In this document: in pieces, positions 1-64,000 of the stretch
Numbering within the stretch: position 1 is the first letter of the stretch
Layout of the letters: each line of letters starts with the position of its first letter
Source: Candidatus Omnitrophota bacterium
Lineage (GTDB): Bacteria > Omnitrophota > Gorgyraeia > Gygaellales > Profunditerraquicolaceae
Assembly: GCA_049517335.1 (NCBI GenBank)
Contig: JBEKSD010000006.1
Span: 1 to 64,000, forward strand
Direction of reading: 5' to 3'
Length of the DNA: 64,000 nt
The notes under the pieces: model-generated
Database searches by the model: none
Seen by the model: the letters and a program-made list of their open reading frames with translations, nothing else
Told to the model about the DNA's origin: nothing
Translations under genes and position numbers: made by a program

Positions 1-2
1 AA

Positions 3-2246
3 AGATTGCTTCAGGATGAGGAAAAGTTGAACAGCGTTAAGACTGAATTTGGCGGATTAAAGAAAAATATTGAAGAGAAGTCGTCAGCCCTTCAGGAAAA
101 AGAAGCCCGGCTTAATGAACTGGCAGCAAGTATAAAGGCATCATTACAAAAAATCTCCAATACAAAAGAATTGATTATGGAACTGGTTTCCGGTATAGCC
201 GCCAAGAAGAATGAAATTTCTGATTTTGCCTCAAAAGAGCAAGTGTACCATTCCCGTTCAAAACGCCTTGAGATTGAAAAGGCCAAAGTATTTGAAGAAA
301 AGGTAATTACCGAAGACAGCCTAAATAAAGTTACTCAGGAAGTTGATAACCTAAAGTCCGCGGTTATGGAGCTGAATAATAAGCTCTCAGGCCTTAAAGC
401 GGATATTGAAAAAGAGAATCTGCAGCTGCGCAGCGTTAACGGTGAAATTGACGGTCTGGAAAAAGAAACCCTTACGCTTCAGTCGCATAAAGAATTCCTG
501 GAAAAGCTCAAAACGAAATATGAGGACATAGGTGAATCTATGAATGCCTTAATTTATCTTGATAAGCTTCCGCTTGAGACTACCAGCGGGCTGGTTATCA
601 AAATTAAAGAAGGTATGTCAATAAATGATGAGGATAAAGTTTCATCGGCTGAAGTGAAATTCAAATTTAGCGGCGAGGCAAAGCCCATTGAGCTGGACAC
701 GGAGAAAATTGAGGAAAAGATAAACCGGCTGGCTGCAGATATAGATAACTTAAAAAATATCCGGCAGGTAAAAGAAGCAAATCTTACTGAAATGAATAGG
801 AATATCGCTATCCTTCAGGAGGAACTGCGGAATCAGGAGATCAGCCTTGCTAATAAAGAGACCTCCCGCTTTACGACTCTGGAACAGTTTAATAAGATAA
901 AGGAAGAAGAGGATATTATTGTTTTGGAGCTGCAGGATGTAAATAAAGAGATATCCGTCCTGCAGTCCAATATAGCTGTTTCGCGGGAAAATCTAAACCG
1001 TCTTAACCTTGAACACAGGCTAGCGGAAGATTCTATCTTAAAAGAAGAAGAAAATATTTCTTTGAATAATAAATTACGTGAAGAAGTTCTGGTAGTTATT
1101 ACTCAGATCAAAACAGAGTTAGCGTCACTGAATAAAAGGCTCACTAGTGACCAGGACACGCTTAGGTTGATTGAAGAAGCGTATAATCACGATAAAGATA
1201 CGCTCTTTAATATTGAAAAGCAGATAAGCGATGCAGGGAGCAAAAAGGAATGCCTTGCTTTGGAAATAGTTGAATGCGCTGCTAAGAATTCTGCGTGCCT
1301 GAAGGAAATTGAGGCTAAGAATACAGGCTTAAAAGAAGCTGAAAAGAAATATGAAGAAGTCTCTCTCGGCTCATCAGATGTAGTAAAGAAAATTGATTCC
1401 GACCGCAAGGTGCTTGATGAAATAAGGAATAACTTATACCAGCTTCAGATGAACAGTAAAGATATTGATTACAGGTATTCTACCATAAAAGAAAGGATAC
1501 TTAGTGCGTATAAACAGGATATTGAGACTGTTCCTGTGTCTGATGATGTACTAGAGATAGATATATTGAACAAAGAGATTGAAGAGCTTAAAAAGAAGTT
1601 GGATTCTTACGGCACGGTTAATCTTGTGGCCATTGAAGAGTATGACGAGCTTAAAGTACGTTATGATTTCCTTATGCAGCAGCAGAATGATTTACTAAGC
1701 GCTAAAGAGTCTTTGCATCAAGTGATATTAAAGCTCAACCGGACTACGAAACAGATGTTCATGGAGACGTTTGAGAAGGTACGCGAAGAGTTTAAAAATT
1801 ATTTTAAGATGCTTTTTAACGGCGGAGACGCGCAGGTATATTTAATTGACGAACAGGACCCCCTGGAATCGGGCATTGAAATTATCTGCCGGCCTCCAGG
1901 AAAGAAACTCCAGAACGTCCTGCTGCTTTCAGGCGGTGAGAAATCAATGTCGGCAATCGCGCTTATTTTTGCCATATTCAAGGTAAAGCCTTCGCCCTTT
2001 TGTATTCTGGACGAAATTGACGCCGCGCTTGACGAAGCGAACGTGGACAGGTTCTCCAGAATTTTACAGGAGTTTTCCAAGATTTCCCAGTTTATCGTGA
2101 TAACCCATAATAAGAAGACTATTATTAACGCAAATGTAATGTATGGTATTACTATGCAGCAATCGGGTGTTTCTAAGATTGTTTCAGTCAAGTTTGCAGA
2201 TAAAAGGCCTCATGCAGAAGTTGAATCGGAGGTAGTGGGGGTTTAA
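3..2246 (+). CDS. smc: Chromosome partition protein SMC (5'-truncated by the window edge; atypical short hinge)
   Basis: Long coiled coils, then the C-terminal ABC head: GTVNLVAIEEY, PPGKKLQ, signature LSGGEK, Walker B/D-loop ILDEIDAALD, ITHNK. Confidence 0.95.
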   Translation, partial: RLLQDEEKLNSVKTEFGGLKKNIEEKSSALQEKEARLNELAASIKASLQKISNTKELIMELVSGIAAKKNEISDFASKEQVYHSRSKRLEIEKAKVFEEKVITEDSLNKVTQEVDNLKSAVMELNNKLSGLKADIEKENLQLRSVNGEIDGLEKETLTLQSHKEFLEKLKTKYEDIGESMNALIYLDKLPLETTSGLVIKIKEGMSINDEDKVSSAEVKFKFSGEAKPIELDTEKIEEKINRLAADIDNLKNIRQVKEANLTEMNRNIAILQEELRNQEISLANKETSRFTTLEQFNKIKEEEDIIVLELQDVNKEISVLQSNIAVSRENLNRLNLEHRLAEDSILKEEENISLNNKLREEVLVVITQIKTELASLNKRLTSDQDTLRLIEEAYNHDKDTLFNIEKQISDAGSKKECLALEIVECAAKNSACLKEIEAKNTGLKEAEKKYEEVSLGSSDVVKKIDSDRKVLDEIRNNLYQLQMNSKDIDYRYSTIKERILSAYKQDIETVPVSDDVLEIDILNKEIEELKKKLDSYGTVNLVAIEEYDELKVRYDFLMQQQNDLLSAKESLHQVILKLNRTTKQMFMETFEKVREEFKNYFKMLFNGGDAQVYLIDEQDPLESGIEIICRPPGKKLQNVLLLSGGEKSMSAIALIFAIFKVKPSPFCILDEIDAALDEANVDRFSRILQEFSKISQFIVITHNKKTIINANVMYGITMQQSGVSKIVSVKFADKRPHAEVESEVVGV

Positions 2247-3406
2247 CAGCAGGTAGTATTCTTGCCTTTACTTTTTGCCGCGTATAAAGATTTATCCGAT
2301 GCGGCAACCAGTTGGGAAGGTGTCTGGCCGTCTTCAGGGAATGTAGCTAAACCTAAACTTGCAGTAAGTTTCTTAGCGGGGAGTATCTCTTCGGAAAAGA
2401 ATTTGTGTCTATCAATATCCATCCTTAGGCGTTCAGCAATCATGAACGCTTCTTTTTTATCGGTCTGGGGCAATATTATCGTAAATTCCTCTCCGCCATA
2501 GCGGCAAACGGAATCCATTTTGCGTGATTGGTTCTTAAGCAGATTCGCCATTTCCTTTAGGGCGGTATCTCCTGCTTGATGGCCCAACTGGTCGTTATAA
2601 ATTTTGAAGTCGTCAATATCTATCATGATTATGCTTAAAGGTAGTTTCATAGCTTTTGATTTCTCAAGCTCTTTCTGCAGGATCATCTGGAAATAACCGT
2701 GATTCCAGAGGTCGGTTAAATAATCGGAGTGGCCGCGGATTACCGATTTTTCATATAATTGGGAGTCTTCAATCGCCAGCCCCGCCTGATTACCGAGCAT
2801 AATTAACATGCGCAGGTCATCCTTAGTTATAGGCTTCTTAGTGACAAAGTTATCGGCAATGATTAAGCCGTTTACTTTTTCTTTGGACTTTAACGGAACG
2901 ATGATAAGCTCTTCGCTGTTTAATATTTTAACCAGCGGGTCGTCTTTATATTTGGGCATATTTTCTTTGGTTAAATGCAGGGGCATGCCGTCCAAGACCC
3001 CGAGGGTAAGCAGGCCTGTGTTTTGCTCATGCAGGCTAAGCTTAATGTGGCGGACTTGTTTGTTGAAGCCTGCCTCTGGGGCAAAGCCTAATTCTTTGTA
3101 AACGCTGATCAGGTCGTCCAGGTTCATCTTTTCCTGTTCAATCTGGTTCCAGATGCGGTTAGCCTCATCTCCCGTTTCAGGGCCGATGCCCATTTTTCCC
3201 TCTATGAGTCCGTCCTTCTCGTTAATTAAAAAAAGGAGCGCCCTGTTAAAGCCTAAGCCGGTGTGTGCAGTCACTCCGGTGAGGATTATATAGAGGATCT
3301 CATCTAGCCTGAGTGTGGTGCGCATGGCATTGGATATCTCATAGAGGATGCTAAGCTCGGTTTTCGTGCGCTCAAGTTCCTGTTTTAGCTTAATCATTTC
3401 GTCCAT
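2243..3406 (-). CDS. GAF-sensor diguanylate cyclase (GGDEF)
   Basis: N-terminal GAF (ISNAMRTTLRLDEIL...LIIVPL...LGNQAGLAIE), DIDDFKIYNDQLGHQAGD, I-site RKMD, active site RYGGEEF. Start placed at ATG 3406 because a promoter overlaps the ORF-track start at 3424. Confidence 0.92.
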   Translation of the reverse strand: MDEMIKLKQELERTKTELSILYEISNAMRTTLRLDEILYIILTGVTAHTGLGFNRALLFLINEKDGLIEGKMGIGPETGDEANRIWNQIEQEKMNLDDLISVYKELGFAPEAGFNKQVRHIKLSLHEQNTGLLTLGVLDGMPLHLTKENMPKYKDDPLVKILNSEELIIVPLKSKEKVNGLIIADNFVTKKPITKDDLRMLIMLGNQAGLAIEDSQLYEKSVIRGHSDYLTDLWNHGYFQMILQKELEKSKAMKLPLSIIMIDIDDFKIYNDQLGHQAGDTALKEMANLLKNQSRKMDSVCRYGGEEFTIILPQTDKKEAFMIAERLRMDIDRHKFFSEEILPAKKLTASLGLATFPEDGQTPSQLVAASDKSLYAAKSKGKNTTCC

Positions 3407-3414
3407 AGTATGAA

Positions 3415-3442
3415 AGATTACCACAAATTATGGGAAAGTCAA
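3415..3442 (-). promoter_or_regulatory. Putative sigma70 promoter of the diguanylate cyclase
   Basis: Minus strand TTGACT-16 nt-TAATCT with an extended -10 TG; ATG lies 8 nt downstream of the -10. Confidence 0.55.
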
Positions 3443-3574
3443 TAGAGACAAAGGAAGATATCCCTTGGGGTATGTCCCCTGTTTAAGATTTTGGTTAGAT
3501 TTTAGATCTGGTTTCGTCTATTAAGATATAAGGAGATGGTGCCTATTGGTAAATTATTTTGGTTCGGGATTTAG

Positions 3575-3603
3575 TTGACATTAAATGGTTGGTAAGATAT
3601 AAT
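3575..3603 (+). promoter_or_regulatory. Consensus sigma70 promoter upstream of recA
   Basis: TTGACA (3575-3580), 17 nt spacer, TATAAT (3598-3603); SD GGAGG at 3627-3631. Confidence 0.9.
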
Positions 3604-3637
3604 AATTTTCTCTAAACCTAAAAAACGGAGGCTTAAG

Positions 3638-4666
3638 ATGGCAATTGAAAAGAAAAAGGAAGAAATGCATAATATTTCCGATAGGCACAAGGCGCTGGAA
3701 CTCGCCCTTGCTCAGATAGAAAAACAGTTTGGTAAAGGCTCAATTATGAAATTGGGCGGGGATGTTAAGGTCAATGTTGAGACAATCTCTACCGGCGCCT
3801 TGACTTTGGATGTGGCTTTGGGTGTCGGGGGTTTACCTCGTGGAAGGGTAATTGAAATATTCGGTCCGGAGGCTTCAGGTAAGACTACGTTGACTTTAAC
3901 CGCGATAAGAGAAAATCAAAAAAAAGGCGGCGTAGCTGCTTTTATAGACGCTGAACACGCTTTTGATTCTACTTACGCAAAGCTTATCGGGGTAAATCTC
4001 GATGAATTGTTGATTTCTCAGCCGGATACCGGAGAACAGGCGCTGGAAATAGCTGAAACTCTTGTGCGCTCCAATGCCATAGATTTAGTTGTTATTGACT
4101 CGGTCGCTGCCCTTACGCCACGCGCTGAGATTGAAGGCGAGATGGGTGATTCGCATATCGGTTTACAGGCGCGCCTGATGTCTCAGGCATTACGCAAGCT
4201 GACCGGCTCAATCAGCAAGTCCCGTACCTGCGTGATTTTTATTAACCAGCTGCGTGAAAAAATCGGAGTTATGTTTGGTTCACCCGAAACTACTCCCGGC
4301 GGCAGGGCGCTTAAATTTTACTCTTCAGTCAGGCTTGACGTGCGCAGGATTGCTTCGCTCAAAGAGGCTGATGCGGTTATCGGGGGAAGAGTAAGGGTGC
4401 GCGTGGTTAAAAATAAAGTTGCCTCTCCGTTCAAAGAAGGCGAATTTGATATCTTGCATAATGAAGGTATTTCTCGGTTTGGCGCCATTATTGACGCAGG
4501 GCTAAATTCGGAAGTCATCGCCAAATTCGGCACTTGGTTGTCTTTTGGTAATGAGAAGCTCGGCCAGGGAAGGGAAGCGGCAATAAAAACCTTAAGAGAG
4601 AAGCCGAAGCTGGCGGAAGAGATAGAAAAAGAAGTGAGGAAAAAGTTATCTCAAGGTGAGAAGTAA
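3638..4666 (+). CDS. recA: Recombinase A
   Basis: [31 protein letters not shown]. Confidence 0.99.
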
Positions 4667-5135
4667 ACAGGACCCTTTTGAAAAAGCCCGGGAATATGCT
4701 TTTTTACTGCTTAAATTCCGGTTGCGTAGCGAAAAAGAGCTTTACAGCCGGCTTAAACATAAAAAATTCCCTGATGACGTAATTAAAAATACGATTAAGT
4801 TTCTAAAAGATAAACAGTTTATTGATGATTCTGCCTTTGTAAAAGTATGGGCTAGTTCCCGGATTAAAAGAAGGTTAGGATTAAGAAGGATAAAAGATGA
4901 ATTAAGGGTAAAAGGCGTAGATAGTGAGTTAATAGATAGCGCCGTTTCAGAAATAAATAAGGATTATTGCGAAAGCAGGATTATCAGGGATATCGCAGAA
5001 GAGAGATTAAACAGGCTAAAAGGGGTTGAGCCATATAAAGCGAAGCAGAAGGTATATGCTTACCTGTTGCGCCGCGGTTTTCTTCCCGAAACAATAACGG
5101 ATATTTTGAATCAACTATGCTCGCGAGCGAATTAA
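4656..5135 (+). CDS. recX: Regulatory protein RecX
   Basis: RSEKEL, FIDD..F, ELRVKGV, YLLRRGF motifs; directly after recA. Confidence 0.93.
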
Positions 5136-7723
5136 GGGTTAAATTCTTGGATTTTTTTAAAGCCAGGAAACACAAAATAACGGACAGCGATTCGCTGGTA
5201 CCTAAAGACGACCCTACGGTGCTGTTTACCCCTGCGGGGATGAATCAATTTAAAAAAGAGTTTTTAGGGTTTGATTCCGGATTTCCCCGCGCCGCTACCT
5301 GCCAGAGATGCCTGCGCACAGATGACCTGATTAAAGTCGGTAAAACTTCCGGCCACCATACTTTTTTTGAAATGCTGGGGAATTTTTCCTTCGGGGATTA
5401 TTTTAAGAAAGAGGCGATTAACTGGGCCTGGGAATTTTTGACGGAAGTGCTGAAAATCGATAAGGCTAAGTTTTGGGTTTCAGTCTATAAGGACGATGAG
5501 GAAACTTATAAGCTTTGGAACGAAACAATAAAAATTCCCTCTAAAAGGATTGTCAAGCTTGGAGACAAGGAAAACTTCTGGCCTTCTGAGGCAAAAGAAA
5601 AAGGCCCAAACGGTCCCTGCGGTCCGTGTTCGGAGATATTTTTTGATCAGGGCAGCGGTACCGGCTGTAAATCTAAAGATTGCTCTCTTTCATGCGGATG
5701 TGGAAGGTTTATGGAAGTTTGGAATCTAGTTTTTACCCAATTTAACCGTAAAGAAGGCGGGAAGCTTGAGTCGCTGCCGAATAAGAACATTGATACTGGT
5801 ATGGGCTTGGAAAGGCTCGCCGCGGTAATGCAGGGCGTAAGCAGTAATTTTGAAACCGATTTATTTACCCCAATTATATCGGAGATTAATAATGGGAGTA
5901 AGAATGAAGCTGGGGATAATAAACCCCTAATTTACGCGATTGCCGACCATATACGCGCAGTGACGTTTTCTATCTATGACGGAGTTTTGCCTTCAAATGA
6001 GGGCAGGGGCTATATTGTTCGTAAATTAGTAAGAAAAAGCGTTTTACATTTAAGGTCATTGGGCATTAGTCAGCCGTATTTGTTTAAGCTTGTTGTCCCA
6101 GTTGCGCTGGTTATGAAGCCGTTTTACCCGGATTTAATGGTGCGCAAAGAGAATATTGCCGAAATAATTTTGTCTGAAGAAAGGTCATTCATAAATACCC
6201 TTAATTCAAGCGATACGTTATTAAAAGAAAAATTCCAGGGTTTTTTGAAGGTTCAGAACCCTGAGGAAGTCGGCAGGATAACCTTTCAGTTCCATGATAC
6301 CTACGGTATGCCTTTAGAGCTTACACAAGGCTGGCTTGAGATGCGGGGGATAAAGATTTCCATGCAGGCTTTTAATGATGAGCTCAACCGGCAAAAAGAG
6401 CGTTCAAAACTGCAAAGTTCCATGAAGGGTGACGTCTTCAGCGCTCAACTTGATTATGGGGTAAAAGAGACGAGATTTTTGGGTTATAAGGAGTCACAGG
6501 CCAAGGCGAAGGTTATTAAGATTATGAAAGGCAATGAACCGGCCAAAAAAATATCCAAAGGCGAAGAAGGCCTGATAATCCTTGATAAAACTACTTTTTA
6601 CGCGGAAAGAGGAGGGCAGGTCGGGGATAAGGGACAAATCGTAAAGGGAAAAAATATTTTTGAAGTCTCGGATACGCGCAGGTCCGGCAACGTAACTTTA
6701 CATATAGGTAAAGTTAAGACGGGTAGTTTCAAGACCGGCGATGAGGCAACGGCGAAAATTGATATTGCCCTGCGCGTGGCTATTGAACGCAATCATACGG
6801 CAACGCACCTCTTGCAGGCGGCATTAAGAAAAGTTTTGGGGCCGCACGTCCAGCAACAGGGCTCATTAGTGGCGCAAGGGCGCCTGCGTTTTGATTTCTC
6901 GCATTTTAAAGATATAACTAATGAAGAGATCAACCACATTGAAGAATTCGTAAACAAGGCAATTTTGGAGAATTTGCCCGTGGAGAAGAAAGAGAAAAGC
7001 CTGCAGGAAGCAAAGAAATCCGGGGCTTTGGCATTCTTCGGCGAAAAATATGAAGGTAAAGTGCGTGTTGTTTCCATAATGAATACTTCCATGGAACTTT
7101 GCGGAGGCACGCATCTTGACTCAACCGGCTCAATAGGGTTATTTAAGATTATTCATGAAGGTTCTGTTTCTAGTGGGGTACGTAGGATTGAAGCGGTGAC
7201 TGGAGCTTTTGCTTATAAGGCGGTCAAAGAAGAGGAAGGGATGATTTCTGAATTGGGCGCCATATTGAATACTCCTAAAGATAAAATCGTGCAGGAAGTA
7301 GAAAAAAGAAGCGTTCGGCTTAAAGAGCTGGAGAAAGAACTAAATATGCGTAGGATGGAACTGTTGAAAGATAGCTGCGATGAGCTGGTCGCTAATGCGG
7401 AAATTGTTAACGGCACAAAAGTAATTTTGAAAGTGTTTGAAGGTCTTGATATGAATTTATTAAGGAAGAACGTAGACTTACTTAAGGAAAAAGCTATCAG
7501 TTCAGTGGTAGGTCTTGGTTCCAGTATCGAAGGAAGGGCGCTCTTGGTTGTAGGAGTAACTCCTGACCTTTGCGCAAAAGGCTTGGATGCCACAAAGCTT
7601 ATCCGTTCAATATCAGGGTTAATCGGCGGAAGCGGAGGAGGCAGGAGCGACTTTGCTCAGGCCGGAGGCAATAACCCGGGCAATTTAAAACAAGCATTAG
7701 AGGAGTTAAAAAGTAAATTATGA
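5117..7723 (+). CDS. alaS: Alanine--tRNA ligase
   Basis: HHTFFEMLGNFSFGDYFK, DTGMGLER, editing motifs HTATH and ELCGGTH, C-terminal GGSGGG. Confidence 0.99.
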   Translation: MLASELRVKFLDFFKARKHKITDSDSLVPKDDPTVLFTPAGMNQFKKEFLGFDSGFPRAATCQRCLRTDDLIKVGKTSGHHTFFEMLGNFSFGDYFKKEAINWAWEFLTEVLKIDKAKFWVSVYKDDEETYKLWNETIKIPSKRIVKLGDKENFWPSEAKEKGPNGPCGPCSEIFFDQGSGTGCKSKDCSLSCGCGRFMEVWNLVFTQFNRKEGGKLESLPNKNIDTGMGLERLAAVMQGVSSNFETDLFTPIISEINNGSKNEAGDNKPLIYAIADHIRAVTFSIYDGVLPSNEGRGYIVRKLVRKSVLHLRSLGISQPYLFKLVVPVALVMKPFYPDLMVRKENIAEIILSEERSFINTLNSSDTLLKEKFQGFLKVQNPEEVGRITFQFHDTYGMPLELTQGWLEMRGIKISMQAFNDELNRQKERSKLQSSMKGDVFSAQLDYGVKETRFLGYKESQAKAKVIKIMKGNEPAKKISKGEEGLIILDKTTFYAERGGQVGDKGQIVKGKNIFEVSDTRRSGNVTLHIGKVKTGSFKTGDEATAKIDIALRVAIERNHTATHLLQAALRKVLGPHVQQQGSLVAQGRLRFDFSHFKDITNEEINHIEEFVNKAILENLPVEKKEKSLQEAKKSGALAFFGEKYEGKVRVVSIMNTSMELCGGTHLDSTGSIGLFKIIHEGSVSSGVRRIEAVTGAFAYKAVKEEEGMISELGAILNTPKDKIVQEVEKRSVRLKELEKELNMRRMELLKDSCDELVANAEIVNGTKVILKVFEGLDMNLLRKNVDLLKEKAISSVVGLGSSIEGRALLVVGVTPDLCAKGLDATKLIRSISGLIGGSGGGRSDFAQAGGNNPGNLKQALEELKSKL

Positions 7724-8946
7724 AAATAATACGGCCGAATAATGTGGGCTTAGAAAAAATTTACAGCCGTGGTTTCAATAAGCAGAAAAGAATTGAAGAG
7801 AGTGTAAAGAAGATTATTGAAGACGTGCGCATTTTCGGGGACGACGCGCTCATAAAATACACAAAAAAATTTGACGGCGTGAAATTGTCCATCCGGCAAT
7901 TAAGAGTATCTGAAATAGACATAAGCGGCGCCTATCAGAACATCAGCCCAAATTTCGTCTCTTCGTTAAAAATAATCATTGAAAACGTAAATAGGTTTTA
8001 CCGCAAGGGCCTAAGAAAGTCATGGCGCATCAAAGACTCGGACGGTGCGGTGTTGGGCGAGAACCTTAAGCCCCTTGAACGGGTAGGCATTTATATCCCG
8101 GCAGGGACTGCTCCTCTTGTTTCAACCGTTTATATGACCGTCCTGCCGGCAAAAATCGCGCAGGTAAAGGAAATAGTCTTGATCAGCCCGCCGGACAAAA
8201 ACGGTCTAATTAACCCACACATTTTAGTGGTTGCCGATTTATTGAAAGTGCACGAGATATACCGCGTCGGCGGGGCGCAAGGCATAGCTGCCTTGGCTTA
8301 CGGGACTAAAACCATTAAGTGCGTAGATAAGATTGTCGGGCCGGGGAATGTCTATGTGAGCGAAGCAAAGAGGCAGGTTTTCGGGCAGGTAGATATTGAT
8401 ATGATTGCCGGGCCCACGGAACTAGTTATCATTGCTAATTGTTTTTCCGACCCTAAATTCATCGCTGCGGATTTGAAAGCGCAGGCAGAACATTCAAAAG
8501 GCCTGGCAATTTTAATCACTAACTCTAAAAAGCTGGCTAAAGAAGTAAAGACCCTTCTGCCTGATGATAAGGGGATGATAATTTTAACTAAAAACCTGGA
8601 GGAAGCTGCCAATATCTCCAATAGGATCGCCCCTGAACACCTTGAGATACTGGTTAAGAACCCGCAAAAGCTGCTGAAGCTTATACGTAATGCCGGAGCA
8701 ATATTCTTAGGGCCTTATAGCCCTACGGCAATAGGGGACTATGTGGCGGGTCCGAGTCATGTTTTACCGACAGCCGGCACAGCGAGGTTCTTCTCGGGAT
8801 TATCAGTGTGCGATTTTATAAAAAGTAACCACATTATCGGATATTCAAAGCGGGCACTTGAGAAAATCAAGGATCCGCTTGAAAAGATTGCTGGTATAGA
8901 AGGCTTAAGCAAACATTTGGATTCAGTCAAAATAAGATTTATTTAG
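7720..8946 (+). CDS. hisD: Histidinol dehydrogenase
   Basis: VGGAQGIAALAYG, KIVGPGN, AEH, APEHLE, GDYVAGPSHVLPT. Confidence 0.97.
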   Translation: MKIIRPNNVGLEKIYSRGFNKQKRIEESVKKIIEDVRIFGDDALIKYTKKFDGVKLSIRQLRVSEIDISGAYQNISPNFVSSLKIIIENVNRFYRKGLRKSWRIKDSDGAVLGENLKPLERVGIYIPAGTAPLVSTVYMTVLPAKIAQVKEIVLISPPDKNGLINPHILVVADLLKVHEIYRVGGAQGIAALAYGTKTIKCVDKIVGPGNVYVSEAKRQVFGQVDIDMIAGPTELVIIANCFSDPKFIAADLKAQAEHSKGLAILITNSKKLAKEVKTLLPDDKGMIILTKNLEEAANISNRIAPEHLEILVKNPQKLLKLIRNAGAIFLGPYSPTAIGDYVAGPSHVLPTAGTARFFSGLSVCDFIKSNHIIGYSKRALEKIKDPLEKIAGIEGLSKHLDSVKIRFI

Positions 8947-8955
8947 GAGAAAAAA

Positions 8956-9561
8956 ATGCGCGAGGCGTCATTTAACAGGGTAAGCAAGGAAACGGATATA
9001 ACTATCAAGCTTAATATTGACGGCGCAGGCGAAACGAATATTAGCTGCGGAATAGGATTGTTAGACCATATGCTGGAGCTGTTTGCTTTTTGGGGGCATT
9101 TTGACCTTGATATACTGACGAATAAAGCTGACCTGAACGTGGATATTCATCATACCAACGAAGATTTAGGTATTGTATTGGGAGCGGCTTTTAAGAAAGC
9201 ATTGGGAGATAAGACGGGTATCAGGAGGATTGGTTCGGCATCAGCGCCAATGGAAGATGTAACCGCCCACGTAACCGTGGATATCTCTGGAAGGCCGTCG
9301 TATAAAATGATTATTAATCAGATTGGGTATAATCTCCCGAGCGAGCCGAGTGGTTACGATTTTAGAAATGCCGAGCATTTTTTCGAAGCTTTTGCCAAGC
9401 AGTTAGGGATGAACCTCAACATAAATTTAGATAATCCAAATCGGGATTTACACGCTACTTTAGAGCCTATTTTTAAGGCTTTGGGTATTGCTTTGGACCA
9501 GGCGACTCAAATTGACCCTCGCCGCAAAGGCATTCCGTCCACTAAAGGTGTGATTGACTAA
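8956..9561 (+). CDS. hisB: Imidazoleglycerol-phosphate dehydratase (second metal motif divergent)
   Basis: KETDI, DHML, HHTNED, DISGRP, PSTKG. Confidence 0.93.
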   Translation: MREASFNRVSKETDITIKLNIDGAGETNISCGIGLLDHMLELFAFWGHFDLDILTNKADLNVDIHHTNEDLGIVLGAAFKKALGDKTGIRRIGSASAPMEDVTAHVTVDISGRPSYKMIINQIGYNLPSEPSGYDFRNAEHFFEAFAKQLGMNLNINLDNPNRDLHATLEPIFKALGIALDQATQIDPRRKGIPSTKGVID

Positions 9562-10172
9562 TGATCGCTATTATAGATTACGGAATGGGCAATATTCACA
9601 GCGTTAATAAAGCACTGCAGCTGCTTGGCGCACAAACTAAGACCACTAATAACTCCAAGGAAATTGCGGCAGCTGATAAAGCGGTTTTGCCCGGGGTAGG
9701 CGCATTTGACGACGCTGTGCTTGAGCTTGAAAAGCAGGGGCTTATTAAGGTAATAAATGAATTTGTGAAGAGCGGGAAACCACTGCTTGGGATTTGCCTA
9801 GGGATGCAGTTATTCTTTGAAGAAAGCGAAGAGGCAAAAAGTAAAAGAGGTTTAGGCTTAATAAAAGGTTCTGTTAAACGTTTTTCGCATAAATATAACC
9901 TTAAAGTCCCGCATATGGGATGGAACCAGATAAAGGTTACCAATAAAACGTGCCCTTTATTTAAGAGCATCAATGATGTTACTTTTGTCTATTTTTGTCA
10001 TTCTTATTACCCTGTGCCGAAGGAACAGTCTGTTACCGCGGCAACCTGTAATTATGGTAATGAGTTTGTTGCTGCCGTAGCTAAAGATAATTTGTACGGT
10101 GTGCAGTTTCATCCTGAAAAAAGCCAAAAAACCGGTTTAAATATTCTGGAAGGTTTTGTCAAATTATGTTAA
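9561..10172 (+). CDS. hisH: IGP synthase glutaminase subunit
   Basis: DYGMGN, PGVG, GICLGMQ, PHMGWN, QFHPEKS. Confidence 0.98.
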   Translation: MIAIIDYGMGNIHSVNKALQLLGAQTKTTNNSKEIAAADKAVLPGVGAFDDAVLELEKQGLIKVINEFVKSGKPLLGICLGMQLFFEESEEAKSKRGLGLIKGSVKRFSHKYNLKVPHMGWNQIKVTNKTCPLFKSINDVTFVYFCHSYYPVPKEQSVTAATCNYGNEFVAAVAKDNLYGVQFHPEKSQKTGLNILEGFVKLC

Positions 10173-10882
10173 TTATTCCGGCAATTGATTTAAAGGATGG
10201 CTGTGTGGTTAGGTATGTTCAGGGGGCGCGCGAGAAAAAAATTTATTCAAAAGACCCGCTTAAAACCGCAAAACACTGGGTAAAGCAGGGTACGCAGTTA
10301 TTACATTTAGTTGACCTTGACGGCGCATTTACAGGTATTCCTAAGAACATAGATATCGTTAAAATGATAGTTAAAAATATCTCCGTTCCGGTTGAGTTTG
10401 GCGGCGGGGTGAGAAAACTAGATACCATAAACACCCTGCTTGGTTTTGGAGTCAAGCGCGTGGTCCTAGGGACCAAAGCGGTTTCAGACGAAAATTTTCT
10501 AAAAAAAGTTTATAAAAACTTTAAAGATAGAATAATAGTCAGTATAGATGCTAAAGACGGCATAGTTATGACTGAAGGCTGGAGAAATGAAGGAAAAAAG
10601 ACAGATGTATTGAGTTTTGCCGCCTATTTAAAGGATATCGGGTTTAAGCAGGTTATTTATACAGATACCTTAAAAGACGGGACTTTATCCGGCCCGAATA
10701 TAAAAAGCATCAAAGAACTTTTGAAAGAGACGAATTTAAAAGTGATTGCTTCCGGTGGCATATCTTCGCTTGATGACATATTGAAGCTTAAGAGAATCGA
10801 AAAGTCGGGAGTGATCGGAGTTATTATTGGCAAGGCTTTGTATGAAGGCAAATTTACGCTTTCGCAGGCCATAAAATTATAA
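10166..10882 (+). CDS. hisA: ProFAR isomerase
   Basis: IPAIDL, HLVDLDGA, GGGVR, DGTLSGP, IASGG, GKALY. Confidence 0.97.
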   Translation: MLIIPAIDLKDGCVVRYVQGAREKKIYSKDPLKTAKHWVKQGTQLLHLVDLDGAFTGIPKNIDIVKMIVKNISVPVEFGGGVRKLDTINTLLGFGVKRVVLGTKAVSDENFLKKVYKNFKDRIIVSIDAKDGIVMTEGWRNEGKKTDVLSFAAYLKDIGFKQVIYTDTLKDGTLSGPNIKSIKELLKETNLKVIASGGISSLDDILKLKRIEKSGVIGVIIGKALYEGKFTLSQAIKL

Positions 10883-10896
10883 AATAAGGAGGGAAC

Positions 10897-11385
10897 ATGG
10901 TTAAGAGGTTAGCAGTTTTGGCGGTTGGATTTATGTTTTTGTTGAACCTATCAGGGTGTGCAACAGGAAAACGTAAACAAAAGGAGTTAGAAATCCAGGG
11001 GTTAAGGAATCAAGTTTCGGTCTTAGAGTCGCAGGTTCAGTCTAAAGATGAAGAGTTGAATGCTTTAAAAGAGCAGTTAGGGAGAGAGAGCGAACAAAGA
11101 GTGGTAAAGCAAGCAGTTCCCGTTAAAAAAACAGTAAAGAATAAAGGTTATGTTACGAAAAAAATGCGTTCTAGGGATATGGAAATCCAGATAGCTTTGA
11201 GGAATGCAGGCTTTGACCCAGGAATCATTAGCGGAGTAATCAGCAAACAGACAATAATAGCAATCAAGTAGTTTCAGAAAGCAAATAATTTAAAGGTCAC
11301 CGGCCAAGTAAATAAGAAGACTTGGAAGCTCTTAAGGCCGTATCTGAAAAAAGACAGGAGATTAAAGACGGAAAAGCTGAAGTAG
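10897..11385 (+). pseudogene. Lipoprotein with coiled coil and C-terminal peptidoglycan-binding domain, interrupted by an in-frame TAG at 11269-11271
   Basis: Lipobox LSGC. The PG_binding_1-like text continues across the stop: IQIALRNAGFDPG...AIK*FQKANNLKVTGQVNKKTW, ending at TAG 11383-11385. Confidence 0.7.
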
Positions 11386-11402
11386 CGTCGTTATCTTGAA
11401 AT

Positions 11403-12158
11403 ATGTTAGCTAAAAGAATAATACCCTGCCTTGATATAAAGGACAGCCGTGTGGTCAAGGGTGTTAAATTCCTAGGGCTTAAAGATGCCGGCAGCCCGGT
11501 TGAGGTGGCAGCAGCTTATGATACTCAAGGCGCAGACGAACTGGTTTTTCTTGACATTACCGCCAGCTTTGAAAACCGCAAGACTTTAGTCAGTCTGGTT
11601 GAAGAAATCGCCAAAAATATTTTTATGCCTTTTACTGTAGGAGGAGGCATAGGGGATACCGCTGATATCCGCGCGCTGTTGAACGCCGGAGCGGAAAAAG
11701 TCTCCATAAATACTCAAGCGGTAAAGTCGCCTACTTTAATCAGTGAATCGGCTAAACGTTTCGGCAGCCAATGTATAGTGGTGGCGATTGACGCGAAAAA
11801 AACAAGCGAGAGGTGGGAGGTTTACATTAACGGCGGCAGGACGCCTACCGGGCTTGATGCAATTGAGTGGGCGCGCAAGGCTGCCAAACTCGGAGCAGGA
11901 GAGATTTTACTGACGAGCATGGATTATGACGGGACTAAGAACGGCTTTGATCTTGCCTTAACCGGCGCAGTAACAAGCGCTGTTAAAGTGCCGGTAATTG
12001 CTTCGGGCGGCGCAGGAAAATTAGCAGATTTCTACGAGGTTTTTACCAAGGCGGATGCGGATGCTGGGTTAGCCGCGTCTATATTCCATTATCAGGAGTT
12101 TACCATAAAGCAGGTAAAAGAATACCTGAGAGAAAGAGGGGTCCGCGTAAGGTTATGA
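11403..12158 (+). CDS. hisF: IGP synthase cyclase subunit
   Basis: [37 protein letters not shown]. Confidence 0.98.
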
Positions 12159-12478
12159 GAAAGTTTAGATTAGGTGATTTAAAATTTGACAAAGCCGGCT
12201 TAATCCCGGCGATTATACAGGATTATAAGACAAGCAAAGTCCTTATGCTAGCCTTTATGAATAAAGAATCCCTGCGCCGCACGCTAAAGTCAGGCAAGAC
12301 TTGTTTCTGGTCACGCTCAAGGAAAGAGTACTGGGTTAAAGGGATGACTTCAGGTAATTTCCAGTTCGTAAAGTCCGTTTTTTATGACTGTGACCTTGAT
12401 ACACTTTTGATTAAAGTACGGCAGGTGGGAGCGGCCTGCCATACCGGTAACCGTTCGTGTTTTTATCGTAAAATATAA
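12155..12478 (+). CDS. hisI: Phosphoribosyl-AMP cyclohydrolase (monofunctional)
   Basis: WSRSR, KGMTSG, DCDLD, ACHTG..SCF. Confidence 0.96.
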
Positions 12479-13971
12479 TGTTTACTCCAGGTTTTGAAGA
12501 ATTTAAAAAGTTAGCCAAAAAAGGCAATGTGATACCGGTTTACAAGGAGATTAACGTTGACCTTGATACGCCGGTTTCCACCTTCTTAAAACTTAAAAAA
12601 AGCGATTACGCGTTCCTTCTTGAGTCTGTGGAAGGAGGAGAGAAGATTGCCCGTTATTCATTTTTGGGAAGCAACCCCTCTATGATATTCAGCAGCAAGG
12701 CAAGCAATATTCAGGTTATTTACCCTAAAAAAAATATCAAAGATTGTTTTATTACCCGCTCTACTCCTTTGGATGAATTAAAAAAAATAATGCAGGATTT
12801 TAAGAGCGTATCGGTCAAAGGCCTGCCGCGTTTTTACGGCGGTTTAGTCGGCTATATCGGTTATGATATGGTCAGATTCTTTGAAGAGATACCGGATAAA
12901 AACCCCGATGATTTAAGGCTCGCAGATTCGGTTTTTCTCTTAACTGATACAATTCTGATTTTTGACCACGTTAATCACCTTATAAAAATAGTAAGCAATG
13001 TTTTCCTTCCTCAAGGCAAGAATTCTTCAGCTCCGTCATTAAAAAAATACTATAACCGGGCCCTGAAAAAAATTGAAGAAATAGAAAGTGATTTTAATAA
13101 GCCGCAGGTCTCTCCTTATCTTGAAAACAGCGGGGTTACGCGTAAGCACGTAGTTGAATCAAATTTTACCCGAGAAGAGTTTATGAATATTGTTTCCCGG
13201 GCAAAAGAATATATCAGGAAGGGGGATATTATTCAGGTTGTCTTATCGCAGCGTTTTCAGATAAAGTCCGGCAAGAAGGCTTTTGATATTTTTCGGTCAT
13301 TGCGCAGCCTGAACCCTTCACCATATATGTATTTTCTTAAATTAAAGGATATTGAAATCGTGGGTTCTTCTCCTGAAATGCTGGTAAGATGCGAAGACGG
13401 CTTAATCCAGACCCGGCCGATAGCCGGAACCCGGCCGCGAGGCAAGAATGAAACAGAGGATGCCCGGCTTTCCGAAGAACTCTTAAAAGACAAGAAAGAA
13501 CGCGCCGAACACCTTATGCTGGTGGATTTGGGCAGGAATGATTTAGGCAGGGTTTCCCAAACCGGGAAGGTAGAGGTCAGCGAATTTATGGCTGTTGAGA
13601 AATATTCCCATGTTATGCATCTGGTCAGCGAGGTTAGGGGAAGGCTTGACAATAAGAAGTATGACGTATATGATGTTTTAAAATCCGCATTCCCCGCCGG
13701 CACCCTTAGCGGCAGCCCCAAAATCCGGGCAATGGAAATAATAGATGAGTTGGAGAACGTCAAACGCGGCCCTTATGGGGGAGCCATAGGGTATTTTAGT
13801 TTTTCTCACAATATGGATACTTGTATTACGATAAGGACAATTGTGATTAAGGGCAATACGGCATACGTACAGGCCGGGGCAGGCATCGTAGCGGATTCTC
13901 TGCCGGAAAGAGAATATCAGGAAACAGTGAATAAAGCAAAGGCGTTAATTGAAGCAATAACTGGGAGGTAA
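12478..13971 (+). CDS. trpE: Anthranilate synthase component I
   Basis: LLESVEGG, NPSPYM, PIAGT, AEHLMLVDLGRND, PAGTLSGSPK. Confidence 0.93.
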   Translation: MFTPGFEEFKKLAKKGNVIPVYKEINVDLDTPVSTFLKLKKSDYAFLLESVEGGEKIARYSFLGSNPSMIFSSKASNIQVIYPKKNIKDCFITRSTPLDELKKIMQDFKSVSVKGLPRFYGGLVGYIGYDMVRFFEEIPDKNPDDLRLADSVFLLTDTILIFDHVNHLIKIVSNVFLPQGKNSSAPSLKKYYNRALKKIEEIESDFNKPQVSPYLENSGVTRKHVVESNFTREEFMNIVSRAKEYIRKGDIIQVVLSQRFQIKSGKKAFDIFRSLRSLNPSPYMYFLKLKDIEIVGSSPEMLVRCEDGLIQTRPIAGTRPRGKNETEDARLSEELLKDKKERAEHLMLVDLGRNDLGRVSQTGKVEVSEFMAVEKYSHVMHLVSEVRGRLDNKKYDVYDVLKSAFPAGTLSGSPKIRAMEIIDELENVKRGPYGGAIGYFSFSHNMDTCITIRTIVIKGNTAYVQAGAGIVADSLPEREYQETVNKAKALIEAITGR

Positions 13972-13975
13972 AACA

Positions 13976-14224
13976 ATGGCAGTGCATATTCGTTTAAGAA
14001 GGATAGGAAAAAACCCGAGAGGTAAGCCGCATTTCAGGGTAACTGTTTTTGATGAAAGGAAAGGCCGGGACAGTAGGTTTTTGGAGGAGCTTGGATATTA
14101 TAACCCGGTGACAGGCAAAGCTGAAATAAAAAAAGAGAAGCTTCAGGCTTGGGTTAAAAACGGCGCCCAGCTTTCCGCGACGGTAAAAAGTTTATTAAAA
14201 AAACAAGAAAAGGGGGGTAAGTAA
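13976..14224 (+). CDS. rpsP: 30S ribosomal protein S16
   Basis: IRLRRIG, RD..LEELGYYNP, GAQLS. Confidence 0.95.
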   Translation: MAVHIRLRRIGKNPRGKPHFRVTVFDERKGRDSRFLEELGYYNPVTGKAEIKKEKLQAWVKNGAQLSATVKSLLKKQEKGGK

Positions 14225-14226
14225 AA

Positions 14227-14523
14227 ATGCCTCAGGCGCAAGCAGGTAATCCTTTGATGAATCTTTTTCCTTTAGTTATCATTTTTGTGATCTTTTACTT
14301 TATGTTGATACGCCCGCAGAAGACAAGAGAAAAAGAGCATCAAAAAATGTTAAATAACCTGAATAAAAACGATGATGTAGTGACAACCGGTGGCGTCCAC
14401 GGAACTATCGTTAATGTAAAAGATAAAACGATAATTCTAAGAATCGATGAGAACGTCAAGATTGAGATCGAAAAAAGCTCTATTGCTTATGTGAAAAAAC
14501 CGCAAGGTGCGGTCGCTTCTTAA
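14227..14523 (+). CDS. yajC: Preprotein translocase subunit YajC
   Basis: TM helix + FYFMLIRPQ, DDVVTTGGVHG; upstream of secDF. Confidence 0.95.
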   Translation: MPQAQAGNPLMNLFPLVIIFVIFYFMLIRPQKTREKEHQKMLNNLNKNDDVVTTGGVHGTIVNVKDKTIILRIDENVKIEIEKSSIAYVKKPQGAVAS

Positions 14524-14539
14524 GGAGAAATCAAATAAA

Positions 14540-16744
14540 ATGGAGAGAAAAGTAGCTTTTAAATCGCTGTTGATTCTAGTAGTTCTGGGCATATCTGTTT
14601 ATTTTGCCTTTCCTCTGGAAAAAAGAATAAATTTAGGGCTTGACCTAAGAGGAGGTATGCATCTTTTGATGAAAGTTGATACTACGCAGCTATCCGGGCA
14701 GGCAAAAGCCGATGCCTGTGACCGCGCAGTTGAGGTTATCCGCAACCGCATTGATCAGTTTGGAGTAAGGGAAACTTCAATTCAGAAGCAGGGTGAGGAT
14801 GAAATAGTAATTCAGCTTCCTGGAGTTACGGACAGGACGCGGGCAATAGATGTTATCGGTAAAACAGCGATTTTAGAGTTTAAACTCGTCTCTACAGATA
14901 CAGATAAATTAAAGCAGGCGCTTGCCGGAAGTGTTCCTGAAGGTTATGAATTAAAATATTCCGAAGATAACAGCGAGCCGCTTTTATTGGAAAAACAAAC
15001 GGTTCTGGCAGGAGATTCTCTTACCAACGCGCAGGTAAATTTTAGTCAAAGCCAGTTTAACGAACCGGTAGTTTCTCTACAATTCAATGCGGAGGGCGCT
15101 AAGAAATTTGCTGAAGTTACGGCAGCTAATGTAGGAAGAAGACTGGCAATAGTCTTGGATGGTAAAGTTCAGTCAGCCCCCAATATCAGGGAGGCTATAC
15201 CTTCAGGCCAGGCAGTCATAAGCGGTCGTTTTTCAGTTGAGCAGGCGCAGGACCTTGCGTTGATTCTAAGGGTAGGCGCTTTGCCAGCTCCTATGCATAT
15301 TGAGGAAGAAAGGACTATTGGTCCGCTTCTGGGGCAGGATTCCATAAATAAGGGTGTTAAAGCTGCAGTTATAGGTAGTATATTTGTTATTCTTTTTATG
15401 GGAGTATACTATTTATTGGCTGGTTTCATAAGCGATATAGCGCTTATAATTAACTTATTTATGATCCTTGGAGGTTTAGGTATTTTGCCTTTTGTTTTTC
15501 CCGGAATCTCGGCAACGTTAACCCTGCCGGGTATCGCAGGTATAGTATTGTCTTTAGGTATGGCCGTTGATGCGAATGTTCTTATTAATGAAAGAATAAG
15601 GGAAGAGTTAGCTGCGGGAAAGACTTTGCGTATAGCTATAAATAATGGATATCATAGGGCATTTAGTGCTATCCTTGACTCCCACATGACTAATTTGATA
15701 GCGGCTTTCTTGATGTTCCAGTTTGGAACAGGCCCAATAAGAGGTTTTGCTGTAACCTTAACTATCGGCTTAATCTCTAGTCTCTTTACTTCAATAGTCG
15801 TAACGCATACGATATTTGAGATTCTATTAAATCTTGGATGGCTGAAGAATTCTTTGCCCATGCTTCATCTTATAGGCAAGACAAGTTTTGATTTTATCGG
15901 GAAGAAGAAAATATTTTATACTCTTTCCATTATTATGATTGCTGTCAGCTGTTTTGCTTATTTTAACAAAGGTAAATATGCTTACGGGATTGATTTTTCA
16001 GGAGGGGAACTGCAAGAATATAATTTTAAAACTCCTCCACCTATCGATAAAGTGCGTGAAGTCGTAAAAGAAGCCGGACTTCAGGATGCATCTATACAGC
16101 AATTTAGCGATAATCCCCATATAGTACTTATCAGATCATTAGATGATAGAAGTAAGATATTGACTGAAAAACTTAATGCTGCTTTTCCTGGAGATAATGT
16201 TGAAATCCGTAGGATAGAGCGTGTTGGTCCAATAGCTGGAAAAGAGCTTAAAACTAAAGCGATTTATGCTGTTATATGGTCGATGGTTGGTATTTTGATC
16301 TATATTGCTTTTAGATTTAAACATTTTAATTTTGCTTTGGCCGGTATTGTCAGTTTACTTCACGATGTAGTGGTCGCACTAGGCTTCCTTCTCGTAACAG
16401 GAAGGCAGCTGGATCTTTTGAGTATTACCGCCTTTTTGACTATTGCTGGTTATTCTATCAGCGATACTATCATTATTTATGATCGAGTAAGGGAAAACAA
16501 TAAGCTTTATAGAAAACTTTCGCTTATTGAGTTAATTAATTTAAGTGTTAATCAGACATTAGGCCGGACAATCCTTACGACGACAACCACATTATTGACG
16601 GTTCTTGGAATATTACTTTTTGGTGGAGCTGTACTGAGTAATTTCGCGGCAGTACTTTTTGTGGGTTTTGTATCAGGTGTTTATTCGACTGTTTATATCG
16701 CATCTCCTTTAGTGATTGCTTGGTCCCGCAAAACTGCAAAATAG
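14540..16744 (+). CDS. secDF: Fused protein translocase subunit SecDF
   Basis: LGLDLRGG, MAVDANVLINERIREE (SecD), GIDFSGG, GYSISDTIIIYDRVRE (SecF); ATG 14540 after AGGAG. Confidence 0.96.
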   Translation: MERKVAFKSLLILVVLGISVYFAFPLEKRINLGLDLRGGMHLLMKVDTTQLSGQAKADACDRAVEVIRNRIDQFGVRETSIQKQGEDEIVIQLPGVTDRTRAIDVIGKTAILEFKLVSTDTDKLKQALAGSVPEGYELKYSEDNSEPLLLEKQTVLAGDSLTNAQVNFSQSQFNEPVVSLQFNAEGAKKFAEVTAANVGRRLAIVLDGKVQSAPNIREAIPSGQAVISGRFSVEQAQDLALILRVGALPAPMHIEEERTIGPLLGQDSINKGVKAAVIGSIFVILFMGVYYLLAGFISDIALIINLFMILGGLGILPFVFPGISATLTLPGIAGIVLSLGMAVDANVLINERIREELAAGKTLRIAINNGYHRAFSAILDSHMTNLIAAFLMFQFGTGPIRGFAVTLTIGLISSLFTSIVVTHTIFEILLNLGWLKNSLPMLHLIGKTSFDFIGKKKIFYTLSIIMIAVSCFAYFNKGKYAYGIDFSGGELQEYNFKTPPPIDKVREVVKEAGLQDASIQQFSDNPHIVLIRSLDDRSKILTEKLNAAFPGDNVEIRRIERVGPIAGKELKTKAIYAVIWSMVGILIYIAFRFKHFNFALAGIVSLLHDVVVALGFLLVTGRQLDLLSITAFLTIAGYSISDTIIIYDRVRENNKLYRKLSLIELINLSVNQTLGRTILTTTTTLLTVLGILLFGGAVLSNFAAVLFVGFVSGVYSTVYIASPLVIAWSRKTAK

Positions 16745-16768
16745 ATTGGTCAAGGGAAGGGGTATCTT

Positions 16769-18664
16769 ATGTTTAAGTCTTTAAAAATATACCCCGGATT
16801 AAATATTGACCTACAAATATTAACTTCCACTCTTGTCGATTACGGTTATAAAAGGCAAGATAATGTTTTAGAAGAAGGTGATTTTGCCCGTCGTGGCGAT
16901 ATCATTGATGTTTTTCCTTCCTTTTTTGAATTACCAATCCGTATCGATCTAAAAAACGATAAGATTTCTTATATAAAAACTTTTAATCCCGATGACGGTT
17001 CTCCCTTATGGACTCATAATATAGCCATTATCCTACCGATTAAAAAAGCTGTTACAAAAACTGTAGCTTTTAGCGAAGAATTCCCGCTTTCTAGCTTTGT
17101 TGAGTTAAAAACAGGCGATTATGTGGTGCATAACCAGTATGGGATAGGTAAATTCTTAGGTCTGCAGCGGATTAAGATTCAGGGAAAAAACAAAGACCAT
17201 CTGGCTATTGAGTATGAACGGGGAGAAAAATTATATGTCCCTGTTGAATCAATGCATCTTGTACAGAAGTATATCGCTTTCCATGTACGTAAACCGAAAC
17301 TCCACCGTTTAGGAAGCAGAGAGTGGCAGAGGGTCAAAGAAAAGGCAAGGATTGGGATACAGAAGCTTGCCTGGGAACTTTTGAGCTTACAGGCCATGCG
17401 TATGAGTTCCGGAGGATTTGTATTTTCTCCCGATACCGCATGGCAGGAAGAATTTGAGCGGACTTTCCCTTATAAGGAAACCCCTGATCAGATTAAGGCA
17501 ACGCAGGAGGTAAAGCGCGATATGCAGGAGTCTAAGCCGATGGATAGGCTCTTATGTGGTGATGTCGGATACGGCAAGACCGAAGTGGCTATGCGCGCGG
17601 CTTTTAAGGCAGTGATGGATAATAAACAGGTGGCCTATCTCGTGCCAACAACAATACTCGCCGAACAGCATTTCCAGAATTTCAGTTCTCGGCTTAAAAA
17701 CTTTCCCGTAAACGTTCAGATGCTCTGTCGTTTCAATACGAAATTAGAGCAAAGAGTTATTATAGAAGGCATAAAGTCAGGTACCGTTGATATAGTAATC
17801 GGTACGCACCGCCTGTTGTCAGAAGACGTCAGCTTTAAACATTTGGGGATTGTAATTATTGATGAAGAACAGCGGTTCGGGGTAAAACATAAAGAACGGT
17901 TTAAGAAATTAAGACTTTCAACGGATGTCCTGACCCTGACCGCTACGCCTATTCCTCGTACGCTTTATATGAGTTTAATGGGAGGTAAAGACCTTTCAGT
18001 TATTAATACGCCGCCGCAAAATAGGTTGCCTATTAAGACCGTTATGGTAGAATATGACTCTGACCTTATCCGGCAGGCAATCGTCAGGGAGCTTAACCGC
18101 CGGGGACAGGTGTTCTTTTTGCATAATCGTGTTGAGGATATTGAAGAAGTAAAAGAGAAGCTCTCAAAGATATTACCGCAGGGTATACGGCTAGCTGTGG
18201 CTCACGGCCAAATGCACCCCAAAGAGCTGGAAACAATAATGTCGGAGTTCTTAAAAGGCAATATTGACTGCCTTGTCTGTACTATGATTATTGAATCTGG
18301 CATAGATATCCCTAATGTAAATACGATAATCGTCAATAATGCGCAGAGTTTCGGCCTTTCCGATATGCACCAATTGCGCGGGAGGGTAGGCAGGTTTGAC
18401 AGAACAGCCTACGCTTATTTTATGGTGCCTAAGAAAGAAGCGCTTGATGTTGATGCGCGGAAAAGACTGGAGGCAATTCAGGAGCACTCCCAGCTTGGCT
18501 CGGGGTTCAATATTGCTATGGAGGATTTGGAGATACGTGGAGCGGGTAATCTATTAGGGATAGAACAGCACGGTTTCATTACGGCAGTAGGTTTTGACCT
18601 TTATTGCAGGTTATTGAGAGAAGCAATTTCAACCTTTAAGAAAACAGGAGTTTTAAATGTGTAA
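16769..18664 (+). CDS. mfd: Transcription-repair coupling factor, short form (631 aa)
   Basis: UvrB-like segment RGDIIDVFP, RID GDYVVH..YGIG, ETPDQ, GDVGYGKTE, DEEQRFGV, QLRGRVGR, DLEIRGAGNLLG. Confidence 0.92.
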   Translation: MFKSLKIYPGLNIDLQILTSTLVDYGYKRQDNVLEEGDFARRGDIIDVFPSFFELPIRIDLKNDKISYIKTFNPDDGSPLWTHNIAIILPIKKAVTKTVAFSEEFPLSSFVELKTGDYVVHNQYGIGKFLGLQRIKIQGKNKDHLAIEYERGEKLYVPVESMHLVQKYIAFHVRKPKLHRLGSREWQRVKEKARIGIQKLAWELLSLQAMRMSSGGFVFSPDTAWQEEFERTFPYKETPDQIKATQEVKRDMQESKPMDRLLCGDVGYGKTEVAMRAAFKAVMDNKQVAYLVPTTILAEQHFQNFSSRLKNFPVNVQMLCRFNTKLEQRVIIEGIKSGTVDIVIGTHRLLSEDVSFKHLGIVIIDEEQRFGVKHKERFKKLRLSTDVLTLTATPIPRTLYMSLMGGKDLSVINTPPQNRLPIKTVMVEYDSDLIRQAIVRELNRRGQVFFLHNRVEDIEEVKEKLSKILPQGIRLAVAHGQMHPKELETIMSEFLKGNIDCLVCTMIIESGIDIPNVNTIIVNNAQSFGLSDMHQLRGRVGRFDRTAYAYFMVPKKEALDVDARKRLEAIQEHSQLGSGFNIAMEDLEIRGAGNLLGIEQHGFITAVGFDLYCRLLREAISTFKKTGVLNV

Positions 18665-19583
18665 GTTTATCAGGTTTTTTTTGTTTTTGACTCTTATTAC
18701 CAGTTGCCATTTACTAGTTACTAGTGACGAATGTCACGCTCAAGACCAAATCATAGCTGTGGTGAATAACACTGTAATCACGCGCAAAGATTTAAGCGAT
18801 TTTCTTAATTTTATGCGTATCCAATTTTCCCAACAGTATAAAGGAGAAGAACTTAAAGTTAAGCTTGAGGACGCCAAAAAAGGTTTGCTTGATAAGCTTA
18901 TTGAAGACCGGTTAATCCTGCAGGAAGCTAAGAAAGAAAATATTATAGCCGATGAAAACAGGGTAAAGGTAAAGATGAATGAAATTCGTAAACACTATAG
19001 TTCGGATATAGAGTTTCAGAAGGATTTAGGTCGGCAGGGGCTGGTGCCAGCGGATATTGAAAATAAGATCAGGGAACAGATGCTTATGTATAATATAATC
19101 GACTCCAAAGTAAGAAACAAGGTTATCGTCAGGCCCGATGAGGTTACTCAATTTTATGATTCCAAGGGTAATGATGTCATGACCCCGGAATTATATCAGG
19201 TTACCTTCGTGAGTCTAGAAAATGAAGATTTAGCGCAGGCGTTTTCTTATAACTGGAGGGAGGGCCAAAAGCTTGAGGATTTACTGAGTAGGTACCCGGC
19301 AACGGTAAATAGGCTCGAAGCGGCAAAGGGTGAAAATTTAAGGAAAGATATAGAAGAGCAGGTATTTAAGCTCGGAATAGGTGAAATATCCAAGCCGGTA
19401 AAGATTGACGAGCAGTTTTATATTTTTAAGCTGGATAACATAGTTGCATCCAGAAAACCAGCGCTATTCGAGGTGCAGGATAAAATCAAAGAAATTATAT
19501 TTCAGACGAAAATGCAGCAGGAACTTACCAAGTGGGTGGATGAACTCAAAAATAAGTCCTACATTAAAGTCCTCCAAAATTAG
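18657..19583 (+). CDS. surA: SurA-family periplasmic chaperone / parvulin-like protein
   Basis: Signal peptide, DQIIAVVNNTVIT, LIEDRLILQEA, degenerate rotamase segment; mfd-surA-pdxA-rsmA synteny. Confidence 0.8.
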   Translation: MCKFIRFFLFLTLITSCHLLVTSDECHAQDQIIAVVNNTVITRKDLSDFLNFMRIQFSQQYKGEELKVKLEDAKKGLLDKLIEDRLILQEAKKENIIADENRVKVKMNEIRKHYSSDIEFQKDLGRQGLVPADIENKIREQMLMYNIIDSKVRNKVIVRPDEVTQFYDSKGNDVMTPELYQVTFVSLENEDLAQAFSYNWREGQKLEDLLSRYPATVNRLEAAKGENLRKDIEEQVFKLGIGEISKPVKIDEQFYIFKLDNIVASRKPALFEVQDKIKEIIFQTKMQQELTKWVDELKNKSYIKVLQN

Positions 19584-20511
19584 AGTCGGTATTACGTTAG
19601 GAGACCCTTCCGGTATCAGCTCGGCGATAATCTCGAAAGCCTTAAAACAGCTGAAATCCTTTGCCCGGTTTACTGTTATAGGCAGCTTTGTCCCGTTTCA
19701 AAGACATAAACTGAAACTGCCTGCAGCTAATTTCATTGATTTAGGTAATATAGACAGTAATCGTTTTTCATTCGGCAGGATTACTCCCGAATATGGAAAA
19801 GCTTCTATTGAATACCTTAATAAGGCGCTTGAACTCATAAAGCGGAATACGTTTGATTGTCTTGTTACTTTACCCGTATCCAAAGAAGCAGTTAATTTGT
19901 CCGGCCTTAAATTCAGCGGCCATACGGAATATCTGACAGAAGCCTGTGCAGTAAAAGATACGGTGATGATGCTTTTAAACCGGGAACTGAAATTCAGCCT
20001 TGTCACCCGGCATATCCCCTTAAAAGAGGTAGCGAAAAAATTGAATAAGCGCGATTTAGAAAATAATATCCTCATGGTCATTGAATCTTTAAGAGAATTA
20101 TTCCGGGTCAAAAAACCGCGGATCGTCGTTTGCGGGCTTAATCCCCATGCTTCGGATAACGGCGTAATTGGCGACGAAGAGAACCAAGTAATTATTCCGG
20201 CATTAAAAAAGATAAGGCATAAGACCTTCATTAAAGGTCCTGTGTCAGCGGATATAGCAGTAGCTTTGGCTAAAAATAAGAAATATGACTGCGTGATCGC
20301 AATGTATCATGACCAGGCGCTCATCCCGCTAAAGCTCACTTCATTTGAAACAGGGGTAAATTTAACGCTTGGCTTGCCGTTTGTGCGCACTTCTCCTTTA
20401 CATGGAACTGCTTTTGATATTGCATCTCAATTCGACAAAGCCGACCCTCGTTCCCTTATCGCTGCCATAAAACTTGCCGTAGAATGCACATTAAACCGAA
20501 AAAGAGCTTAG
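19540..20511 (+). CDS. pdxA: 4-hydroxythreonine-4-phosphate dehydrogenase
   Basis: ITLGDPSG, GHTEYL, GLNPHA, AMYHDQ, RTSPLHGTAFDIA; start position uncertain. Confidence 0.92.
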   Translation: MNSKISPTLKSSKIRVGITLGDPSGISSAIISKALKQLKSFARFTVIGSFVPFQRHKLKLPAANFIDLGNIDSNRFSFGRITPEYGKASIEYLNKALELIKRNTFDCLVTLPVSKEAVNLSGLKFSGHTEYLTEACAVKDTVMMLLNRELKFSLVTRHIPLKEVAKKLNKRDLENNILMVIESLRELFRVKKPRIVVCGLNPHASDNGVIGDEENQVIIPALKKIRHKTFIKGPVSADIAVALAKNKKYDCVIAMYHDQALIPLKLTSFETGVNLTLGLPFVRTSPLHGTAFDIASQFDKADPRSLIAAIKLAVECTLNRKRA

Positions 20512-21290
20512 GCCAGAATTTTTTAGTTGACCGTAATATCAGGGAAAAGATAGTAAACTCCTGCGGTTTACGAGCTGATGATATTGTTCTTGAAATAGGT
20601 GCAGGAAGAGGAGAATTAACGCGCCTAATCGCGGAGAAAGTAAAGTCGGTTTATACACTGGAGATAGACAAGAGACTCTATGTCAATTTGGCTTTAGAGT
20701 TCAAAGACCGCAGTAACATTAAATTCATCAACGCAGATATATTAAGATTCGATTTATCTAAGATAAAGATAGGAAACAGTAAGCTTAAAGTCATAGGGAA
20801 TATTCCATATTATATTTCAAGCCCCATAATTGAACACCTGTTTAAATATAAAAAAATAATAAGCGATATTTTCTTGACTGTCCAAAAAGAATTTGCCGAG
20901 AGAGCGAACTCTTTACCGGGCACGAAAAAATACGGGTCATTCAGCTGTTTCGTATGGTATTACAGCTGCCCGGAAATATTATTTAATATAAGTAAAAACT
21001 GTTTCCGACCCCAGCCGAAAGTAGACTCCGCATTTTTACATTTATCAATGAGGGAAGCTGTCCTTGTGAAGGCTGATGACGAAAATGCGTTATTTAAGAT
21101 TATAAGGGCGGCATTCAATAAGAGGAGAAAGACCTTAAGGAATAGCCTGGAGGGAGTAGTAGGGGAGAGTCCGCTTAATGAGTTTTTCACAAGGAAGAAG
21201 CTCGATAAAAATACGCGGCCGGAACAGCTTAGCCTTGAAGACTTTGTGGATATCTTGCATTTTCACAAAGAACCCCTGAACCGATGTTAA
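20484..21290 (+). CDS. rsmA: 16S rRNA m6,2A dimethyltransferase (KsgA)
   Basis: KKSLGQNFL, LEIGAG.G, GNIPYYI, PKVDS, RRKTLRN. Confidence 0.97.
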   Translation: MHIKPKKSLGQNFLVDRNIREKIVNSCGLRADDIVLEIGAGRGELTRLIAEKVKSVYTLEIDKRLYVNLALEFKDRSNIKFINADILRFDLSKIKIGNSKLKVIGNIPYYISSPIIEHLFKYKKIISDIFLTVQKEFAERANSLPGTKKYGSFSCFVWYYSCPEILFNISKNCFRPQPKVDSAFLHLSMREAVLVKADDENALFKIIRAAFNKRRKTLRNSLEGVVGESPLNEFFTRKKLDKNTRPEQLSLEDFVDILHFHKEPLNRC

Positions 21291-21330
21291 CCCTTTAGGT
21301 TAGACAGGTCGCTAAATCATTAAAAAGTAC

Positions 21331-21359
21331 TTGACAACTCTCGGTTTATAGTGTATATT
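21331..21359 (+). promoter_or_regulatory. sigma70 promoter of the tRNA / ribosomal protein cluster
   Basis: TTGACA-17 nt-TATATT. Confidence 0.8.
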
Positions 21360-21496
21360 TTTTCATCTATCTAATTCCCTAATAGATATATTATATTAAT
21401 AGTAGGTTAGAAAAGAATTCTTAATAAGAATTTTTTAATGGTGGATAGTTTTTTGTTCGCTAAACTTCGCTCTAATCGACGGAGCAGGCTCATATT

Positions 21497-21569
21497 GCTG
21501 GAGTAGCTCAGTTGGTAGAGCACGTCCTTGGTAAGGACGGGGTCACGGGCTCGATTCCCGTCTCCAGCT
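21497..21569 (+). tRNA. tRNA-Thr(GGT)
   Basis: Cloverleaf: acceptor GCTGGAG/CTCCAGC, D stem GCTC/GAGC, anticodon arm CGTCC-TTGGTAA-GGACG, T stem ACGGG/CCCGT; CCA not encoded. Confidence 0.96.
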
Positions 21570-21579
21570 TATAAAATTT

Positions 21580-21729
21580 ATGCGAGAAATAATTACTTTA
21601 GAGTGTACGGTTTGCAAGAATAGAAATTACACGACGACTAAAAATAAAAAGTTACATCAGGACAGGTTGGAAATGAGCAAGTTTTGCAGGTCCTGCCGTA
21701 AGCATTCCCCTCATAAGGAAATTAAGTAG
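21580..21729 (+). CDS. rpmG: 50S ribosomal protein L33 (Zn-ribbon type)
   Basis: Hand translation [49 protein letters not shown]; too short for the ORF track. Confidence 0.96.
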
Positions 21730-21748
21730 TTAGCCGGAAAACTAAAAT

Positions 21749-21819
21749 AGGGGCGTCGGTTAATGGCAAACCAACGGTCTCCAAAACCGTGACTGCAGGT
21801 TCAAGTCCTGCCGCTCCTG
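21749..21819 (+). tRNA. tRNA-Trp(CCA)
   Basis: Acceptor AGGGGCG/CGCTCCT, D stem GGTT/AACC, anticodon arm ACGGT-CTCCAAA-ACCGT, T arm GCAGG-TTCAAGT-CCTGC; sits between rpmG and secE. Confidence 0.96.
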
Positions 21820-21829
21820 AAGAAAAAAA

Positions 21830-22021
21830 ATGAACCTAATAGCTAAACCCATAAATTTCATAAAAGAAGTGAAGGCGGAATTAGGTAAGGTAGCATGGTC
21901 CACAAGGCAGGAATTGATAAGTTCTACGGCAGTAGTAATAGTGACAACCGTAATCGTGGCAGTTTTTATCGGTATAATTGATCTTCTATTATCAAAATTC
22001 TTAAGCCTGTTATTTAAATGA
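21830..22021 (+). CDS. secE: Preprotein translocase subunit SecE
   Basis: EVKAELGKVAW motif plus one TM helix. Confidence 0.95.
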   Translation: MNLIAKPINFIKEVKAELGKVAWSTRQELISSTAVVIVTTVIVAVFIGIIDLLLSKFLSLLFK

Positions 22022-22548
22022 CGAAAAGCTGGTATGTTGTCCATACTCAAACCGGTTCTGAAGACAAAGTGAAAACTACCCTGGAGAACAGGATTGTTCA
22101 CGAGGGAATGGTTGACCTTATTTCCAAGGTGGTTATTCCTACCGAACAGGTTTCCGAAGTCCGCGCGGGAAAGAAAAAGATTTCCCAGAGGAAGTTTTTC
22201 CCCGGGTATCTTCTGGTTGAAATGGAGCTTAATGAGAAAAGCTATTTGTTTGTTAAAACCACCTCAGGCGTTACCGGATTCATCGGATTAGGCAAGAAGC
22301 CAATGCCCCTGCCCCAAAAAGAAGTAGACAATATCCTAAAGCGAACCGAAGAAACTGCGACAAAACCAAGTCCAAAAATCGTCTTTGAAAAAGGCGAACA
22401 AGTACGCGTTATTGAAGGTCCCTTCCTAAATTTTAACGGAACAATTGACGAAATACATCCTGAAAAAGGCAAAATAAAGGTCAGCGTTTCGATTTTCGGC
22501 CGCTCAACGCCGGTGGAATTAGAATACTGGCAGGTGGAGAAAGTATAA
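22018..22548 (+). CDS. nusG: Transcription termination/antitermination factor NusG
   Basis: [28 protein letters not shown]. Confidence 0.98.
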
Positions 22549-22973
22549 TGGCAAAGAAAATTACCGCCCAGATTAAACTGCATGTGCCGGGAGCCCAGGC
22601 AAACCCCGCGCCTCCGGTCGGCCCGGCTTTAGGCCAGCACGGCGTGAATATTATGATGTTCTGCAAGCAATTCAACGAGCAAACAAAGGGCAAAGACGGC
22701 CTAGTACTGCCGGTGGTCATTAGCGTTTATGAAGACCGGTCTTTTTCATTTATCATCAAGAGCCCGCCGTCTTCGGTATTATTAAAGCGTGCGGCTAATC
22801 TTGCTAAAGCCTCAGGTATAAGCGGCAAGGAAATAATCGGCAAGGTCACAAAGAAACAAATTGAAGAAATTGCCAAACAAAAGATGCAGGACTTAAATAC
22901 TTCGGATTTGGCAGAAGCGGTTAAAACCATTACAGGCACGGCCCGTAGCATGGGCATAGCGGTGGAAGGTTAA
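22548..22973 (+). CDS. rplK: 50S ribosomal protein L11
   Basis: [22 protein letters not shown]. Confidence 0.99.
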
Positions 22974-22978
22974 GGATT

Positions 22979-23662
22979 ATGAAAATTCGTAGTAAAAGAT
23001 ATAAAGAGTCGGTTAAGAATCTAGAGGAAGCGGAGAAAGTTTACCCGCTTAAAGAAGCCATCGCTGTCATCAAAAAAATGTCTCCCGCTAAATTTGACGG
23101 CTCGGTTGATCTGCATTTTAACTTAAATGTAGACAGTAAGAAGTCGGACCAGATGGTTCGCGGGACAGTTGCCTTGCCGCATGGGACCGGTAAAAAGGTG
23201 AGGGTCGCGGTGTTCTGCCGGGGAGAACATGAAAAAGAGGCGAAAGAGGCTCAGGCAGATTACGTGGGGGCAAACGAATTAATAGATAAAGTTGCCGCGG
23301 GTTTTCTTGATTTTGATTGCGCTATCGCCACCCCCGACATGATGAAGGATTTAAGCAAATTGGGAAAAGTTTTAGGTCCCCGCGGGCTTATGCCGAGCCC
23401 CAAGACAGGTACGGTCACAAACGATATTGCCAAAGCAATAGAGGATGTGAAAAAAGGTAAAGTTGAATTCCGCGTAGATAAGCAGGGAGGGATTCATCTT
23501 TCCGTGGGCAAGCTTTCTTTTGACAAAGGCAAGCTTTATGATAATGCCTCGCGGGTGATTGAAGCCATAAATGAGGCCAAGCCGACATCCGTAAAGGGAA
23601 AATTTGTACGTAGTTTATCAATCTGCGGTTCAATGAACCCCGGATTAAGGCTGGTTATATAA
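22979..23662 (+). CDS. rplA: 50S ribosomal protein L1
   Basis: VRGTVALPHGTG, LGPRGLMPSPK. Confidence 0.99.
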   Translation: MKIRSKRYKESVKNLEEAEKVYPLKEAIAVIKKMSPAKFDGSVDLHFNLNVDSKKSDQMVRGTVALPHGTGKKVRVAVFCRGEHEKEAKEAQADYVGANELIDKVAAGFLDFDCAIATPDMMKDLSKLGKVLGPRGLMPSPKTGTVTNDIAKAIEDVKKGKVEFRVDKQGGIHLSVGKLSFDKGKLYDNASRVIEAINEAKPTSVKGKFVRSLSICGSMNPGLRLVI

Positions 23663-23663
23663 G

Positions 23664-24185
23664 ATGAAAAAACTTGGATTAATATTTAAGGAAGTTTCTG
23701 AAAGCCGCATTAAGGATACCTTAAAAAAATCAAACGCCCTTTTTGTAGTGAAGTATTCCGGCGTAAACAGTCCCGACTTGAGCTCCTTAAGGCAATCCCT
23801 TAAGACCTCCGACGCCCGTTTTTTTGTCGTAAAAAACAGCGTGGCTAGGAGAGCGCTGAAAAGTTCAGGCCTTGAGGCGATGATTAAGAGCATTGAAGGC
23901 CCCTGCGGTTTAATTTTTATTAAAGAGGAGCCTGTAGGCGCATCAAAGGTATTATGTAATTTCATCAAGGATCATGAGAAACTGAAAGTTGAGGGCGGAT
24001 ATTTACAGGACAGGATTTTAGAGAAGAAGGATATTGAAGCCATGTCCAAGCTGCCTTCAAAAGAAACCTTAAGAGGACAAGTAGTCATGGTTTTGAATTC
24101 TCCGATAGCAGGAATAGTTACTACGTTAAACCAGCTATTGGTTAAGTTCGTTATATGTTTGGACCAGATTAAACAAAAAAAGTAA
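23664..24185 (+). CDS. rplJ: 50S ribosomal protein L10
   Basis: VVKNS, GP, KLPSKE motifs; position in the operon. Confidence 0.95.
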
Positions 24186-24204
24186 ATTAAAAGGAGGAAG
24201 TAAA

Positions 24205-24588
24205 ATGGCACAGAACTTAGAAGATATGATTAAGTCAATCGAGAGCATGACGGTATTAGAGCTTTCTGATTTAGTGAAAGCACTCGAAGAGAAGTTTGGT
24301 GTTAAGGCGAATATGCCGATGATGGCTGCTCCCGTAGCCGGCGGCGCAGTAGGTGGTGCTCCCGCAGCTGAGGAGAAAAGCACTTTTTCAGTAGTATTGA
24401 CAAGCGCCGGCACCAATAAGATAGCTGTAATTAAAGAAGTTCGGACTATGACTAGCCTCGGCTTAAAAGAAGCCAAGGATTTGGTGGAGGGTGCGCCTAA
24501 AGCAGTTAAGGAGGGCGTTGCCAAGGAAGAAGCCGAAGATATGAAGAAAAAGCTTGAAGCAGTAGGCGCTACTGTTGAATTGAAATAA
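24205..24588 (+). CDS. rplL: 50S ribosomal protein L7/L12
   Basis: LEEKFGV, Ala/Gly hinge, [16 protein letters not shown]. Confidence 0.98.
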
Positions 24589-24594
24589 ATCCAC

Positions 24595-27500
24595 ATGATA
24601 AAGAGAAAAAGTTTCGGTAAGTTAAAAGAGGTCTATGACCTCCCTAACCTTCTGGATGTGCAGTTGGAAGCGTATCACGAATTCCTGCAGATGGATATTC
24701 CCTCTGCGCAAAAAGAACGCATAGGCTTGCAGGAAGTTTTTGAGGAGATCTTTCCCATTGAGAGCCTGAATCGTTCTATTAAACTTGAATTTATCAGTTA
24801 TTCACTAGGAAAGCCAAAATATACCATTTCTGAGTCTAAAAGGCGGGCCTTAAGTTATGCCGCGCCCTTAAAAGCTAAATTCCGTCTGACTACGCCGAAA
24901 GAGACAAAAGAACAGGACGCGTATTTCGGCGAGATACCCCTTATGACTGAAACCGGCACCTTTATTATTAATGGCGACGAACGCGTGGTGGTCAGCCAGC
25001 TACAGCGCTCACCGGGCGTATCTTTTGAGGAAGAAGACCATCCTACAGGAAAAAAGATATTTTACGGCCGGATCATCCCTTACCGCGGGGCTTGGCTTGA
25101 ATTTAAATATGACCTTACCGATACGGTACTCGCCTATGTTGACAGGCGCAGGAATTTTCCCGCAACCCAGATTTTAAGGATTCTCGGTTTTTCTACTGAC
25201 GCCGAAATCATCTCTGCCTTCGGCAAAGAGTATCCAGAGATTACAAATACCTTAAATAAGGATTATACCAAGAATAAAGAAGAAGCTTATCTTGATTTCT
25301 ACCGTAAGATGCGCCCGACTGAGCCGGTGACAAAGGAAGCGGCTGAAGGATTATTTTATAGATTATTTTTTGATCCTGCCAGATATGATTTAGAAAGAGC
25401 AGGCCGTTTTATCTTAAATAGAAAATTAGGTATGGATGTTTCTCTTGAAAAGAGGATTTTAGATTCCGATACCGTAATAAAAGTCATTGAATATCTGATC
25501 AGGCTTAAAGAAGGGGTGGGAAAAATAGATGACATTGACCATCTCGGTAACCGCCGCATTAAGACAGTCGGTGAGCTGGTTCAGAATCAGGTAAGAATCG
25601 GCTTAAGCCGCGTTGAACGTTCAATCAGGGAGAGGTTAAGCATATTGGGCGAGTTTGATAATCTTAATGTGCATTACCTGATTAACTCCAAGTTATTATC
25701 CAATCAAATCCGCGATTTCTTCGGCCGTTCCCAGCTTTCCCAGTTTATGGATCAGGTAAACCCGTTAGCTGAGATGACCCACAAGAGAAGGTTAAGCGCC
25801 CTCGGGCCCGGCGGCCTTTCCCGTGAACGCGCAGGTTTTGAAGTAAGAGATATCCATCCGTCGCATTACGGCCGCGTTTGTCCCATTGAAACGCCTGAAG
25901 GTCCGAATATCGGCTTGATTGCTTCTTTGAGTTGTTATGCCCGGGTCAACAAGTTAGGATTATTAGAAACACCCTACCGTAAGGTTGAAGACGGAAAGGT
26001 TACCCGTAAGATTGAATACCTCACTGCAGACATAGAAGAAGATAAAGTCATTGCGCAGGCAAACGTACCAATAGATTCAGAAGGTTATTTCATTGATAAA
26101 GAAGTCTCCTGCCGGTATAAAGATGATTTTCCCAAAGTTCCTGCCAAACAGGTTCAGTATATGGATGTTTCTCCTAAGCAACTGGTTTCTGTCGCCGCGT
26201 CCCTTATCCCTTTCTTAGAGCATGACGACGCCAACCGCGCTTTAATGGGTTCAAACATGCAGCGTCAGGGTGTTCCTTTAATGATAACCGAGACTCCTCT
26301 TGTGGGAACCCAGATGGAAGAGAAAGTTGCACGGGATTCCGGCACCGTGGTAATTGCCCAGGAATCGGGTAAGGTCACCAATGTGGATGCTTCCTCCATC
26401 ACCGTAGGAAAAAAGATATACCATTTAATGAAATTTCTGCGCACCAATGCCGATACCTGCTTGAACCAGAGGCCGCTGGTAAAATTGGGCGAGCACGTTG
26501 AGAAAGACCAGATCATTGCCGACGGTATCAGCACTAAGGGAGGGGAACTCGCTTTAGGCAAGAACGTTTTAGTCGCATTGATGCCGTGGAGAGGCTATAA
26601 TTTTGAGGACGCGATTCTAATCAGCGAGAAATTGGTTAAAGACGATACTTTCACTTCCATCCACATAGAAGAATTTGAGACTGAAGCAACTGAAACGCGT
26701 TTGGGCAACGAAGAGATTACCCGCGATATTCCCAATGTCAGCGAGGAAGCTTTAAGGAATTTAGAAGATACCGGTATAATCAGTATCGGCTCGGAAGTAG
26801 GCTCCGGAGACATATTGGTGGGCAAAATCACTCCCAAGACCGATTCGGAACCGACGCCGGAAGAAAGATTATTGCGCGCAATATTCGGCGAGAAGGCCGG
26901 AGACGTGCGGGACACCTCCCTGATTGTTCCTCCGGGAGTTGAAGGCGTGGTTGTAGACGTGCATGTTTTTGCGCGTAAAGACCGCGGCAGGAAATCTAAG
27001 GAAGAGAAAACCAAGGAACTCTCAAAGATAAGGGAGTTAAAAGCGTATTATAAACAGGAAATTGAGTTTGTGCAGACGGAAAAGACCGCGCGTTTAGCGC
27101 AGGTATTGGGCATTGATAAAAAGAAAGTTGAGAAATACGATTACAGAGAGAATGAAGAAGCCAAGATTTTAGCGGCTTCTTTTGATGAGCAGATTCAGGA
27201 ATTAATTGCCGAGGAAGAGCAGGAGATTGAGAAGGTAAGGCGCGGCGATGAGCTGCCTGCGGGAGTATTAAAAAGAGTCGTGGTTTACATTGCTACCAAG
27301 CGCAGGCTTGCCGAAGGCGATAAGTTAGCCGGAAGACACGGAAATAAGGGCGTGGTCGCCCGTATCGTTCCCGAGCAGGATATGCCGTATCTGCCTGATG
27401 GGACACCGGTTGAAGTTGTATTGAACCCGCTGGGTGTACCTTCCCGTATGAACGTGGGGCAAATTCTTGAGTGTCATCTTGGCTGGGCTGTAAAGGCTTT

Positions 27501-27999
27501 AGGCCTGTCTGTAGGCTGTCCCGTATTTGACGGCGCAACCGAAACTGAAATTAAAGATATGTTAAAGAAGGCCAACCTGCCTGAAGACGGCAAGATTACT
27601 TTGTATGACGGGCACACAGGAGAGCCTTTTGACCACAAGATTACTGTCGGCTATATGTATATTATGAAGCTTATCCATCTGGTGGATGAAAAAATCCATG
27701 CCCGTTCAATAGGGCCTTATTCTCTGGTTACTCAGCAGCCGTTAGGAGGAAAAGCGCAGTTCGGCGGGCAAAGACTCGGCGAAATGGAAGTCTGGGCTTT
27801 GGAAGCCTACGGCGCAGCTTTTACCTTACAGGAAATGCTCACCGTTAAAAGCGACGATGTTTCCGGAAGGACAAGGATATACGAAGCAATAGTTAAGGGT
27901 GAGCAGCGGCTTTCCCACGGAACACCCGAATCATTCAACGTGTTAATTAAAGAACTTCAGGGCTTAGGCCTTGATATCAAGACAGAAAAGGCAAAATAA
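24595..27999 (+). CDS. rpoB: RNA polymerase beta subunit
   Basis: [41 protein letters not shown]. Confidence 0.99.
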
Positions 28000-30900
28000 T
28001 GGAAGAAGTCCTCTCATTCGATAATATTTCAATAAAGATAGCTTCCCCTCAGGTAATCAAATCATGGTCAAAGGGCGAAGTCAGGAAAGCTGAGACCATC
28101 AATTACCGCACCTTAAAGCCGGAAAAGGACGGACTTTTCTGCGAAAAGATATTCGGCCCGGTCAGGGACTGGGAATGTAACTGCGGTAAATATAAAGGAA
28201 TAAAATTCAAAGGTATAACCTGTGACCGCTGCGGGGTCACTGTGGATCGTTCGTCGGTAAGGCGCGAGCGCATGGGCCATATAGAACTGGCGACCCCGGT
28301 CACGCACATCTGGTTTTTTAAAGCTGTCCCTTCGCGCATGTCCGCGCTGCTGGATATCGGCTTAAGAGACCTTGAGAAAATAATTTATTATGAAGAGTAT
28401 GTAGTGGTTGACCCCGGCACGACCCCGATGAAGAAAAGAGAGCTCTTAAGCGAAGAGAAATACCAGGAGGCGCTTGAGAAATACGGGGCTAATTTTAAGG
28501 CTAAAATCGGAGCGGAAGCAATAAGGGACCTTTTAAAGGAGCTTGATTTGGATGCGCAGTGCCGTAAACTGCGCCGCGACCTTGAGAAATCAAAAGACGC
28601 ATTAAATAACCGCAAAGTTTTAAAGTATTTAAAGATTGTTGAAGATTTTAAAAAATCAGGGAATAAACCGGATTGGATGGTCATGGAAATCCTTCCCGTA
28701 ATTCCTCCTGATTTACGGCCTTTGGTCCCGCTTGACGGAGGCAGGTTCGCTACTTCTGACTTAAACGACCTTTACCGCAGGGTGATTAACCGTAACGCCC
28801 GCCTCAGGAAGTTAATGGATTTAAGCGCGCCGGAAATTATCATCCGTAACGAAAAACGTATGCTTCAGGAAGCCGTGGATGCGCTGCTTGATAACGGCAG
28901 GCACGGTAAACCGGTAATCGGTGCCAATAACCGGCCGTTGAAATCCCTTTCCGATATGTTAAAAGGAAAACAGGGCCGGTTCAGGCAGAATCTCCTCGGA
29001 AAACGCGTTGATTACTCCGGTCGTTCGGTCATCGTTGTCGGCCCCGAATTAAAACTTCATGAATGCGGCCTGCCAAAGCAGATGGCTTTGGAATTATTTG
29101 AGCCGTTCATTATCAAAAAACTCAGAGAAAAAGGTTTTGTGCACACCATCAAGGGCGCGCGCAGGATGGTTGAGCGAGGGAAAATTGAAGTTTGGGATAT
29201 CCTTGATGAAGTAATCAAAGACCATCCGGTATTGTTAAACCGCGCACCCACACTTCACCGTTTGGGTATTCAGGCGTTTCAGCCCCTGCTCATTGAAGGT
29301 AAATCCATTAAAATACATCCTTTAGTCTGTACCGCATTTAACGCCGACTTTGACGGAGACCAGATGGCGGTGCACGTTCCGCTGTCTTTGGAATCCCAGC
29401 TTGAAGCAAAACTTTTGATGCTCTCCATTAATAATATATTTTCTCCTGCGGACGGCCGGCCTATACTTTCACCCACACAGGATATCATCTTAGGCGTCCA
29501 TTATATTACCAAAGAAAAGCAGGGCGCAAAAGGGTCGGGGAGGATGTTTTCCTCAAGCGATGAGGTAATTATCGCGTATGACGACAAGAACGTTGATTTA
29601 CACGCCAGCATTAAATTAAGGGTTAATAATGTTTTTGATTTTGATGAAAAAAAATTCATAGAAGGCAAACAGATAATCACGACTACCGTGGGAAGGGTGA
29701 TTTTCAATCAGGTATTGCCTCCTGAATTCGGTTTTGTCGATAAGGAACTGAACAAAAGCAGGGTGAGCGAAATTGTGATTAACTGTTATAAAAGATTCGG
29801 CCACGCCACGTGCGTGAAGCTGCTTGATGATATCAAAAAAATAGGATTTGAAAATGCTACTTTAGGCGGGATTTCCATAGGTATTGATGACCTGCGGATT
29901 CCAACCGAAAAGGGCGAAGTTTTAAAGGAATCAAAAGCAGAAGTTGCCAAGGTTGACGAGCAGTACCGCCGAGGCATCATTACGGACAGCGAGCGTAAAT
30001 CCAAGGTAATTGATATCTGGACGCACGCAACCGATAAGATTTCCGACCTGCTCTTTAAGAGTATGGAAGTATTCAACCCCATATTTATGATGGCTGATTC
30101 GGGCGCGCGCGGTTCGCGCCTTCAGATAAGGCAGTTGGCCGGTATGCGCGGCCTTATGGCAAAGCCTTCGGGAGAAATCATTGAGAGCCCGATTACCGCG
30201 AATTTCAGGGAAGGTCTGAATGTTTTGGAATATTTTATATCAACCCACGGCGCGCGTAAGGGCCTTGCGGATACCGCGCTTAAGACCGCGGATGCAGGTT
30301 ACTTAACCCGCAGGCTTGTTGACGTGGCCCAGGAAGTAATCATCTGCGAAGACGACTGCGGCACCTTAAACGGGATTACCGTCTCGGCCATCGTTGAAGG
30401 CGATGAAGAAGTGGTCAGTCTTAAAGACCGTATTGTCGGAAGGGTAGCTCTGGATAACATCGTTGATATTATTACCGACGAAGTGGTTGTTGAGCAGGGT
30501 TCTGAAATCAGTGAAGAGAAAGCGGATATGATTGAGAAGCTGGGGATAGAAAAGATAAGGATACGCAGCGTCTTAACATGCGAATCCGGTAAAGGAGCAT
30601 GCACCAAGTGTTACGGCCGTAACCTTGCGACGGGACGCCTTGTTGAGTTAGGCGAAGCAGTCGGCGTAATTGCGGCGCAGAGCATAGGCGAGCCGGGAAC
30701 CCAGCTAACTATGAGGACTTTCCATATCGGCGGTACCGCTTCCCGTACAGTAGAGCAGTCGGTAATTAAAGCCAAGAATAAAGGTAATGTAAAATACCAT
30801 AACCTGAGGGTCACCGAAAAAAATAAAGAATTTGTCGTTTTAAACAGGAACGGCTCAATCAGCATTAACGATAAGCAGGGAAGAGAATTGGAACGTTATA

Positions 30901-32012
30901 CCCTGCTTCAGGGAGCTTTTATTAATATCGCAGACGGCGAAGAAGTAAATAAGGGAGTAGTTTTTGTCAGATGGGATCCCTATACCCTGCCGGTTTTGAC
31001 CGAAGTCGGGGGAATTGTGAAATATGAAGATTTAAAAGAAAATCTGACCGTGCGCGAAGAGCTGAACCCGGTTACTAAACTTACCGAGCGCGTTGTCGTA
31101 GAGCATAAGATAGATTATCATCCTCAGATTATTATTCTGGATGAAGCAAAGGAAGTATCAGGGATTTATCCCATTCCGGTGGGCGCGCATATTCTGGTAA
31201 AAGACGGGCAAAAGGTGGGCGCAGGCGACCTTCTAGCGAAGATTCCCCGTTCAGTAGTCAAGACCAGAGATATCACCGGAGGCCTTCCCCGAGTTGCCGA
31301 GTTGTTTGAAGCGCGTAGGCCCAAGGACCCGGCGATTATCAGCGAAATTGACGGTTTTGTAGAATTCGGGGAAACCAAAAAAGGCCAAAGGGTGATTATC
31401 GTAAGGTCTACTACCGGCATGTCCAGAGAATATGTCATACCTCACGGCAAACACCCCAACGTTTATAAAGGAGATAAGGTTAGCTCAGGCCAGCAGTTGA
31501 CCGACGGCCCGGTAGTCTTGCAGGATATTCTGAGGGTTTGCGGCGATAAGGTGCTTCAGGAATACCTTGTCAATGAAGTTCAGGAAGTTTACCGGTTGCA
31601 GGGCGTACGCATCAACGATAAGCACATCGAAGTCATTATCAGGCAGATGTTAAAGAAGGTAAGGATAGAGGATCCGGGAGATACGGAGTTTCTGGGTACT
31701 CAGCAGGTGGATAAATGGAAATTCCAGAGTGAAAACGCGCGCGTAATCAAAAAAGGCGGAAAGCCCGCGCAGGCAACTCCTTTATTGTTGGGTATTACAA
31801 AAGCCTCCCTTACTACGGAGAGTTTTATCTCCGCGGCAAGTTTTCAGGAAACAACCCGGGTTTTAACCGAAGCTGCGACAAGCGGAAAACACGATGAGTT
31901 ATCAGGCTTAAAGGAGAACGTTATAGTCGGGCATCTGATCCCCGCTGGGACCGGTTTCCGTGATCACAGGGACATTGAAGTTGTCAAAGTAACCAAAGAG
32001 GAAAAGGAATAA
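27999..32012 (+). CDS. rpoC: RNA polymerase beta' subunit
   Basis: Zn finger [29 protein letters not shown]. Confidence 0.99.
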
Positions 32013-32015
32013 ATT

Positions 32016-32387
32016 ATGCCAACGATTCCACAATTAATCAGGTTTGGTAGGATATCCAAAAGGAAAAGGTCAAAGTCACCTGCTTTAAAAGCTTCTCCCC
32101 AGCGCAGGGGCGTATGCCTTCAGGTGCGCACCATGACGCCGAAGAAACCCAACTCCGCCTTGCGTAAGATTGCCAGGGTCAGGCTTACAACCGGAATTGA
32201 GGTTACTGCGTACATACCCGGAGAAGGGCATAATCTTCAGGAGCACTCAATTGTTTTGGTCAGGGGCGGGCGCGTAAAGGACCTGCCCGGAGTCAGGTAT
32301 CATATTGTCAGGGGGACGCTGGATGCGGGAGGAGTTAATCAGCGTAAGAAATCCCGCTCTAAATACGGAGCAAAGAGAGCCAAATGA
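32016..32387 (+). CDS. rpsL: 30S ribosomal protein S12
   Basis: [20 protein letters not shown]. Confidence 0.99.
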
Positions 32388-32854
32388 GACGAAGAAAAGC
32401 GCAGCAAAAAATAGTTTTACCCGATCCGAAATTTAACAGTGCGATAGTGGCTAAGTTTATTAACATGGTCATGCTTGAAGGAAAGAAATCGCTGGCCGAA
32501 AAGATGGTTTACGGCGCATTTGAAATTGTTAAAGTTCAGCTTAATGAACAGGATATAATTAAGGTTTTCAATAAAGCTTTGGATAATGCGCGGCCGCGCT
32601 TGGAAGTAAAACCGCGCCGGGTGGGTGGTGCTACTTATCAGGTACCTATCGAAGTAAGGCAGGAGCGTGGGACGTCAATCGCGCTGCGCTGGATAAGGGA
32701 TTTTGCCAAATCCAAAAAAGGCAGGCCTATGAAAGAAAGTCTTGCTGAAGAAATTATTGCCGCTTATAAGGGCGAAGGTTCGGCTATAAAGAAGCGCGAC
32801 GACACACATAAGATGGCAGAGAGCAATAAGGCATATGCTCACTTTAGGTGGTAG
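32384..32854 (+). CDS. rpsG: 30S ribosomal protein S7
   Basis: [24 protein letters not shown]. Confidence 0.99.
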
Positions 32855-32855
32855 C

Positions 32856-34955
32856 TTGAGAAAAATACCGTTAGAAAAAATCAGGAACATCGGGATTATC
32901 GCGCATATTGACGCGGGTAAAACCACGACTTCGGAAAGGATCCTTTATTATACAGGCAAGACCTATAAAATAGGCGAAGTCCATGAGGGGACCGCGACAA
33001 TGGATTGGATGGTGCAGGAGCAGGAAAGGGGAATTACCATTACTGCCGCATGCACAACATGCCATTGGCGCGACATTAATATTAATATTATTGATACTCC
33101 CGGCCACGTTGATTTTACCATTGAGGTTGAGAGGTCATTAAAGGTTTTAGACGGCGCGGTGGTGATTTTTTGCGGGGTCGGAGGGGTTGAGCCGCAGTCG
33201 GAAACCGTGTGGCGCCAGGCAGACCGTTATGACGTGCCGAGGATCGCTTTTGTGAATAAAATGGACCGCACCGGAAGCAACTTCTTTGAGGCAATCGACC
33301 AGATGCATAAAAGGTTAATGGCAAACGCAGCCGCCATTCAGCTGCCGGTAGGCAAGGAAGCAGATTTTGACAGCATTATTGATATAGTTGATAAGAAACT
33401 GGTGTATTATAAAGATGATTTGGGTAAAGATTTTGAAGTAAAAGAAATTCCGGGTGAATTCAGCGCTGAAGTGGATAAATACCGTAATATATTAATTGAG
33501 AAACTCGCCGAAGTTGACGACAAGATCATGGAAGAGTACATTCAGGGGAGGGCGATTTCAAACAAGGAAATAAAAGACGCGATACGCAGGAACACCATTG
33601 CCAATAAATTCGTTCCCGTGCTTTGTGGTTCGGCATTTAAGAACAAAGGCATTCAACTGGTGTTGGATGCGGTATGCGATTACCTGCCTTCTCCGCTAGA
33701 CCTGCCACCCGTAAAAGGGACTAATCCTGATACAGGCGAATTTGAAGAAATTGTTGCTTCTGATAAAGCGCCCTTCTGTGCGCTTTGTTTTAAAGTGGCA
33801 ACCGACCCGTTTGTGGGAAAAATTTATTTTATCCGCGTATATTCAGGGACATTATCATCCGGTTCCTATATATATAACGCGAGTAAAAGGACCAGAGAGA
33901 GGGTTATCAAGCTGCTTAAAATGCATGCCAACCGTCAGGAGATAACCGAAAGTGTTTCAACCGGAGAAATCTGCGCAGCAGTGGGCTTAAAAGAAACAAA
34001 GACCGGGGATACCCTTTGCACCGAAAAAAACCATATTTTAATTGAAGCAATGCGTTTTCCTGAGCCGGTTATCCAGCAGGCAGTGGAGCCGAAATCAAAA
34101 GATGCGCAGGAAAAATTAGGCATGGCGTTACATAAGCTTGAAGACGAAGACCCGTCGTTCCGCGTTATATACAATCAGGAAACCGGACAGACCTTAATTG
34201 CCGGGATGGGCCAGCTGCACCTTGAAATTATCATTGACAGGATTTTACGCGAATTTAACGTTGAAGCACAGGTAGGCTCTCCAGAAGTGGCGTACCGTGA
34301 GACATTGACTCGTAGAGTCACCTCTGTAGGTAAATTTATTTCCCAGAGCGGCGGCCGTGGGCAATACGGCCATTGCGTTTTAGAATTAGAGTCGCAGGAA
34401 GTTCCCGGTACAGGGATTAGCTTTGAAGATAAGATTAAATCAGGCGCCATACCGCGCGAATTTATTCCCGCGGTAAAACAGGGCGTGATGAGCGGGGCAA
34501 AAAGCGGGGTTATCGCCGGATACCCTGTGACCGACGTAAAAGTGACTTTGGTAGATGGCTCATTTCATGAAGTGGATTCTTCGGAATTAGCGTTTCAAAT
34601 GGCAGGCTCGCTTGCCTTTTCCGAAGGATTAAGGAAAGCAGGTTCTGTTTTATTGGAGCCGATTATGGATATTGAAGTTGTCGTTCCGGAAGAATTCATG
34701 GGGCAGGTTATCGGCGACTTAAGTTCCCGGAGGGCAAAGATAGTTGCGTTATCGCAGAGGCTCAACCTGCGGACCATCAGGGCGAACGTGCCTCTAGCCG
34801 AAATTTTCAATTACGCGACCTCATTAAGAAGCTTGACACAAGGCCGCGCTTCATATACAATGGAGCCTTCATTTTACACTGAAGTGCCTTCACATATAGC
34901 GGAAAAAATCATTGCAGGGCACACTACAGGAGCAACTTTAAGACGGAGTTTATAA
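32856..34955 (+). CDS. fusA: Elongation factor G
   Basis: [27 protein letters not shown]; TTG start after AGGTGG (ORF track start 32835 is the alternative). Confidence 0.98.
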
Positions 34956-34975
34956 ATTAAACAGGAGGGAAAGAG

Positions 34976-36175
34976 ATGGCTAAAGAAAAATTTGTAAGGA
35001 CGAAACCCCATGTAAATATCGGAACCATCGGCCATATCGACCATGGTAAAACAACCCTTACTGCAGCGATTACTGCCGTGCAGGCGAAGTTAGGCAAAGC
35101 GACGGCAAGAGAGTATGCCGATATTGCAAAGGGCGGGACCGTAAGAGATGAGACAAAGGTAGTAACTATTTCAGTTGCCCACGTTGAATATGAAACCGAT
35201 ATCCGCCATTACGCGCATATTGACTGCCCGGGCCACGCTGATTACATCAAGAATATGATTACCGGCGCAGCGCAGATGGACGGAGCAATACTGGTTGTTT
35301 CCGCAGCCGACGGCCCCATGCCTCAGACCAGAGAGCATATCCTGTTAGCGCGGCAGGTCAACGTTCCTTCCATGGTCGTATTCCTTAATAAAGTTGATCT
35401 GGTAACCGACAAGGAATTGCTTGATTTAGTGGAGATGGAAGTCAGGGACCTTTTGACCAAATACGGCTATCCCGGAGACAAAACTCCTATTATCAGAGGA
35501 AGCGCTTCAAAAGCCATCACCGCAGACCCTTCAAGCGAAGATGCCAAATGCATACTGGAGCTTATGAAGGCAGTAGATGAGTTCATTCCTCTTCCTGTCA
35601 GAGAGCTTGATAAGCCTTTACTAATGGCAGTTGAAGATGTATTCAGCATTGAAGGCAGGGGAACCGTAGGCACAGGAAGAATTGAACGCGGTAAGGTTAA
35701 AATCGGCGAAGAAGTTGAATTAGTAGGGTTACGCCCGGAAGTAAAGAAGACGGTTGTTACAGGCATAGAAATGTTCAGAAAGACTATGGATGAAGCTCAG
35801 GCCGGCGATAACGTCGGGCTGCTTTTAAGAGGCGTTGAAAAAGGCGACATTGAGCGCGGCATGGTCATTGCAGCGCCCAAATCCATTACGCCGCACACCA
35901 AGTTCAAGGCGCAGGTGTATATTTTAACCAAAGAAGAAGGCGGAAGGCACACGCCGTTTTTTACCGGTTACAGGCCGCAGTTTTATTTCAGGACTACCGA
36001 TGTTACCGGAAGTGCCAAGCTGCCTCAGGGCGTTGAAATGGTTATGCCCGGCGACAACGTAACTATGGAAGTTGAACTTATTACGCCTATCGCCATGGAG
36101 AAGGAATCCCGTTTTGCGATTCGCGAGGGAGGACACACCGTAGGCGCAGGCGTTGTAACAGAGGTTATTGCTTAA
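34976..36175 (+). CDS. tuf: Elongation factor Tu
   Basis: [31 protein letters not shown]. Confidence 0.99.
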
Positions 36176-36182
36176 ATATAAC

Positions 36183-36482
36183 ATGCAAAAAATCAGGATT
36201 AGGTTAAAAGCTTATGACCATCGCCTGCTAGATCAGGCGGTGACCGAGATAGTAGAGACTGCAAAGCGCACAGGCGCGCGTATCTGCGGGCCTGTGCCTT
36301 TGCCTACGAAAAAAGAGCTCTATACCGTATTACGCTCACCCGTGATTGACAAGAAATCCCGTGAGCAGTTTAACCTTTCAACGCATAAGCGGCTCATTGA
36401 TATATATGAACCGACAGCCAAGACTATTGATTCTTTAAGGAAGCTTAATCTTCCTGCCGGCGTTGACGTGGAAATCAAATAA
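36183..36482 (+). CDS. rpsJ: 30S ribosomal protein S10
   Basis: [23 protein letters not shown]. Confidence 0.98.
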
Positions 36483-36498
36483 TTAAATCAGGCTAAAT

Positions 36499-37155
36499 AT
36501 GGCAACGGCAATATTAGGGAAAAAAATCGGGATGACGCAAATTTTTAACGAAGCCGGCAATTGGGTCGGAGTAACCGCAATTGAGGCTGGTCCTTGCCCC
36601 ATTCTGGCGGTAAAGGAAAAAAACGTCCAGATCGGCTTTGATTTGGCGAAAGAAAAACAGCTTAAAAAGCCCATCCTTGGAATTTTTAAAAAATTGAATA
36701 TTGCTCCCCGTAAGTTTATCAGAGAATTCATAAAAGATGCGGGAAAGGAATATAAAGTAGGGGATGAGTTGAGGGTTGATATGTTCTCAAACGGTGATTT
36801 TGTGGATGTAACCGGCATAACGATAGGTAAAGGGTTCCAAGGTGGCATGAAGCGTTGGAATTGGCACGGCGGGCCGATGTCTCATGGTTCTACTTCGCGC
36901 CGGCGCATTGGCTCCATCGGTTCAACTACCACTCCCGGTAGGGTCTTTAAAGGGCATCATCTTCCCGGGCATATGGGTAATGTACGCTCAACAATGCAGA
37001 ATTTAAAGGTGGTCAGGATAGATTTAGAGAATAATATTTTGCTGGTAAGGGGCGCGGTGCCGGGCCATAAGAACGGTTACCTTATCATTAAAAAAGCGAA
37101 AAAGAAAGTCTTTAAGCCAAAAGCAGAAGTTAAAAAGGAAACTAAAAAGAAGTGA
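36499..37155 (+). CDS. rplC: 50S ribosomal protein L3
   Basis: GKKIGMTQ, GKGFQG..KRW, GAVPG. Confidence 0.98.
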   Translation: MATAILGKKIGMTQIFNEAGNWVGVTAIEAGPCPILAVKEKNVQIGFDLAKEKQLKKPILGIFKKLNIAPRKFIREFIKDAGKEYKVGDELRVDMFSNGDFVDVTGITIGKGFQGGMKRWNWHGGPMSHGSTSRRRIGSIGSTTTPGRVFKGHHLPGHMGNVRSTMQNLKVVRIDLENNILLVRGAVPGHKNGYLIIKKAKKKVFKPKAEVKKETKKK

Positions 37156-37163
37156 TATAAGAT

Positions 37164-37808
37164 ATGTTTACTTTACCTATATATAATCAGGAAGGCAAGG
37201 AAGTAGATACGATAAAGCTTAACGAAAAAGTCTTTGACGGCATAGTTAACGCTGAGGCGATATATCAGGCGATAAATTCCTATAGGGCGAATCAACGTAA
37301 GGGGTTGGCTGCAACTAAGACTAGAGGCGAAGTATCCGGCGGCGGCAAAAAACCATGGAAGCAGAAAGGCACAGGCAGGGCAAGAGTAGGTTCCATACGT
37401 TCTCCCCTTTGGCGCCACGGCGGCGTTGTTTTCGGGCCTCATCCGCGTGATTTTTATTTTAGTATCCCTCAAAAAATTAAAACTTTGGCCTTAAGGTCAA
37501 GCCTTAATGAAAAGTTAAACGAAAATAATTTCGTGGTTTTGGACGATTTTAAGCTTACCGAAACCAAGACAAAAGAAGGTGTGAGGGTTTTTGATAACCT
37601 TAAATTAGGTTTTAAGAAAACAGGAAGCTCTAAGGACATCATACTTTTACTCGATAAAATTGAAAAGAAGGAAAAGCTTGCTTTACGCAACATCGGGTTC
37701 CTGAATTTGAACCTGGCGCGCGATACGCACGCTTACGAAGTTTTGAAACATAAAAAACTGGTAATTACCAAGAGTGCTCTGACAGAGCTTACTAAAAGGT
37801 TTAAATAA
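37164..37808 (+). CDS. rplD: 50S ribosomal protein L4
   Basis: KTRGEVSGGGKKPWKQKGTGRAR. Confidence 0.98.
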   Translation: MFTLPIYNQEGKEVDTIKLNEKVFDGIVNAEAIYQAINSYRANQRKGLAATKTRGEVSGGGKKPWKQKGTGRARVGSIRSPLWRHGGVVFGPHPRDFYFSIPQKIKTLALRSSLNEKLNENNFVVLDDFKLTETKTKEGVRVFDNLKLGFKKTGSSKDIILLLDKIEKKEKLALRNIGFLNLNLARDTHAYEVLKHKKLVITKSALTELTKRFK

Positions 37809-38086
37809 TGCTTGACGTACAGAATACAATCAAAGCGCTTATCCGGACTGAGAAATCGTCCTTGAAAGAACCGCAAGGCAAGTATCTTTTTTTGGTAAAT
37901 AATTCCGCGAATAAAATACAGATAAAAAATGCGGTGGAGCAGCTTTATAAAGTAAAAGTGAAGTGCGTTAATACTTATGTCTCCTTGGGGAAATTGAAAA
38001 AGGTAAGGTATCAGCTTGGCCGCACCCCCGACATTAAGAAAGCAATCGTGACCTTAAAAGAAGGCCAGAAGATAGAGACGGTATAA
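37808..38086 (+). CDS. rplW: 50S ribosomal protein L23
   Basis: [21 protein letters not shown]. Confidence 0.96.
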
Positions 38087-38087
38087 A

Positions 38088-38924
38088 ATGGGAATAATAA
38101 AATTCAAACCTACAACACCATCAAGGCGCCATATGACCGGCGCGGATTTCGCGGAGATAACCAAGGATAAACCGGAAAAGTCGCTTTTACTTCCTTTAAA
38201 GAGGAGCGGAGGCAGGAATGCTTACGGCCGCATTACCACGAGGCATATCGGCGGCGGACATAAGAGAATGCTGCGCATTGTGGATTTTAAGCGTAACCTC
38301 ATTGATATGCCGGCTAAAGTCTTATCAATAGAGTACGACCCGAACCGTTCATCCCGGATTGCGCTGTTGGAATATGAGAATAAAGAAAAAAGGTATATTA
38401 TCGCGCCTGCCGGGCTTAAGGTCGGAGATACCGTTGTTTCTTCCAATCAAAAAGAAGCGGAAATAAAAACAGGCAACTGCCTTTTATTAAAGAATATCCC
38501 TTCCGGCACCTTAATTCATAATATTGAATTAAAACAAGGGCAGGGAGGACAGATTGTCAGGAGCGCAGGCTCAAGCGCGCAGATTATGGCAAAAGAGGGT
38601 GATTATGCGCATATAAGGCTGCCATCAGGCGAGGTCAGGTTGGTTAGCCTTGCTTGTCGCGCCACAGTCGGCCAGATAGGAAACATTGAGCATGAAGCGT
38701 TAAGGCTGGGAAAAGCCGGTAAGAGCAGGCAATTAGGGATACGGCCTACTGTCCGCGGCCTTGCCATGAACCCTGTTGACCATCCTCACGGCGGAGGCGA
38801 AGGTAAATCCGGGCAAGGTAATCCTCATCCGGTCTCCAAGTGGGGTATGCCTACAAAGGGTTACAGGACCAGAAAACCAAACCGTTATTCACAAATATTC
38901 ATCGTTAAAAGAAGGAAGCCATAA
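38088..38924 (+). CDS. rplB: 50S ribosomal protein L2
   Basis: [20 protein letters not shown]. Confidence 0.99.
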
Positions 38925-38926
38925 TA

Positions 38927-39214
38927 ATGCCTAGATCATTAAAAAAAGGGCCTTACGTTGAAGAGAGCTTATTGAAGAAAGTTGAGCGGCTGCGCGGTTC
39001 AGGGATACGGCAGGCGATAAAGACCTGGTCGCGCAGGTCAACGATAATCCCTGACTTTGTCGGCCTGACATTCGCGGTTTACGACGGTAAGAAACACGTC
39101 CCTGTTTTTGTCACGGAAAACATGGTCGGGCATAAATTGGGTGAATTTTCCCCGAGCCGCATATTCAGGAAGCACGGCGGCGTAAAAGCCAAGAAAGCCG
39201 TAGAAAAAACTTAA
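38927..39214 (+). CDS. rpsS: 30S ribosomal protein S19
   Basis: [21 protein letters not shown]. Confidence 0.99.
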
Positions 39215-39217
39215 AAG

Positions 39218-39559
39218 ATGATTGCTAAAGCCGAAGCTAAATTTATAAGGTTGTCGCCGCCAAAGGTAAGGCAAGTAATGGATTTAATCAGGAATAAGGA
39301 TGTCTCTTCAGCGGTGAGCATACTGCTTCATTTGAACAAAAGGCCGAAAGAGCACCTTTTGAAGATCTTAAAATCCGCCATTGCCAACGCCAAACATAAA
39401 GGTTTTAATGCGGAGCAGCTTTACATTTCAAAAATCGTCTGTAATGTAGGGCCGAGCTGGAAAAGGTTTAAGGCCGCGGCATTCGGAAGGGCCGCTCCTA
39501 TATTAAAAAGGACTTCGCATATCAGGATAGAGCTGGATTTAAAAGGGGAGAATAAATAA
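39218..39559 (+). CDS. rplV: 50S ribosomal protein L22
   Basis: RLSP.KVR, SAIANA, GRA..I.KRTSHI. Confidence 0.97.
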   Translation: MIAKAEAKFIRLSPPKVRQVMDLIRNKDVSSAVSILLHLNKRPKEHLLKILKSAIANAKHKGFNAEQLYISKIVCNVGPSWKRFKAAAFGRAAPILKRTSHIRIELDLKGENK

Positions 39560-40240
39560 ATGGGCCAGAAGGTACATCCGTTTATATTAAGAGTCGGTTT
39601 CATCAGGACATGGAACAGCCGCTGGTTTGCAAAGACAAAGAGTTACCCTAAGTTCATCCATCAGGACTATAAGATCCGCGCCTTTATCAAGAAGAAATTT
39701 AAGATAGCCGCTATTTCCAAAATAATAATAGAGAGGCTTGCTGATAAAATCAGGATACGCATATTCTCCGCCCGGCCCGGCCTTATCATCGGCAGGCACG
39801 GTTCCGATATTGAGCGCTTAAGGGAGGATTTGAATACGTTGACCAATACCGAGACATCCATTGATATTGAAGAGATAAAGAACCCGGCGCTTGACGCGCA
39901 GCTTGTCGCGGAAAATATTGCCGGGCAACTTGAAAAAAGAATAGCCTTCAGGCGGGCGGTAAAGCGGGCGATGGAGCAGACAATGAATGCCGGAGCAAAA
40001 GGTATCAGGACCTGTTGTTCAGGCCGCCTAAACGGGGCTGAAATGGGCCGCACTGAAACATATAGGATAGGTTCAATACCCCTTCAGACTCTGCGCGCGG
40101 ATATTGATTACGGCTTTGCCGAAGCCTTGACCACTTACGGCCTTATCGGCGTCAAGGTATGGATTTACAAAGGTGATGTTTTAAGTAAAAAAGGGCCGCA
40201 GGAAATTGCCGAAGAGGAAATTCAAAGTAAGAAAGGTTAA
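39560..40240 (+). CDS. rpsC: 30S ribosomal protein S3
   Basis: [25 protein letters not shown]. Confidence 0.99.
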
Positions 40241-40245
40241 TTGTT

Positions 40246-40662
40246 ATGCCCTTAATGCCCAAGAGAGTAAAATACCGCAAATTACAAAAAGGCCAAAGGC
40301 GCGGTATTGCTACAAGCGGAGCTGTGCTTGCTTTTGGGGAATTTGGATTAAAATCCCTTGAGAACGGATGGCTGAAGAATACCCAGATTGAAGCAGTGCG
40401 CGTCATTATTGCCCGGCAATTGAGCAAAGGCGGAAAACTCTGGATAAGGGCGTTTCCCGATAAGTCTATTACCAAGAAACCGGCTGAAGTCCGTATGGGT
40501 AAGGGAAAGGGAGACCTTGACCATTGGGTTGCGGTAGTCAGGAGAGGCAGGATTTTATTTGAGTTAGGCGGTATCCCTGAAGAATATGCCAAGATGTGTT
40601 TTAGGCTGGCTGCGTATAAGTTACCTTTAAGGACTAAATTCATAACAAGGGCACATAAATAA
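40246..40662 (+). CDS. rplP: 50S ribosomal protein L16
   Basis: [21 protein letters not shown]. Confidence 0.99.
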
Positions 40663-40663
40663 G

Positions 40664-40855
40664 ATGAAGATAACGGAATTAAAAGCATTGTCAAGAGAAG
40701 AGCTGCTGGTAAAAGAAAAATCCCTGAAAGAGGAATTATCAAAACTTAACCTGCAGCGCTACGCTGGCAGGGTGGAAAAACCGCATATGTTTTCTTTAGT
40801 GAAAAAAGACATTGCCCGAATTAAGACGTTACTTAATAGTCAGAAAGAGAAATAG
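40664..40855 (+). CDS. rpmC: 50S ribosomal protein L29
   Basis: ELK.LS..EL, KKDIARIKT. Confidence 0.95.
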   Translation: MKITELKALSREELLVKEKSLKEELSKLNLQRYAGRVEKPHMFSLVKKDIARIKTLLNSQKEK

Positions 40856-40856
40856 T

Positions 40857-41135
40857 ATGGGACATAGGCGCGAATATACTGGTACGGTTGTAAGCGACAA
40901 AATGCAAAAAACTGTGATTGTAAAGATTATGCATTTAAGCAAGCACCCCAAGTATTCAAAGATTATAAAGCATTATAATAAATTTAAGGCCCACGACGAA
41001 AAGGCTGAGGCAAAGTTAGGCGATACCGTGCTTATAGCGGAAACCCGGCCGCTTTCAAGAGACAAGCGTTTCAGGGTGGTAAAAGTAGTAAAGAAAGCCG
41101 AAGCTGCTAATATTGCGTTAAAAGAGGAGATTTAA
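40857..41135 (+). CDS. rpsQ: 30S ribosomal protein S17
   Basis: GTVVSDKMQKT, HPKY, ETRPLS. Confidence 0.97.
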   Translation: MGHRREYTGTVVSDKMQKTVIVKIMHLSKHPKYSKIIKHYNKFKAHDEKAEAKLGDTVLIAETRPLSRDKRFRVVKVVKKAEAANIALKEEI

Positions 41136-41504
41136 ATGATTCAGCTGCGCACAATTCTGGATGTGGCGGACAACACCGGGGCAAAGAGGGCCTCTTTTAT
41201 CTGCGTACTGGGTAAGAAAAACTGCCAACATGCCGAAATCGGGGACGTCATTAACGTAAATATCAAGGAGTCTTCACCGGATGCCACGGTAAAAAAAGGC
41301 GAAAAAGCAAAAGCGGTAATCGTGCGCACCAAATCCCCGATCAGGAGGCCTGATGGGACAATCCTGCGTTTTGACCGTAATGCGGTAGTATTTATCGACA
41401 CTACGATGAACCCGAGGGGTACGCGGGTATTCGGGCCGGTAGCCCGTGAATTAAGGGAAAAGAATTTTACCAAGATTATTTCTTTGGCTCCAGAGGTAAT
41501 TTAA
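41136..41504 (+). CDS. rplN: 50S ribosomal protein L14
   Basis: [21 protein letters not shown]. Confidence 0.99.
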
Positions 41505-41815
41505 TGTCTAAATTAAGAAAAGGCGATATTATTCAGGTCACTAAAGGCAAAGATAAAGGCAAGAAAGGCAAGATACTGAACCTTATTCCCGAAACAAGCC
41601 GTGCGCTTGTTGAGGGTATTAATACCGTAAAGAAACATAAGCGCGCCACGCGTCAGGATGAAAAAGGCGGGATTGTAACAATTGAAAAACCTATAAGTAC
41701 GGCTAATATCATGTTTTATTGTAAATCCTGCAATAAACCCGTGCGGCTCGGTTTTTCAATACCCAAAGGCGGCGCTAAGATAAGAATCTGTAAAATCTGT
41801 AAAGAGGCAGTATAA
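41504..41815 (+). CDS. rplX: 50S ribosomal protein L24
   Basis: KOW GKDKGKKG, VEGIN..KKH. Confidence 0.97.
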   Translation: MSKLRKGDIIQVTKGKDKGKKGKILNLIPETSRALVEGINTVKKHKRATRQDEKGGIVTIEKPISTANIMFYCKSCNKPVRLGFSIPKGGAKIRICKICKEAV

Positions 41816-42367
41816 ATGATACCCAGATTACTTGAAAGATACCGTAAGGAAATAATCCCCGCAATGATGTCCGCTTTTAAGATCAAGAATAAAATGGCGG
41901 TGCCGAGCATTGAAAAAATCGTGGTGAATATGGGCGTGGGAGAAGCGTTAACGGACGTAAAGATAATCGAGAAGGCTATGGATGACCTTGCTTTGATTAC
42001 CGGGCAGAGGCCGATACTACGCAGGGCCAAGAAGGCGATTGCCAATTTTAAGATCAAACAAGGTTCTCCGATAGGGACAAAAGTGACGCTCAGGCGCGCT
42101 ATGATGTATGAATTCATGGACAGGCTTATTAACGTAGCGCTTCCGAGAATCCGCGATTTCCGCGGGGTTTCACCGAATGCTTTTGATCAAGGGGGGAATT
42201 TTACTTTAGGTTTGACTGAGCACGGAATTTTTCCCGAGATTGAATACGATAAAATTACGCGCGTTCAGGGTATGGATATAACGTTCGTAATTAAAAACGC
42301 GAAGTCTAAAGAACAGGCAAGGGAACTACTGAAGTTGTTTGGTGTGCCTTTCGGAACCGGGGAATAA
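41816..42367 (+). CDS. rplE: 50S ribosomal protein L5
   Basis: [22 protein letters not shown]. Confidence 0.99.
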
Positions 42368-42368
42368 T

Positions 42369-42554
42369 ATGGCAAAGAATTCACAATTGGCAAGATGGAA
42401 GAGGCCAGCTAAGTTTTCAACCCGTAAGCATAACCGCTGCGCGATATGCGGGAGAAGCGGCGGGTATCTGCGCAGGTTTGAACTCTGCCGTATATGTTTC
42501 AGGGAATTGGCATGGCAGGGGCTGATCCCCGGCGTTAAAAAAGCAAGCTGGTAA
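42369..42554 (+). CDS. rpsN: 30S ribosomal protein S14 type Z
   Basis: RCAICGR...[17 protein letters not shown]. Confidence 0.97.
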
Positions 42555-42568
42555 ATTAAGGAGCATAA

Positions 42569-42964
42569 ATGTCAAGAACCGATTTAATAGCCGATTCATT
42601 TACAGTCATAAGAAATGCGATAATGGCTAAGAAAGAAAACGTAGATATCCCTTCTTCCAATACCATTAAGGCCATCATGGATATCTTAAAAAGAGAATCC
42701 TACATTGAGGATTTTAAGATTATTGACGATAAGAAGCAGGGCATTGCCCGCGTTTACCTGAAATACCTGGCCGGCAAATCCGCGATTAAAAATATAAAGA
42801 GAATTTCGCGGCCTTCTTTGCGGGTTTATGTAAAAAAGGCGAAAGTCCCCGCGGTATTAAGGGGCAGGGGGTTGGCGATCGTATCTACCTCAAAAGGGAT
42901 AATTACCGATAAAGAAGCCCGGGAAGCAAATCTCGGCGGCGAAATTATCGGATACGTCTGGTAA
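42569..42964 (+). CDS. rpsH: 30S ribosomal protein S8
   Basis: IRNA, RISRPSLRVY, STSKG, GGEI. Confidence 0.98.
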   Translation: MSRTDLIADSFTVIRNAIMAKKENVDIPSSNTIKAIMDILKRESYIEDFKIIDDKKQGIARVYLKYLAGKSAIKNIKRISRPSLRVYVKKAKVPAVLRGRGLAIVSTSKGIITDKEAREANLGGEIIGYVW

Positions 42965-42999
42965 ATTAGGTTCCTTGGATAAAAGTATAAGGTGCTCAA

Positions 43000-43545
43000 A
43001 TGTCAAGAATAGGAAAGAAGCCGGTAGCGATACCGGCAGGCGTTAAAGTCGAAGTTAAAGACGGGATTATTTTTGTTGAAGGTCTGAAAGGGAAATTAAA
43101 CCGTCATTTATCCGACAGGATTACTGTTGAAATAAAAGACGCTCAGGTTTTTGTAAGGCGCGTTGCTGATACGAAAATGGACAGGGCGCTTCACGGTCTA
43201 TACCGGGCGCTTATTAATAATATGATTAAGGGTGTAAACGAAGGCTATGTTAAAGAGCTAGAAATAATCGGAGTCGGTTTTAAGGCAACAGTGCAAGGTA
43301 ATAATTTAACCTTAACCTTGGGGTTTTCTCATCCGGTAAATTTGGCGATCCCCGAAGGCATAAAAATTGAAACTCCCAAACCGACCCAGCTAGTAATAAG
43401 AAGTATTGACAAAGAGCAAATCGGCAAAATTGCTACTGAAATACGCGCAATTTACCCCCCGGAGCCTTATAAGGGCAAGGGCATACGTTTCGTAGGCGAA
43501 TACGTCAAGAAGAAAGTCGGCAAAGCCCAGGCAACTACTAAATAA
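43000..43545 (+). CDS. rplF: 50S ribosomal protein L6
   Basis: MSRIGK, LGFSHP, PEPYKGKG. Confidence 0.99.
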   Translation: MSRIGKKPVAIPAGVKVEVKDGIIFVEGLKGKLNRHLSDRITVEIKDAQVFVRRVADTKMDRALHGLYRALINNMIKGVNEGYVKELEIIGVGFKATVQGNNLTLTLGFSHPVNLAIPEGIKIETPKPTQLVIRSIDKEQIGKIATEIRAIYPPEPYKGKGIRFVGEYVKKKVGKAQATTK

Positions 43546-43546
43546 G

Positions 43547-43906
43547 ATGAATAAAAAAGAACAATCAAGGTCAAAGAGGCATAACAGGATTAAAATGCGC
43601 ATGTTCGGGACAATGGAAAAGCCGCGTTTAGTTATCAAGCGCAGCATTAACAATATTGCCGCGCAGTTAATTGATGATGCGCAGGCCAAGGTAATTTTTG
43701 CTTATTCAACAGCCAATAAAGAAGTTAAACAGAAGGCAGGAAACGGCGGTAATGTGAAGGCTGCGTCTATTTTCGGGGAACTTTTTGCCCAAAAGGCAAA
43801 GGAAAAAGGTGTCTCTAGGATAATTTTTGACCGCGCCGGCTATTTATACCATGGCCGCGTAAAAGCATTTGCGGATGCCGCAAGAAAGGGCGGATTGGAA
43901 TTTTAA
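43547..43906 (+). CDS. rplR: 50S ribosomal protein L18
   Basis: PRL, AQLIDD, FDR.GY.YHGRV. Confidence 0.98.
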
Positions 43907-43908
43907 AC

Positions 43909-44361
43909 ATGCGTGAACTGAATATTGAACAGCAGACAGAGCTTATTGAAAAAATAATCACCATTAACCGCGTTACCAAAGTAACCAAGGGCGGCAAGAA
44001 GCTGCATTTTAGCGCTTTAGTTGTCGTAGGAGATACGAAAGGGAGAGTGGGGTTTGCTTTGGATAAGGCAAATGAAGTGGCTGACGCTATACGTAAATCC
44101 CTGACTAAAGCTAAGAAGAGTTTATTCAAAGTCCCCCTAGAAGGTTCAAGTATCCCCCATGAGATTACCGGCCATTACGGAGCGGCAAAGGTTTTGCTTA
44201 AACCTGCTTCCGAGGGAACAGGCGTTATCGCCGCAGGACCTGTCCGCGCCATATGCGAAGCCGTGGGGATAAAAGATATTCTTACCAAGTGTTTAAAATC
44301 CAATAACCCGGTCAATGTAATTAAAGCTACGGTTGACGGGCTTAAAAACTTAAAAACATGA
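43909..44361 (+). CDS. rpsE: 30S ribosomal protein S5
   Basis: [22 protein letters not shown]. Confidence 0.98.
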
Positions 44362-44915
44362 AAAAGGCAGCCCCTAAGAAGGAAGTAAAAGAAACTAAAG
44401 TTAAGCCGAAAACAAAAGCTTCAAAGAAAGTTATGAAGAAGGGAGAGAAAAAACTTATCTTCGGCTTGCATAATTTAACCGCCCCAAAGGGCGCCCATAA
44501 AAAGAAAAAACTTTTAGGCAGGGGAAGCAGCTCTGGCCACGGCAAGACATCTACCCGCGGAAGTAAGGGGCAGACGTCCCGCGCAGGCAGGCATTTTTAT
44601 CTCGGGTTTGAAGGAGGGCAATCGCCTTTAATCCGCAGGATGCCTAAGCTCGGGTTTACTCCTCCGGTAAAGAAAGAATTCCAGCTTGTAAACCTGAAAG
44701 ACTTGAATAAGATAAAAGACGCAGTGGTGACTCCTGAATTCCTTGAAACCAAAGGCCTCATTAGGGATAAATCAAAACTTATTAAAGTGCTTGGGGACGG
44801 AGAAATCAAGCACGCTTTGACCGTACAGGCGCATGCCTTCTCAAAAAGAGCAGGGCAGGAAATTGAGAAAGCAGGCGGTAAGATAGAAATCATTAATGTT
44901 CAGCGCATTAGTTAA
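44358..44915 (+). CDS. rplO: 50S ribosomal protein L15 with Lys-rich N-terminal extension
   Basis: [25 protein letters not shown]. Confidence 0.96.
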
Positions 44916-46242
44916 TTCTTTTAAGATCCCTGATCTTAAAAAACGCCTTATTATTACGGGTGCTCTTTTGGCAATTTACCGTATCGGCTGTTATATCCCG
45001 ACCCCGGGCATTGACGGTAGCGCGTTGGCTGAGTTTTTTAACCGTATCGCCAAAACGCAGGGCGGCGCGCTCTTTGGCATCATTAACATGTTTTCAGGCG
45101 GCGCCATGGAAAGGCTGACTATTTTTGCCTTAGGCATCATGCCCTACATTTCGTCGTCGATTATTATGCAGCTTCTTACTGCGGTAATCCCGGCATTGGA
45201 AAAAATCGCCAAAGAAGGCAAAGCCGGGTACGAAAGGATTACACAATACACACGATACGGGACAATCGTTCTTTCGATAATACAATCTTTTTTTATTGCA
45301 CTTTGGCTTGAAAACCCAGCGCGGTTTGAAGGCTTAAAAATAGTGATGTATCCGGGCTGGGGTTTTAGGATATTGACTGTCCTGACCCTTTCCACGGGAA
45401 CCATATTCATTATGTGGCTGGGCGAACAGATACAGGAAAGAGGCATAGGAAACGGGATTTCGCTGGTTATTACCGCTGGTATCATTTCAAGAATCCCTGC
45501 GGCAATGAATCAGTTGTTTGTGCTTGTTTCCCCCTTTGCTTCAAGTCGCAGGCAAATTCAGCCCTTTACGCTCCTGATTATGGCGGCATTTTTAGTAATT
45601 GTAGTGTTTGCGGTAATCATGATTACGCAGGGCCAGAGGAAGATTCCCGTGCAATATGCGCGCCGTATTGTAGGCAGGAAGATTTACGGCGGGCAGAGCA
45701 CTTATATACCTCTTAAAGTAGATACGTCCGGAGTTATCGCGATAATTTTCGCGCAGTCAATAATACTTTTTCCAGCGACGTTGGCTTCATTTATCCCGAA
45801 CCCCGGGTTCCAGAGGCTTGCCCAGAGTTTAATCCGGGGGCACGTGCTTTATACGGTAGTTTACGCTCTTTTGATAATTTTCTTTTGTTATTTTTATACG
45901 GCAATAGTTTTTAATCCGCTTGACTTGTCCGAAAACATGAAGAAATACGGCGGGTTTATCCCGGGGATAAGACCGGGGCAGCCCACTGCGGAATTCCTTG
46001 ACTATGTGATGACCCGCATAACCTTGGCGGGTGCCGCATTCATCGCGGTCATCGCTATTTTTCCGGATTTCATTATGGCTACGCTTAAAGTCCCGTACCT
46101 TGTAGCATCATTCTTCGGCGGGACAGGGATACTTATTATCGTAGGAGTTATGCTTGATACCTTGAAACAAATTGAATCGCATCTTTTAACGCACCATTAC
46201 GAAGGCTTCATCAGGTCCGGGCATATCCGGGGAAGAAGATAA
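44896..46242 (+). CDS. secY: Preprotein translocase subunit SecY
   Basis: FALGIMPYI, GIGNGIS, FIPGIRPG, GGTGILI. Confidence 0.99.
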   Translation: MFSALVNSFKIPDLKKRLIITGALLAIYRIGCYIPTPGIDGSALAEFFNRIAKTQGGALFGIINMFSGGAMERLTIFALGIMPYISSSIIMQLLTAVIPALEKIAKEGKAGYERITQYTRYGTIVLSIIQSFFIALWLENPARFEGLKIVMYPGWGFRILTVLTLSTGTIFIMWLGEQIQERGIGNGISLVITAGIISRIPAAMNQLFVLVSPFASSRRQIQPFTLLIMAAFLVIVVFAVIMITQGQRKIPVQYARRIVGRKIYGGQSTYIPLKVDTSGVIAIIFAQSIILFPATLASFIPNPGFQRLAQSLIRGHVLYTVVYALLIIFFCYFYTAIVFNPLDLSENMKKYGGFIPGIRPGQPTAEFLDYVMTRITLAGAAFIAVIAIFPDFIMATLKVPYLVASFFGGTGILIIVGVMLDTLKQIESHLLTHHYEGFIRSGHIRGRR

Positions 46243-46892
46243 TGCGCATAATTTTATTAGGGCCGCCGGGAGCGGGTAAAGGGACCCAATCAAAGAAGCT
46301 GGCTGAAAAACTTAATCTGCCCCATATTTCAACCGGAGACATTTTAAGGCAAAACGTTAAAAACGGTACGGCATTAGGCAGTCAAGCAAAAGATTATATG
46401 GAAAAAGGCCTGCTGGTTCCTGATGAGTTAATGGCTAAAATGCTTAAAACAAGGTTTACGCAGCCGGACATAAATAAAGGTTTCATACTTGACGGTTACC
46501 CCAGGGCATTGACTCAGGCTAAGACATTGGATGAAATCTTAAGAGAAAAAAAGATCGGGATAGATTTAGTCGTATATCTTGATACCTCTGATGCGGTAAT
46601 TATCCAGCGGCTTACCGGCAGGTTAGTCTGTAGCACCTGTGGCGCGAATTTTCACATCTCTAATATGCCGCCTAAAGTAAAAGGCCTATGTGATAATTGC
46701 CAAGGCTCCCTTTATCAAAGGCCGGACGATAAAGAAGAGACGGTAAGGAAACGTATAGAAGTTTATAAAAATGAAGTTGTTTCTTTGATAAAATATTACA
46801 GGGATACCGGTAAACTGCATAGTTTGTCAGCTGACGGAGACCCGGATATAGTGTTAAATCAGATTATTGAGCTTGCAAAGCAGGGGCAATGA
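46242..46892 (+). CDS. adk: Adenylate kinase (Zn-lid type)
   Basis: GPPGAGKGT, STGD, LDGYPR, CxxC...CxxC lid. Confidence 0.98.
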   Translation: MRIILLGPPGAGKGTQSKKLAEKLNLPHISTGDILRQNVKNGTALGSQAKDYMEKGLLVPDELMAKMLKTRFTQPDINKGFILDGYPRALTQAKTLDEILREKKIGIDLVVYLDTSDAVIIQRLTGRLVCSTCGANFHISNMPPKVKGLCDNCQGSLYQRPDDKEETVRKRIEVYKNEVVSLIKYYRDTGKLHSLSADGDPDIVLNQIIELAKQGQ

Positions 46893-47632
46893 TCCCTTTA
46901 AAGTCTGAAAAAGACCTTGAGTACTTAAGGGCTGCGGGAAAAATCCTGTCTGCGGTAATAAAGGAAGTGCAAAAAATCATTAAGCCCGGGATAGCCACGA
47001 TAGAAATTGATCGGTTTGCTGAGGAATTAATTACCAAGAAAGGCGCGCTCCCGGCGTTTAAAGGGTATAAGGGTTTTCCGGCAACAGCCTGTGTTTCGGT
47101 TAACGAAGAAATAGTCCACGGTATCCCGTCGGAGCGCAAATTAGCCGAGGGGGATATCGTCAGCATAGATTTAGGCGTAAACTACCACGGTTATTTCTCA
47201 GATGCGGCGGTGAGTCTTCCGGTAGGTAGGATTGACGCAGAGAGAAACAGGTTGATTAAAGCCGCAAAAGGCTCGCTTGAAGCCGGGATAAAAAAAGCAA
47301 TGCCGGGAAAGCATTTATCGGATATCTCCAGCAGCATACAGCATTACGTTGAGAGGTGCGGTTTTTCAGTAGTCCGGCAGTTTGTCGGGCACGGCATAGG
47401 CTTGAACCTGCACGAAGAGCCGGAAATACCTAATTTTGGTCGCGCCGGCGAAGGCCCTGTCTTGAAGGAAGGCATGGTCTTAGCCATTGAGCCGATGATT
47501 AACTTAGGTTCGTGGGAAGCCGAGATTTCTGAGAACGGCTGGACAGCGGTAACCAGAGATAAACTTCCTTCGGCGCATTTTGAGCATACGGTCGCGGTAA
47601 CCGGAAGTGGTTCGGAAATATTAACGGTATAA
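46889..47632 (+). CDS. map: Methionine aminopeptidase type I
   Basis: VHGIP, GHGIG..LHEEP, AIEPM, AHFEHT. Confidence 0.98.
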
Positions 47633-47633
47633 T

Positions 47634-47852
47634 ATGGCGAAAGAAGAACTGATTGAGACAGAAGGTAAAATCATTGAAGCGCTCCCGAATGCTATGTTCA
47701 GGGTGGAGCTGGAAAACGGCCATATAGTACTGGCGCATGTGTCGGGGAAGATGCGCATGCATTTTATAAGGATACTTCCGGGCGATAAAGTAAAACTGGA
47801 ACTTTCTCCTTATGATTTAAGCAGGGGGAGAATAACTTTTAGGGTTAAATAG
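47634..47852 (+). CDS. infA: Translation initiation factor IF-1
   Basis: [21 protein letters not shown]. Confidence 0.99.
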
Positions 47853-47853
47853 G

Positions 47854-47967
47854 ATGAAAGTCAAAGCATCGGTAAAGAAAATTTGCGACAAGTGTAAAAT
47901 AATAAAGAGGGCGGGCGTGGTGCGGGTAATTTGCATTAACCCCAAGCACAAGCAAAAACAAGGGTAA
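47854..47967 (+). CDS. rpmJ: 50S ribosomal protein L36
   Basis: Hand translation [37 protein letters not shown]. Confidence 0.97.
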
Positions 47968-47993
47968 TTTTTTCAGAGGAAAGGAAAAAGGTA

Positions 47994-48413
47994 ATGCCGA
48001 GAATTTTAGGTGTTGATATTCCCAAAGAGAAGAGAATAGAGATTGCTTTATGTTATTTATACGGCATAGGCAGGGTTTTATCCAACAAAATACTCGCTCA
48101 GACAAGCATCAGTCCCGACAAGAGGGCAAAGGATTTAACCGACGAGGAGATAGCGCTTATAACCAATACTTTGCAGAAGAGCGGTTACCGGCTTGAGGGT
48201 GATTTAAGGCGTGACATTTCCCAGAATATAAAAAGGTTGATGGATATCGGTTCCTGGCGCGGTATGCGCCATAAGAGAGGGCTTCCGGTAAGGGGTCAGC
48301 GCACACGTACCAATGCCCGCACCCGTAAGGGGCCGCGTAAGGGCGGAGCAATCGTCATCAAGAAGGAAGAAACTACGAAAGCGAAACCTGCAGCAAAACC
48401 GGCAGGTAAATAA
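47994..48413 (+). CDS. rpsM: 30S ribosomal protein S13
   Basis: [26 protein letters not shown]. Confidence 0.99.
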
Positions 48414-48443
48414 TAATTAATTAAAGAAAGCAGGAGAAAATTA

Positions 48444-48833
48444 ATGGCAACAAAAGAAAAAGCAAAAAAGAAAAAGATAGCAAAAGGAATTACCGCAGGG
48501 ATCGCGCATATACAGGCCAGTTTTAATAATACGATTATTACGATTACCGATAAGCAGGGAAATACTCTGGTGTGGTCGGCTCCCGGCATTGTCGGATACG
48601 GCGGTTCAAAAAAATCCACTCCTTTTGCCGCGCAGATAGCTTCAACCGATGCGGCGAGAAAAGCAAAGGAAATCGGTATCACGGAACTGGAGGTCCGCGT
48701 CAAGGGTCCGGGTTTCGGCAGGGAATCGGCCATACGTGCGTTACAGGCAGCAGGTATCACTATTACTACTATAAAGGATGTGACTCCTATTCCTCATAAC
48801 GGTTGCCGTCCTAAGAAGAAAAGGAGAGTTTAA
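48444..48833 (+). CDS. rpsK: 30S ribosomal protein S11
   Basis: [25 protein letters not shown]. Confidence 0.99.
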
Positions 48834-48836
48834 TTT

Positions 48837-49466
48837 ATGGGCCGTTACACTGGAGCAGTTTGTAGGTTATGCCGCCGTGAAGGCGAAAAGTTGTTCTTAA
48901 AAGGTACGCGTTGCTTTACGGAAAAGTGCGCCGTAGCCAGAAGGGCTTATGCGCCGGGCCAGCACGGAGAAGGCAGGAGGTCAAAACTTTCAAATTACGG
49001 TCTTCAGCTCAGGGAGAAACAATCGGTAAAGCGCATATACGGTGTTCTGGAAAGGCAGTTCCGTAAATATTTTGAAACCGCCTCTAAAACAAAAGGCGTT
49101 ACCGGTAAAATGCTCTTGCAGTTGTTGGAGAGAAGGCTGGATAACGTTATTTTTCGCATGGGTCTTGCAATTTCCCGCGCACAAGCGCGGCAGATCGTGC
49201 GCCACAATATGGTCTATGTCAATAACAAGCGGGTAAACATACCTTCGTTTCTGGTTGATAAAGACGACATCGTTCAGCTGAAGACAAAAGAAAAAGCTTC
49301 AAAAAAAATCAAGGAAATTCTGGAATTATCCAAAGACAGGACGGTCCCCCAATGGCTTCAGTATGACACCGCTTCCTGGAGCGCTAAAGTCTTAAGGCTT
49401 CCTGAAAAAGAAGACATTCAGCAGCCGATACAGGAACAGTTGATTGTTGAGTTGTATTCCAAGTAA
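48837..49466 (+). CDS. rpsD: 30S ribosomal protein S4
   Basis: [27 protein letters not shown]. Confidence 0.99.
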
Positions 49467-49507
49467 AACTAAATTGGGAAAAGTTAATTTTATAGAGGAG
49501 GAAATTG

Positions 49508-50500
49508 ATGGGTATAAAATGGCGTGATTTTCAACTACCAAAAAGATTAGAATGCGACGAGGCCAGCTACACCAGCACCTACGGTAAATTCTCCGCCGCC
49601 CCTTTTGAAAAAGGATACGGCGTCACTTTGGGTAATTCTTTAAGAAGGGTCCTCCTATCTTCTATAGAAGGCAGTGCCGTAACTTCCATTAAGATAGCGG
49701 GAGTTTCGCATGAGTTCAGCACAATTCCCGGCGTTTTGGAAGACGTCCCGGAGATTATCCTCAATATAAAGAGTCTTGTTTTGAATTCCCATTCCAAAAT
49801 CCCCAAGACCATTTACATAAGAGCGGACAAAAAGGGAGAGATTAAGGCTAAAGATATTGAAGTTGACGAGACGATAGAAATTATCAACCCGGAATTGCAC
49901 ATCGCCACATTAACCAAGGATACGAAATTCCACGTTGAGATGGAAGTTTCGCGCGGCCGCGGGTATATCCCGGCTGAAATGAATAAAAAAGAAGAGAAGA
50001 CCACAACGGTTGTACCTATTGATTCAATCTTTACTCCTATCCGGAAAGTTAATTTTTTCGTGGAAAATACCCGCGTAGGCCAGCGGACCGACTATGACAA
50101 GCTTATTTTAGAGATATTTACTAACGGGGCAATAAGCCCTAAGGATGCTCTTTTGTACGCGTCAAATATTTTGCAGAGGCATTTGGATATCTTCGTCAGT
50201 TTCGGCCAGCTACCTGAAGACGTGGTTGAGGAAGAGCCGGAGATGACTAAAGAAGAGGCGGCCCTGTATGAGAAGCTGAGGCTGCCGATATCGGAACTGG
50301 AGCTTTCCGTAAGGAGCTCCAACTGTTTAAGAGAGGCAGGGATTAAAATTATTGCCGACTTAGTCAGGAGAGGCGAAGATGAGATGCTCGGTTTCAAGAA
50401 TTTCGGTAAAAAATCATTAACCGAGATTAAAGAACTGCTTGCGGGAATGGGTTTGACATTAGGCATGCAGATTGATCCGAAAAAACTAAAGAAAGCCTAA
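49508..50500 (+). CDS. rpoA: RNA polymerase alpha subunit
   Basis: GVTLGNSLRRVLLSS, HEFS, VRSSNCL, NFGKKS. Confidence 0.99.
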   Translation: MGIKWRDFQLPKRLECDEASYTSTYGKFSAAPFEKGYGVTLGNSLRRVLLSSIEGSAVTSIKIAGVSHEFSTIPGVLEDVPEIILNIKSLVLNSHSKIPKTIYIRADKKGEIKAKDIEVDETIEIINPELHIATLTKDTKFHVEMEVSRGRGYIPAEMNKKEEKTTTVVPIDSIFTPIRKVNFFVENTRVGQRTDYDKLILEIFTNGAISPKDALLYASNILQRHLDIFVSFGQLPEDVVEEEPEMTKEEAALYEKLRLPISELELSVRSSNCLREAGIKIIADLVRRGEDEMLGFKNFGKKSLTEIKELLAGMGLTLGMQIDPKKLKKA

Positions 50501-50506
50501 AATCAG

Positions 50507-51055
50507 ATGAGGCACGCTAAAAGAAGGAATAAACTGAACCGGGTTTCAAGCTGGAGGAAAGCGACAATTATCAGCTTGACAAAAAATATACTGAAGTATG
50601 GAAGTATTAAAACGACATTTAACCGTGCGAAGGTGGCAAAGCCGTTAGTGGAGAAACTTGTTTCTTTGGCTAAGTGCAATACTTTAGTCGCAAAGAGAAA
50701 GGCTTTTAAGATACTCGGCGAGCACGTCTTAGTTTCCAAGCTTTTTAGTGAAACAGGGCCGCTTTTTGCAAAAAGGGCAAGCGGCTTCACCAGGCTTATC
50801 TCTCTCGGCAAGCGCAGAGGCGACAATGCGGATGTAGTGATTTTTGAGCTCACCGAAAGGAAACCTAAAGAAGTCAAAAAGGTAAAGAAAGAAAAAGAAG
50901 CGAAACCGGTGGAAAGCCATCCTAAGCAGCCGGAAGCGGCGGCAAAAGAAATAAAAGAAGAGAAACAGGAAAAGCCTACGCTAAGCAAAAAGCCAGCTAA
51001 AAAATTCTTTGGCGGTTTTAAAAATATCTTTAAAAAGGAAAGGGATTCCTTATAA
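50507..51055 (+). CDS. rplQ: 50S ribosomal protein L17 with C-terminal extension
   Basis: MRH, IKTT..AK, GFTR, RRGDNA; follows rpoA. Confidence 0.96.
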   Translation: MRHAKRRNKLNRVSSWRKATIISLTKNILKYGSIKTTFNRAKVAKPLVEKLVSLAKCNTLVAKRKAFKILGEHVLVSKLFSETGPLFAKRASGFTRLISLGKRRGDNADVVIFELTERKPKEVKKVKKEKEAKPVESHPKQPEAAAKEIKEEKQEKPTLSKKPAKKFFGGFKNIFKKERDSL

Positions 51056-52215
51056 TTGCCGAACGACTCAGAAAGATTAAACCTTCCCCGACCCTTGCCA
51101 TTACCTCAAAGGCAAAGAAACTAAAAGCCGAAGGAGAGGATATTGTTAGCCTCGCTGCGGGAGAGCCGGATTTTGATACTCCTCAGTTTATTAAAGACGC
51201 AGCCATTGAGGCCATACGGCAAGGTTTTACCAAATACACCCCTACCAGCGGTACTTCTGAATTAAAAAAAACTATTTCGGAAAAATTCAGGAAAGATAAT
51301 TTCCTTGATTATAGCGCGGAACAAATCGTAGTTTCTTGCGGCGCCAAACACAGCATATTCAATGCCCTTTTTGTCCTGCTTAATAAAGGAGACGAAGTTT
51401 TAATACCTTCGCCTTATTGGGTGAGTTATCCGGAAATGGTAAATTTATGCGAAGGTAAGTCTAAGTTTATTGAAAGTCGTCCCGAAGATAATTTTAAAAT
51501 CACGCCGAAAGAGCTAGAAAAAAACATCACATCAAAAACCAAAATTTTACTGTTAAACAGTCCGTCAAACCCTACCGGAAGTGTTTATGTTTCTGCACAG
51601 CTGAAAGAAATCGCGGATATCTGCATAAGAAACAAGATTTTTGTGATTAGCGATGAAATTTATGAAAAAATAATTTTTGACGGTCTGAAAGCCGTCTCAA
51701 TTGCATCTTTAGGAAAAGATATTTATGATTTGGTCATTACCGTAAACGGGCTTTCCAAGAGTTTTTCCATGACTGGATGGAGAATAGGTTATCTGGGGGC
51801 TTCAAGAGAAATAGCGGAAGCTGTTTCGAAGGTGCAGGACCATTCCACCTCAAACCCTAACTCAATAGCCCAGAAAGCAGCAGTCGCTGCATTAAAAGCC
51901 AGCAACGATTTTTCAAATGAAATTTGCAAAGAGTTCTGTAAAAGAAGGGATTATGTTATTTCGCGCCTTGAGAAAATGAATAAGATAACCTTCGTTAAGC
52001 CCGAAGGCGCATTTTATGTATTCTTTGATATTTCCAAAACAGGGCTTGATGCCCAAACCACAGCGAACCGCCTACTTGAAGAAGCGAAAATAGCGGTTAT
52101 TCCGGGAGAGGGGTTTGGCAGGAAAGATTACTGTCGCTTGAGTTTCGCTACGAATATTCCTCAACTTGAAAGAGCCATGGACAGGCTGGAATTGTGGCTT
52201 AATAGGTTAAATTAA
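51055..52215 (+). CDS. aspC: Aspartate aminotransferase (class I/II PLP enzyme); probable non-canonical ATT or ATA start
   Basis: Frame is open upstream of the ORF-track start (AERLRKIKPSPTLAIT...AGEPDFDTP...TKYT); NSPSNPTG, SDEIY, SKSFSMTGWRIG. Confidence 0.88.
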   Translation: MAERLRKIKPSPTLAITSKAKKLKAEGEDIVSLAAGEPDFDTPQFIKDAAIEAIRQGFTKYTPTSGTSELKKTISEKFRKDNFLDYSAEQIVVSCGAKHSIFNALFVLLNKGDEVLIPSPYWVSYPEMVNLCEGKSKFIESRPEDNFKITPKELEKNITSKTKILLLNSPSNPTGSVYVSAQLKEIADICIRNKIFVISDEIYEKIIFDGLKAVSIASLGKDIYDLVITVNGLSKSFSMTGWRIGYLGASREIAEAVSKVQDHSTSNPNSIAQKAAVAALKASNDFSNEICKEFCKRRDYVISRLEKMNKITFVKPEGAFYVFFDISKTGLDAQTTANRLLEEAKIAVIPGEGFGRKDYCRLSFATNIPQLERAMDRLELWLNRLN

Positions 52216-52218
52216 ATT

Positions 52219-53472
52219 ATGCCCAGAACTATAGCTGAAAAAATATTAAGTGTTCATGCGGGTAAATCTTTGAGCGCGGGAGATTTTGCCGTATGCAAAA
52301 TTGATTTTACGTTCGGACAGGATGGGACATCTGCGATAATAATCGACCGGATAAAGGAATTAGGCGTTAAGGAATTAAAGCCGAAATTCTGTATGGTCAT
52401 TGACCATAGCGCGCCTTCTCCTAGCGAAGGCGTATCAAATGTCCATAAAAAGATGCGCGATTTCGCGCAAACTTTTGATACTAGGTTTTTTGATATCGGC
52501 TGTGGGGTCTGCCATCAGGTAATCCCTGAGTCAGGGGAAATTTTGCCTGGCGACCTTGTTTTGGGCGCTGATTCGCATACCTGTACTTACGGCGCATTAG
52601 GCGTATTTTCAACCGGAGTCGGCTCAACCGATTTGGCGATTGCTCTGGCGAGCGGGAAGAACTGGTTCAAAGTTCCGCAAACCGTTAAAATAATCATAAA
52701 AGGAAAAATCCCGAAAGGTATTTACGCCAAAGACATAATGCTGCATGTTATTGATAAGGTTAGGTCTGACGGCGCGACTTATAACGCTATTGAGTTCTCT
52801 GGACAAGCGATTGATAAACTTGATATGGACGGCCGTTTTACTATGTGTAATATGGTAATCGAGATGGGGGCAAAAACTGGTTTTATGCCCGTTGATGAAA
52901 AGACTTTATCGTGGCTTAAGCCACGCGTTAAGACGGGCGTAAAAATAAAACCGGTTGTTCCCGATAAAGACGCTGTTTATGAAAGGATTTTAGAGCTGGA
53001 TATCTCAAAGCTTAATCCACAGGTTTCAATGCCACATGCGGTGGACAATGTAACAGAAGCTGGCAAATTAAGAAAAGTTAAGATTAATGAAGCTTATCTG
53101 GGGACCTGCACAAATGCGCGATTAGCTGATTTTAAAGTTACCGCACGGATTCTAAGAGGGCGGAAGGTTGCTTCCGGAGTAAGGCTAATTATCGCACCTT
53201 CTTCTAGACAAATTTATCTGGATGCGTTAAAATTAGGTTATGTGGACACATTTATTAAGGCAGGGGCTGTTATTGTCGCGCCTGGATGCGGGCCGTGCGT
53301 AGGCACGCATAACGGTGTGCCTGCCGACGGAGAAGTTGTGATTTCAACGGCAAACAGGAATTTTAAAGGCAGGATGGGAAATCCCAAGGCCTTCATTTAC
53401 CTTGGTTCCCCTGCGACAGCGGTTTCATCGGCGATAAAAGGCCGTATTACCGATCCAAGAGAGTTTCTATAG
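52219..53472 (+). CDS. leuC: Aconitase-family (3-isopropylmalate dehydratase / homoaconitase-type) large subunit
   Basis: IDH, GADSHT, GTCTN, GCGPC (three 4Fe-4S Cys), NRNFKGRMG; substrate uncertain. Confidence 0.85.
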   Translation: MPRTIAEKILSVHAGKSLSAGDFAVCKIDFTFGQDGTSAIIIDRIKELGVKELKPKFCMVIDHSAPSPSEGVSNVHKKMRDFAQTFDTRFFDIGCGVCHQVIPESGEILPGDLVLGADSHTCTYGALGVFSTGVGSTDLAIALASGKNWFKVPQTVKIIIKGKIPKGIYAKDIMLHVIDKVRSDGATYNAIEFSGQAIDKLDMDGRFTMCNMVIEMGAKTGFMPVDEKTLSWLKPRVKTGVKIKPVVPDKDAVYERILELDISKLNPQVSMPHAVDNVTEAGKLRKVKINEAYLGTCTNARLADFKVTARILRGRKVASGVRLIIAPSSRQIYLDALKLGYVDTFIKAGAVIVAPGCGPCVGTHNGVPADGEVVISTANRNFKGRMGNPKAFIYLGSPATAVSSAIKGRITDPREFL

Positions 53473-53484
53473 GGAGGTGTTCAA

Positions 53485-54531
53485 ATGGAAATTAGGGAAT
53501 TGTTAATGATGTGCGTTGATAAAGGCGCTTCAGACTTGCATATTACCGATAATGAACCTCCGATTTTGCGCATTGACGGCAAACTTATACGCACACACCT
53601 ACCAGTTTTAAATAGGCAGGAGTTAAAAACAATGATTTACGGGGTGCTTACGAATCAGCATAAAGTGATGTTTGAGCGCGATTTAGAGCTTGATTTTTCA
53701 TTAGCCCTTCCTGGCATGGACAGGTTTCGCTGCAATATTCATCTTCAGAAAGGTTCGGTTGAAGCTGCATTCAGGAGGGTCCCGCTTGTAATTCCCAAGA
53801 TAGAAGATTTAGGGCTGCCGCCTATCGTTGCTGAATTGGCTCGTAAACCTAACGGCTTGGTTCTTGTAACCGGGCCGACCGGCATGGGTAAAACCACGAC
53901 TCTGGCGGCAATGGTGAATTTGATAAATCAGGAAAGGGAAGCATTAGTAATTTCAATTGAAGACCCGATAGAATTTATTTTTACCAACAAGAAGAGCGTT
54001 CTTAAACAAAGAGAAGTTTATAGCGATACGCTTACGTTTGCCGCGGCATTAAGGCATGCGTTAAGGCAGGACCCTAACGTAATCATCGTAGGTGAAATGC
54101 GCGATTTGGAAACTATTTCAACAGCCCTGACTGCGGCAGAAACCGGACATCTGGTTTTGGCTACCCTGCATACTCCCGATGCGCCACAGACAGTGGAAAG
54201 GATTATTGATGTTTTCTCTCCACATCAGCAGCAGCAGGTTAAATTACAATTAGCCAACTGTTTGCAGGGAGTTGTATCGCAGCTGCTCCTTCCGCGCGTC
54301 GGAGGAAAGGGTAGGGTATTGGCGACCGAGATTATGATCGGCACCCCCGGCATCAGGAACCTTATTCGCGAACAGGAAGTTGAGCAGATTCCTACTTTGA
54401 TGCAAACCGGTACCCAGTATGGGATGAGGACAATGGATAAATCATTAAAAGATCTGGTTACAAGCGGCGCAATTACGCTGGACATTGCTTTGTCTAAAGT
54501 CAAGAACTCCGAAGAATTCAGGCAGCTATGA
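53485..54531 (+). CDS. pilT: Type IV pilus retraction ATPase PilT
   Basis: ASDLH, GPTGMGKTTT, IEDPIE, LRQDP, GEMRD, ETGH, TLHT, GIRNLIRE. Confidence 0.93.
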   Translation: MEIRELLMMCVDKGASDLHITDNEPPILRIDGKLIRTHLPVLNRQELKTMIYGVLTNQHKVMFERDLELDFSLALPGMDRFRCNIHLQKGSVEAAFRRVPLVIPKIEDLGLPPIVAELARKPNGLVLVTGPTGMGKTTTLAAMVNLINQEREALVISIEDPIEFIFTNKKSVLKQREVYSDTLTFAAALRHALRQDPNVIIVGEMRDLETISTALTAAETGHLVLATLHTPDAPQTVERIIDVFSPHQQQQVKLQLANCLQGVVSQLLLPRVGGKGRVLATEIMIGTPGIRNLIREQEVEQIPTLMQTGTQYGMRTMDKSLKDLVTSGAITLDIALSKVKNSEEFRQL

Positions 54532-55028
54532 GGCTGGAAGGCAGATCCATAAAGTTAGGAGATAATATCAATACGGATTTTATTATTTCCGGCCGCTATA
54601 AATTTTCCATCACCGACATGAAAGAGCTCTCAAAACACATTATGGAGGATATTGATCCTGCATTTGCCTCTAAGATAACGCCGGGTGAGTCCATAATTGT
54701 AGCCGGGAATAATTTTGGAATGGGTTCATCGCGGGAGCAAGCACCCCTGGTAATAAAAGAAGCTGGCATTATAGCAGTGCTTTCTAGTAAATTCGCCCGC
54801 ATATTCTACCGTAACGGCTTTAATGTCGGTTTACCGTTGATTGAGACGGATACCACTAAAATTGACGAGTCCGATGAATTGGATATTGACCTGGATAAAG
54901 GTATAGTAAAAGACCTCACCAAAAATATTGAATTAAAAATAAAACCTCTTCCGGAATTTATGCAAGACCTTTTAAAAGAAGGTGGCATAGTCAACTATTA
55001 CAGGAAGTACGGGGAATTAAAAGTTTAA
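54528..55028 (+). CDS. leuD: Aconitase-family small (swivel) subunit
   Basis: GDNINTD, NFG.GSSREQA, FARIFYRN. Confidence 0.85.
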   Translation: MRLEGRSIKLGDNINTDFIISGRYKFSITDMKELSKHIMEDIDPAFASKITPGESIIVAGNNFGMGSSREQAPLVIKEAGIIAVLSSKFARIFYRNGFNVGLPLIETDTTKIDESDELDIDLDKGIVKDLTKNIELKIKPLPEFMQDLLKEGGIVNYYRKYGELKV

Positions 55029-55029
55029 G

Positions 55030-56112
55030 ATGAAACATAAAATAACATTAATATCTGGTGATGGCATAGGCCCTGAAGTTGTAGACGCAGCTAAAAGGTG
55101 TATTGAAGCTACCGGAATAAATATTGTATGGGAAGAGGCCCTTGCCGGCGAAACAGCCCTTAAAATAACCGGCAGCCTGCTACCTGAGTCTACGTTAGAA
55201 TCCATTAAGAGGAATAAAGTTGCTTTGAAAGGGCCGATTACCACTCCTATCGGAACGGGTTTTCGTTCGGTAAACGTAGCTATAAGGCAGGCCCTTGATT
55301 TATATGCTTGTGTACGCCCGACTAAAAGTTATTCCGGAGTAAAGAGCCCGTACAAGGACATTGATTTATTAATTATCCGGGAGAACAGTGAAGATTTATA
55401 CGCCGGTATTGAATTTGAAGAGGGTAAACCGGAAACAGAAGACCTGATTAGAAGGATTGAAGGCAGCACTAAGAAAAAAATCCGGCCTGATTCGGGAATT
55501 TCCATTAAGCCTATTTCAATAACCGCAACCGCAAGGATCGCAAAATTCGCCTTTGATTACGCGCTTAAATCCGGCCGTAAGAAAATTACAGTTGTAACAA
55601 AGGCAAACATTATGAAATTCACCGACGGTTTATTTCTTAAGACTAGCCGTGAAACCGCTAAGGGATATGTAGGAAAAGTAATTTTTGAAGAAGCGCTTGT
55701 AGATAATATGGCTATGCAGCTGGCCCAGAAACCGGGGAACTTTGACATTTTACTCCTGCCAAACCTCTACGGCGATATACTTTCTGACCTTTGCGCGGGG
55801 CTAATCGGCGGCTTAGGTATTGCCCCGGGTGCTAATATCGGCGATAATATGGCGGTGTTTGAGGCAGTGCATGGTTCGGCACCTAAATATAAAGGGCTGA
55901 ACAAGGCAAACCCTGCGGCAATGATTTTATCCGGCGTGCTCATGCTCAGGTATTTGAAAGAAGATAAAGCTGCCGCCAGATTAGAGGAAGCGGTAAAAGA
56001 GATAATCGCAGAAGGTAAATCCGTAACCTACGATTTAAAACCTAACCGTAATGATCCTTCGGCAGCCGGCACAAAAGAAATGGCCGATGCCATCATTAAC
56101 AGACTAAGATGA
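55030..56112 (+). CDS. icd: Isocitrate dehydrogenase, probably NADP-dependent
   Basis: GDGIGPE, RSVNVAIRQ (isocitrate-type SxN), NLYGDILSD, HGSAPKY (KY is the NADP-type signature). Confidence 0.82.
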   Translation: MKHKITLISGDGIGPEVVDAAKRCIEATGINIVWEEALAGETALKITGSLLPESTLESIKRNKVALKGPITTPIGTGFRSVNVAIRQALDLYACVRPTKSYSGVKSPYKDIDLLIIRENSEDLYAGIEFEEGKPETEDLIRRIEGSTKKKIRPDSGISIKPISITATARIAKFAFDYALKSGRKKITVVTKANIMKFTDGLFLKTSRETAKGYVGKVIFEEALVDNMAMQLAQKPGNFDILLLPNLYGDILSDLCAGLIGGLGIAPGANIGDNMAVFEAVHGSAPKYKGLNKANPAAMILSGVLMLRYLKEDKAAARLEEAVKEIIAEGKSVTYDLKPNRNDPSAAGTKEMADAIINRLR

Positions 56113-57029
56113 AAATCAGTATAATTGGCTCAGGAAATGTCGGAGCAACAAGCGCCTTAAGGGTTGCCCAGGATTGCCTTGGAGAAGTTGTTTTAGTTGA
56201 CGTCGTAAAGGGCCTAGCAAAAGGGAAAGCTTATGATTTAGAAGACGCACGAGCCTTGCTTAAGATAAATTATAACATTGAGGGAACTGATGATTTTACG
56301 CAAATCAAAGGTTCTGATATTATAGTTGTTACTGCCGGCCTTGCCCGTAAACCCGGGATGACTCGGGAAGAACTTCTCCTAAAAAATGCCGCAATCTTAA
56401 AAGAAATCTGCCTAAATATCAAAACATTAGCCCCTCAGTCGGTATTAATCATCGTTACCAATCCTCTGGATGTGATGACTAATTATGCTTTGAAGGTAAC
56501 CGGTTTTAAAGGGAACAAAGTTTTTGGCATGGGCGTTAGCCTTGATGCAGCCAGATTTGCCAATATTATCTCAAAAGAACTTAATGTAAATGTTTGTGAT
56601 ATTGATGCTGTAGTTATCGGAAGCCACGGCGAAGGGATGCTCCCTTTACCCGGATTATCCGGTGTAAAGGGAGTGCCCCTTGAGAAATTAGCCGATAGCA
56701 ATAAAATAAAAGAAATGGTTACGAAAACTATTAACCGCGGAGCGGAGATTGTTGCTTTGCTCGGCTCCGGAAGCGCCTATTATGCGCCTTCGGCGGCAAT
56801 ATCAACTTTAGTGAAAGCGGTTGCTAAGAATGAAAAGCGTAAAATCGGCGTGTGCGCGTGCCTAAACGGAGAATACGGCTTAAAGGATGTCTGCCTTGGT
56901 GTTTCCTGTATCATCGGAAGGGAAGGCATCTTAAGCATTACAGAGCCGGAACTTAAGAAAGAAGAGTCGGAATTACTTAAGAAATCAGCAGAAAACATCC
57001 GGCAGCTTGTTGGACAACTGTCTCTTTAA
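56109..57029 (+). CDS. mdh: Malate dehydrogenase (LDH-like)
   Basis: GSGNVG, ARKPGMTR (Arg specifies malate), TNPLD, LDAARF, GSHG, GSAYYAP. Confidence 0.92.
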   Translation: MKISIIGSGNVGATSALRVAQDCLGEVVLVDVVKGLAKGKAYDLEDARALLKINYNIEGTDDFTQIKGSDIIVVTAGLARKPGMTREELLLKNAAILKEICLNIKTLAPQSVLIIVTNPLDVMTNYALKVTGFKGNKVFGMGVSLDAARFANIISKELNVNVCDIDAVVIGSHGEGMLPLPGLSGVKGVPLEKLADSNKIKEMVTKTINRGAEIVALLGSGSAYYAPSAAISTLVKAVAKNEKRKIGVCACLNGEYGLKDVCLGVSCIIGREGILSITEPELKKEESELLKKSAENIRQLVGQLSL

Positions 57030-57032
57030 AAT

Positions 57033-58322
57033 ATGTATGACTTAGCGATTATCGGCGCGGGCTGGGCAGGGTTTAACGCTGCGCAAAGAGCAAAAGAACT
57101 CAAGCTTAAAACCTGCCTGATTGAAAAGTCTTATCTTGGCGGCACCTGCCTTAATTCCGGATGTATCCCAACTAAATCCCTTATCCAAAGCGTAAAAATT
57201 TATTCCCTGGCTAAAAAATCGCTAGTCTTCGGGGTAGATTTGCAAAACCCCGTGTTTAATTTTCTTAAGATGCAGGAGAGAAAAGATAAAATCATCCAAC
57301 AGTTGCGTTCGGGAATGCAGTTTATGCTACAAGGAGTGGATTTTTTGAGCGCAGAAGCACAGATAACCGGCAATAATGAAATAAGGATAGGCGAAAAAAC
57401 CATCAACTCAAAATATATACTTATCGCCTGCGGCTCAAAACCCTATGAACTCCTCCCATTTAAATTTGACGGGAAGAAAATCATCTCAAGTAATGAAGCC
57501 CTAAAACTTACGGAAGCGCCGAAGAGCATACTCATTATCGGAGGCGGGGTAATCGGATGCGAATTCGCTTCCCTTTTTGCCTCTCTGGGTACGCTTGTTA
57601 CGATAGCGGAAAAAATGCCGCAGCTTTTACTCGGGGTAGATAAAGAAGCGGCGAAAAAGATTGAAACTGTTTTTAAGAAGAAAAAGATTAGGGTTAATAC
57701 GAATACTGATGCTTCAACTTTTAACTCAGGTGATTTCGCTTTAGTATTAATCTGCGTAGGAAGGGTTCCTAACACAGATGGTTTAGGGCTGGAGAAATTA
57801 GGCATAAATCTGGAAAAGGGAAGGGTCATCGTTGATGATTACCTGCGCACGAATATAGCGAATATTTATGCGGCAGGAGACTGTACTTCAAAAATAATGC
57901 TTGCCCATTATGCCGCTTATCAGGGGCTTATCGCAGCCGGGAATATTGCTCACCCGGTTAACCTGAAAAAAGCGAATAATACCATAATACCCGGATGCAT
58001 CTTCACTGACCCTGAGATTGCCAGTGTTGGTCTGAGCGAAGATGAAGCACGCGCAAGAAATATAGAAATTAAAATTCAGAGGTCCGATTTTCTTAGTTCG
58101 GGTATGGCAAGGATAATCGATGAGACCGACGGGTTTATTAAAATCATCAGCGAAGCAAAAACCGATGTAATCATAGGCGCCTCAATTGTCGGCGCAAAAG
58201 CCACTGAATTAATAGCAATACTTACCCTTGCAATATCAAAGCGGCTTAAAACCTCAGAGCTAAAAGATACTATATTTGCCCACCCGACTTTATCAGAAAG
58301 CATTCACCAAGCGCTGCATTAA
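57033..58322 (+). CDS. lpdA: Dihydrolipoyl dehydrogenase (E3), compact form
   Basis: GGTCLNSGCIPTK redox disulfide, GGGVIGCE, AAGD, HPTLSE. Confidence 0.92.
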   Translation: MYDLAIIGAGWAGFNAAQRAKELKLKTCLIEKSYLGGTCLNSGCIPTKSLIQSVKIYSLAKKSLVFGVDLQNPVFNFLKMQERKDKIIQQLRSGMQFMLQGVDFLSAEAQITGNNEIRIGEKTINSKYILIACGSKPYELLPFKFDGKKIISSNEALKLTEAPKSILIIGGGVIGCEFASLFASLGTLVTIAEKMPQLLLGVDKEAAKKIETVFKKKKIRVNTNTDASTFNSGDFALVLICVGRVPNTDGLGLEKLGINLEKGRVIVDDYLRTNIANIYAAGDCTSKIMLAHYAAYQGLIAAGNIAHPVNLKKANNTIIPGCIFTDPEIASVGLSEDEARARNIEIKIQRSDFLSSGMARIIDETDGFIKIISEAKTDVIIGASIVGAKATELIAILTLAISKRLKTSELKDTIFAHPTLSESIHQALH

Positions 58323-58951
58323 TGAAGGTTAAATTTTTTGATTTAGGGCTTACTGATTATACAACCTCCCATGATTTTCAAAAGCAACTCCTCAATAAAG
58401 TTAAAGACAACGAAATTGAGCATGCTTTAATTTCCTGCAGGCATTATCCGGTGATTACTTTGGGCAGGCAGGCTAAGTTAGAAAACCTGCTTGTCTCTGA
58501 AAAAGAGTTGGAGAAGAATGAAATAAAATTAATTAAAGTTGAGCGTGGGGGCGATATTACCTATCACGGTCCGGGCCAACTCACTATTTATCCGATTTTT
58601 AATCTCAGTCTGCTTAAGAAAGATATTCACTTCTTTATGAGGAATCTTGAAAGAGTTACAATTGCTGCGCTGATGCATTTTAATATTAAGGCAAGCCAAA
58701 GGCAAGGGCTTACCGGAGTTTGGATTAATAATGAAAAAATCGCCTCAATAGGTATAGCTGTCAGGCAGTGGGTTACTTGTCATGGCATAACCATAAACAT
58801 CAAAAGGGATGATTTAGGGAATTTTTCCTTGATTAGGCCGTGCGGTATGGATATAATGATGACGTCAATGGAAAGTATTCTGGGTGAAAACATTGATATT
58901 GATAAGGTAGGCAAAATTTTTAACAAGGAGATTATGCAATGGCCAAAGTAG
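58322..58951 (+). CDS. lipB: Lipoyl(octanoyl) transferase
   Basis: HYPVITLG, RGGDITYHGPGQ, KIASIG, HG, PCG. Confidence 0.95.
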   Translation: MKVKFFDLGLTDYTTSHDFQKQLLNKVKDNEIEHALISCRHYPVITLGRQAKLENLLVSEKELEKNEIKLIKVERGGDITYHGPGQLTIYPIFNLSLLKKDIHFFMRNLERVTIAALMHFNIKASQRQGLTGVWINNEKIASIGIAVRQWVTCHGITINIKRDDLGNFSLIRPCGMDIMMTSMESILGENIDIDKVGKIFNKEIMQWPK

Positions 58952-59169
58952 TTTTACCCGAATTAGGCGATAATATTACCAAGGCTACTGTTTCCTACTG
59001 GTATTTTCAAGCGGGGCAGAAGGTAGGGGAAAAAGAAGATTTAGTTGAACTTACTACTGATAAAGCAACTTTTAATCTTCCCAGCCCTGCTGCAGGGATA
59101 TTAAAACAAATATTCATTCAGGAAGGCGACACTGCCAATATCGGAGATGTGTTGGCAGAGATAGAATAA
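58939..59169 (+). CDS. Stand-alone lipoyl-domain protein
   Basis: LPELG, ELTTDKATF with the lipoyl Lys, SPAAG; 76 aa, no E2 catalytic domain. Confidence 0.9.
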   Translation: MAKVVLPELGDNITKATVSYWYFQAGQKVGEKEDLVELTTDKATFNLPSPAAGILKQIFIQEGDTANIGDVLAEIE

Positions 59170-59181
59170 CAAATAACCAAA

Positions 59182-59231
59182 AACATAAAAAAGGGAACGG
59201 GCTCCTTAGAGCCCGTTCCCTTTTTTATGTT
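59182..59231. terminator. Rho-independent terminator, bidirectional architecture
   Basis: Perfect 23-bp inverted repeat AACATAAAAAAGGGAACGGGCTC-ctta-GAGCCCGTTCCCTTTTTTATGTT. Confidence 0.92.
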
Positions 59232-59245
59232 ATCTTAGATACTTC

Positions 59246-59274
59246 TTTACAACGGGTAGTTTTATTAGTATATT
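59246..59274 (+). promoter_or_regulatory. Putative sigma70 promoter of the HTH / lipid cluster
   Basis: TTTACA-17 nt-TATATT; SD GAGGTG before ATG 59322. Confidence 0.6.
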
Positions 59275-59321
59275 TCTAATATATATATGATTATGGTAAG
59301 TATGTTAAAAAGAGGTGTGGT

Positions 59322-59534
59322 ATGGCAAAGACTAAGGAAATTTTAACAGCCAAAGAAGTTGCGGAATACCTTAATATTCATCCTCTCACCGTCCACAGGT
59401 ACGCCCGTGAAGGCAAGATTCCCGCCTTCAAGATAGGTACGGACTGGAGGTTCCACACGAAATATATTGAGAGATGGATTAAGGAAAAATCTAACCATCA
59501 GGTTCGCAACAAGGCACAGAAAAATTTACTTTAA
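59322..59534 (+). CDS. Excisionase-like (HTH_17 / MerR-type) small DNA-binding protein
   Basis: LTAKEVAEYLNIHPLTVHRYAREGKIPAFKIGTDWRF. Confidence 0.9.
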   Translation: MAKTKEILTAKEVAEYLNIHPLTVHRYAREGKIPAFKIGTDWRFHTKYIERWIKEKSNHQVRNKAQKNLL

Positions 59535-59554
59535 ATATCAGGCTTATCAGTTAT

Positions 59555-60475
59555 ATGAGAACCTTCGCATATATTACTACCCCTATAAATACCGAGCAGC
59601 TTAAGGAGCAGTGGCAGGCGTTAAAATACCTTCCGGATTATATTCTAAGTCGTCTTCGTAAATTACTCCCCAAATATAAAATTATAAAGTTAGGAAAATT
59701 TGAATCAGTGCAGGCAGAAACTATCAAAGGATACAAAATAGTCTGTCCTATTTTGGATGAATATAAACAGGATAATCTGGTCCTTGAAAGAATAATCTCT
59801 GCCTGTTGTATCGCCGAAAAGCTCGGCGTAAAATTAATCGGCGTTGGCGGTTATGCTGCTTTGGTTGCAGATAAGAATTACAATAAAATAATTAAGTCCG
59901 TAAAAATCCCGGTTACCTGTGGCAACGCATTGAGCGCATGGTGCCTTTTTGAAAAAGTTTACCGGCTGGCAAAGGCAAAGAATATCCCCCTTAAAGGCTC
60001 AACAATACTCTTTCTCGGAGCAGACACCCAAACCGGTTCTTTAGCCGCAAGAAAATTATCAGAATACACTGCTAAAATCATTATTGCGGGAACTGATAAA
60101 AATCTACTGGCAAAGCTTAAAGAAGTAATCCTGCAGGAAAATCATATTGAAGTAATCATTGAATCTAATATCGAAGCTGCATTGAATGAAGTATCCATAG
60201 TGGTTAATGCCGAAGAAGCTTATGAGCCTCTGCCTAAATTAAAAGAAAATACGATTTATTCCGGCGTAGAAGCCCTGCGTATCAGGGAATACGGGGCAGG
60301 CGTTAGTAGATTTATTTCTCCGTCGTTAGCCGAGGCAGCCCTGCTTGTTTTAGACGATAATGCCGTTAGTTATTCATTAGGCAAAAATAGTAATCTGGAG
60401 ATACTGGAAGAGATCGCGAATACCGCGGTGCGGCAGGGGTTTGAGGTCTGGGTGCCGGAAGCGCCGGTATTATGA
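59555..60475 (+). CDS. Divergent acyl-ACP-reductase-like / COG5322-type Rossmann protein
   Basis: N-terminal FAYITTP, IGVGGYAALV, PVTCGNALSA, degenerate GAxxxxG, LAEAALL..SYSLG..AVRQGF resemble the family by eye. Confidence 0.6.
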   Translation: MRTFAYITTPINTEQLKEQWQALKYLPDYILSRLRKLLPKYKIIKLGKFESVQAETIKGYKIVCPILDEYKQDNLVLERIISACCIAEKLGVKLIGVGGYAALVADKNYNKIIKSVKIPVTCGNALSAWCLFEKVYRLAKAKNIPLKGSTILFLGADTQTGSLAARKLSEYTAKIIIAGTDKNLLAKLKEVILQENHIEVIIESNIEAALNEVSIVVNAEEAYEPLPKLKENTIYSGVEALRIREYGAGVSRFISPSLAEAALLVLDDNAVSYSLGKNSNLEILEEIANTAVRQGFEVWVPEAPVL

Positions 60476-60480
60476 CAAAA

Positions 60481-61218
60481 ATGCTATTAAAGGGCAGGAA
60501 CATAATGATAAAGCGGGGCAAGCAGAGGGATCGGCCGCGCTATCGCGCTTGAGCTGGCAAAAGAAGGCGCGAATATAAGTTTTAGTTTTGCCAGCAGTGT
60601 AAAAGAAGCGCAAGCCCTTGAAAAAGAAATTAGCACGCTTGGCGTAAAAGCAAAAGCATTTCAGGTGGACATTAGGGACTTTGAGGCTGTTAAAACATGG
60701 GTTGAAGAAACAAAAAAAATCTTAGGCTCGCTGGATACGGTAATAAATAACGCCGGAATCATCAAGGACAAAGCACTTGCCCTTATGGATGTTTCGGAAT
60801 GGCGCGATGTACTCAATACTAATCTTGACGGGGTATTTAATTTATCCCGCTGCGCCATAATAACCTTTTTAAAACAAAAAAGCGGCAACATCGTTAATGT
60901 AACTTCTGTCAGCGGCGTGGTCGGCTTGCCTCGGCAAACAAATTATTTCGCGTCAAAAACCGGCATCATCGGTTTCACAATAGCGCTGGCAAAAGAAGTA
61001 GCCCTTTAGGGGGTGAGGGTTAATGCGGTAGCCCCCGGTTTTATTGAAACCGACATGCTCAAAGATTTAAAAGAAGAGCACAAGGCGCAGATATTAAAGC
61101 ATATCCCTTTGGCAAGGCAGAAGAAGTGGCAAAGACGGTAAAGTTTTTAATTTCCGATGCATCCGGGTATATCACGGGACAAACCATTATTATTGCCGGC
61201 GGAATGAGCATAGCTTAA
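60481..61218 (+). pseudogene. fabG: 3-oxoacyl-ACP reductase (FabG-like SDR) pseudogene with three lesions
   Basis: Motifs [30 protein letters not shown] are spread over several frames: frameshift ~60511, TAG 61007-61009, frameshift ~61117. Confidence 0.88.
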
Positions 61219-61220
61219 AT

Positions 61221-62462
61221 ATGGATAAAAGGATCGTAATTACCGGATTAGGCGTAGTGGCACCGAGTGGGATAGGGAAAGAGGATTTTTGGAAGGCGAA
61301 CATTGAGGGCGTATCCGCAGTTGATAAAATAAGAAGTTTTGATACTGCAGACTATGCCACTAAAATAGCAGCAGAGATAAAAAATTTTGACCCGCAAAAA
61401 TATCTCTCTCAAAAGCTTATAGACAATATTGACAGGTCTACACAGTTTGCTTTAGTAGCAGCAAAATTAGCTATAGAAGATGCTGGGATTAATCTTGAAA
61501 AAGATAATAAGAATTCAATAGGCGTATGCATTGGCGCTGGTTTAGGTGGGATGTTTTTTTATGAAAAACAAATCATTGCAGTGTATGAAAATTCAGTTAA
61601 AAAGATAGAACCTGCCTGTGTGCCTCGCATTACCCCTAATGCTCCTTCCTCGCAAATCTCTATTCAAAATGGCTTATTAGGTCCAAATATCACGGTTTCT
61701 ACTGCCTGCTCATCCGGAGGCCATGCTTTAGGTCTAGCTATGGACATGATAAAACTGGAAAGGGCAGATGTTATCTTGGCTGGTGGCACGGAAGCATCGA
61801 TAATTCCGCTTACTTTTGGGGCATTTAGCGTTTTACGAGTAATGTCTAGAAGGAACGATACTCCTAAAGAGGCAAGCCGACCCTTTGATAAAGATAGGGA
61901 TGGTTTTGTGATGGGTGAAGGATCGGCAATCTTAATCTTAGAAGAATTATCGCACGCAAAGAATCGCAAAGCAAATATCTATGCTGAGCTTATAGGGTAT
62001 GGGTCTACATCGGGTGCTTATCATATGGCAGCACCGGAACCCAAAGGTAAGGATGCAATCAGGGCAATGAAGATAGCACTAAATACCGCAGAAATAAATC
62101 CCCAAGATGTTGATTATATAAATGCCCATGGTACTTCTACAAAGGCAAACGATAAGGTTGAGACAGAAGCAATTAAAGCAGTATTTAAGGAGCACGCCTA
62201 TAAGCTAGCAGTAAGTTCAACTAAATCCATGATTGGTCATCCTATCGGTGCTGCAGGCGCAGTCGAAGCGGTGGTATCAGTTTTAGCCATCCAGCACAAT
62301 ATCGCTCCACCAACAATCAATTACAAAACACCCGATCCGGATTGTGATTTAAACTATGTACCCAACCAAGCGCAGAAACGTAAAATCGATACTGTACTTT
62401 CAAACTCTTTTGGATTCGGTAGTAATAATGCCGTATTAGTATTTAGGCGTTTTACTGAATAG
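61221..62462 (+). CDS. fabF: Beta-ketoacyl-ACP synthase II
   Basis: RIVITGLG, TACSSG (Cys), NAHGTST (His), KSMIGH (His), NSFGFG. Confidence 0.93.
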   Translation: MDKRIVITGLGVVAPSGIGKEDFWKANIEGVSAVDKIRSFDTADYATKIAAEIKNFDPQKYLSQKLIDNIDRSTQFALVAAKLAIEDAGINLEKDNKNSIGVCIGAGLGGMFFYEKQIIAVYENSVKKIEPACVPRITPNAPSSQISIQNGLLGPNITVSTACSSGGHALGLAMDMIKLERADVILAGGTEASIIPLTFGAFSVLRVMSRRNDTPKEASRPFDKDRDGFVMGEGSAILILEELSHAKNRKANIYAELIGYGSTSGAYHMAAPEPKGKDAIRAMKIALNTAEINPQDVDYINAHGTSTKANDKVETEAIKAVFKEHAYKLAVSSTKSMIGHPIGAAGAVEAVVSVLAIQHNIAPPTINYKTPDPDCDLNYVPNQAQKRKIDTVLSNSFGFGSNNAVLVFRRFTE

Positions 62463-62470
62463 GAGGAATT

Positions 62471-62722
62471 ATGCTATCTATAAATAGAGAAACCATACAA
62501 AAAGAAGTAAAAGAAATTATAAGCCAAAGGCTACATGTGTCAGTTGATAAGATAAGAGAAGATTCAAAGTTACGGGAAGATTTGGGAATGGACTCTTTTG
62601 GCGCCATCGATGTCGCCTTTGCTCTGGAAGATAAATACAAAAAAGAAATACCGAATGAGGATTTAGAGAATATTGAAACTGTAGATAATATTATAAATCT
62701 AATTATAAAGAATTTGAGTTAA
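62471..62722 (+). CDS. Acyl carrier protein
   Basis: 83 aa, acidic, DLGMDSF phosphopantetheine Ser, LEDKY, ETV; SD AGGAGG. Confidence 0.93.
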   Translation: MLSINRETIQKEVKEIISQRLHVSVDKIREDSKLREDLGMDSFGAIDVAFALEDKYKKEIPNEDLENIETVDNIINLIIKNLS

Positions 62723-62774
62723 GATGGTTTTAAATTGACAGCAGTTACAAGCGCTAAGACAAAAGGAGAATCCA

Positions 62775-63977
62775 ATGAAATCAATTGTTAAAGAAGATAA
62801 AATTATAGAACGGCCGCCAATTAATATGGCAAAAGATTATTCTAAAGAATTTATATCCCAGCGCTTATCTTGGCTTAGTAATAAAACCAATACAAAGTTA
62901 CACCACATTAGCCAATATTCCCAACCAAGTGAAGATATGAGAGGAAACATAGAGAATCCAATAGGTGTTTGTCAAATCCCCCTTGGTATTGCCGGTCCCT
63001 TAAAGATAAATGGAGAATATGCCAAGGGGGCCTTTTACATTCCGATGGCAACAGTAGAGGGAACTCTTTTAAAATCCTATGATTCGGGTATGGCTATTTT
63101 GACAAGAGCGGGAGGAGTTAATGTGAAGATTTTTAAAGATGAAATACACATTGCTCCTATATTTATACTAGATGGCTTAAATGATATAACTAAGTTTATA
63201 GAATGGATAAGAAATAATTTTAATAATATAAAAAAAGAAACAGAGAAAACAACCAAGCATGGAAAGTTATTGAGAATAGACCCTATTGTTGCGTCTAAAA
63301 GAGTTATCTTAAAGTTTAGTTATTTTACTGAAGACGCCATGGGGGCGAACATGGTGGCTATCGCCACAGAATCGGCTTGCAAATATATTTTTTCTGAGAC
63401 CGGTAAAAAATTCTTTATTAAATCAAATCTTTGTTCTGATAAAAAAGCCTCTATGCATAATTTTGTTGAAGGATATGGTAAGAGTGTATTTGCTGATATA
63501 TCTATCCCAGAACATGTTGTCAAATTTTTCGGCACTACGCCTAAAGAAATGTTTGATTATTATCATGCTTATGTTATTGGAAATTCTCATGCTGGCATGA
63601 TAGGAATGAATGGTCATGTAGCAAATGGGATAGGTGCATTATTCTTAGCTTGCGGTCAGGATGTTGCAGAGATAATAGGTGCCTCTATGACTATTTGCCA
63701 TGGAGAAGTAAGAGAAAATGGAGATGCATATATTAGTGTTTATATACCAAGTCTATTGGTTGGCACTGTAGGGGGAGGTGCTTCTTTAGTGACTCAACGT
63801 GAATGTCTAGAAGTGCTTGGTTGCTACGGTTCTGGTAAAGCCAAGAAATTTGCCGAAATTGCTGCAGCCGTTGCTTTGGCAGGAGAATTTTCTATCTGCG
63901 CTTCAATTGCTAATCATACCTTTGTTAAGGCTTTTATGAAATATGGTAGAAAATCAGGAGAAAAAGGAAAAGAATGA
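62775..63977 (+). CDS. Class I HMG-CoA reductase-fold protein with divergent substrate site
   Basis: ENPIG..IPLGIAGP, PMATVEG, DAMGANM, SDKK, GQD, GTVGGG, AGEFS. Confidence 0.88.
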   Translation: MKSIVKEDKIIERPPINMAKDYSKEFISQRLSWLSNKTNTKLHHISQYSQPSEDMRGNIENPIGVCQIPLGIAGPLKINGEYAKGAFYIPMATVEGTLLKSYDSGMAILTRAGGVNVKIFKDEIHIAPIFILDGLNDITKFIEWIRNNFNNIKKETEKTTKHGKLLRIDPIVASKRVILKFSYFTEDAMGANMVAIATESACKYIFSETGKKFFIKSNLCSDKKASMHNFVEGYGKSVFADISIPEHVVKFFGTTPKEMFDYYHAYVIGNSHAGMIGMNGHVANGIGALFLACGQDVAEIIGASMTICHGEVRENGDAYISVYIPSLLVGTVGGGASLVTQRECLEVLGCYGSGKAKKFAEIAAAVALAGEFSICASIANHTFVKAFMKYGRKSGEKGKE

Positions 63978-64000
63978 ATTTTTTTAAGATTTCCTGTTTG
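63974..64000 (+). CDS. Probable start of the next gene in the cluster (truncated by the window edge)
   Basis: ATGA overlap with the HMGR-like stop, SD-like AAGGA upstream, open to the window end (MNFFKISCL). Confidence 0.4.

Follow-up and report, generated by a model that had tools for sequence, protein, structure and literature searches.

In Bacillus subtilis, the desaturase gene des is located beside the gene for DesK, the multi-pass membrane histidine kinase of the DesK-DesR system, which reads the state of the membrane, and the product of des feeds back on this sensor. In the CqsA/CqsS and LqsA/LqsS systems, a multi-transmembrane sensor kinase gene adjoins that of the enzyme which makes the signal, a hydrophobic hydroxy-ketone of acyl origin. 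The operon described here, found in the genome (92% complete) of an uncultivated peat bacterium, shares with the latter systems an enzyme gene next to a multi-transmembrane sensor kinase gene, and with the former a gene for a lipid-type enzyme immediately adjoining that of a multi-pass membrane histidine kinase. It differs from DesK in its HisKA_7TM-GAF sensor (DesK has five transmembrane segments), in the enzyme involved and in the lack of an adjacent response regulator; furthermore, in the operon's relatives the enzymes seem to be the direct target of regulation, via PilZ and REC fusions. Unlike CqsA and LqsA, the enzymes are a ketosynthase (KS), an acyl carrier protein (ACP), an HMG-CoA reductase (HMGR)-like and an AAR-like protein; at another sampled locus (L235), the 7TM kinase gene is directly preceded by that of a class I/II aminotransferase, the fold class of CqsA. 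We read the operon, with a probability of roughly 0.55, as a 'make-and-sense' module that yields and monitors a reduced acyl product.

The operon lies at the end of the window, the whole stretch of 64,000 nucleotides that was analysed, and comprises seven tightly spaced open reading frames, all on the plus strand:

59184..59229, no strand assigned: strong, bidirectional intrinsic-terminator hairpin (20-pair stem with 9 G-C pairs, T run), which ends the upstream lipB / lipoyl-domain genes
59246..59274, + strand: sigma-70-like promoter candidate of the operon (TTTACA-17-TATATT, 10/12, consensus match only)
59322..59534, + strand: HTH_17 (excisionase / MerR-like), small DNA-binding protein (PF12728, 61.5 bits; TIGR01764, 47.9 bits, cut-off 28.8)
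59555..60475, + strand: AAR-like Rossmann reductase, short 306-aa subfamily (weak PigE and TIGR04058 matches; family profile)
60473..61218, + strand: fabG (3-oxoacyl-ACP reductase) pseudogene (two frame changes and an in-frame TAG)
61221..62462, + strand: FabF-type ketosynthase (KAS II), dedicated second copy (TIGR03150, 575 bits, cut-off 493.75)
62471..62722, + strand: acyl carrier protein, dedicated second copy with DSF motif (PF00550, 46 bits)
62775..63977, + strand: HMGR-like reductase of an Arg-less, kinase-linked clade (PF00368, 380.7 bits; TIGR00533, 351.7 bits, cut-off 441.8)
63974..64000, + strand: start of a 7TM-GAF histidine kinase, which continues to C6:64551 and then C14:1-1611

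The preliminary description of this DNA had proposed co-oriented, closely packed genes, a promoter behind a strong terminator and a further gene from 63974, all of which are present; the promoter is a consensus match in a region in which such sites are not enriched (18 observed versus 14.8 +/- 4.1 in shuffles), and the last gene overlaps the stop of the HMGR-like gene by 4 nt. The expectation of more genes beyond the edge, however, came down to this one kinase gene. The ends of contigs C6 and C14 share an exact 20-nt overlap that preserves the kinase frame, homologues span the join, and on C14 the kinase gene is followed by the housekeeping genes for thioredoxin, pta, ackA and panD. The genes probably form a single operon, bounded by the promoter candidate near 59246 and by a weak hairpin 3' of the kinase gene on C14.

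Among solved structures, the HMGR-like protein matches the archaeal enzyme 6HR7 of Methanothermococcus thermolithotrophicus best (E 2.8e-93), and its sequence identity to archaeal enzymes is 40-45%. With class I HMGRs such as 6HR7 and human 1DQ8 it shares fold, length, residues E559, K691, N755 and D767 and the DKK motif of the cis-loop; however, in an alignment to 6HR7 and human HMGR, S104, I126 and F387 occupy the positions of human R568, R590 and H866, and the TIGR00533 score stays below the NCBI cut-off for HMGR. According to PMC7503714, H866 is the residue protonating the leaving CoA thiolate and R568 is a residue of the CoA pocket; of the HMG-pocket residues given there that were compared (all but L853), S684, D690, K691, K692, K735, N755, D767 and E559 are kept and only H866 differs. 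An HMG-like, carboxylated substrate is therefore still conceivable in place of a plain fatty acyl chain. Phe at the H866 position also occurs in P0002, P0003 and P0005, which are the three closest relatives, so the enzyme may perform only the aldehyde-to-alcohol half-reaction; among the 119 relatives listed, this position is occupied by F in 11, L in two and D in two. None of these 119 relatives and none of the 77 members of the superclade (node support 0.76) carries Arg at the R590 position, whereas 63 of the 66 proteins outside the superclade do, and E559, K691, N755 and D767, which serve hydride transfer, are retained in 75 of the 77. The protein belongs to a large, probably re-purposed bacterial HMGR clade that has kept the hydride-transfer residues, but never the active-site Arg.

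The HMGR-like protein is predicted not to make mevalonate. IspE (246.6 bits, cut-off 138.7), IspG and IspH were found in the source genome, which encodes a single GHMP kinase, and this 92% complete genome gave no match to the HMG-CoA synthase model; the model is insensitive, being positive in only four of 14 control genomes and missing two archaea. Two genomes of the same family, G012 and G018, whose HMGR contains the Arg, likewise have one GHMP kinase and no match to this model, so the absence of mevalonate genes fails to separate the clades.

The best-conserved partner of the HMGR-like gene is not the KS gene but the sensor kinase gene, which the preliminary description had missed. The part of the kinase encoded on C6 matches PF16927 (57 bits) and the part on C14 contains GAF and HATPase_c domains; Pfam detected no HisKA domain in it, and no response regulator gene adjoins it at the locus. 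Of the 28 clade loci that offer 600 nt or more of downstream sequence, 23 have a HisKA_7TM kinase gene within 400 nt and 24 within 5 kb, compared to 0 of 66 ordinary HMGR loci. Domain fusions among the 119 relatives listed join PilZ (45) or REC (2) to HMGR or involve a 4HBT thioesterase (2), and PilZ-KS (L100, L103) and REC-ACP (L146) fusions occur as well. HisKA_7TM genes are plentiful in the phylum (118 of 151 genomes, at most 10 per genome), and 20 of 29 sampled there have an enzyme gene directly 5', namely genes for methyltransferases (6), AAR-like proteins (4), FAD oxidoreductases (2), HpaB-like proteins (2) and one each for HMGR, KS, KAS III, aldehyde dehydrogenase, class I/II aminotransferase and HAD. 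An AAR-like gene is found immediately 5' of a 7TM kinase gene at 11 of 29 loci; the AAR-like proteins are a second thioester-reductase family, unrelated to the HMGR-like one, that occupies the same slot.

The KS scores above the equivalog threshold for FabF and aligns over its full length with Thermus FabF 1J3N, with ACSSG, HGTST and GHPIGAAG in register with the active-site Cys, His and His motifs of the latter, in agreement with the intact KAS described before. The ACP reads LGMDSFG and so has the DSF motif previously noted. The folds of the ACP and of the SDR ketoreductase are further features shared with the FabF/AcpP/FabG set of type II fatty acid synthesis; however, KS and ACP are additional to the housekeeping fabG-acpP-fabF genes on C12, the operon's fabG is dead, and the ACP does not reach the thresholds for AcpP (TIGR00517, 59.3 versus 70.45; NF002148, 68.8 versus 71). 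By sequence, the KS falls with the cassette KSs from other phyla, being 56-61% identical to those of the HMGR-kinase cassettes L100, L103, L008 and L135 compared to 48% to the organism's own housekeeping FabF, and the ACP is 50% identical to that of L008 and 36% to its own AcpP. Polyketide synthase β-branching cassettes also place HMG-type chemistry on ACP-bound intermediates beside KS and ACP, but they use HMG synthase and enoyl-CoA hydratases and no reductase, and HMG synthase was not matched in the source genome.

The arrangement recurs in many bacterial phyla, and other genomes likewise combine FabF and ACP with an HMGR fold, in each of two sister clades of HMGR. Such recurrence is more than chance would give, and failure to recur, a ground for rejection raised in the preliminary description, falls away. 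KS genes lie within 5 kb at 7 of 34 clade loci and 27 have none nearby; KS and ACP are frequent companions of the clade, though not at every locus. Of the 18 sister-clade loci with enough flanking sequence, 13 contain at least one KS and 11 contain two, together with ACP and FabG. No published account of the FabF/ACP/HMGR-fold/kinase arrangement was found in the literature, in line with the earlier remark that no characterised pathway pairs FabF/ACP with an HMGR fold.

The front of the operon has other affinities. The HTH_17 gene is the conserved first member of the cassette, and its product is 81% and 73% identical to the proteins heading the AAR-like cassettes L210 and L212, compared to 41-47% for those of HMGR cassettes. 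The AAR-like protein shows near full-length homology and a Rossmann Gly-rich motif in common with cyanobacterial AAR (6JZU/6JZZ) and the N-terminal domain of PigE (4PPM), and its family profile matches 6JZZ (E 2.3e-33) and 4PPM (E 2.3e-29). Two reductase-fold proteins are present as proposed, and the AAR-like assignment holds with regard to homology, but not to the catalytic Cys, which is replaced by Ser. The protein further differs from AAR by a 27-residue deletion, a score of 38 bits on TIGR04058 (cut-off 449.7) and the lack of an aldehyde-deformylating oxygenase partner in the operon; five relatives of 306 aa are 62-66% identical to it. AAR-like genes of relatives accompany genes for PlsC-type acyltransferases, SRPBCC domains and B12 radical-SAM enzymes. 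At L008, a thioester-reductase-domain protein is encoded in the slot of the AAR-like gene. The fabG gene, listed in brackets in the preliminary description, is not a working gene: it carries frame changes near 60509-60512 and 61108-61117 and a TAG at 61007-61009, a genome search returned '1 TAG' and two separate pieces, and the first two lesions are also present in contigs from runs of other samples. Ketoreduction therefore lacks a gene in the operon, and the intact housekeeping FabG encoded on C12 could supply it. To judge by these similarities, the operon is a chimera, whose front (HTH, AAR-like, fabG) resembles a cassette common in the source phylum and whose back (KS, ACP, HMGR-like, kinase) resembles a cassette spread in other phyla; fabG would have died at the seam.

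Such a rearrangement raises the question of whether the locus is an evolutionary relic, in which two joined cassettes no longer work as a pathway. The damaged fabG and its recurrence in other samples, the chimeric origin, the loss of H866, the deletion in the AAR-like protein and the missing adjacent response regulator would fit this explanation, but we consider it unlikely: the six other open reading frames are intact and full-length relative to their homologues, FabG from C12 could cover ketoreduction, and relatives at 61-66% identity also have the Phe as well as the short version of the AAR-like protein, which argues for stable variants rather than fresh damage. It is rather improbable that the genes belong to a bulk membrane-lipid or type II PKS-like cluster with many more genes downstream, yielding a fatty alcohol, ether lipid or hybrid lipid. 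KS, ACP and two reductase folds in a single operon and the company of AAR-like genes in relatives are compatible with this view; however, the gene set stops one gene later and its best-conserved partner is a sensor kinase. Moreover, the operon contains a single KS and no second KS/CLF, cyclase, acyltransferase, glycerol-ether enzyme or exporter, which contradicts the type II PKS-like label, and nothing in the gene content points specifically to the proposed ether-lipid route.

Two further explanations concern the HMGR-like protein itself. An accessory role, in which it binds a ligand and assists the kinase, for instance as a reporter of NAD(P)H or acyl-thioester levels, instead of acting as a pathway enzyme, would agree with the tight, often overlapping HMGR-kinase gene pairs, the repeated loss of the catalytic His and the lack of KS or ACP near most clade loci. 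We regard this as very unlikely, as the hydride-transfer residues retained in 75 of 77 superclade members argue for retained catalysis, PilZ and REC fusions resemble regulated enzymes, and many unrelated enzyme families fill the same pre-kinase slot. Hardly probable at all is an ordinary HMGR serving isoprenoid synthesis or HMG-CoA/mevalonate catabolism, with KS, ACP and kinase as incidental neighbours. The full-length PF00368 match, the similarity to archaeal enzymes and the retained catalytic E, K, D and N and HMG-pocket residues speak for it; on the other hand, searches of the genome found no mevalonate kinase, HMG synthase or mevalonate pathway, but did find enzymes of the MEP pathway, the equivalog cut-off is missed, R590, R568 and the CoA-protonating His are lost, and kinase adjacency (23/28 versus 0/66) and the frequent PilZ and REC fusions set the clade apart.

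The make-and-sense reading builds on gene identities, their recurrence, residue patterns and the absence of the mevalonate genes searched for; from gene context and residues we infer which substrate is used, what is made from it and in which direction enzymes and kinase are linked. The dedicated FabF-type KS would elongate a primer on the dedicated ACP, and the resulting 3-oxo- or 3-hydroxy-acyl thioester would then be reduced by the two thioester-type reductases, the AAR-like and HMGR-like proteins, to yield an aldehyde, an alcohol or a 1,3-diol. The cognate membrane sensor would be the 7TM-GAF histidine kinase, which is translationally coupled and may monitor this product or the resulting state of the membrane and/or set the activity of the enzymes.

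The operon at the 3' end of the window consists of seven co-oriented genes, which lie behind a terminator hairpin and a promoter-like site:

59184-59229: terminator hairpin with a 20-bp stem
59246-59274: promoter-like site
59322-59534: HTH_17 protein
59555-60475: AAR-like reductase
60473-61218: fabG
61221-62462: FabF-type ketosynthase (KS)
62471-62722: acyl carrier protein (ACP)
62775-63977: HMGR-like reductase
63974 (start): kinase, with a 4-nt overlap with the stop of the HMGR-like gene

Family scans concur with the labels that the preliminary description had assigned to these genes. It had also expected more of the cluster beyond the edge of the window; what follows is a single further gene, the kinase, which runs into the end of contig C6 at position 64551 and continues on contig C14. 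The last 20 bases of C6 are the first 20 bases of C14, the reading frame is continuous and homologous kinases bridge the join. The kinase comprises approximately 720 residues with HisKA_7TM, GAF and HATPase_c domains. HisKA_7TM (PF16927) is recognized on the C6 part with 57 bits (cut-off 28.6), and GAF and HATPase_c are located on the C14 part; a HisKA domain was not detected by Pfam in this copy. Downstream of the kinase gene, a weak hairpin and a promoter-like site precede the genes for thioredoxin, pta, ackA and panD; the cluster therefore ends one gene past the window. Upstream of the terminator, positions 55030-59169 contain genes which, judged by translation, code for isocitrate dehydrogenase, malate dehydrogenase, a dihydrolipoamide-dehydrogenase-like flavoprotein, a LipB-like octanoyltransferase and a 76-amino-acid stand-alone lipoyl-type domain.

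The closest solved structure to the HMGR-like protein is the archaeal class I HMGR 6HR7 (E 2.8e-93), and its score on TIGR00533 (351.7 bits) lies under the NCBI equivalog cut-off of 441.8. According to passages of a review on HMGR (PMC7503714), E559, K691 and D767 of the human enzyme are catalytic residues, R568 is a residue of the CoA pocket and the catalytic His, H866, protonates the departing CoA thiolate. The catalytic Glu, Lys and Asp are kept as E95, K223 and D296, and in the alignment with the human enzyme the same holds for N755 and the HMG-pocket residues listed in these passages. F387 stands at the position of H866 and of the corresponding His of 6HR7, and a Phe is also found here in the three nearest relatives (P0002, P0003 and P0005; 61-64% identity). 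Furthermore, R568 is replaced by Ser and the active-site Arg R590 by Ile (I126). A role of R590 in binding the HMG carboxylate is not stated in the passages of PMC7503714, and R590 is therefore treated solely as a clade signature. The Phe in place of H866, together with the Ser in place of R568, would fit an ACP-bound or aldehyde substrate, and the conserved HMG-pocket residues would leave room for a short, carboxylated, mevalonate-like product.

In a FastTree phylogeny of 143 HMGR sequences from the fetched loci, rooted at the midpoint, the window protein belongs to a clade with a support of 1.0, which is part of a superclade of 77 sequences (support 0.76). None of these 77 proteins has Arg at the position of R590, whereas 63 of the 66 sequences outside the superclade do, and Arg is also absent from this position in all 119 database relatives listed. 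Named entries listed for the Arg-less clade are annotated as "hydroxymethylglutaryl-CoA reductase" or "PilZ domain-containing protein". Concerning a conventional function in the mevalonate pathway, IspE, IspG and IspH are all present and the single GHMP kinase of the genome is IspE; HMG-CoA synthase gave no match in this 92% complete genome, with an insensitive model that matched no more than 4 of the 14 control genomes. The Arg-retaining HMGR genomes G012 and G018, which belong to the same family as the window, and G056 each contain one GHMP kinase and no match for HMG-CoA synthase, and the comparison between G012/G018 and G056 does not discriminate because all three gave the same result. HMGR matches are rare in the organism's own family, with 2 of 36 genomes, both of the Arg-retaining type. 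The corresponding loci, L003 (G018) and L004 (G012), may represent a second kind of orphan HMGR.

The genomic context of the Arg-less clade links it to the kinase. Loci were taken from the best 80 matches of capped scans, and relatives are not independent of each other; ORF calling was naive, with labels assigned by BLAST against a few queries. Within the clade, 34 loci were kept, leaving out one duplicate contig and a nested actinobacterial subclade (n=14), in which 0 of 10 loci with room carry the kinase. A HisKA_7TM kinase is encoded within 400 nt downstream of the HMGR-like gene in 23 of the 28 clade loci with at least 600 nt of room, and within 5 kb in 24; among ordinary HMGR loci, the count is 0 of 66. 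Seven of the 34 loci (the window, L008, L100, L103, L111, L115 and L135) have a KS gene on the same strand no more than 5 kb away. In the sister clade (n=27), which according to record titles is mainly found in Acidobacteriota, 18 loci have room; 13 of these carry one or more KS genes and 11 carry two, and ACP, FabG, an amine-oxidase-like flavoenzyme, TetR and an acyltransferase are encoded near its HMGR. A recurrent kinase-less cluster of Acidobacteriota and others (L012, L013, L019, L021, L122, L127, L133, L158, L162 and L177) contains ACP, KS, a divergent second KS, an HMGR-like protein, FabG or an amine-oxidase-like flavoenzyme, TetR and an acyltransferase; its HMGR-like protein (L012, L013, L019 and others) has Glu at the position of D690.

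Several relatives are fused to signalling domains. The 119 relatives listed include 45 PilZ-HMGR, two REC-HMGR and two 4HBT-HMGR fusions; in addition, L100 and L103 encode a PilZ-KS fusion, and a REC-ACP fusion is located directly 3' of an HMGR-kinase pair (L146:3772-4728). The cassette of L100 is adjoined by 7TM-GAF-GGDEF proteins. These are two tandem proteins with an additional OmpR-type DNA-binding domain (L100:2766-7436; one of the two was domain-scanned), encoded just 5' of the HTH, PilZ-KS, ACP, HMGR and kinase genes; a diguanylate cyclase and a DNA-binding output in one protein are an unusual fusion. FadL-type outer-membrane channels are encoded upstream in L005, L015 and L114. A complex prediction for the HMGR-like protein of L214 and the 7TM and GAF part of the adjacent kinase scored 0.00, which weighs neither way.

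The same association is seen from the side of the kinase. Of 151 genomes sampled from the phylum, 118 contain HisKA_7TM genes, and the gene upstream was readable for 29 of the best 30 matches. In 20 of these 29 cases, an enzyme gene is located directly upstream: AAR-like proteins (4), SAM methyltransferases (3), ICMT/PEMT-type methyltransferases (3), amine-oxidase-like flavoenzymes (2), HpaB-like proteins (2) and one each of HMGR-like protein, KS, KAS III, aldehyde dehydrogenase, class I/II aminotransferase and HAD hydrolase. The remaining nine are other 7TM or histidine kinases (6), receiver proteins (2) and an unknown protein (1). The coupling between enzyme and 7TM kinase genes therefore represents a general pattern, of which the window is an elaborate case. 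At L235:274-1473, the gene directly 5' of a 7TM kinase encodes a class I/II aminotransferase, and this pair resembles the arrangement of CqsA and CqsS.

The KS scores above the FabF cut-off (575 bits on TIGR03150, cut-off 493.75), and its Cys-His-His motifs line up with those of 1J3N, which bears out the intact catalytic site noted in the preliminary description. The ACP reaches 46 bits on PF00550 (cut-off 20.8) and 59.3 bits on the AcpP model TIGR00517, under the cut-off of 70.45, and the Ser of its DSF motif is present. The earlier designation of the cluster as type II PKS-like does not hold: the operon has a single KS, with no second KS and no cyclase. KS, ACP and fabG of the operon are not the sole set of the genome, since contig C12 carries an intact fabG-acpP-fabF and contig C19 two additional KSs and an ACP. 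C19 contains a separate type II PKS-like cluster (L097:1017-9305, minus strand) with genes for an ApbA-type reductase, two KSs, a B12 radical-SAM enzyme, an ACP, a cyclase, an SRPBCC protein and an SDR.

The AAR-like protein scores 38.4 bits on TIGR04058 (cut-off 449.7), and the profile of its family matches AAR structures from cyanobacteria (E 2.3e-33) as well as PigE (E 2.3e-29) along almost the entire length. The catalytic Cys of AAR forms an acyl-enzyme; the window protein has Ser at this position, Cys is found in only 2 of 26 aligned family members, and the subfamily of the window lacks 27 residues. The family is present in 121 of 401 genomes of the phylum (E ≤ 1e-10). Among its best 29 loci, a 7TM kinase directly follows in 11 and HTH_17 heads 8, of which 5 have FabG and/or KS beside the AAR-like gene. 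One locus (G090:C1:205175-215965) has an AAR-like gene followed by four HisKA_7TM genes within approximately 10 kb. The HTH protein of the window is 81% and 73% identical to those of AAR-like cassettes, and the fabG remnant shares 54% identity with FabG of these cassettes versus 44% with the genome's own FabG. The KS, in turn, is 56-61% identical to KSs of HMGR-kinase cassettes, compared to 48% for the genome's own FabF and 38-40% for KSs of AAR-like cassettes. The operon therefore combines the front of one cassette with the back of another, and judging from these identities, it is a fusion of the two.

The fabG gene is a pseudogene. Compared to an intact relative, its frame changes near 60509-60512 and 61108-61117, and an in-frame TAG is located at 61007-61009; a family search independently gives the same result, so that no intact FabG (TIGR01830) reading frame is left. 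Contigs X2 (60405-60611) and X3 (60890-61040), from two other peat sequencing runs, span the first lesion and the TAG, respectively, and show no difference there, which makes assembly errors unlikely for these two; the third lesion is covered solely by a run that may be the source of the window. Programmed recoding was rejected because the three lesions are of different kinds. Just 5' of the TAG, at 60981 and 61000, all three covering public runs have G and T and the window has T and A; one run has a contig break in this region, with one contig reaching to 61003 and the following one starting at 61009. These differences may reflect strain variation or an assembly seam.

Taken together, the module would make a reduced acyl product, and the coupled kinase would monitor this product or the membrane and/or tune the synthesis. 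Such a make-and-sense function is suggested because two unrelated enzyme families known for acyl-thioester reduction share the slot before the same kind of membrane sensor, and because one of them brings its own KS and ACP and relatives carry PilZ or REC domains on the enzymes. The nearest analogies are presumably des-desK-desR and cqsA-cqsS. It is tempting to speculate, with a probability of roughly one in four, that HisKA_7TM kinases are receptors of small hydrophobic signals synthesized by the enzymes encoded directly upstream, and that these synthase/receptor pairs make up a large, as yet undescribed family in uncultivated anaerobes (Omnitrophota, Elusimicrobiota, Nitrospirota and others). 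In this family, the Arg-less HMGR clade would represent a novel class of signal synthase, converting 3-hydroxyacyl thioesters of a dedicated KS/ACP to 1,3-diol-type or mevalonate-like autoinducers, with an output gated by c-di-GMP (PilZ fusions) and phosphorylation (REC fusions). Literature searches, which covered sources other than subscription journals, found no relevant description of HMG-CoA reductase with PilZ or c-di-GMP, or, among the titles and abstracts listed, of an HMGR, KS and ACP gene cluster for fatty alcohol or of HMGR in Omnitrophica, Elusimicrobia or Nitrospirae; in the census and review papers found, HisKA_7TM is merely named as a sensor domain, and a ligand was not found.

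If this reading is correct, the HMG-CoA reductase fold would gain a second function beyond isoprenoid synthesis; the re-purposed clade is identifiable by a simple residue signature. The HisKA_7TM sensor would be linked to specific enzyme partners and thereby to testable candidate ligands. Furthermore, the PilZ-ketosynthase, PilZ-HMGR and REC-ACP fusions would directly connect acyl-chain chemistry with c-di-GMP and with two-component signalling, and the module would provide an entry point to cell-cell signalling or membrane homeostasis in uncultivated phyla.

Follow-up and report, generated by a model that had tools for sequence, protein, structure and literature searches.

Enzymes with the fold of HMG-CoA reductase (HMGR) were thought to form or break down mevalonate until the report of FcrA in 2025, according to which many bacterial "HMG-CoA reductases" reduce fatty acyl-CoA (PMC11948995). 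FcrA is presented there as an HMGR-related, NADPH-dependent fatty acyl-CoA reductase inactive on HMG-CoA (Grossi et al. 2025, ISME J 19:wraf035, PMC11948995), which catalyses a four-electron reduction of acyl-CoA and retains all four HMGR catalytic residues, the histidine included, in all reported homologues (PMC11948995). Free C16:1 aldehyde was reportedly not reduced by Pb-FcrA (PMC11948995), so that an aldehyde-only role is without precedent in the nearest characterised relative. The main text of the FcrA paper mentions neither PilZ domains, response regulators and histidine kinases nor Omnitrophota and Nitrospirota (PMC11948995). For HMGR itself, a CoA pocket (S565, N567, R568, K722, S865, H866, Y479) and an HMG pocket (S684, D690, K691, K692, D767, E559, K735, N755, L853, H866) are described, with H866 protonating the CoA thiolate (PMC7503714). 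Literature searches retrieved no publication pairing a PilZ domain with HMGR, none on bacterial proteins termed HMG-CoA reductase-like, and none joining HMGR, acyl carrier protein (ACP) and a thioester reductase domain; for FcrA as an HMGR-related fatty acyl-CoA reductase they retrieved the Grossi paper alone.

The window (the whole 64,000-nucleotide stretch of DNA analysed here) ends with the following genes, of which the product at 62775-63977 is referred to as the reductase:

59322-59534, forward strand: small excisionase/MerR-type HTH protein, 70 aa (PF12728 61.5 bits, TIGR01764 47.9 bits)
59555-60475, forward strand: AAR-like NAD(P)-binding reductase, candidate acyl-ACP reductase, 306 aa (profile matches given below)
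60472-61218, forward strand: pseudogene of FabG (3-oxoacyl-ACP reductase), two frameshifts and one in-frame TAG
61221-62462, forward strand: FabF, dedicated beta-ketoacyl-ACP synthase II, 413 aa (TIGR03150 575 bits, above the cut-off of 493.75)
62471-62722, forward strand: dedicated ACP, 83 aa (PF00550 46 bits; below the acpP equivalog cut-offs)
62775-63977, forward strand: HMGR/FcrA-fold reductase of a kinase-linked clade, His866-to-Phe variant, 400 aa, ATG start
63974-64000, forward strand: first part of the gene for a HisKA_7TM-GAF-histidine kinase, with the ATG overlapping the reductase stop codon (ATGA)

Fold, substrate pocket and clade of the reductase

The reductase is a full-length class I HMGR-fold protein. 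Its residues 28-392 match PF00368 (HMG-CoA_red) with 380.7 bits over profile positions 3-368 of 368, just 27 residues stand ahead of the catalytic domain, and an N-terminal PilZ or receiver domain is absent. Among solved structures, the archaeal class I HMGR 6hr7 is the best match (E 2.8e-93, residues 23-392; about 45 % identity over the whole domain), while the human HMGR structures 1dq8/2q1l match with E about 4e-53.

Residues were mapped by HMMER alignment to human HMGR (human numbering = chain index + 421). Retained are the catalytic residues E559 (E95, TVEG), D690/K691/K692 (D222/K223/K224) and D767 (D296, CGQD), furthermore N755 (N284) and both NADPH motifs (DAMGANM, GTVGGG). Replaced are R568 by S104 (YDSG), R590, which we take to be an HMG/CoA-recognition position, by I126 (IHIAP), S684 by K216 (IKSN), K735 by A265 (HAYVIG), and H866 by F387 (VKAFM); L862 corresponds to F383, i.e., a bulky residue, yet not Trp. 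Thus, every call in the list of kept and changed residues in the initial annotation is reproduced, and proper alignment leaves the Arg, Lys and His positions substituted. The hydride-transfer machinery is retained, whereas residues for HMG/CoA recognition and the thiolate-protonating histidine are lost.

The strong PF00368 match and the identity to archaeal class I HMGR could also be read as those of a genuine though divergent HMGR, which is extremely improbable for two reasons. First, HMG- and CoA-binding residues and the catalytic histidine are replaced, and the TIGR00533 score (351.7 bits) lies below the equivalog cut-off of 441.8, as do those of all 10 bacterial representatives of related groups (325-377 bits). 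Second, the 92 %-complete genome contains a single PF00368 match, namely the reductase itself, no match to HMG-CoA synthase (PF01154) and one GHMP kinase, but it does contain Dxr of the MEP route. The remark in the initial annotation that no mevalonate-pathway genes are in view is borne out by the window, which holds none, and now extends to the absence of PF01154 matches from the genome. Since Dxr is present and neither HMG-CoA synthase nor a second reductase was matched, the reductase is predicted to be unable to serve in mevalonate formation.

Among the best 120 database homologues, the R590 column contains I/L/V in 114, the S684 column R/Q/K in 117, the H866 column His in 104, Phe in 12 and Asp or Leu in 2 each, and the E559 column Gln in 4. 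The substitution pattern of the reductase is therefore a clade trait and not a product of chance. In an unrooted FastTree tree of 131 rows, kinase-linked, FcrA-like and KS-CLF-linked sequences are each separated from all other rows by a branch (with support of 99, 98 and 100, respectively), the groups having been defined by motif columns that are also inside the alignment. Branches with 98-99 support part the reductase from the FcrA-like group in this tree, which includes neither bona fide HMGR nor a class II outgroup. The two groups differ at R590 (Arg in 0/54 of the kinase clade vs 53/53 FcrA-like), S684 (R/Q/K in 50/54 vs E in 48/53) and L862 (F/Y in 53/54 vs W in 43/53 and F in 10/53), counts that derive from related and hence not independent genomes. 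At the R590 position the kinase clade shows the motif xH[IV]xP (IHIAP in the reductase), with His preceding the position in 41/54 members. H866 is kept in 53/53 FcrA-like and 24/24 KS-CLF-linked sequences; it is missing in 14/54 members of the kinase clade, requiring at least four changes on the tree. K691, N755 and D767 are invariant in all 54 members and E559 is present in 52; the NADPH motifs are retained, His-less subclades included.

The subclade of the reductase contains four further Phe-variant sequences, P0002, P0003, P0005 and P0056 (61-72 % identical), which retain E95, DAMGxNM, K223, N284, CGQD and GTVGGG where covered (P0056 is a fragment without the E95 region). The contigs bearing these four relatives are 1.1-2.2 kb long. 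A metagenome scan with the reductase alone yielded two loci, L128 and L129. N-terminal fusions, as judged from precomputed Pfam matches, are common in the clade but not universal, since 45 of the best 120 matches contain PilZ and 2 contain REC; PilZ fusions were confirmed in further domain checks. Two candidate groupings were rejected: sequences with MQRAP/ESN motifs, tried as "canonical HMGR", carry the Glu and Trp signatures of FcrA and score below the TIGR00533 cut-off, and L117, L118 and L120, tried as kinase-less clade members, keep Arg590 and fall on the FcrA-like side of the tree.

An FcrA-type fatty acyl-CoA reductase that makes fatty alcohols available for wax ester or ether lipid formation would share the fold of the reductase, the loss of the K735 salt bridge (Ala265, in line with the generally small residue at this position in FcrA) and a bulky aromatic at L862 (Phe, where the FcrA signature is Trp). 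The organism also has no mevalonate pathway matches, as reported for FcrA-bearing bacteria (PMC11948995). Such a function is nevertheless quite improbable, because three FcrA signatures are missing (Phe387 in place of the retained His, Lys216 instead of Glu at S684, and loss of the Arg590 kept throughout the FcrA-like group), the reductase falls into a different clade in the unrooted tree and there is no Lad-type N-terminal domain. A search for wax ester synthase (WS/DGAT, PF03007) gave no match in the genome and is uninformative, as the control was silent in all 14 genomes. The basic lysine at S684 (R/Q/K clade-wide) stands in opposition to the Glu of FcrA and hints at a substrate other than a plain alkyl chain. 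Judged from alignment and tree, the reductase probably represents a separate, undescribed clade distinct from FcrA.

The downstream sensor kinase

The kinase gene overlaps the reductase gene by 4 nt and continues to the end of its contig (C6, position 64551) and then on contig C14 (positions 1-1611). The 192-aa open reading frame at the C6 end matches HisKA_7TM (57 bits) and the C14 piece contains GAF and HATPase_c domains; the contig ends overlap by 20 nt, and both pieces are colinear with the kinase of L015. The phospho-acceptor histidine is H305 of the C14 piece and is invariant in 18 sequences. A GAF-HD-GYP protein follows in relatives.

According to the initial annotation, the neighbours of the reductase were a ketosynthase and an ACP. 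Across the clade, however, the conserved partner is the HisKA_7TM-GAF histidine kinase: in 27 of 28 loci the next same-strand gene encodes a signalling protein, 25 of these 27 contain HisKA_7TM, 11/27 pairs overlap by 4 or 8 nt and 23/27 have a gap of 34 nt or less, whereas an ACP neighbour was detected by phmmer in 1/28 intact-locus neighbourhoods. The 28 loci omit L117, L118 and L120 as well as the fragmentary L109-L112, the latter having been examined separately as L219-L221. In this genome the reductase is probably translationally coupled to its sensor kinase.

In its cytoplasmic part, the kinase shares 56-76 % identity with 20 orthologues of the bacterial family, vs 23-34 % in its 7TM part, and the best matches of the latter come from kinases that accompany HMGR-like genes in other lineages. 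Pairs of family orthologues sharing the upstream enzyme exceed pairs with different enzymes by 6.5 points of 7TM identity, a difference reached by 5 of 5000 label shuffles. The 7TM module therefore seems to go with the adjacent enzyme. Which enzyme this is varies among sister genera: 38 of 60 family genomes matched the kinase at E <= 1e-60, and in the 29 family loci obtained the gene directly upstream of the orthologous kinase encodes an FAD oxidoreductase (11), a methyltransferase (5), an aldehyde dehydrogenase (2) or, in single cases, a FAR-type NAD_binding_4 protein, an AAR-like protein, a PilZ-thioesterase, a nitroreductase, an HTH protein or FabF; the slot was out of view in 5/29.

In view of this pairing, the reductase may be mainly a regulatory or ligand-sensing partner, whose HMGR-like domain binds NADPH and/or an acyl ligand and modulates the 7TM-GAF kinase with little or no turnover. 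The clade-wide association with kinases (often with overlapping stop and start codons), the many fusions to PilZ or receiver domains, the repeated loss of the catalytic histidine and the occasional Gln at E559 agree with such a role. On the other hand, conservation of K691, N755, D767, nearly always E559, and of the NADPH motifs is the pattern of active hydride transfer, and PilZ or REC fusions to enzymes are more often a mark of regulated enzymes than of sensors, which makes a non-catalytic partner unlikely. A complex predicted from the cytoplasmic part of the kinase (residues 100-536 of the C14 piece) and the reductase scored 0.00 in two runs without controls.

Upstream genes and the proposed reaction

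The ketosynthase and ACP genes named in the initial annotation are confirmed as the immediate upstream neighbours, the ACP gene (with a DS motif visible in the translation) lying 52 nt ahead of the reductase gene. Both appear in addition to the housekeeping acpP-fabF pair on contig C12, and the genome has 5 PP-binding matches, this ACP among them. FabF shares 65 % identity with the FabF that neighbours the HMGR-like gene in L219, but only 36-40 % with those of the syntenic L181 cluster. In the bacterial family, the cluster begins with the HTH gene as a conserved feature (72-86 % identity in L181-L188), and the syntenic order Lpd-LipB-BCCP-like-HTH-AAR-like is common to L181-L188. Homologues of the AAR-like protein occur in 37/60 other family genomes; it matches TIGR04058 (long-chain acyl-ACP reductase) with E 8.8e-10, far under the cut-off, and the N-terminal region of PigE with E 3.3e-16, and its nearest Atlas feature cluster, to be taken as a lead only, is "long-chain acyl-[ACP] reductase" (0.93, 203 shared features).

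Three-frame translation and inspection of the DNA locate the first FabG frameshift (+1) within a run of A around 60510, the in-frame stop codon TAG at 61007-61009 and the other frameshift around 61108-61126. In L181 FabG is intact (248 aa), and the pseudogene aligns to it in two frames with 76 % identity. The region of the first shift is reproduced by contig X2 from another sample (60405-60611, zero differences) and the TAG by contig X3, likewise from another sample (60890-61040). Compared with L181, the cluster also has no dehydratase, second FabF, KS-like gene or FAD oxidoreductase, and it looks degraded and in part decayed.

Although rare across the clade, the ACP link recurs. Two other genomes from the same class have an ACP gene near the homologue, in the order ACP - HMGR-like pseudogene - kinase (L220) and HMGR-like - FabF - ACP - one further gene - kinase (L219). 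Both HMGR-like copies are broken, so this lineage may be losing the system. P0123, a member of the reductase's clade, is an ACP-PilZ-HMGR-like fusion that keeps the catalytic histidine, while P0126, P0131 and P0191 are AMP-binding - PP-binding - HMGR-like fusions.

These associations lend themselves to interpretation as a complete acyl-ACP thioester reductase, which would release the chain from the adjacent ACP as aldehyde, or as alcohol by four-electron reduction, despite the missing histidine. Histidine mutants of HMGR are reported to retain a few per cent of activity, leaving room for such catalysis. Consistent with it are the ACP and FabF neighbours, the carrier-protein fusions, the recurrence of ACP in L219 and L220, and the occurrence of a FAR-type thioester reductase and a thioesterase in the same slot of sister genera. 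Four-electron reduction of acyl-CoA by FcrA provides a reported precedent within the fold (PMC11948995). We consider complete thioester reduction possible but rather unlikely: the thiolate-protonating H866, kept throughout the FcrA-like and KS-CLF-linked groups and even in the ACP-fused P0123, is Phe in the reductase, and cleavage of an ACP thioester needs that histidine equally. It also overlooks that an AAR-like protein, itself a candidate acyl-ACP reductase, is already encoded in the cluster and that the cluster's FabG is a pseudogene. Of the initial annotation, which had proposed release of an ACP-bound acyl chain by a repurposed reductase, the part that stands is that of an HMGR-fold reductase which is no HMGR and is tied to fatty-acyl chemistry (FcrA precedent, carrier-protein fusions, the ACPs of L219/L220, slot analogues); thioester cleavage by this protein is the part that the loss of the histidine argues against.

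We tentatively prefer to view the reductase as an NADPH-dependent enzyme that is coupled to a kinase and reduces a lipid carbonyl, the likeliest conversion being that of an aldehyde to an alcohol. Its place would be that of the final enzyme in a small lipid gene cluster that depends on ACP (HTH, AAR-like reductase, FabG pseudogene, FabF, ACP), with the acyl chain built on the neighbouring ACP and the reductase acting on its carbonyl end. The aldehyde may be supplied by the AAR-like acyl-ACP reductase encoded four genes upstream. The second half-reaction, from aldehyde to alcohol, is the most likely step of the reductase, because the general acid for thiol release has given way to Phe; slow, His-independent thioester reduction would be a close alternative. 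The lipid product, or the reductase itself, could then be the cue for the 7TM module of the adjacent kinase.

More speculatively, and in itself a doubtful proposition, reductase and 7TM module may constitute an exchangeable "enzyme plus matching sensor" cassette terminating a small ACP-dependent lipid pathway. The genera of this Omnitrophota-like family would then finish lipid head groups differently (as alcohol, acid, methyl ester or desaturated chain), with each hypervariable 7TM region detecting its own product. If true, the family would possess lipid-derived signal or feedback systems with lineage-specific "dialects", and the last step of signal formation would fall to the HMGR-like protein, gated in other phyla by c-di-GMP (PilZ) or phosphorylation (REC).

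Comparison with known systems

The locus points to a further branch of the HMGR fold with a different substrate pocket and repeated loss of the thiolate-protonating histidine. Comparative genomics likewise points to this branch being hard-wired to signalling via a 7TM sensor kinase of its own and via fusions to PilZ or receiver domains. Were the preferred reading of a kinase-coupled carbonyl reductase to hold, it would correct the widespread misannotation "hydroxymethylglutaryl-CoA reductase" in organisms using the MEP route, offer a natural experiment on separating the two half-reactions of HMGR chemistry, and suggest a candidate ligand class for HisKA_7TM, a sensor domain for which we know of no ligand.

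With class I HMGR (human 1DQ8/1DQ9; Methanothermococcus thermolithotrophicus 6HR7) the reductase shares the full-length PF00368 domain, the catalytic E/K/D residues, the cis-loop DKK and the motifs DAMGxNM and GTVGGG, and it aligns through the C-terminal segment that bears H866 in the human enzyme. Unlike class I HMGR, it carries H866F, R590I, S684K, K735A and R568S, scores below the TIGR00533 cut-off and has no mevalonate pathway context. FcrA has in common with the reductase the fold, the NADPH motifs, E559/K691/D767, the missing K735 salt bridge, a bulky aromatic at L862 (Phe in the reductase, mostly Trp in the FcrA-like group), bacterial hosts without the mevalonate pathway and the existence of ACP-fused members; in contrast, FcrA retains H866 and R590 and has Glu at S684, where the reductase has Phe, Ile and Lys, respectively.

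With respect to gene arrangement, pairs of a signal synthase and a membrane sensor kinase are known for lipid-derived signals (CqsA/CqsS, RpfF/RpfC-RpfG), where an acyl-thioester enzyme is likewise encoded beside a multi-pass membrane histidine kinase. The present pair, a putative signalling system, differs in enzyme family and in its HisKA_7TM sensor domain. Cyanobacterial AAR, the FAR/TR "male sterility" proteins (NAD_binding_4) and aldehyde dehydrogenases compare most directly in position, occupying the same place in the cluster directly upstream of the orthologous kinase in sister genera, and their proposed chemistry, i.e., acyl thioester to aldehyde to alcohol, is the same. Since the folds are unrelated, the reductase would be a functional analogue, not a homologue, of these enzymes.

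Residue inventory of the HMGR-like reductase

The HMG-CoA reductase (HMGR)-like gene belongs to a cluster of the following composition:

59322-59534, forward strand, HTH protein
59555-60475, forward strand, AAR-like protein (candidate acyl-ACP reductase)
60472-61218, forward strand, FabG pseudogene
61221-62462, forward strand, FabF
62471-62722, forward strand, acyl carrier protein (ACP)
62775-63977, forward strand, HMGR-like reductase
from 63974, forward strand, HisKA_7TM-GAF histidine kinase

The intact reductase (400 aa) comprises a full-length HMG-CoA_red domain (PF00368, 380.7 bits), has an archaeal class I HMGR as closest solved structure (6hr7, E 2.8e-93) and scores 351.7 bits with TIGR00533, i.e., below the NCBI equivalog cut-off of 441.8. 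Alignment to human HMGR, spanning residues 55-393, reproduced each of the kept and changed residues called in the initial annotation: (i) retained are E559 (E95), D690/K691/K692 (DKK 222-224), D767 (D296), DAMGANM and GTVGGG, and (ii) substituted are R568S, R590I, S684K, K735A and H866F, with Phe383 at the position of human L862. R590, a residue of HMG/CoA recognition according to the initial annotation, is absent from the passages on residue roles in PMC7503714. According to these passages, the CoA pocket of HMGR includes R568 and H866, the HMG pocket S684, K735 and H866, and H866 protonates the CoA thiolate upon hemithioacetal collapse (PMC7503714). As seen in the alignment, the hydride-transfer machinery is kept, and the residues for HMG/CoA recognition as well as the thiol-releasing acid are lost. 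Since Phe at the His position is common to the query and four homologues with 61-72 % identity (P0002, P0003, P0005, P0056), which retain E95, K223, N284, D296 and the NADPH motifs wherever their sequences cover them, the Phe form appears to be old and under selection and not a fresh lesion.

The genome (1.45 Mb, 31 contigs, 92 % complete; window on contig C6) contains only one match each for PF00368 and GHMP kinases, its Dxr scores above the model's cut-off, and the N-domain of HMG-CoA synthase had no match in this 92 %-complete genome. The comparison of HMGS/MVK with the MEP pathway proposed in the initial annotation thus agrees with its reading: the reductase is not a mevalonate enzyme, and a true HMGR, as the full-length domain match might imply, is extremely improbable.

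A kinase-linked clade beside FcrA

In Grossi et al. 2025 (PMC11948995), FcrA is described as a large bacterial and haloarchaeal clade that is annotated as class I HMGR and acts as NADPH-dependent fatty acyl-CoA reductase, reducing neither HMG-CoA nor C16:1 aldehyde (tested enzyme Pb-FcrA). FcrA retains all four catalytic residues, displays Glu for S684, a small residue for the conserved Lys and Trp for L862, and in some cases carries an N-terminal lipid-binding domain or ACP (PMC11948995).

The best 120 database homologues of the query (from Omnitrophota, Elusimicrobiota, Nitrospirota including Manganitrophus, Saganbacteria and others) share its type of residue signature, unlike that of FcrA. 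An unrooted tree (FastTree) was computed from 131 sequences, comprising the query, 24 database hits, 74 sequences from genome loci and 32 from additional loci; it contains no characterised HMGR, and its groups were defined by motif columns within the 406 columns used. Each of three groups occupies one side of a well-supported branch: the kinase-linked sequences (54 rows, support 99), the FcrA-like sequences (53 rows, support 98) and an Acidobacteria-centred set (24 rows, support 100) whose genes directly follow a KS-CLF pair. Judging from tree and signature, the query probably belongs to a clade separate from FcrA. K691, N755 and D767 are invariant across all three groups.

Table. Residues at human HMGR positions in two tree groups
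Position; kinase-linked group; FcrA-like group
R590; Arg 0/54; Arg 53/53
S684; R/Q/K 50/54; Glu 48/53
L862; F/Y 53/54; Trp 43/53
H866; His 40/54; His 53/53

The tree implies a minimum of 4 changes for the loss of the His, which is seen in 14/54 sequences of the kinase-linked clade. TIGR00533 scores of all 10 tested bacterial-group representatives (325-377 bits) fall below the cut-off. Acyl-CoA reduction as by FcrA, with which the reductase shares the invariant residues and from which it differs at R590, S684 and H866, is regarded as improbable.

Another HMGR-like type in Omnitrophota and Nitrospirota (L117, L118, L120, L158-L160; signature V[ST]R[AS]P/E[SA]N/DKK/AHR) retains both Arg590 and the His, groups with the FcrA-like sequences in the tree, does not reach the TIGR00533 cut-off and has no kinase among its gene neighbours. 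A third clade (signature NRVSP/FSG/EKR, His kept) is mostly acidobacterial and encoded directly after a KS-CLF-like ketosynthase pair (L019, L020, L023, L025, L026, L030, L032, L035, L040, L042, L067, L069, L089); it looks like an enzyme for reductive release in a type II PKS-like system.

Gene neighbourhoods were compared for 28 loci with the clade signature (GTDB scan, 6; own phylum, 10; metagenome contigs, 2; Nitrospirota and Elusimicrobiota samples, 10), excluding Arg-keeping (L117, L118, L120, L157-L162) and fragmentary loci (L109-L112). The next gene on the same strand belongs to a signalling cluster in 27 of them, the encoded proteins containing HisKA_7TM (25/27), HATPase_c (20/27) and GAF (17/27) domains. 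An overlap of 4 or 8 nt between the reductase and kinase genes occurs in 11/27 loci, and in 23/27 they are spaced by ≤34 nt; in the window, stop and start share the ATGA at 63974-63977. Here, the 192-aa kinase ORF (HisKA_7TM, 57 bits) runs off contig C6, and the remainder (GAF and HATPase_c) is found at the start of contig C14, where it is followed by a thioredoxin and then housekeeping genes; both contig ends share 20 nt and both pieces are colinear with the kinase of locus L015. The phospho-acceptor His of the kinase is invariant in 18 sequences. The conserved partner of the reductase clade is a 7TM sensor kinase.

Among the 120 best hits, precomputed Pfam assignments, followed by further domain checks, revealed an N-terminal PilZ domain in 45 and a receiver domain in 2 (plus L121 and L124); two clade members carry a 4HBT_2 thioesterase domain, and in 5/28 loci the neighbouring gene on the upstream side encodes a FadL/TodX outer-membrane channel, which is nearby in a sixth. 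That the reductase is mainly a regulatory partner of the kinase, as gene coupling and signalling domains could be read, is unlikely, its hydride-transfer residues and NADPH motifs being retained. Its distribution is patchy at E ≤ 1e-30, with matches in 18/400 other genomes of the own phylum (three of the Arg-keeping type), 0/59 of the own family, 12/401 of the Nitrospirota and 5/301 of the Elusimicrobiota sample.

Carrier proteins, family synteny and turnover of the cluster

The FabF and ACP neighbours named in the initial annotation represent an extra, dedicated pair, since the housekeeping acpP-fabF pair is located on contig C12. Searching with the window's ACP (phmmer) retrieved an ACP in only one of 28 intact loci (L122). 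Four further observations tie the clade to carrier proteins: (i) P0123 is an ACP(8-74)-PilZ(153-251)-reductase fusion (49 % identity, clade signature, His kept), (ii) L220 of the same class displays the order V-ATPase genes, ACP, reductase pseudogene, 7TM kinase, (iii) L219 of the same class encodes a REC protein, a frameshift-split reductase, FabF (65 % identical to that of the window), ACP, a 397-aa protein (no Pfam match) and 7TM kinase, and (iv) outside the clade, P0126, P0131 and P0191 combine AMP-binding, PP-binding and HMGR-like domains (A-T-R layout with the HMGR fold as reductase), and P0125 is a KS/CLF-HMGR-like fusion outside the kinase-linked clade.

A-T-R layouts or fusions of HMGR-like with EcKL/APH kinase domains, the latter a large set annotated as 'phosphotransferase' in Pseudomonas, Photorhabdus, Desulfobacterales and others, occur in P0126-P0131, P0133, P0134, P0148, P0166, P0191 and about 90 among P0138-P0240; P0191 unites AMP-binding, PP-binding, HMGR-like and EcKL/APH domains in 1498 aa. 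Fusions with DUF3419 are P0132 and P0135-P0137. The own genome harbours a third lipid gene set at C19:1500-14600 (L167) with an ACP (3488-3685, reverse strand), two ketosynthases (5207-7689), a FabG-like gene (1527-2186) and a histidine kinase fragment (13793-14527).

The order Lpd-LipB-BCCP-like-HTH-AAR-like is syntenic in relatives; AAR-like genes occur in 37/60 and kinase matches (E ≤ 1e-60) in 38/60 other family genomes. The 29 family kinase loci examined (55-74 % identity to the window's kinase) differ in the gene directly upstream, and among the family genomes seen only the window has an HMGR-like gene in this slot, which is hypervariable between genera (L190-L218).

Table. Gene directly upstream of the orthologous kinase in 29 family loci
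FAD oxidoreductase; 11
SAM methyltransferase; 5
Aldehyde dehydrogenase; 2
FAR/TR-type NAD_binding_4; 1
AAR-like; 1
PilZ-thioesterase; 1
Nitroreductase; 1
HTH; 1
FabF; 1
Not visible; 5

Acyl thioesters or aldehydes are the substrates of several of these alternative enzymes. By analogy, we infer from them, as the strongest contextual argument, that the reductase would perform terminal carbonyl chemistry on a product of the ACP pathway. The closest cluster (L181) reads HTH, AAR-like, intact FabG, FabF, FabA-like, FabF, ACP, followed by KS-like, FAD amine-oxidase-like and kinase genes; L188 reads HTH, AAR-like, FabA-like, PilZ+4HBT_2 thioesterase, kinase and, further on, GAF-HD-GYP. Most relatives encode a GAF-HD-GYP protein after the kinase; in the own genome this gene is split over the C2 end (148487-149056) and C5 start (2-532), away from the kinase. 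With ten PilZ-domain matches in 1.45 Mb (L223-L230 and two more; one with an in-frame TAG, C4:43478-43783), this small-genome organism seems to use c-di-GMP signalling heavily.

In its cytoplasmic part, the kinase of the window shares 56-76 % identity with 20 family orthologues, compared with only 23-34 % in the 7TM part; among the family kinases (L190-L218), mean identity is 66 % versus 27 %. Top matches of the 7TM part are kinases following HMGR-like genes in other lineages (L220, 38 %, 129 bits; L164, 41 %, 123 bits; then L016, L150, L163, L017, L129 and L015), the best family orthologue being L214 (108 bits). GC3 is 0.25-0.32 for FabF, ACP, reductase and the 7TM-coding part versus 0.39-0.49 for HTH, AAR-like, FabG and the cytoplasmic kinase part. 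Since, in addition, identity to L181 is low for FabF (36-40 %) and ACP (29 %) and high for FabG (76 %) and HTH (79 %), the data fit an exchange of the whole stretch from FabF through the 7TM-coding part in the form of a single cassette. Across the 20 orthologues, pairs sharing the type of upstream enzyme exceed pairs of different types by 6.5 points in 7TM identity (reached in 5/5000 label shuffles), with no effect for the cytoplasmic part (-2.05; 4120/5000). This points to a match between the 7TM module and the enzyme encoded before the kinase, a lead and not a test, since the relatives are not independent.

Three lesions mark the FabG pseudogene: the frame shifts by +1 near 60510, a TAG interrupts it in frame at 61007-61009, and another frameshift lies near 61108-61126. 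In Logan contigs of two further peat samples, the region of the first shift recurs without any difference (X2, 60405-60611), as does the TAG (X3, 60890-61040), with deviations at 60981 and 61000 only; therefore, at least these two lesions are no errors of a single assembly. All three runs covering 60981/61000, including the possible source run, have G and T where the window has T and A, and in the source run the contigs are interrupted between 61003 and 61009, where the TAG lies, which may reflect strain heterogeneity or a bin consensus error. Relative to L181, the cluster is devoid of the dehydratase, second FabF, KS-like gene and FAD oxidoreductase; homologues of the latter two were not found elsewhere in the genome except for the housekeeping FabF (C12) and the two ketosynthases (C19). 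The reductase copies of L219 (6392-7608; one frameshift) and L220 (8469-9507; several frame changes, a stop, E559Q) are likewise broken.

Predicted role of the reductase

In HMGR chemistry, the His would be required for the first half-reaction only (hemithioacetal collapse and thiol release), and the second hydride transfer would take the aldehyde as substrate. Because the AAR-like protein could also supply an aldehyde from acyl-ACP, conversion of aldehyde to alcohol is tentatively favoured as explanation of the whole, at somewhat below even chances. Two points speak against it: Pb-FcrA did not reduce free aldehyde (PMC11948995), and position S684, a Glu in FcrA, is occupied here by a basic residue, which hints at a polar or anionic group on the substrate. 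One possibility is a 3-hydroxyacyl chain, the cluster comprising FabF and ketoreductase and no dehydratase; by analogy to HMGR itself, one may speculate on a 1,3-diol as product.

The initial annotation had proposed a reductase that acts on an acyl-ACP thioester and releases the chain as an aldehyde or alcohol. A repurposed HMGR fold with ties to ACP and to fatty-acyl chemistry remains supported; its assumption that the His loss is compatible with thioester cleavage is questionable, and this reading, in spite of the carrier-protein ties, is rather unlikely, although it comes second to aldehyde-to-alcohol conversion. The earlier account was right in direction, overlooked the published FcrA precedent and missed the 7TM sensor kinase, the defining partner of the clade.

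Since FcrA has been published (Grossi et al. 2025), repurposing of the HMGR fold for acyl reduction is no longer new as a general idea. In contrast to FcrA with its Glu at S684, the present reductase carries Lys, and its clade has the 7TM sensor kinase as partner.
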